Source: the human T2T-CHM13v2.0 reference genome, Homo sapiens. From it: 64,000 nucleotides of DNA. Of the stretch, positions 1 to 64,000 are shown piece by piece. Both the position numbers and the translations under genes were made by a program. The number at the start of each line of letters is the position of its first letter. Within the stretch, counting starts at the first letter, position 1. The notes beneath the pieces were generated by a model, which searched no databases, was not told where the DNA came from, and was given only the letters and a program-made list of their open reading frames with translations. The DNA is taken from NCBI GenBank assembly GCA_009914755.4, contig CP086569.2, positions 10,464,001 to 10,528,000 of the forward strand, read 5' to 3'.

Positions 1-220
1 AACCTCCACCTCCTGAGTTCAAGAGATTCTCCTGTTTCAGCTTCCTGAGTAACTGGGACTACAGGCAACTACCACCACGCCCGACTAATTTTTTATATTT
101 TTAGTAGAGATGGGGTTTCACCGTGTTAGTCAGGATGGTCTTGATTACCTGACCTCATGATCTGCCCACCTCAGCCTCCCAAAGTGCTGGGATTACAGGC
201 GTGAGCCACCACACCCAGCC
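1..220 (-). mobile_element. Alu SINE, 5' two-thirds, truncated by window start
   Basis: Reverse complement matches Alu consensus (GGCTGGGTGTGGTGGCTCACGCCTGTAATCCCAGCACTTTGGGAGGCTGAGG...). Confidence 0.9.
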
Positions 221-442
221 TTGACTTCTGAATTGATTTCACATCCATCACGGGTGAACAAGGGTCTCTGGTGGTCGTAGTCATTCAGAGCCTCAAACAG
301 ATAGACCCTTATCCCAGAAGATGCTCCCACAGTTCCAGAAACAGAGCAAATAAAACGTAATCAGCCATGAGCCACTTCTTAAATCCCCTGCCCGGAAGGG
401 ATGCACATTTCTTCTGTCACAGCTGTTGCCCAAAATGTCTCA

Positions 443-738
443 GGCTGCCGCGCACAGTGGCTCACATCTGTAATCTCAGCATTTTGGGAGGCAGAGGCAG
501 GCAGATCACCTGAGGTCAGGAGTTCCAGACCAGTCTGACCAACATGGAGAAACCCTATCTCTACTCATAATATGAAAATTTGCCGGTCGTGGTGGCGGGT
601 GCCTGTTAGCCCCAGCTAGTCTGGAAGCTGAGGCAGGAGAATCACTTGGATCCAGGAGGTGGAGATTGCAATGAGTTGAGAACAGGCCACTGCATCCCAG
701 TCTGAGTGAAAGAGTGAGACTTCATCTCAAAAAAAAAA
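443..738 (+). mobile_element. Alu SINE, full length with A-tail
   Basis: GGCTGCCGCGCACAGTGGCTCACATCTGTAATC...GAGACTTCATCTCAAAAAAAAAA. Confidence 0.9.
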
Positions 739-1354
739 GTCTCAGGCTATGTCTGAACTAGGAGGGTAGAAAGATTAGTCATTTTGGTTACCACAAACCA
801 TCAAAACAAAGGTGCAGATCATTGATGTAAAATTACAGTTAGTTCCTTCCGACTCCTTTTCAGCTTCTCTTCATTGCTATGAGCCAGCATCTCCAGTGTC
901 AGTTTTCAGTCTGTTGCCTCCAAGCTCCTAGTGTACCTTTCAATATGTGCACTGTGATAAACTGGGAAACACTGTTCAATATACCTTCTGGAAGTAAACA
1001 TTCTGCAGGCATCTAGGTAGAGGATGGAGAGACTCCAGGAGACAGGAGCTCTCTGGCTGGGCCTTGATCATGTTCAATCCCCAACCTCAGACCTAGGCGT
1101 GGTCCCTCAGCCACCTTATAGCCTTGGCTTGCAACATCTCTACATGGAAACCAAAACGCAGCAGGGCCCATGTGATCTGAAGGTTCCTGAAAAGTTTCCC
1201 AGAACCCCTCTTGTACCCCTTGTGCAACCCGCACACGGTGACTTGTATTCTAGAGGGTCCGCACAGAGCGGCCATTCCTTCTGCCAGAACCTGCACTCAC
1301 GCATTCTGGAGGCTTCCTGCACTACAAAGGCAGCCAGACACCCACCATGCATCC

Positions 1355-1610
1355 CTGCACCAGTGGCCCACGGCTAGCTCCCTCATCTGCACTCCAGCGG
1401 CTCATGGCCAGCTCCCTCACCTGCACCAGTGGCTCTTGGCCGGCTCCCTCCCCTGCACACCAGCGGCTCACGGCCGGCTCCCTCCCCTGCACACCAGTGG
1501 CTCATGGCTCACTCCCTCCCTTGCAAACCAGCAGCTCACGGCCTGCTCCCTCCCCTGCATTCCAGCAGCTCATGACCAGCTCCCTCACCTGCACTCCAGT
1601 GGGTGGCCCA
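1355..1610. repeat. Minisatellite, ~37-bp unit x ~7 (CTGCAC(A)CCAGYGGCTCAYGGCCRGCTCCCTCMC)
   Basis: Tandem imperfect copies read directly; the long P/S/L-rich ORFs 1211-1748 are a consequence of the repeat. Confidence 0.8.
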
Positions 1611-3298
1611 GTGCTTGTGCAAAAGCTGCTGACTAGCTCCAGCCTGCCCAAATCCACAAACGTCTCTTATGTGGTGGTTGAACCACATTTTATGACATCT
1701 GAACACCTTTCAAATCTGTGCTTCCTTGGGTACCTCTCTTTCCAATAGGGCACCAGGCAGAGTTGCTTTATGTCTTACAGTGACTCTTTTATCATAGTTG
1801 CAATCCTTTATACTACACTTCCCCGTTAGACCCACTATGTGGTTTCTATCTCTTGATGGGACCCAGGCTGCTACACAACCTAACCCATGAACATTGCACT
1901 TCATTAATTCCTCACCATTGGCCCAAGATCATGCTCCATCACCTGTCTCTGCCTTCTGACTTTCTTTCCTTAAGTGAAACCCCTAAACGTCCTCTTTGTG
2001 CCCAAAGCTTACCTGCTCTTCCTTCCCTATATTCTTGGCCAGACACAAAAATCTGATGCTCTGGCAAATGCAGAAATGGGGAGAAGGCAGGGGAATCATT
2101 TCTCCTCCCTTAGGTAAGCACTGAGGGTTATGTCATTCCATTGTGTGAGGAATAAAAAAATGAGGCATAGAGAGCTGCCATGATTTGCCTGGACCAATGA
2201 AGCTTTCATGGCAGAGGTGGAACAAATGTTTAGGTGTCCTGAATGTCAGTCCAGCTCATATGTCTTCAGAACGTGCTGTGGAGGGAGACACCGGGGGATC
2301 CCACTCATGCTGAGCACTCAGGGGTACCCAGGTGCTGAGAGTGGGGACGTGACAGGCTGAGTTGACTCAGTCCAGTCCTCCTACACCAAATAATGATGGA
2401 AACCCTCACATAATAGAAGTGAAGAGAGGGAACGAAGCCAGGAACTATTAAGAGGCTGATGCCTAGGAGGCCTGGGCAGAATGACAGGGAGATTAGAGCA
2501 GAACAGAGGCCGTAGATGGGGACAAGGGGAAGGAAGTGGCCTCAGTGGCCAGATGGCACCTGTCCACTGCACAGAGGCTGGAGCCTTGAGTTCCATCTAG
2601 TCCTTGTCAACTACAATCATTCTGCCCTATGGCTCAATGAGTCCTGGAGAAAATGTGTTTTCTGCAGGCTGCGGAGGTGAGAATAAAACAATTCAGCCGT
2701 AAGAAGTTGAAAGTCCCGGAAATCATAGCAGGTGGAGATGGGATTCCTACTTAAACTTCCTGCCCTTGACTTCTGGTTTGGCCATGTGTCTCACTTTGGC
2801 CAATGAATGTGGTAAACTGCCCATTCTGAGCCTGGGTGGTAGGATAAGAGACCTTCACATTTCCCTTTGTTCTTTGTACTCCTGCCATTGCCATGAGAAG
2901 AAGGCACCCTGGCAGGCCCCAACCCGAGGAGGATCAGAGACACTTGGAGCATATCCAGCTCAGCCACCACAGTTTGAGCTTAAACCTCCCAAGCAACTCA
3001 TGCCCATGAGTGAGAAATGGTGGCCTATGGTAGTAGGCCTCTGAGGTGTGGGGTTACTAGTTACAAAGCAAGAGTTAACTAACAGAGATTTCTACCTCAC
3101 ATCCCTATGAATCAAAGGACAAAGGAAATGAAACAAAATGTGAAAAGCAGATTTCCAATTTTTAGAAGAAAACAGAGGACAGATTTTATGACACTAAGCA
3201 GAGAAAAACTTTTTTTAATATGACACAAAACACAGACACCATAAAAGAAACTACTGACAAAAAAGGCGATGAATAAAGTTAAAAGACAAAGACAGTGC

Positions 3299-3653
3299 AT
3301 GATAAGGTTTGGCTGCATGTCCCCACCCAAATCTCATCTTGAATTGTCCTCCCATAATTCTCCTGTGTTGTGGGTGGGACCTGGTGGGAGACAATTGGAA
3401 TCATGGGGGCAGTTCCCCCATACTGTTCTCCTGGTAGTGAATAAGTCTCACGAGTTCTGACGGTTTTATCAGGGGATTCCACTTTTGCATCGTCCTCATT
3501 TTTCTCTGGCCACTGCCATGAAAGAAGTATCTTTCAACTCCCACCATGTTTCTGAGGCCTCTTCAGTCACGTGGAACTGTAAGTCCAATTAAACCTCTTT
3601 TTCTTCCCAGTCTGGGATATGTCTTTATCGGCAGTGTGAAAATGGACTAATAG
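3299..3653 (+). mobile_element. MaLR LTR, THE1/MST family, solo LTR
   Basis: TGATAAGGTTTGGCTGCATGTCCCCACCCAAATCTCATCTTGAATTGT...GGAACTGTAAGTCCAATTAAACCTCTTTTTCTTCCCAGTCT...GGACTAATAGAG matches the THE1 LTR consensus start and end. Confidence 0.75.
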
Positions 3654-3732
3654 AGTGCACCAGTAGGGAAAACATATTTGTAAGGTATTTGGCCAAAAAA
3701 GCCTTGATATCCAGATCATTAAAATCAAAATT

Positions 3733-4022
3733 GGCCAGACGTGGTGGCTCATGCCTGTAATCCCAGCACTTTGGGAAGATGAGATGGGTGGATCACCTGA
3801 GGTCGGGAGTTCGAGACCAGTCTGACCAACATGGAGAAACCCCGTCTCTACTAAAAATACAAAATTAGCTGGGAGTGATGGCACTTACTCATAATCCCAG
3901 CTACTCAGGAGGCTGAGGCAGGAGAATCACTTGAACCCAGGAGGTAGAAGTTGCAGTGAGCCATGATCATGCCATTGAACTCCCACCTAGGCAATAAGTG
4001 CAAAACTCCATCTAAAAAAAAA
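3733..4022 (+). mobile_element. Alu SINE
   Basis: GGCCAGACGTGGTGGCTCATGCCTGTAATCCCAGCACTTTGGGAAG... with A-tail. Confidence 0.9.
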
Positions 4023-7000
4023 TATATCACTTACAAGTCAGCAAGGAGAAACCAAAGACCCAACAGACATATGGGACAGGAGCAATTCACAGAGGAGGAG
4101 ACCCGAAGGGCTGGGAAACACAAGGCACGCATTCAGCTGCCCAGCAGAATCCAGGAACAATATCAGAAAGTGCGATAAAAAATATTGATGAAGATGAGTG
4201 AAGACAGATGAGCGCACTGCTGGCGAGGGGCATAGTGAGGTCTCCAGCCCCAAGGTCATCTGGCTGTGCTTCCTAGGAAGGAAGTGCTGACAACAAACCT
4301 GTCCCAAGACCCCAAGCTTCACCAGGCTATGTGCAGGCCTTGGACCAGAACATCAGCATCACCTTGGGGTGGGGGTTGCAGGGGGGGTCGCCCATCCTCT
4401 GGTCACCAGAAATGCAGAATTCTAGATTCATCTGGAAGATATTGTTGAAGGGAAAAGCAACTTTCAGGAGAGTAAGTATGGACAGCTATTTGTATAAAAT
4501 TGCAAAACCAGGCCAAAGAACACTATCCATTCTTCATGGACATGCACACTAGGTATTAAACATGGATGGGAAGACACACATTGACTTCACAATAGTGGGG
4601 AGGGAGGCGGTAACTGGACTAGAAAAGGGACATATAATTCGAGCGTCAGGATGAACACTATGGCTGAATCCATAGTTTTCTTCCCTTAAACTCTGGAGAA
4701 AAGTCATCCAAAAGCTACCACGTTTGAATTTTAACTGGGAGGTACATGAAATTTTGATATCATTATCCTCTACATAGTCCTGTGTGTTTGTAATATTGAG
4801 GCATATTTTTTAAACACTTGACACAGCATGAAAGGAAGCTTGCCTACACGGTAACAATGGTTATCTTTAGGTAGCAGAATTCAAGACTGCTTCTTTTTCT
4901 TTATTTTTCCTACTTGTATATTATCTCTATTTCCCTGTGTGAGGATTTATGACTGTTGTGATGAAAAGGCTAGTATTCTAACTCCCTGCATCATAAGCAC
5001 ACACCGTGCCCTGGCTGGCATGATGGGGAGGAGAGAGCGTGTCTGTTCACCTGGCCAGCCCTAGGCAACTCTGCAGAGAAAGATACAGGCACTTCCCCTC
5101 TGCAGCCAAAGAGTTAAGAAGCCTTGATGTGAAACAAATCATTCCAGGGGAGATAAATCCCGGCCTTATCTAATTCTGTATCCTGAGGCTGATTAATTTA
5201 AACTCAAAAATAAAATAAACATCATCCTTAAATAGGGATTAAATACTCAGCGGAGTCCTTAATTAAACAAACTGACATACATTTTATGGTATGGATTCAG
5301 GGGGCCCGGGGTGGGATGAGGGATATCTGTGGGGATGCTTGCTGAGCTAAGGAGAGAAAATCGCCAGTGCTCCTGGATTCCGGAGTGCATTCACCTTTAG
5401 CTCCTTGTCTGGATACCCGCAGAAAACCAAAGAGCCATCCTGTGGCAGGATCTTCATACAGGAGGTGGGCTTGTGCCCGTGTCCCTGCGGGAGAAGGGAT
5501 TAGTGGAGGGAGTGGGTGAAGAGTTTGGAGAAAGCCCCTGATGTTCTTAGAAAACAGTAGGAAAGAGATTCCCTTGCCTGGGCATTGTTCCCAAATAGGA
5601 GACAAGAGCATGAACTAAAAACAGAGACTCTCAGCTCCCTCCATGGTCCCTGAGCTCAGAAGGGAACCCAGGGAAGTGGGGCAAGTAAAAAATTGAGTGG
5701 GCTATCTAACATGTGCCTGGAGGGACCCACGAACCTGAGTCAGGCATGAGAGTGGGCAGCTGGTGGATTCTTCCAGACCTGCAGCACAAAGTCAGGCAGA
5801 CGTCCCAAGAGCAAGCCACTTCTGCAGAGGCCTCTACTGCATCCCTGCCTCATGGGCACAATGTCACAGAACAGAATTACATCATGTGGGAGACCATATG
5901 CAGTGTAAGTGTCATAATGGAGCTGGACCCAGAAGATCCCAGACCCAGGTACAGCTATGTCTCTGCTATAGTCAATGTTTGTATGCCCCTAAAATCTGTG
6001 TGTTGAAACCTAACTCCTGATAGGTTAGGATTGAATTAGAAGACAAAGACTTTAGGAAGTGATTTCATCACGAAAGCAAAGACCCCATGAATGGGATAAG
6101 TGGCCTTGTAAAAGGGAGCCAAGGGAGCTTGTTCTCCTTCCACCATGTGAGGACCCATCTAGGAGGTGCCCTCTATAAAGAGCAGGCCCTCAACAGACAC
6201 CCAATCTGCCACTACCTTGACCTCCCATTTGCCAGCATCCAGACCTATGAGGTATAAGTTTCTGTTGCTTATAAGCCCCCTAGGCTAAAGTATTTTGTTA
6301 CAGCAGCCCAAATGGAATAAGAGCCTCTGACCATCTTGAGCAACTCACTTATCTGCTGAACTCTCCACAGATTTAACTGTGATGAAATCCCTCAACAGAT
6401 GTATATTGAACACCTACTGAGTATAAGAACACACTGTGTTGTTGGATAGGATTTAAAGCAAGTCACAGTTCCCCAGGGGAAGGCACTGCCATAGCTGAAG
6501 AGCAAACCCAAGTTGCTGTGGCAAATGGGGGAAAGGGTGGGTGTCAGAGAAGAAGAGAACATGCTAGAGTCCATGTCTGCAGCAATACTGGAACGTCCAA
6601 TAGATGTTTCCCAAAGTGGTGACTTCTCATCCTACAAAAACTCATAGTTGTCCCTGTGTAAAGTCTTCCCAGAAGTGCAGGGCAGCAGAGAATATGCAGA
6701 TCAGAAAAGAGAAGAGGACAGAGAGCACATTCTTGGCATCAGCAGCCACTGACTTCTTGAAGGAAGAAAAGCATTTCTCCTGGATCCCTGGGTAGCAGAT
6801 AAACATACAGAAATAGATTTGTTGGCTATTTGATTCATGGACTCTGAACATTTGCAGACCGGGAGGCTGAGAATCTTCTCCAACCAGATGATGTGGGGCA
6901 TGGAAGTACAGAAAGGGATCAAAGTAGGAGGAAAACAGAGTAATGAGAAGGGAGCTCTCAGCATGACCAACACAGAGACGTGGGTCTCTGCTACCAACGA

Positions 7001-7355
7001 TAAGAGCTAATGTATAATGATTGCAGGTTTGCAAATAGCAGGCTTTCCATATCACATATGGCAAGCTCTGATGACAAGCCTGTGTGACAGGTATTGTTGT
7101 CAGAGGCAGAAAGTTGCTACATAATCACACGCAACTGGTGGAATGCCAGAGAGTTTGGTTTTAATTGGTCTTCTTTCTGTTTGTTTTCTATTTGTCCCAT
7201 CTGTATTTCGTTCTCCTTTTCCTCTTTCTCTGACTTCTTTTGAATTTGTTGAGTATTTTTATTTCATTTAATCTTCTTTGTTGGTCTTTTACATATAACT
7301 ATTTTTGCTTGGTTTGGTTTTGAGTTTTAATCATTGCTCTATGGTTTGTGGTATA

Positions 7356-7736
7356 TCACATGGTTTGGATCTGTGTCCCTACCCAAATCTCATGTGGAAA
7401 TGTAATCCTCAATGCCAAACGTGGGGCCTGGAGGGAGGTGATTGGAGCATAGAGCCAGTTTCTCATGGTTTAACACCATCCCCGCTTGGTACTATATAGC
7501 GAGTGTGTTCTCACAAGATCTGGTTGTTTAACAGTGTGTGGCACCTCTCCCTCACTCTCTTCCTCCTGCTCCAGTCACATAAGATATGCCTGCTTCCCTT
7601 TTGCCTTCCGTCATGATTGTAAGCTCCCTGAAGGCCTCCCAAGAAGCTGAGCAGATGACAGAATCATGCTTCCTGTACAGCCTGCAGAACTGTGAGCCAA
7701 TTAAAGCTCTTTTCTTCATAAATTACCCAGTCTCAT
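7356..7736 (+). mobile_element. MaLR LTR, MST-like, solo LTR
   Basis: CATGGTTTGGATCTGTGTCCCTACCCAAATCTCATGTGGAAATGTAATCC...CAGAACTGTGAGCCAATTAAAGCTCTTTTCTTCATAAATTACCCAGTCTCA. Confidence 0.7.
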
Positions 7737-7738
7737 TT

Positions 7739-8035
7739 TCTTTTTTTGAGACATAGTCTCATCCTGTCGCCCAGGCTGCAGTGCAGTGGTGTGATCTCGG
7801 CTCACTGCAACTTCCGCCTCCCTGGTTCAAGTGATTCTGCTGTCTCAGCCTCCTGAGTAGCTAAGCTGGGAATACAGGCATATGCCACAAAGCCCACCTA
7901 ATTTTTTTTGTATTTTTAGTAGAGACAGGGTTTCACCTTGTTGGCCAGGATGATCTCAATCTCTTGAACTCGTAATCCACCCATCTCAGCCTCCCAAAGT
8001 GCTGGGATTACAGGCGTGAGCCACCATGCCCAGCC
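7739..8035 (-). mobile_element. Alu SINE
   Basis: Poly-T then GAGACATAGTCTCATCCTGTCGCCCAGGCTGCAGTGCAGTGG...GGCGTGAGCCACCATGCCCAGCC. Confidence 0.9.
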
Positions 8036-8074
8036 CCAGTCTCAGATATTTCCTTTTTTTTTAATTTATTTATT

Positions 8075-8936
8075 ATTATTTTTTAAATTATTATTATTTT
8101 GCCTTAAGTTTTAGGGTACATGTGCACAACGTTCAGGTTTGTTATATATGTATACATGTGTCATGCTGGTGTGCTGCACCCATTAACTCGTCATTTAACA
8201 TTAGGTATATTCTTAATGCTATCCCTCCCCCCTCCCTCCACCCCACAACAATCCCTGGTGTGTGATGTTCCCCTTCCTGTATCCATGTCTTCTCATTGTT
8301 CAATTCCCACCTATGAATGAGAACATGTGGTGTTTTGTTTTTTGTCCTTCAATAGTTTGCTGAGAATGATGGTTTCCAGTTTCATCCATGTCTCTACAAA
8401 GGACATGAACTCATCATTTTTTATGGCTGCATAGTATTCCATGGTGTATATGTGCCACATTTTCTTAATCTCATCTATCATTGTTGGACATCTTTGTTGG
8501 TTCCAAGTCTTTGCTATCGTGAATAGTGCAGCAATAAACATATGTGTGCATGTGTCTTTATAGCAGCATTATTTATAATTGTTTGGGTATATACCCAGTA
8601 ATGGGATGGCTGGGTCAAATGGTATTTCTAGTTCTAGATCCCTGAGGGATTGTCACACCGACTTCCACAGTGGTTGAACTAGATTACAGTCCCACCAACA
8701 ATCTAAAAGTGTTCCTGTTTCCCCACATCCTCTCCAGCACCTGTTTTTTCCTCACTTTTTAATGATCACCATTCTAACTGGTGTGAGATGGTATCTCATT
8801 GTGGTTTTGATTTGGATTCCTCTGATGGCCAGTGATGATATTGTGGTTTTGATTTGCATTTCTCTGATGGCCAGTGATTAGGACCATTTTCTCATGTGTT
8901 TTTTGGCTGCATAAATGTCTTCTTTTGAGAAGTGTC
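8075..8936 (-). mobile_element. L1 (L1PA-like) 3' end: ORF2 C-terminus and 3'UTR, 5'-truncated
   Basis: Reverse complement of the L1 3'UTR (TTAGGGTACATGTGCACAACG...) and ORF2 C-terminal peptides in ORF-track entry 8311..8541. There is an internal ~40-bp tandem duplication at about 8795-8880. Confidence 0.85.
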
Positions 8937-9035
8937 AGACATTTCTTTAGAGCAGTGCAAGAACAGAATAATACAGTATATGTATTTAACTTAGCCTTGG
9001 CTGCTATCAACATTATGCCACTTCACAGAAGCAGG

Positions 9036-9111
9036 ATCTGAGGCTCAAGTTATCATCCTGCCTTGGCCTTCCAAAGTGCTGGGATAACAGGCATGTGCCA
9101 CCATGCCTGGC
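9036..9111 (-). mobile_element. Alu fragment
   Basis: CCTTGGCCTTCCAAAGTGCTGGGATAACAGGCATGTGCCACCATGCCTGGCC. Confidence 0.6.
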
Positions 9112-9143
9112 CTTGCATTGTTTCTAACCAGATGTCTGCCACC

Positions 9144-9445
<302 letters not shown>

Positions 9446-10600
9446 TATTTTCATCTCGGTTTCTTTCTGTATAATGTCCTTTTCCCTTTGGTAACATTTC
9501 CGATTTTCTCTTTGTCACTGGTTTGGGGCAATTTGATTATGATGTGCTTCAGTGTGTCATCCTCATGTCTCTTGTGATAGGGGTTCATTGGTTCTTAGAT
9601 CTCTGGGTTTACAGTTTTTCTCAAATTTAAATTTTTTCAGCCACAGTTTTTTCAAATATTTTTTCTTCTACTCCTCCCCACCTTCTTCAGGAACTCCAAT
9701 TACACATATATTAGTCCTGTTGGTGCTGATTTTCTGTTAAATTTTTTCCATTATTTTCTCCATGTTCCATTTTCGATAGTTTCTACTGCTACAACTTCCA
9801 GTTGACTAATCCTTTTTTGTACAATATCTATTCTATTTTAAACACCATTTAGTATATTTTTCATCTCAGACATTTTATTTTTCATCTCTAGAAGTTCCAG
9901 CTGGGTATTCCATGTCTCCACTTCCATGTTCTACCTTACCTTTACCTTCTTCTTGTGGAATGTTATCATTACAATAACTGTTTTAATATCATTGCCTACT
10001 AATTCCATCTTATTTGCCATTTCTGTATCTATTGATCAAGTTTTCTTCTCATTATTGAGACATTTCCTTTTTCTTCACATACCTGGTAATTTTCAGCCAG
10101 ATGGCAGACAACATGAAATTTATCTTATTGTGTGTTGGATATTGTTGGGTTCCTATAAATATTATTGAGCTATGTTCTAAGATGCAGTTAAATTATCTGG
10201 AAAGATTTTGGTTCTTTGAGGGTTTTCTTTGAGGTCTTGTTAAGTAGGACCTTAGCAGCCTCGGCCTAGATCTAATCTTCCACACTACTGAGGCAATTCT
10301 TTTCTGAGTGTTCCATCCAATGGTCTGGGAAGTATAAGGTTTGTCCACTGATGCTGGTCGGAACACCAAATATGCCTGGTTCTGTGGGAGGTTCAAGCAT
10401 TCTTCTTTCTGTTTCCTTCAGGTATTTTCCCTCCCCAGACTTGTAGTTTTCACACATATATGTGCTAATCAGTATTTAGCTGAAGACTCTGGAGGTTTTT
10501 GTTTTGTGACTTTGTCCTTTTCATGCCCTGAATACTCTGCCCTGCAGAGTTTATCTGAGCTTCTTTAGTCTCCCTGGACTCCCAGCTTCATCTCCTCAAT
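9446..10600 (-). mobile_element. Older L1 (L1PB/L1MA-like) 5' region, antisense of ORF1
   Basis: The T-rich plus strand resembles L1 ORF1 antisense (…TTCTTCAGGAACTCCAATTACACATATATTAG…, cf. consensus TTCTGGGACTCCAATGACACGAATGTTAGACC). I did not align it. Confidence 0.45.
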
Positions 10601-12867
10601 TCAGGACCATCACCAGGCTCAGTCTGGGTTGGCCCTCCTTGAGCTGTGGCCTAGAAATGGTTTGACTTCTGGTCACCGCACCTGGGCAGTCCAGAGTCAC
10701 AAGAAACCCTAGGCCATGTGGCAGAATGCCCACTGTCCCCACTTCACCACACTGTACTCTCTCCATCCAGTGCTAGCTTTAGCCACGCTGTCTCACAGTC
10801 CAGAATGCTAGCCAGAGATCAAGCTTTCTGCAGTGCCTTGGCTGGGGCCCACAGATAAGGATGGCCAAGCAGTGCTCCCAGAAGCCAGCAGATGACATCA
10901 ATGAGTTTTACATCCTCCAGGCACTGAGAATCTCTGAACACCAGAAGTGTCCTCTGTTGCCAGAGCTGAACTCTCAAATGAAGACTCCAGAAGGCCCTGA
11001 AATGTGTGCAGCCTCCCATCATTGCCTGTCTGTGGCCAAAAGGACACAGACTCTTTCCATGGCTGGTGAGATATCTAGCACACTGGGGGCACTGGAAAGC
11101 CCCTTTTCAACTTTAGGCCTTAGCTGTGCTCTCCATTGACCTCAGGCCAGACACTGCACATTATGGGGGACACCGCTGGGTGCTGGGATGAGAATGGCAG
11201 TTGGCATGTGAGCTAGGATTGAGAGCCCACCACTCTCTTCCCCAGCCAGGCGGTGGGCAGTTACCATCTCTGGCTTCTGTGACCTTACCAGCCTCCTCTG
11301 CTACAATTGCATTTCTGGCAGGCAGTGGATCAGAGAAGCACTGGCAGTTGAGGACGATGTGGAGAACCACTACTGGCCAAGCATTCCCAACCTGACAGCA
11401 GAACAGAAGTACAGCAGTGCTGAGGTGAACTTGACGGAGAACTTTGAGACCATGAAGGCAACCATCACTTCCAACTCATCACAACCTGCATCTCCCACAG
11501 ATTTATTATAGAAGAACTCAACCATCTCTGTGTCAACAAGAAATGGTCCTCACTCTACACCATCACCCTTGGATTTCGATCATGGGGCTGTTCTGTCTTT
11601 AGTATGGAACTGAAAACTTTAATTTCCACAAAAATGTAAGGTTTTGGGCTACAGCCTTACTAAAACAAACAAATATGAGCATAATGGTCTACAGATGGAA
11701 TATCTGGGGCTCTAGACAAACTGCTACTTGAAAGTATAATCACTCTCTTTTTGTTTGTTTCTTTACCCTGGTAGGACAATGTCAGAAATTTCCTTGGTCA
11801 TACAGAATATAAAACATAGTTTCAACAAAAGCAGAATTAAAGCTACAAACTATTTTTGGTGTATTTGCTTAAGTATAAGATAGCTGATTGGGGCTTTATC
11901 TCATAACGTTAGTTTGCTTAGTTTTCATTAAGTTTGTTAAACTTAAATTGTGAATAAATATATGGCTGATTCATATTGTAATTAACCTGCACATTGACAT
12001 AAGCTGTACATTAAAAGTTGCTGCAGGCTGTCATCCAAAATAAAACTTATGTAAAACCAAAAATTCTATAAACCAATGTCAAGGAATGTAACCTAAAATA
12101 AAAATACAGTTAACATGGAATTGCAAAACTAGAATGGGTGAAATATTTACCCATACAATCTTGTTTGGAACATTGATATAACACTAGAAAAGAATTTTTC
12201 TAAATAACTACAATGTTCAACTCTGACTGTGCATCTGTGAAGACCAGGCATTTTGAATCATTGCTCTGTGGTGTGTGGCAGTACAATTTTACAGAAATGC
12301 ACTACAATAATTAATAAAATTCTCTAATGGGAAGATTTTAATGAATAAGTATTTACACTATAAATATTTATAATATTGGTGCTATTATTTCACAAAATAA
12401 AAAAGCTGTGTTACAGCCTTTAAAAGCAAATAATAGCCTTGCATTTCTAAATAAAGAAAAAATATAAATTTTATGAAATACGGTTAAGAGTAATTGAAAA
12501 AATAAAAATTGGGGCATAAATTATATTATAGTTTGGATAGAGGTTGAAAAAAGTGGACGAAAATTTTAATGAGCCCTTTTTGCCTGCACTAAACTTAATC
12601 TTATAGGTAAATATTATAATACATATAGGGTACCTACTAGCTGTCTAATTTACTTTTTACACAATGTATAAATCCTAGCCTATTGGTCTTAATATTTGAA
12701 CCTAAAATAACACACAAACATACAAGAGAACAAAACAAGGAAGAAGTGTATGGAGACAGTGTCATTATCAAGGTGGTGGAATAGGGGGTCCCTACTTTTG
12801 TATTCCCCTGCAGCAATAAAAACTAGTCATCCATCCATCAACCAAAGTAACTTTATGAAAGATCCAG

Positions 12868-12975
12868 GCAAAGTGGCTCATGATAGTAATCTCCTCCATT
12901 CAGGAGCCTGAGGCGGGAGGACTGCCAGCCCAGGAGTTCAAGAACAGCCTGGGCAATATAGGGAGCTTTGGGATA
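12868..12975 (+). mobile_element. Alu monomer-like fragment (FLAM/FRAM-like)
   Basis: GGCAAAGTGGCTCATGATAGTAATCTCCTCCATTCAGGAGCCTGAGGCGGGAGGACTGCCAGCCCAGGAGTTCAAGAACAGCCTGGGCAAT. Confidence 0.4.
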
Positions 12976-13039
12976 CAGGGCATTATGAAACCTTGCTAAA
13001 ACCCAAAATCGAGGAGAGTCATTTTGAGAAGGCAGGGCC

Positions 13040-13205
13040 TTTGGTTAACAAGGTGTCATATTATCCAAAGCAATCTCTCAGTTAACTCAAATCCCTATCA
13101 AAATCCCTGTCCCACTTTTTATGGTAATAGAAAATGTAAGTCTGCAACGTAGGCCGAATGGCCAAACCAATCATGCGGAATAAGAAAAAAGCTGGGGACA
13201 TCATA
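13040..13205 (+). mobile_element. L1M ORF2 fragment
   Basis: Encodes an ...IPIKIP...KSWGHH... stretch corresponding to the ORF2 '[19 protein letters not shown]' region; the same L1 region recurs at 14425-14590. Confidence 0.5.
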
Positions 13206-13587
13206 CTCGTGACTCACAGGAAACAGTTCAAAAGTCACTGTTTGTAGATAACCTGGGGAAAACCTGCTAGGTACTCAGTGGGAGCCACACTCACCCACAC
13301 ATCTGTCATTAGGCCCAACATATAGCAGAACCTGCCCTAGTACCTGTCCCACAAAACAAAGCCCTGAGGACAATCCAGCCTGCCCCAAAACATGACAGAA
13401 CTCACAACCACACGTGCTCCTGGTAACAAGCCCACTAAAGGTAAAACCCACTTCAGATTCGGCAGCCACCTTGTGATGCAGCTACAAGCCTTTTTACTGC
13501 AAACCCAGTAAAGATCTCATCAGCCTTGAGACCCAACAGATGAAGATCTTTACCTACTAAAATGAGTTTATAAAAATGAACAGAGGT

Positions 13588-13903
13588 GGCTGGGCACGAT
13601 GGCTCACACCTGTAATCCCAGCACTTTGGGGGCCGAGGTGGGTGGATCAGGAGATCAGCAGTTCAAGACCAGCCTGGCCAAGATGGTGAAACACTCTCTT
13701 TACTAAAAATACAAAAATTAGCCGGACATGGTGGTTGGCACCTGTAATCCCAGCTACTCGGCATGCTGAGGGAGAGACTTGCTTGAATCTAGGAGGTGGA
13801 GGTTGCAGTGAGCCAAGATTGTGCCACAGCACTCCAGCCTGGGTGACAGAGCGAGACTCCATCTCAAAAACAAAACAACAACAACAACAAAAAATGAAAC
13901 GAG
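13588..13903 (+). mobile_element. Alu SINE
   Basis: GGCTGGGCACGATGGCTCACACCTGTAATCCCAGCACTTTGGGGGCCGAGG... with an A-rich tail. Confidence 0.9.
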
Positions 13904-14289
13904 CTGTTTGCTCCTCCAAATGCGCAAACACCAATGCAAGTCTATATTATGCCCATTCTAACGGTTCTATTTTAACATAGAACTGGAAGTCCTACATAGA
14001 ATAATTAAGTCATACATCAAATAATTAAGCAAGAAAAACTAAAAGATTCAAATTGAAAAGAAGAAATAACGTCAGTTTGTAGATGACATAATGTTACATA
14101 TAAAAAACATAAATAGTACATTTAAATAATACATTTAATGCATCTATATATAAATAGTGCATCTAATAAATGCACTCAGTAAAGAAGTAGAATATACAAT
14201 TAGCATACAGATATCAGTTTTGTTTCCATATGCTAGCAAAAAACCAGTAAAAAAGAAAAAACAATCTCATTTACAATAGCAATGAAATA

Positions 14290-15189
14290 ATAGATTTCTT
14301 AGCAATAAATTGAACCAATGTGGTGAAAGATCTTTACGATAAAAAATAAAATATATTGATGAAAAAAATTAAAGAAGATACAAATAAATGTAAATATATT
14401 ACATGTTTATGGATTAGAAGAATATTGTCTAAGTGCCATATTATCCAAAGCAATCTGTAGATTAATTTGACTTCCTATCAAAATTCCTGTGTTACTTTTT
14501 ACAGTAATAGAAAATAAAGTCTGCAATGTATAGAAAACTATAAGAAATATTGAATGGCCAAAGCAATCATGAGGAATAAAACGAAATCTGGGGACATTAT
14601 ACTTTATTATTTAAAACTACATTTCAAGACTACAGTAAACATAATAGAATAGAATGTTTATAGGAACCAACACAAAAACCAATGGAACAGAATACAGAGC
14701 CCAGAAGTAAATCTATGCATCTAGAGTTAATCTTTGACAAGGGCACTATGAATACGCAATACAAAAAGTGTAGCCTTTTCAATAGTTAGTGATGGGAAAA
14801 CTGGATACTCACAAGCACAATAATAAAACTTGATCATATTTCTTACATAAGACACAAAAATTGATGTAAAATAAAGACTTAAATTTAATACATAAATCCT
14901 TAAAAGAAAATCTTTAAAAAAGCATATGAAAAGCCTTCATGATACTGGCCTTGGCAGTGTTTTTTAAATATGATATCCAAAGTATAGCAATAAAACCAGA
15001 CACAAAGATGTAGTGTATTAAACTATTGTGCACAGCAAAAAATAAGAAAACATTTAAGATGGGAAAACACTTGCAAACCATATATGATAAGAGGTTAGTA
15101 TTCAAAATATAGCAGAAACTCATAAAAATCAGAAGCTAAACAATAATAATTATAATACCCAACTAAAAAGTAGGCAAAAGACTAAACTT
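14290..15189 (+). mobile_element. L1M (old L1) ORF2 segment, host of the nested L1PA
   Basis: Sense-strand ORF2 remnants (…QWNRIQSPEVN…KLDHISYIRHKN…PTKK*AKD). The same element resumes at 21340 in frame register (…SKYFLQTYSNGQQ = HFSKEDIQMAN). Confidence 0.65.
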
Positions 15190-21338
<6,149 letters not shown>

Positions 21339-21339
21339 G

Positions 21340-22250
21340 AAGAGTAAATATTTTTTACAAACATATTCAAATGGCCAACAGGTGTGTAGAAAGATGCTAA
21401 ACATTACCATTCATGAGAAAATAGCAAATCAAAAGATACCACTTTACAGCAGTTGGAATGGCGAATATCAAAAAAAAGAAACATGACAAGTGTTAATAAG
21501 GATGTGACAAACTATTTCTGTACAGTCTTAATGAGTTGCAAACTGGAAGAGTCATTGTGAAAATTAGTATGCAGGGTATTTTAAAAAATAGAAGTATCGT
21601 ACAATCCTGAAATTCCACTTCTGTCTATAAACAAAATAAAATCAGCATCTCAAAAATTATCTGCACCCTTGTATCCAATGCAGCATTATTCACAACGGTC
21701 AAGGGTATTTTTTTTTAAACAACTTATCTGTAGCTGCTGAATGGATAAGGAAAATGTGGTATAGACAACTGAATATTATTCACCCATAAAAAAAGAATGA
21801 AATTCTGCTATTTCAACAACATGAAGGACCTGGGTACATTATGCTGTGCAAAATAAGCCAGGCACAGAAAGACAAACATTGTATGTTCTCACTTAAATGG
21901 AGAATTTAAAAATCCTGAACTCATGGAAGCAGAGAGTACAATGGTAATGACAAGGCCTGGAGGTAGAAAAAATGATAAGGTGTTCAGAGTACAAACTTTC
22001 AGTTACAAGATAAATAAGTTTTGGGTGTCTAATGTATAGCTTTAAGATGTAGTTAATAACAGTGTTTTGTATGCTTAAAATTTGCTACTACATTAGGAGA
22101 CCTCAAATGTTCTCACTACAAAAAACATAACCATGTAAGGTGACATAAATATACATCAACTTAATTGTATTAAACATTTTACAATATATATACCTATCAA
22201 ACTTTTATAATATACACAATACATAATTATGCAATTTTTATTGGTCAAAA
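21340..22250 (+). mobile_element. L1M 3' portion (continuation of the host element)
   Basis: ORF2 C-terminal remnants (…MEYYS..IKKNEILLF..HEGPGYIMLCK...SHLNGEFKNPELMEAESTMVMTRPGG) and an AT-rich tail. Confidence 0.6.
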
Positions 22251-22352
22251 AATTAATGTTATGTACACATGCATATATTCACATAAGTGTGTATATACAC
22301 AGATATAAAACATATACATATATATCAATTACATATGTTGTTATGTATATAC

Positions 22353-22400
22353 TTGTGTGTGTGTGTGTGTGTGCGTGTGTGTGTGTGTGTATATATATAT
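22353..22400. repeat. (TG)n / (TA)n microsatellite
   Basis: GTGTGTGTGTGTGTGTGCGTGTGTGTGTGTGTGTATATATATAT. Confidence 0.9.
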
Positions 22401-23504
22401 AAATGACAAAATCCTAGTAGGCTTCAAACTAAACAAGAGAAAATTATAAAATAATTATTAAAAATCAAGAAAAAAATGGGTATTTAATACATGCTCAGCA
22501 ATATTCTAAGTTCTTCAATGGCAAAGTACATGTTTTAAATGTAGAAAGTAGATACATTATACCATATTACAGTTTAGGAATTATGGCACAGAGTGTTTAC
22601 AGTATTAGCCTCAATACATACCAAAAACGTAAAATTTTGAAATAAAATAACATTTGGTTTTCTTTTATGGGGCAGAGGCTTAGTGTTCTGATTAAATTAT
22701 TGAGTATGAATTTCTGTAGAATCATATTTGAAACCTTCACAGGATATGAAATTATAAAGCAGAAAACATAGGACATCTGGATGTGGTGTTTCTGGGATTT
22801 CTAAACCTAATCCCAATATCTCCACTACTCTCACACATTTTAGACAAGACTCAAAATGGAAATTAGAAAATGTTTAACAGAGTTCCTTAAAAATCACAGA
22901 CAGCCCCATGTCCTCAAAAGCAATAAAAGAGCAAGAAGTCAGGTCCTCCAGTCCCTTGTAAGCCATGCAAAGGACTTTGATTTTCTTTGTAACCTAGAAG
23001 AACGACCGTTGAAGGGGAAGTCCAGTCCTAGAAAATTGAAGAGCATGGGGCAGAAGATGTCTGTCTCTAATGAAAGCAAGAGAAAGAAATCAGGGCTTCT
23101 TAGAAAAGATTTCCACTGGAGCATAGCTTCGCAAACCACACTTTTTAAGATCTGGCTTTCTCCTTGACCTTTGGTCACCTCATCTGTGTCATCTGCCTTA
23201 TTCACTCCCACCTATTTGGATATTTGGCTACTATCTCCGGTCTCCTCACACTCTGGGGCTTTTTCTTTTACTCAACGTAGGTGATCAGGTTTAGCTTAGA
23301 GAACAGCCAAGGACTCTGTGTTAGAAAAAGTAATATGACTTATGCTGTGATTTTCCAATTAATACTTAGTACTGTGCTCAGTGGAAAAAAACAGAACATT
23401 ATAAAATAGTCTAAAAATGTAATATCAAATACTATTTCCTCACAGAAACGTTATGATATTTAAAAACTTTTCTAAATTTGTGGGTCCTTAGCTCCACGAC
23501 CCAG

Positions 23505-23640
23505 TGCTGCTGAATCAAAACTTGGTGGTGGTTGGCTGTGCATGGTGACTCACACCGCTGATCACAGCACTTTGGGAGGCCAAGGCAGGCAAATCACTTA
23601 AGCCCAGGAGTTTGAGGCCAGCCTGGGCAACATGGTGAGA
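23505..23640 (+). mobile_element. Alu partial (left arm)
   Basis: GGCTGTGCATGGTGACTCACACCGCTGATCACAGCACTTTGGGAGGCCAAGGCAGG...CAACATGGTGAGACC. Confidence 0.7.
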
Positions 23641-24479
23641 CCTAGTCTACTGGCTGAGGGTGGGGAGGAGGGGGAAAGTTGGTGGTAATGGGAGGTGGTA
23701 ATGCGATTATAAGGTGTGGGCAACCATATTTTGTGCCTCTAAATTTGTGGAGTTACCACTAATCTAAAATTAAGGATACAGATCAGCTGAAGAAAGAAAA
23801 AGATTAATGTCGAGATAAAACTTCCTTGTGGGGGTCCGCAGCTGCAATACCACCAGGCGGCAGCATCCCACCTCTTTCACCCGGCTGCAGCCCCACCAGG
23901 AGCCGGGCTCCAGTCGGGGCGCTGCGGCAGGTACTAGACCCGGAAGGCGAAGGCGCGGATTTCCTGCCCTCCGGGGTGTCTTCCTGCTCCGAGGACCCCA
24001 GGCAATTCAATTCATTCATCAAGCTCCGCCTCATCTGTCCAAGCTGGGGCAGCATGTCCCACAGTCGCCAGCCAAGGCCTCTGCTCCAGAACCCATGGGC
24101 TGCTTTCCTGAGGGGAAGGACATTGTCTTCACCAGCCACAAAAAAATCCGTTCCTTTGCACCCTGTTTCCCATTGCCACCGACTTCGTGTAAACTCTAGT
24201 CCGGAGGACACGAGAGAGACACAGGCCTGGCCCCATGGACATGCTCAGTGCCACGGCTTCCAGCAGTTGGACGGGTGAACTCTACAAATCTCGGGGCCCA
24301 TCGCACCAAGGAGACAGAAAGAAGCAAACAAAGGAAGGACCCTATGAAATGCACCCCCAAAGCAACCAACCAATCCAAGAAAAAAAAAAACACCTCTCAG
24401 GGATCCGTTGGTTTTCCCACGTGGGCGGCCCTGATCCCCTGTTCTAGCCTGGCCCAAGCACCCTCCACCTCACCCCGGC

Positions 24480-24860
24480 CTGCTCAAAGTGTCCTGTCCA
24501 CTTCAGCAGAACCTCCCTCTCCAAGTCTCTGTCTCCCTCGCTCTACAACTCCCTCACCCTCTCCCTTTCTCTACTTCCTCCTTCAGCTTCGGCTCTCTCC
24601 CCCTCCACCTTTCTCTCTCTCCCCCCATTTCTATCTCTCCATCCCGGTCTCCCTAGCTCTCTTTCAAGCTGTGTCTGTGTCTTTTTTCTGTATGTCCTTA
24701 TGTCTGTGTCAGTGTGTCCATGTGTCTGTGTGTGTTTGTGTGTCCGTGTGTGTGTGTCTGAGTGTCCGTCCGTGTGTGTCCGTGTGTGTGCGTGTGTGCC
24801 TGTGCACGTGCACCCGTGTGTATCTGTGTGTGTGTCGAGGTGGGTTTGCTCGTGGTGGTG
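24480..24860. repeat. CT-rich low complexity (24480-24700), then an imperfect GT-rich / GTGTCC repeat (24700-24860)
   Basis: CTCCCTCTCC...TCTCTCTCCCC, then GTGTCCATGTGTCTGTGTGTGTTTGTGTGTCCGTGTGTGTGTG... Confidence 0.7.
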
Positions 24861-25315
24861 GTGTGCTGTGTCTGGGTGTCCGTCAGCCCCTCTTTCCCAG
24901 GATCAGGCTGCCGGGGCTCTAGTGCCAGCGTGGTGCAAAGCAGGGCCTTCCTGTCCCATTGGCCACGGGTGGGTCCTCATCAGGAGAAGCGATGATGGTG
25001 TGGGCATTGTGAGAAAAAGAGCCCGCGGGGCTGGGCTGGCTGTTTGCCCCTAGGCAGCCCTGGCAGCTCTGGGTGTGTGGGGCAAGAGGGGGCCTTGCAG
25101 GAGGGGTGGCGAGGGATCCAAAACAATTTTTCCATGGCAAGGCGGAGGACCAGAGGGGATCCCAGTACTGTGGGCCCCGCACCCTGATGCCTCCGAGCAC
25201 ACCCTGTCCTGAGCCGGCCAGATGTGTTGGAAGCTCAGGAGCTCGCGAGCTGGGGGAAGGCCTGGAGTGTCAGCGAAAGGGAGACCGCCTGGTGGGCCTG
25301 GACCCTGGGCAGGGG

Positions 25316-26868
25316 ACTGAGGCATCATGTCCTGATGACGGATTCCTGTTTCCTGCAACATGGGGAGTCTCCAAAATGGCCTGTTTTGAAACTGGAAAGG
25401 AGACCGAAGACACGATGCTGCTTTTCCACGATTCGCTAGAGGTAACAGTCAACATGGTTACACTTTCGGGGGCCAGAGACACGTGAGCAACAGGCCCCCT
25501 TGCAGAGGGCAAAGGAACATGGAATCCGGAATCATTGTTCACTCGGCTTGAGTGTGACTCCTGTGTGGATGGGAGTATCTGCCTCGCGATCTGTTGCAGG
25601 CTCAGCGTGGGGATATGTCATCTGTGAACCATGTGGATGAAAAACGGACAACCATTCGAGTCTTGGCTCTGCTCTTTGGGGAATTCGCTCATTCCTTGGG
25701 AGGTGGAATTCATCTGAATCGCTCCCTGATGAACTAACCTAGGCTGGCAATCCCGAGGGCCGGTAAGCGCACCGCCAGCCGACACGGCCGTGGGCCCAGC
25801 ACTCAGCCTGCACTGGGCACCCAACATTTTCCCGGATTTCGAGGTCCTGCTGGTCCTGGAGGCAGAAGACCACTTTTCTCTTTGCCTTCCTTTCTCTGTT
25901 TCTTGCTCCTTTTCTCCTTCTGTCCCTCCTTCCCTCTGTTCTTCCTTCTTTCCCTCTCTCCCTCCCTGTCTCCCTCCCTCCCTCTGTTCTTCTCTCCTTC
26001 CCTCTCTCCCTCCATCCATACCTCCCTTTCTCCCTCCTTCCCTCCCTCCCTTCCTCCCTTCCAAGGTCCTCCTTTCATCCGTCCTTTCCTCCCTCTGTCC
26101 CTCTCTCTCACTTTGTCTCCGTTCCTTTCCCCATCTCTGCCTGGCTTTCCTCCAACCTAGAAAGGTCAGAACCACGGTTTGCACGAGATCTCGGGGTCTA
26201 CATTTAGTTGCCGGGCACTCCACGTGATGCCAAGGAGGATGGCGGCGCACGGGTGGGCACGGGAGGGTGGAGCGGGGAGGTAGTGGAGTTGAGCTGCGGA
26301 AAGGAGAAGAGGCCTGGCCACTGCCCAGGCCAGTGTTTCCTGGGGTGGAGGTCTCACCCTACATCACTGAAGAACGCGGGGGCGGGGGGGTGTAAGCCGT
26401 GTGGGAGCAGGGGAAGTGATGAGAGTCCTGCCTGGGCTGGTCCCAAACCCTAGCCGGCCGCCCGCGGACCCACGCATGAGCAGCAGACAGCCCATCTCTG
26501 AGTACCTGGGCTGGCTCTGAAATCCTTGGGATGCTCAGCAAAGAATGACAGACCTCCTTTCTGTGGAGTCTCTCGCCGGACCTGGACTCAGGGATCCTAG
26601 ACAAGTCAGCTGGAAGGGAAGACACAGGTTTCCATACCGAGCCAGAGGTTCACCGCGAAAGAGGGAGCCACCGCCCTGCCCCCACCAGGTCCCAACCCTG
26701 CGTCCTAAAGCTCCTCCAGCTGAGCTCAGTGTTCTTCTAGGCTGAGGAGTGGTTCCAGAAAAGCGGGCTTTTCCAAGTCCTTCAACTCCCCCAGTAGCTC
26801 CGTTGCTAGGAAAGGTTGTGCCTTTTGCTGAAATTCTGGGGTCGACAGAAGCTCATCTAACAGGGTGT
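25316..26868 (+). repeat. Segmental duplicate copy A (~1.55 kb), GC-rich with an internal (CCCT/CTTC)n polypyrimidine tract at 25880-26110
   Basis: Colinear with 29678-31180 from ...GACGGATTCCTGTTTCCTGCAACATGGGGAGTCTCC through CCTGCACTGGGCACCCAACATTTTCC to ...GACAGAAGCTCATCTAACAG. I estimate about 85% identity by eye. Confidence 0.8.
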
Positions 26869-27092
26869 ATGCGAGTACAGATGAAGACTCCAGCTCCTGG
26901 AGCTGTTGGGAGGGTGCCTGGATGGCTTACATCTGCTCCTGACACGCAGAGGCCTCCATGGGCGCGAGCTGCGGAGGTAGATGTGCCTCGGATTCATGTT
27001 CCCACGTGCCCTGGTGACCTGTGGACCCTGGCCGCAGACCCAGTACGGACTCATGTGGGACATGTGAGGCGCAAGCACACCTTGCCCCTGTG

Positions 27093-27270
27093 ACTCAGCC
27101 TGAGTGGCTCAAGTTGTCCCACTGAGTACGCACCCAGAAGGCTGCCATGCTGCTGGTCCTGGTCCCTCTGCCATCTGTTTGACTCAGCCTGAGAGGCCCA
27201 AGCTGTCCCATTGAGCACCCACCCAGAAAGCCACCGTACTACGGGTCCTGGACCTCCTGCCATCTGTTCG
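27093..27270. repeat. Direct tandem duplication, ~88 bp x 2
   Basis: TGACTCAGCCTGAGTGGCTCAAGTTGTCCCACTGAGTACGCACCCAGAAGGCTGCCATG...CCATCTGTT is followed by TGACTCAGCCTGAGAGGCCCAAGCTGTCCCATTGAGCACCCACCCAGAAAGCCACCGTA...CCATCTGTT. Confidence 0.8.
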
Positions 27271-29028
27271 GATGCGGAGGTCACCCAGGTGACTGAGGGT
27301 AGGACAGTGCCACTTCCGAAGGAGCCAGGGCAGCAAACCCAAAATCCCCATGTGCCACGGCAAGTTGGGAGATTCCTTCTGCCTGCAAAGCCTGGCTGGG
27401 CTGCAGCAGAGGGGTGACCTTTGCTGTCTGGCTCACGAAAGCCCCCTGTTCCCCACTCCCTGGCGTGGGTGAAGGCGACCAAGGAGGGAGGGTGACACCC
27501 CCGGTGGGCCACGTTGCACAGGCCGTGTGCGTGTGCAGGTTCCCTGCCACCCTGGCATGGATACCTGGACCTTCGATTATGACATGAAATCTGAATCCTG
27601 GACTCCAAAATGCCGGTCTCTCTGTCCAGTTCGGGTACAGGTTCTGCTCAAAGCATGCTGGCAGGACATCTTTTTCATTCAGGTTACAAATGAGTCTCCT
27701 TCGCCATCCTTGTCCTCAGGCTTCTGCGGGGAATGGGCTGTCAGAAGGTGTCGGGAGAGCCATCGCGAGGGCACCTGGCCAGAATTTCACAGACAGACAT
27801 GGGCAGAGAGAGGCCGGCGGCTCCCGTGTGCCTCAATTGGCCTCTGTGCTTCACGCAGGTCCAGTCAGGAGTCCGACCCCGCCAGTGGCCCTTATAAAGA
27901 CCCACCAGCTTCACCCCCTCAAGAATATGCATGAGCACCCAAGGGCCCTGGGTAATGGCCCTCTGAAGGGTCCAGAAACCACAGACACAGGGCCTTGTGT
28001 GGTAGGTGAAGGTGGGGCCAGATCATCTGGGAAAGGAGGGCTTCTGGGGCTGTCTCCCTGAGTTCTCCAGAATTCTACGGAAACTGGAAGTTTCTCTGTG
28101 GGCTCACACACGATTTCAGGGAGAAACCACCCTGGAAGGGTGTAGTGTGGAACTGAACCTCCATGATAGTCTTGAGTTTTCCAGGCCCTCTCCGTGAAGG
28201 CGGCAATGCCTGTGGGTGTCGCTGTTGCCGTGATAGTCTCACACACGCAGGTGTGTGGATCTCATTCATTTTCTTTTTTTATTTTAACTTTTTATTTCTA
28301 CCTCTTAAAGTCAATGATAAAGTCACAGCTACTTACAGCCATCTAAGAAAGTGGCCTTACTCATGCTCATTCACTCGTTCTGTGGCCTATCAAGAGTCAC
28401 ACGTAACAATGGTTTTCCTTTTTTAAAAAAACCAAATACTTTATACAGTGAACTATAGAAAAAAACAATTCTAAATATACTTTAAAAATTCTAGAGAGTT
28501 AAGGTAACCTCATTTTTTAAAATACTGAAAATGTAAAGGGTCCATATAAAGAGTTGTATTAAGTACATACTTCCTATTTTAATAATTCACTTGCTGTGTT
28601 CTTAAAATCTCTATGAGAGAAGCAGATATTTTATTCATGTCTTTTGGCAAGAGATTCAAAAGCAAAAGTAGAAGGGCTGTAAAATTTCATAAAATTTGTG
28701 GGATTTTTAAAAGCTAAATTATTCAATATTTTGTATGGTTATCACACTCATATATCGCCTGGAATATATATACAGCAACCCAACAACAGTGATTGCAACA
28801 AAAGTAAGATAAATAGGTCTACAAAGCATTTGATTTCCTTATTAGATAAATGAAGTTTTCATAGAGGAAGTGCAAATTCAGATCAGGTTACATAAGCTTA
28901 ACAATTATTCAAACCTTATATAAAATTAAATCTAACCCTCACCACTACAAATCTGTAAGGAATCACTGTCAGGAATCTACAGGACTTGGCTCATATTTAC
29001 ATTGGACACACACTTAGAAATTTCATAA

Positions 29029-29490
29029 ATGATGAGATGCAGGCCAAGGGTATTCCTCAAAGGGCTCCACCCAAAAGGAAAAGAAAGAGAGTTAAACAGA
29101 GAATTACCACACGTATTTGTGGGTAATCAGCTTATTCCTCAGCCTCTAGACAGTGAGGAGGATGAAAAAATGGAAGAAGATAGTAAAGAAGAGGAAGAAA
29201 AAGATCACAGTGAAGCGATGAAGCCAGAGGAGCCACCTCAAAATTTACTGAGAGAAAAAATCATGAAACTGCCCCTCCCTGAATCTTTAAAAGCTTACTT
29301 GACATATTTTAGAGACAAATAACTTAGATCAAGAAGAAAGAATGACTACTGATAATTCCTTTAGTCTTGAAAATGTAGCATTTGTTAGGAATTAAAAGAA
29401 TTATTTATTTCATCAGAGCAAATTATAGTGGAAAAACTATCACTTGTTACTGTCAGTAACATAAATGATGTATTGAGTGAATAAAAGAAT
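29029..29490 (+). other. Unidentified gene-fragment-like sequence: acidic C-terminal ORF (97 aa), stop, ~160-nt 3'UTR-like tail with AATAAA
   Basis: The ORF ends ...EEDEKMEEDSKEEEEKDHSEAMKPEEPPQNLLREKIMKLPLPESLKAYLTYFRDK*. AATAAAAG lies at about 29478. I do not recognise a parent gene. Confidence 0.3.
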
Positions 29491-29677
29491 CCCTTTTATA
29501 AAATCTATTTTTCTTTATATCTTGGAAAATTGTTGTTTCACCTCAGAGTGATTTCAAAGTGGAATGTAACAGTAGTGAAGACTTGTGTGCTATAAATCCT
29601 TTTGTGATTCCTTATGGATCTCGTTCATTTTCATGTAGAAAACAAAGGCGAAACTACAGAGAAAAGAAACGCCTGGT

Positions 29678-31180
29678 GCATCACGGCCTGACGATGGATT
29701 CCTGTTTCCTGCAATATGGGGAGTCTCCACTTATGGCCTGTTTCCCAACAGGAAACTGGAAAGGAAAGTGAAGACACGGTGCTGCTTTTCCACGCTTCTC
29801 TGGAGGTTTCTGTGTCCCCACAGAGCTCGGGAAACAAACAATCAACATGGTCACGCTTTGGGGGCCAGAGACGCATGAGCAACAGGCCCCCTTGCAGAAG
29901 GCAAAGGAATGTGGAACCCAAAACCACGCTTCAGTCGGCCAGAATGTGACTCCTATGTGGACGGGACTATCCACCTCGCGATCCGTTGCAGGCTCAACGT
30001 GGGGCTATCTCATCTGTGAACCATGTGGATGAAAAATGGACAATCACCCGAGTCTCGGCTCATTGCTCTCTGGGCAATTCCCTCATTCCTTGGGAGAGGA
30101 AATTCTTCTGAATCGCTCCCGGATGAAGTAACCCAGGCTGGCGATCCAGAGGGCCAGTGAGAGCCCCACAGGCCGACGCGGCTGTGGGCCGAGCACTTAG
30201 CCTGCACTGGGCACCCAACATTTTCCGGAGTGCGAGATCCTGCTGGTCCTGGAGGCAGAAGACTGCTTTTCTCTCTGCCTTCCTCTCTCTGTTTCTTGCT
30301 CCCTCCCTCCCTCTTTCCCTCCGTCCCTCCCTCAGTTCCTCCCTTCCTCCCTTCCTCCCTCCCTCCGTCCCTGTCTCCTTCCTTCTATCCCTCCATCCTT
30401 TCCAAGGTCCCTCGGTCCATCCGTTCTTTCCTCCCTCCATCGCTCCCTCTCTCTCTGTCTCCGTTCATCTCTCCATCTCTGCGTGAATTCTCTCCCGCAT
30501 AGAAAGGGCAGCACCCCGGCTTGGGCGGGGTCTCTGGTCTGCATTTAGCTGTCAGGCGCTCCACGGTGATGCCGAGGAAGCTAGCGGGGCAAGGGTAGGC
30601 TAGTGACGGTGGGGAGGGGAGGCAGAGGTTTCGAGACACGGAAGGAAGAGCAGGCCTGGCGTCTGCCCGTGCCAGTGTTTCCCGGGATGGAGGTCTCCGC
30701 CCGCCCCACTGAAGAACGAGGTGGGGGGCAAGAGGGAAGGGATGAGAGCTCTACCTAGGCTAGTTAGAAAACCTAGGCTGCTGCCTGCTAACCCGCGCAT
30801 GAGCAGTAGACAGTCCGCCTCCCAGTACCTGGACAGGCCCTGGGATCCCCGGGATGCTCAGAAAAGAATGACAGCCTGCCTCTGAGTGGAGTCCCTCATG
30901 GGACCTGGAACTCAGGGACCCTAGGCAGGTCAGCTGGAAGGGAAGACACGCCTCTCCATATCGAGTGAGAGGTTCACCGCAAAAGAGAGGCCTTCGCACT
31001 GCCCCTACCCCGCCCCAACCCCGCGTCCTAAAGCTCCTCCAGCACAGCCAAGTGTTCTTCCTGGCTGAGGAATGGTTCTAGCGGAGTGGGCTCTTCCACG
31101 TCCTTCAGCTCCCCCAGTGGCGCCGGATCTGGGAAAGGTTGTGCTGCTTTGCCCCAGCCACTTTGACCCAACGTGGAGCT
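29678..31180 (+). repeat. Segmental duplicate copy B (~1.5 kb), with a polypyrimidine tract at 30270-30470
   Basis: See copy A; the two copies sit 4.36 kb apart. Confidence 0.8.
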
Positions 31181-32337
31181 CACAAAAACATGTGTTGTAT
31201 GAAATCAAGGTTTAAGGGATCTAGGGCTGTGCAGGATATGCCTTGTTAACAAAATGTTTACAAGCAGTGTACTTGGTAAAAGTCATTGCCATTCTCTAGT
31301 CTCAACAAACGAGGGGCACAATGCACTGCAGAAAGCCGCAGGGACCTCTGCCCTTGAAAGCAGGGTATTGTCTAAGTTTTCTCCCCATGTGATAGTCTGA
31401 AATATGACCTCGTGGGATGAGAAAGACCTGACTGTCCCCCAGCCCGACACCCGTAAAGGGTCTGTGCTGAGGTGGATTAGTAAAAGAGGAAAGCCTCTTG
31501 CAGTTGAGATAGAGGAAGGCCACTGTCTCTTCGCTGCCCCTGGGAATTGAATGTCTCAGTATAAAACCCGATTGTACATTTGTTCAATTCTGAGATAGGA
31601 GAAACACTGCCCTATTGTGGGAGGTGAGACATGTTTGCAGTAATGCTGGTTTGTTATTCTTTATTCCACTGAGATGTTTGGGTGGAAAGAAACATAAATC
31701 TGGCTTACATGCACGTCCAGTCATAGTACCTTCCCTTGAACTTAATTATGACATAGATTTTTTTGCTCCTGTGTTTTTTGCTGACCTTCTCCTTATTATC
31801 ACCCTGCTCTCCTACTACATTCCCTTTTGCTGAAATAATAAAAATAATAACCAATAAAAACTGAGGGATCTCAGAGGCCGGCGCTGGTTCAGGTCCTTGG
31901 TGTATGCTGAGTGCCAGTCCCCTGGGCCTACTGTTGTTTCTCTATACTTTTTCTCTGTGTCTTAATTCTTTTCTCAGTCTCTCATCCCACCTGACTAGAA
32001 ATACCCACAAGTCGGGAAGGGTAGGCCACCCCTTCACTCACCAGCAAAAAGATTATGACTTGGTAAAGCTCAGATATTCATTAGTATTTTTCAGCAATAA
32101 GGTATTTTAAGTTAAGGTATGTACATAGTTTTTTAGACATAATGTGATTACTAATTAATTAATTAATAATTATTAAATACTCATTAGACTACAACATAGT
32201 TTAAGCATAACTTTTATAAACACTGGGAAACAAAATGTTAATGTGACTAACTTGATTGTAACATTTGCCTTATTGTGGTTGTCTGGAACGAAACCCACAC
32301 TATCTCTGAGTATGCTTGTAGGTTTTTGGTTGTTCTT

Positions 32338-32487
32338 TGTTTTGAGATGGGGTTTCACTCTGTCACCCAGGCCAGAGTGCAGTGGCATGATCATAGCTCA
32401 CTGCAGCCTCAAACAGCTGGGTCAAGTGACTGTTCTACCACAGCCTCCTGAGTAGCTGGGACTACAGGCATGCAGCACTATGTCTGG
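32338..32487 (-). mobile_element. Alu partial (3' half)
   Basis: GAGATGGGGTTTCACTCTGTCACCCAGGCCAGAGTGCAGTGGCATGATCATAGCTCACTGCAGCC... Confidence 0.8.
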
Positions 32488-32488
32488 C

Positions 32489-32519
<31 letters not shown>

Positions 32520-64000: not shown

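What the first reader, a model, noticed from the sequence alone, without database searches (positions are those of the whole stretch)
25316..31180. 1.5-kb GC-rich block duplicated 4.36 kb apart; candidate homologs of IGS 'long repeats' with butterfly polypyrimidine cores
Copy A (25316-26868) and copy B (29678-31180) are colinear end to end at roughly 85% identity. Each contains a ~200-250-bp (CCCT/CTTC)n core. The intervening 2.8 kb includes an 88-bp tandem duplication, AT-rich sequence and an unidentified gene-fragment-like ORF. An old tandem duplication plus later insertions is the simplest model. Block size and composition recall the LR1/LR2 long repeats of the human rDNA IGS.
Basis: partly seen in the sequence, partly recalled or inferred. 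Interest (0 to 1): 0.55.

Follow-up and report, generated by a model that had tools for sequence, protein, structure and literature searches.

The report
Duplicated 1.5-kb block, not rDNA long repeats
The two 1.5-kb GC-rich blocks are a real, old direct duplication inside a multi-copy primate duplicated region that lies next to a decayed ribosomal-DNA fragment, but they show no detectable relation to the 'long repeats' of the ribosomal spacer, so the finding is ordinary.

Summary
Observation confirmed, main interpretation refuted. Copy A (25317-26821) and copy B (29673-31144) are colinear direct repeats. They are 81% identical over 1431 aligned bases, with 13 indels. Each has a 250-300-bp polypyrimidine core.

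The window does contain rDNA spacer. A decayed rDNA unit fragment runs from 33515 to about 56320 (spacer, CDC27 pseudogene, 5'ETS, 18S, 5.8S, ITS2; no 28S) and is followed by alpha satellite. Published human rDNA primers place spacer position 18 kb at 34263 and 27 kb at 39324. A and B therefore lie upstream of, and outside, the rDNA-derived segment.

I fetched 120 metagenome contigs; nearly all are canonical human rDNA. Together they link 28S to H18, H27 and H32 by exact primer matches. They are colinear with window 33515-44648. They show no similarity to A or B beyond low-complexity CT matches (blastn; nhmmer best E = 1.2). The positional counterparts of the Long/CT region are the (CT)n blocks at 38137-39290 and 41117-42300.

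A and B belong to a multi-copy family with at least three old lineages. Paralogous contigs reproduce the A-spacer-B layout at 88-97% identity.

The "4.36 kb" spacing includes a later 1341-bp retro-insertion carrying the PCMTD1 C-terminus. The original spacing was about 3.0 kb.

The parts
23835..25316 (+). X: flank upstream of copy A. It is shared with A-type paralogues and, rearranged, with C-type paralogues. It contains a CT-rich tract (24440-24660) followed by a GT-rich tract (24661-24850).
   Evidence: blastn to L001 (88.5%), L004, L002 and L126; composition
25317..26821 (+). Copy A of the 1.5-kb block (A-type lineage)
   Evidence: 92% identical to L001, L005 and L004
25860..26160 (+). Imperfect (CCCT/CTTC/CTCC)n polypyrimidine core of A, 87% C+T
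   Evidence: TRF rows 25925-26059; composition
26822..28255 (+). Y: sequence downstream of A. Its first ~630-680 bp also follow B-type and C-type copies in other loci, so it belongs to the duplicated segment.
   Evidence: L127 and L003 continue from the block into Y-like sequence at 74-85%
27091..27268 (+). 89-bp tandem duplication (2 copies, 82% identical). All four paralogous contigs checked have a single copy.
28256..28273 (.). Left target-site duplication, TGGATCTCATTCATTTTC
   Evidence: present once at the uninterrupted site in L003 and L002
28274..29614 (-). 1341-bp AT-rich insertion. It has a T-rich run at its left end, which is an A-rich tail on the minus strand. Paralogues L001 and L005 carry the same insertion with 1.2 kb more between 28327 and 28328.
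28968..29322 (+). PCMTD1-derived coding remnant (about residues 240-358 plus stop codon, with one frameshift near 29105-29123), inside the insertion
   Evidence: PDB 9oma_A matches at E = 1.5e-38 and 1.6e-23; coordinates
29615..29632 (.). Right target-site duplication, TGGATCTCGTTCATTTTC (17 of 18 identical to the left copy)
29633..29672 (+). Short linker preceding B. It is also present in front of C-type copies.
   Evidence: L002 and L003 alignments reach window 29615
29673..31144 (+). Copy B of the 1.5-kb block (B-type lineage). In this window it is cut off at its 3' end.
   Evidence: 94% identical to L127, which continues into Y-like sequence
30254..30500 (+). Polypyrimidine core of B, 84% C+T
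   Evidence: TRF row 30299-30398; composition
31190..32040 (+). 5'-truncated HERV-K-type LTR-like sequence abutting the truncated end of B. It marks the rearrangement that removed B's downstream part.
   Evidence: Read from the sequence and recognised from my memory of the LTR5 consensus. Not tested against a repeat library.
33515..56320 (+). Context only, not part of the duplication: a decayed rDNA unit fragment (spacer from about 0.77 kb upstream of H18, through 5'ETS, 18S and 5.8S, to near the end of ITS2).

Best explanation
A and B are the two copies of an old direct duplication. The duplicated segment was at least 2.1 kb: the 1.5-kb block plus the first ~0.63 kb of the sequence downstream of A. 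It sits inside a multi-copy low-copy-repeat (segmental-duplication) family of a primate genome.

In this window the family lies just upstream of a decayed rDNA fragment, which in turn abuts alpha satellite. That is a pericentromeric or acrocentric type of setting. The blocks are not derived from the canonical rDNA spacer sequence I could sample and show no sign of coding or RNA function.

Inferred order of events:
1. A direct duplication places the two copies ~3.0 kb apart. A-type, B-type and a third C-type lineage are now about 0.17-0.19 substitutions per non-CpG site apart.
2. An L1-type retro-insertion places an RNA antisense to the last coding part of PCMTD1 just upstream of B. It creates an 18-bp target-site duplication.
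3. The whole A-spacer-insert-B block is copied to other loci by segmental duplication. Those paralogues are 88-97% identical.
4. Changes seen only in this window follow: a second 89-bp unit, a 1.2-kb deletion inside the insert, and loss of B's downstream part next to an LTR fragment.

What is shown: the duplication, the paralogues, the insertion with its duplicated target site, and the lack of detectable spacer homology. What is inferred: the mechanism (unequal or non-allelic recombination or replication error, perhaps favoured by the structure-prone polypyrimidine tracts), the order of events, and selective neutrality.
For: Duplication and its metrics.

Multi-copy family: a 100-aa translation across A found 74 ORF clusters in ENA, NCBI and Logan assemblies. 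Most of the contigs fetched come from human-associated metagenomes.

Paralogues with the same layout:
- L001 (7.4 kb) is colinear with window 21246-28327 at 91-93%.
- L005 is colinear with window 25031-30036 at 88-96%, so it reproduces A-Y-insert-B.
- L127 matches the insert plus B at 94% and continues into Y-like sequence.

Three lineages come from pairwise distances.

Insertion: the target site is uninterrupted and single-copy in L003 and L002. The duplicated target site and T-rich end are read.

No protein-family hits were found in the nine ORFs tested from X, A, Y and B.

Not spacer-derived:
- Primer landmarks.
- The canonical contigs are colinear only with window 33515-44648.
- blastn finds only CT low complexity.
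- nhmmer finds nothing in 777 kb of fetched contigs or in the window's own spacer copy.

CpG o/e of 0.46-0.50 is consistent with methylated, unconstrained DNA.
Against: - The family is not named. No repeat or segmental-duplication library was available, so it could be an already catalogued duplicon or composite repeat.
- The species of the window is not established. The 88-97% 'paralogues' could in part be orthologues from human if the window comes from another ape.
- The canonical contigs are short-read assemblies. The H18-to-H27 distance in them is 6.4-6.6 kb rather than the nominal 9 kb. One Butterfly/Long unit is therefore either collapsed or absent, as in a known haplotype with a 4.4-kb deletion.
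- Canonical spacer from about 32 to 43 kb was sampled only through the window's own decayed copy.
- Sequence after the first ~0.65 kb downstream of B-type copies is a different element. A strictly tandem origin with a 3.0-kb unit is therefore not proven.
- The first 89-bp unit is more diverged (73 of 89) than a window-specific duplication should be.
Confidence: 0.8

Rival explanations
1. One reading: A and B are homologues of the LR1/LR2 Long repeats (Butterfly/Long repeat units) of the rDNA intergenic spacer.
For: - The window really does contain rDNA spacer on the same strand.
- The A-to-B spacing of 4356 bp resembles the 4.4-4.5-kb Butterfly/Long unit (PMC8559705; bioRxiv 10.64898/2026.07.27.740875).
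- Both A/B and the Long repeats carry pyrimidine-rich tracts on the rRNA-sense strand.
Against: - A and B lie upstream of the H18 landmark and outside the rDNA-homologous segment, which starts at 33515.
- No blastn or nhmmer similarity to contigs spanning 28S-H18-H27-H32, or to the window's own spacer copy.
- The Long/CT region has clear positional counterparts elsewhere in the window, at about 36-42.3 kb.
- The spacing is 2997 bp once the later insertion is removed.
- The cores are 250-300 bp, whereas the spacer CT microsatellites are kilobases long.
Confidence: 0.03
2. A, B and their flanks are relics of an older, since-replaced part of the spacer. An example would be a terminator-proximal repeat region of an ancestral primate rDNA unit, retained next to this fossil rDNA copy but lost from the modern homogenised array.
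For: - They lie only 2.4 kb upstream of the fossil spacer, in the same orientation.
- They are repeated and GC-rich with a pyrimidine tract, loosely like the R repeats.
- A GGGGTCGACAG motif resembling a Sal box lies just past A, at 26839.
- Spacer repeats differ among primates (PMC6281188).
Against: - There is no 28S remnant anywhere upstream (Rfam at gathering threshold).
- There is no similarity to contigs covering the 28S 3' end, the R repeats and H18.
- The junction at 33515 is an L1 fragment, with two Alus and an LTR fragment lying between B and the spacer copy (the L1 and LTR were recognised from memory).
- Family members were fetched on seven contigs, none of which carries an rDNA primer site.
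- A single SalI-like hexamer is expected by chance in this much GC-rich DNA.
Confidence: 0.05
3. A and B are two independent insertions of a ~1.5-kb interspersed (transposable or retro-) element, not a duplication of local DNA.
For: - The A/B homology has sharp ends in this window, with unrelated flanks on both sides.
- The family is multi-copy with distinct subfamilies.
Against: - The sharp right end is an artefact of B being truncated here. Intact B-type (L127) and C-type (L003) copies run on into Y-like sequence for ~630-680 bp.
- B-type and C-type copies share the same 5' linker.
- I saw no target-site duplications, terminal repeats or poly(A) at the block ends.
- No transposase or RT-like ORFs were found.
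Confidence: 0.06

Closest known systems
Butterfly/Long repeats (LR1, LR2) of the human rDNA intergenic spacer
   Same: - Direct repeats with a kilobase-scale period.
- A pyrimidine-rich tract on the rRNA-sense strand.
- Found in a window that contains rDNA spacer.
   Different: - No detectable sequence similarity.
- Wrong position relative to the H18 and H27 landmarks.
- The spacer units contain kilobase-long (CT)n plus a 320-bp Butterfly box, and are 4.4-4.5 kb long.
- Here the cores are 250-300 bp and the pre-insertion spacing was 3.0 kb.
rDNA-linked and pericentromeric segmental duplications of great-ape chromosomes, including pericentromeric 45S rRNA pseudogenes (bioRxiv 10.64898/2025.12.22.696095; PMC12940165)
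   Same: - Multi-copy blocks of several kb at 88-97% identity.
- Mosaic structure with pseudogene fragments (PCMTD1, CDC27).
- Adjacent to a decayed 45S fragment and to alpha satellite.
   Different: I could not assign the block to a named duplicon or chromosome. Copy number and the species of the window are not determined.
R repeats (terminator repeats downstream of 28S)
   Same: Repeated and GC-rich, with a pyrimidine tract. One Sal-box-like motif lies nearby.
   Different: - No 28S upstream.
- No similarity to contigs that span 28S, the R repeats and H18.
- The unit is 1.5 kb rather than about 0.69 kb.

Membership tests
rDNA IGS Butterfly/Long repeat (LR1/LR2) | Lies in the middle of the spacer, about 20-30 kb from the transcription start, i.e. 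between or around the H18 and H27 landmarks (PMC8559705) | tested here: not met
   H18 primers map to 34263-34388 and H27 primers to 39323-39427. A and B lie at 25317-31144, upstream of H18 and outside the rDNA-homologous segment that begins at 33515.
rDNA IGS Butterfly/Long repeat (LR1/LR2) | Sequence homology to the Long repeat of the canonical human unit | tested here: not met
   - blastn of A and B against 120 contigs fetched with an exact H18F match finds only CT low complexity. Subsets of those contigs carry exact H13, H18R, H27 and H32F sites.
- nhmmer profiles of the unique flanks give a best E of 1.2 in 777 kb of those contigs.
- Caveat: these are short-read contigs holding one, possibly collapsed, Long unit. 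The annotated KY962518 sequence itself was not available.
rDNA IGS Butterfly/Long repeat (LR1/LR2) | Unit built of a Long repeat, a kilobase-scale CT microsatellite and a 320-bp Butterfly box, with a period of about 4.4-4.5 kb | tested here: not met
   - The pyrimidine cores are 301 and 247 bp. The canonical contig has (CT)n of 2.6 and 1.5 kb.
- The 4356-bp spacing falls to 2997 bp without the later insertion.
R repeats (rDNA terminator repeats) | Directly downstream of the 28S/3'ETS, with homology to the canonical R-repeat region | tested here: not met
   No LSU rRNA hit in the window. No similarity to L043 or L014, which span 28S (Rfam LSU hit, exact H13 primers) through to H18.
Segmental duplication / low-copy repeat | Copies of at least 1 kb at about 90% identity or more at other loci, sharing flanks beyond any single mobile element | tested here: met
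   - L001 matches 6.0 kb at 90.6% plus 1.15 kb at 92.6%.
- L005 matches 1.7 kb at 95.7%, 1.1 kb at 91.8% and 2.2 kb at 87.7%, all colinear.
- L127 matches 2.7 kb at 94.3%.
- Caveat: I assume the contigs and the window come from the same species.
L1-mediated retro-insertion (for the PCMTD1-bearing insert) | Target-site duplication, A-rich tail, and an uninterrupted site in a related sequence | tested here: met
   - 18-bp duplicated target site, 17 of 18 identical.
- T-rich run at the left end, clearer in L001 (TTTATTTTTATTTTTATTTTTTATTTC).
- The site is uninterrupted and single-copy in L003 and L002.
- Not settled: whether the source RNA was spliced. Coding homology stops near residue 240.
Interspersed transposable element | Defined termini shared by all copies, own target-site duplications, element-encoded ORFs | tested here: not met
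   Homology of B-type and C-type copies runs past the A/B right edge. No Pfam hits in the nine ORFs tested from X, A, Y and B. No repeat library was available for a direct test.

The most novel reading that the evidence does not exclude
The block family (X, the 1.5-kb block and Y) could be a fossil of an ancestral primate spacer segment. On this reading it once lay between 28S and the present 17-kb point of the spacer. It was then purged from the modern array by concerted evolution and survives only in duplicated copies around former nucleolar organisers.
Probability: 0.05. Interest if true: 0.45.

Novelty: new member of a known kind. Interest (0 to 1): 0.12.

Why it matters
It matters little in itself. 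The result removes a tempting mis-annotation: a duplicated GC-rich block with a pyrimidine tract, sitting near rDNA spacer, is not thereby a spacer Long repeat.

The context is mildly useful. The window holds a fossil rDNA unit that is about 15% diverged from the array copies at the H18 region. It retains the ape-specific CDC27 pseudogene and abuts alpha satellite. Fossils of this kind are already reported as markers of former acrocentric arms or nucleolar organisers. This one gives an outgroup-like snapshot of the spacer, with shorter (CT)n blocks than the modern unit.

Tried and rejected
- Direct alignment to U13369 or KY962518 was impossible because no copy is held. I replaced it with published primer landmarks (PMC5784149, PMC12642670) and with canonical rDNA contigs fished from metagenomes by an exact H18F scan.
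- Supplementary primer tables of PMC4027186 are not held.
- My first reading of the AT-rich block as a plus-strand processed pseudogene was wrong. The tail is on the minus strand and coding homology stops near residue 240.
- A first fuzzy-regex primer search timed out.
- A first blast mixed up L001 and L002 because both sit in one file (corrected).
- Self-comparison of canonical contig L029 did not reveal a clean LR1/LR2 pair, only Alu and CT matches. I could therefore not delimit the Long repeat itself, only its region.
- Among the contigs examined individually, L063 and L038 share only the 21-mer with rDNA, and L094 is inverted or chimeric. I discounted these as evidence, although they remained in the blastn and nhmmer target set.
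- Dating with a genome-average clock gives about 75-90 Myr from the non-CpG distance of 0.18. I rejected this as unreliable. The fossil spacer, which must post-date the ape-specific CDC27 insertion, shows a similar distance from the array copies.
- A literature search for PCMTD1 in acrocentric or pericentromeric duplications found nothing.
Full report
**1. What the window is**

The window is Alu-rich primate DNA. Rfam finds, all on the plus strand, a complete 18S at 52384-54231, a 5.8S at 55283-55434 and a mir-663 match at 51509-51598, which lies in the 5'ETS-derived stretch. It finds no 28S.

GC-rich ITS2-like sequence stops near 56320. A 171-bp monomeric alpha-satellite array fills 58145-63176.

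A CDC27 processed pseudogene lies on the minus strand. Residues 1-153 are encoded at 46956-47426 and residues 462-619 at 45570-46046. This pseudogene is a landmark of ape rDNA spacers (PMC6281188).

The 18S is decayed. The published 18S primers H4F and H4R find it only with 3 and 4 mismatches. The promoter and 5'ETS primers find nothing. The window therefore holds a fossil rDNA unit fragment next to satellite DNA, not a live array unit. Pericentromeric 45S pseudogenes of this kind are already described (bioRxiv 10.64898/2025.12.22.696095).

**2. The observation**

A (25317-26821) and B (29673-31144) are colinear direct repeats.
- A re-alignment gives 81.1% identity over 1431 positions, with 115 gap columns in 13 indels.
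- K2P distance is 0.22 and the non-CpG JC distance is 0.18.
- The 5' third is 86% identical and the 3' third 78%.
- The pyrimidine cores (A 25860-26160; B 30254-30500) are 87% and 84% C+T.
- Profile HMMs of the family find only these two copies in the 64 kb.

Its 85% identity is slightly optimistic.

**3. The interval between the copies**

The 89-bp tandem pair is at 27091-27268.

The AT-rich stretch is a discrete insertion at 28274-29614. It is bounded by TGGATCTCATTCATTTTC (28256-28273) and TGGATCTCGTTCATTTTC (29615-29632).
- Contigs L003 and L002 carry related copies in which window 28212-28273 runs straight into 29615 onward, with that 18-mer present once. This is the uninterrupted site.
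- The insertion starts with a T-rich run, which is longer in paralogue L001. That is an A-rich tail on the minus strand.
- On the plus strand the insertion carries the end of PCMTD1. The ORF at 29029-29322 matches PDB 9oma_A residues 274-358 (E = 1.5e-38). An adjacent frame extends the match back to about residue 240.
- I infer an L1-type retro-insertion of an RNA antisense to that part of PCMTD1.

Without the insertion and one copy of the 18-mer, A and B start 2997 bp apart.

**4. Testing the Long-repeat idea by position**

Primers named after their kb position in U13369 are published (PMC5784149, PMC12642670).
- H18F and H18R hit the window at 34263 and 34368 with one mismatch each.
- H27F and H27R hit at 39323 and 39406 with 4 and 2 mismatches.

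[quoted passage not shown] A and B lie upstream of the 18-kb landmark.

**5. Testing it by sequence**

An exact-match scan of metagenome contigs with H18F returned 120 contigs. Many come from human gut or skin metagenomes.
- 113 also carry exact H18R.
- 24-26 carry exact H27 primers.
- L014 and L043 carry both exact H13 primers.
- L043 also contains the 28S 3' end by Rfam.
- L029 reaches H32F.

These contigs are canonical rDNA spanning 28S to about 32 kb.

They are colinear with the window only from 33515. L029 1-5659 matches 33694-39293 and L029 7349-12608 matches 39638-44648, at 80-83%. L043, L088, L094 and L108 all begin to match at 33515.

At that point the canonical unit has an Alu upstream. 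The window instead has what I recognise from memory as an old L1 3' fragment.

The canonical (CT)n blocks (L029 4457-7080 and 8896-10400) correspond to window 38137-39290 and 41117-42300. The positional counterparts of the Long/CT region are therefore in the window, but at about 36-42 kb.

A, B and their flanks hit none of the 120 contigs except through the pyrimidine core against (CT)n, at about 70% identity over 100-250 bp. nhmmer with maximum sensitivity, using profiles of the unique 5' and 3' parts of the block, recovers A and B at E ~1e-190 to 1e-215. It finds nothing better than E = 1.2 in 777 kb of fetched contigs, in window 33515-56500, or in window 1-21000.

Caveats:
- The H18-to-H27 distance in the contigs is 6.4-6.6 kb. 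One Long unit is therefore collapsed or absent. A haplotype with a 4.4-kb deletion in the Long-repeat region is known (bioRxiv 10.64898/2026.07.27.740875).
- At least one unit is nevertheless represented in the contigs.
- Canonical spacer from about 32 to 43 kb was sampled only through the window's own copy.

**6. What A and B are**

A 100-aa translation across A found 74 ORF clusters in public assemblies, the best at 84-85% identity. I fetched seven contigs.
- L001 is colinear with window 21246-28327 (91-93%) and has a single 89-bp unit.
- L005 is colinear with 25031-30036 (88-96%), so it reproduces A, Y, the insert and the start of B. It has 1.2 kb more inside the insert.
- L127 matches the insert plus B at 94% and then continues into Y-like sequence.
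- L004 and L126 carry X plus an A-type block.
- L002 and L003 carry a third type.

Pairwise distances define three lineages:
- A-type copies are 92-95.5% identical to one another.
- B and the B-type fragment on L005 are 93.4% identical, and L127 matches the insert plus B at 94.3%.
- The two C-type copies are 95.5% identical.
- The three lineages are about 0.16-0.19 apart at non-CpG sites.

B-type and C-type copies are followed by the first ~630-680 bp of Y, and then by a fragment I recognise from memory as Tigger-like. The duplicated segment was therefore at least 2.1 kb. The sharp right end of B in this window is a truncation next to an LTR-like fragment (31190-32040, recognised from memory).

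None of the nine ORFs tested from X, A, Y and B hits Pfam. CpG depletion fits unconstrained, methylated DNA.

**7. Mechanism and age**

The best reading is a neutral direct duplication inside a low-copy repeat, followed by a retro-insertion and then by segmental duplication of the whole block. Long pyrimidine-purine tracts can adopt non-B structures and stall replication, which may have favoured rearrangement. This is inference only.

A genome-average clock would put the A/B split at roughly 75-90 Myr. That figure is not trustworthy. The fossil spacer, which must be younger than the ape-specific CDC27 insertion, is about 15% diverged from array copies at the H18 region. Only the relative order of events is supported.

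**8. Verdict**

The feature is real and ordinary. Interest is low.

Noticed in passing
window 33515-56320: Fossil rDNA unit fragment on the plus strand: spacer from about 0.77 kb upstream of the H18 site, then 5'ETS (mir-663 hit at 51509-51598), 18S (52384-54231), ITS1, 5.8S (55283-55434) and most of ITS2. There is no 28S. It is about 15% diverged from array copies at the H18 region, and the 18S primer sites carry 3-4 mismatches.
   Followed up: partly
window 58145-63176: Monomeric alpha satellite (171-bp units, about 80% identical to one another) starts about 1.8 kb after the end of the rDNA fragment. This points to a pericentromeric setting.
   Followed up: no
window 45570-47426 (minus strand): CDC27 processed pseudogene (residues 1-619, colinear and intronless). 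It is the ape-specific spacer landmark, so the fossil rDNA copy post-dates that insertion.
   Followed up: yes
window 38137-39290 and 41117-42300: Two ~1.15-kb (CT)n-rich blocks, colinear with the 2.6-kb and 1.5-kb (CT)n blocks of canonical spacer contigs. The H27 site lies directly after the first block. These, not A and B, are the window's counterparts of the Long/CT region.
   Followed up: partly
window 27091-27268: Only this window has two 89-bp units; L001, L005, L127 and L003 each have one. Unit 2 matches the single unit of L001 and L005 at 84-85 of 89 positions. Unit 1 matches it at only 74-75 of 89 and shares some bases with B/C-type copies. The duplication may therefore be older than it looks, or unit 1 may have been converted from another paralogue. 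Unexplained.
   Followed up: partly
window 28327/28328; L005 1711-2931; L001 1-290: Relative to paralogues L001 and L005, the window lacks 1.2 kb of AT-rich sequence inside the PCMTD1-bearing insert.
   Followed up: partly
window 47436-48209 (minus strand): A 257-aa ORF with an L1 ORF2-like sequence (recognised from memory) lies between the CDC27 pseudogene and the Alu cluster at 49.3-50.4 kb. The rDNA promoter should be in this region, but no promoter primer site is recognisable.
   Followed up: no
window 32735-34579; locus L123: Contig L123 is 92% identical to the window across the junction between non-rDNA and rDNA sequence at 33515. Canonical contigs are about 85% identical to the window at the H18 region. 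The fossil rDNA copy and its flank therefore have at least one closer paralogue, or an orthologue in another species.
   Followed up: partly
loci L012-L124 (canonical contigs): The H18F-to-H27F distance is 6.4-6.6 kb and the H13F-to-H18F distance is 3.8 kb (4.5 kb in some contigs). Both are shorter than the nominal distances. This fits collapsed or polymorphic R repeats and Butterfly/Long units in short-read assemblies.
   Followed up: partly
loci L063, L038, L094, L045: A few contigs carrying the exact H18F 21-mer are otherwise unrelated to rDNA (L063, L038) or look inverted or chimeric upstream (L094, L045). I set these aside as evidence, though they remained in the search targets.
   Followed up: partly
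window 1358-1599: A 34-bp tandem repeat, 7 copies, GC-rich.
   Followed up: no
window 8088-8936 and 15193-16001: An 850-bp direct repeat at 86% identity in an AT-skewed region. It is probably two fragments of the same LINE.
   Followed up: no
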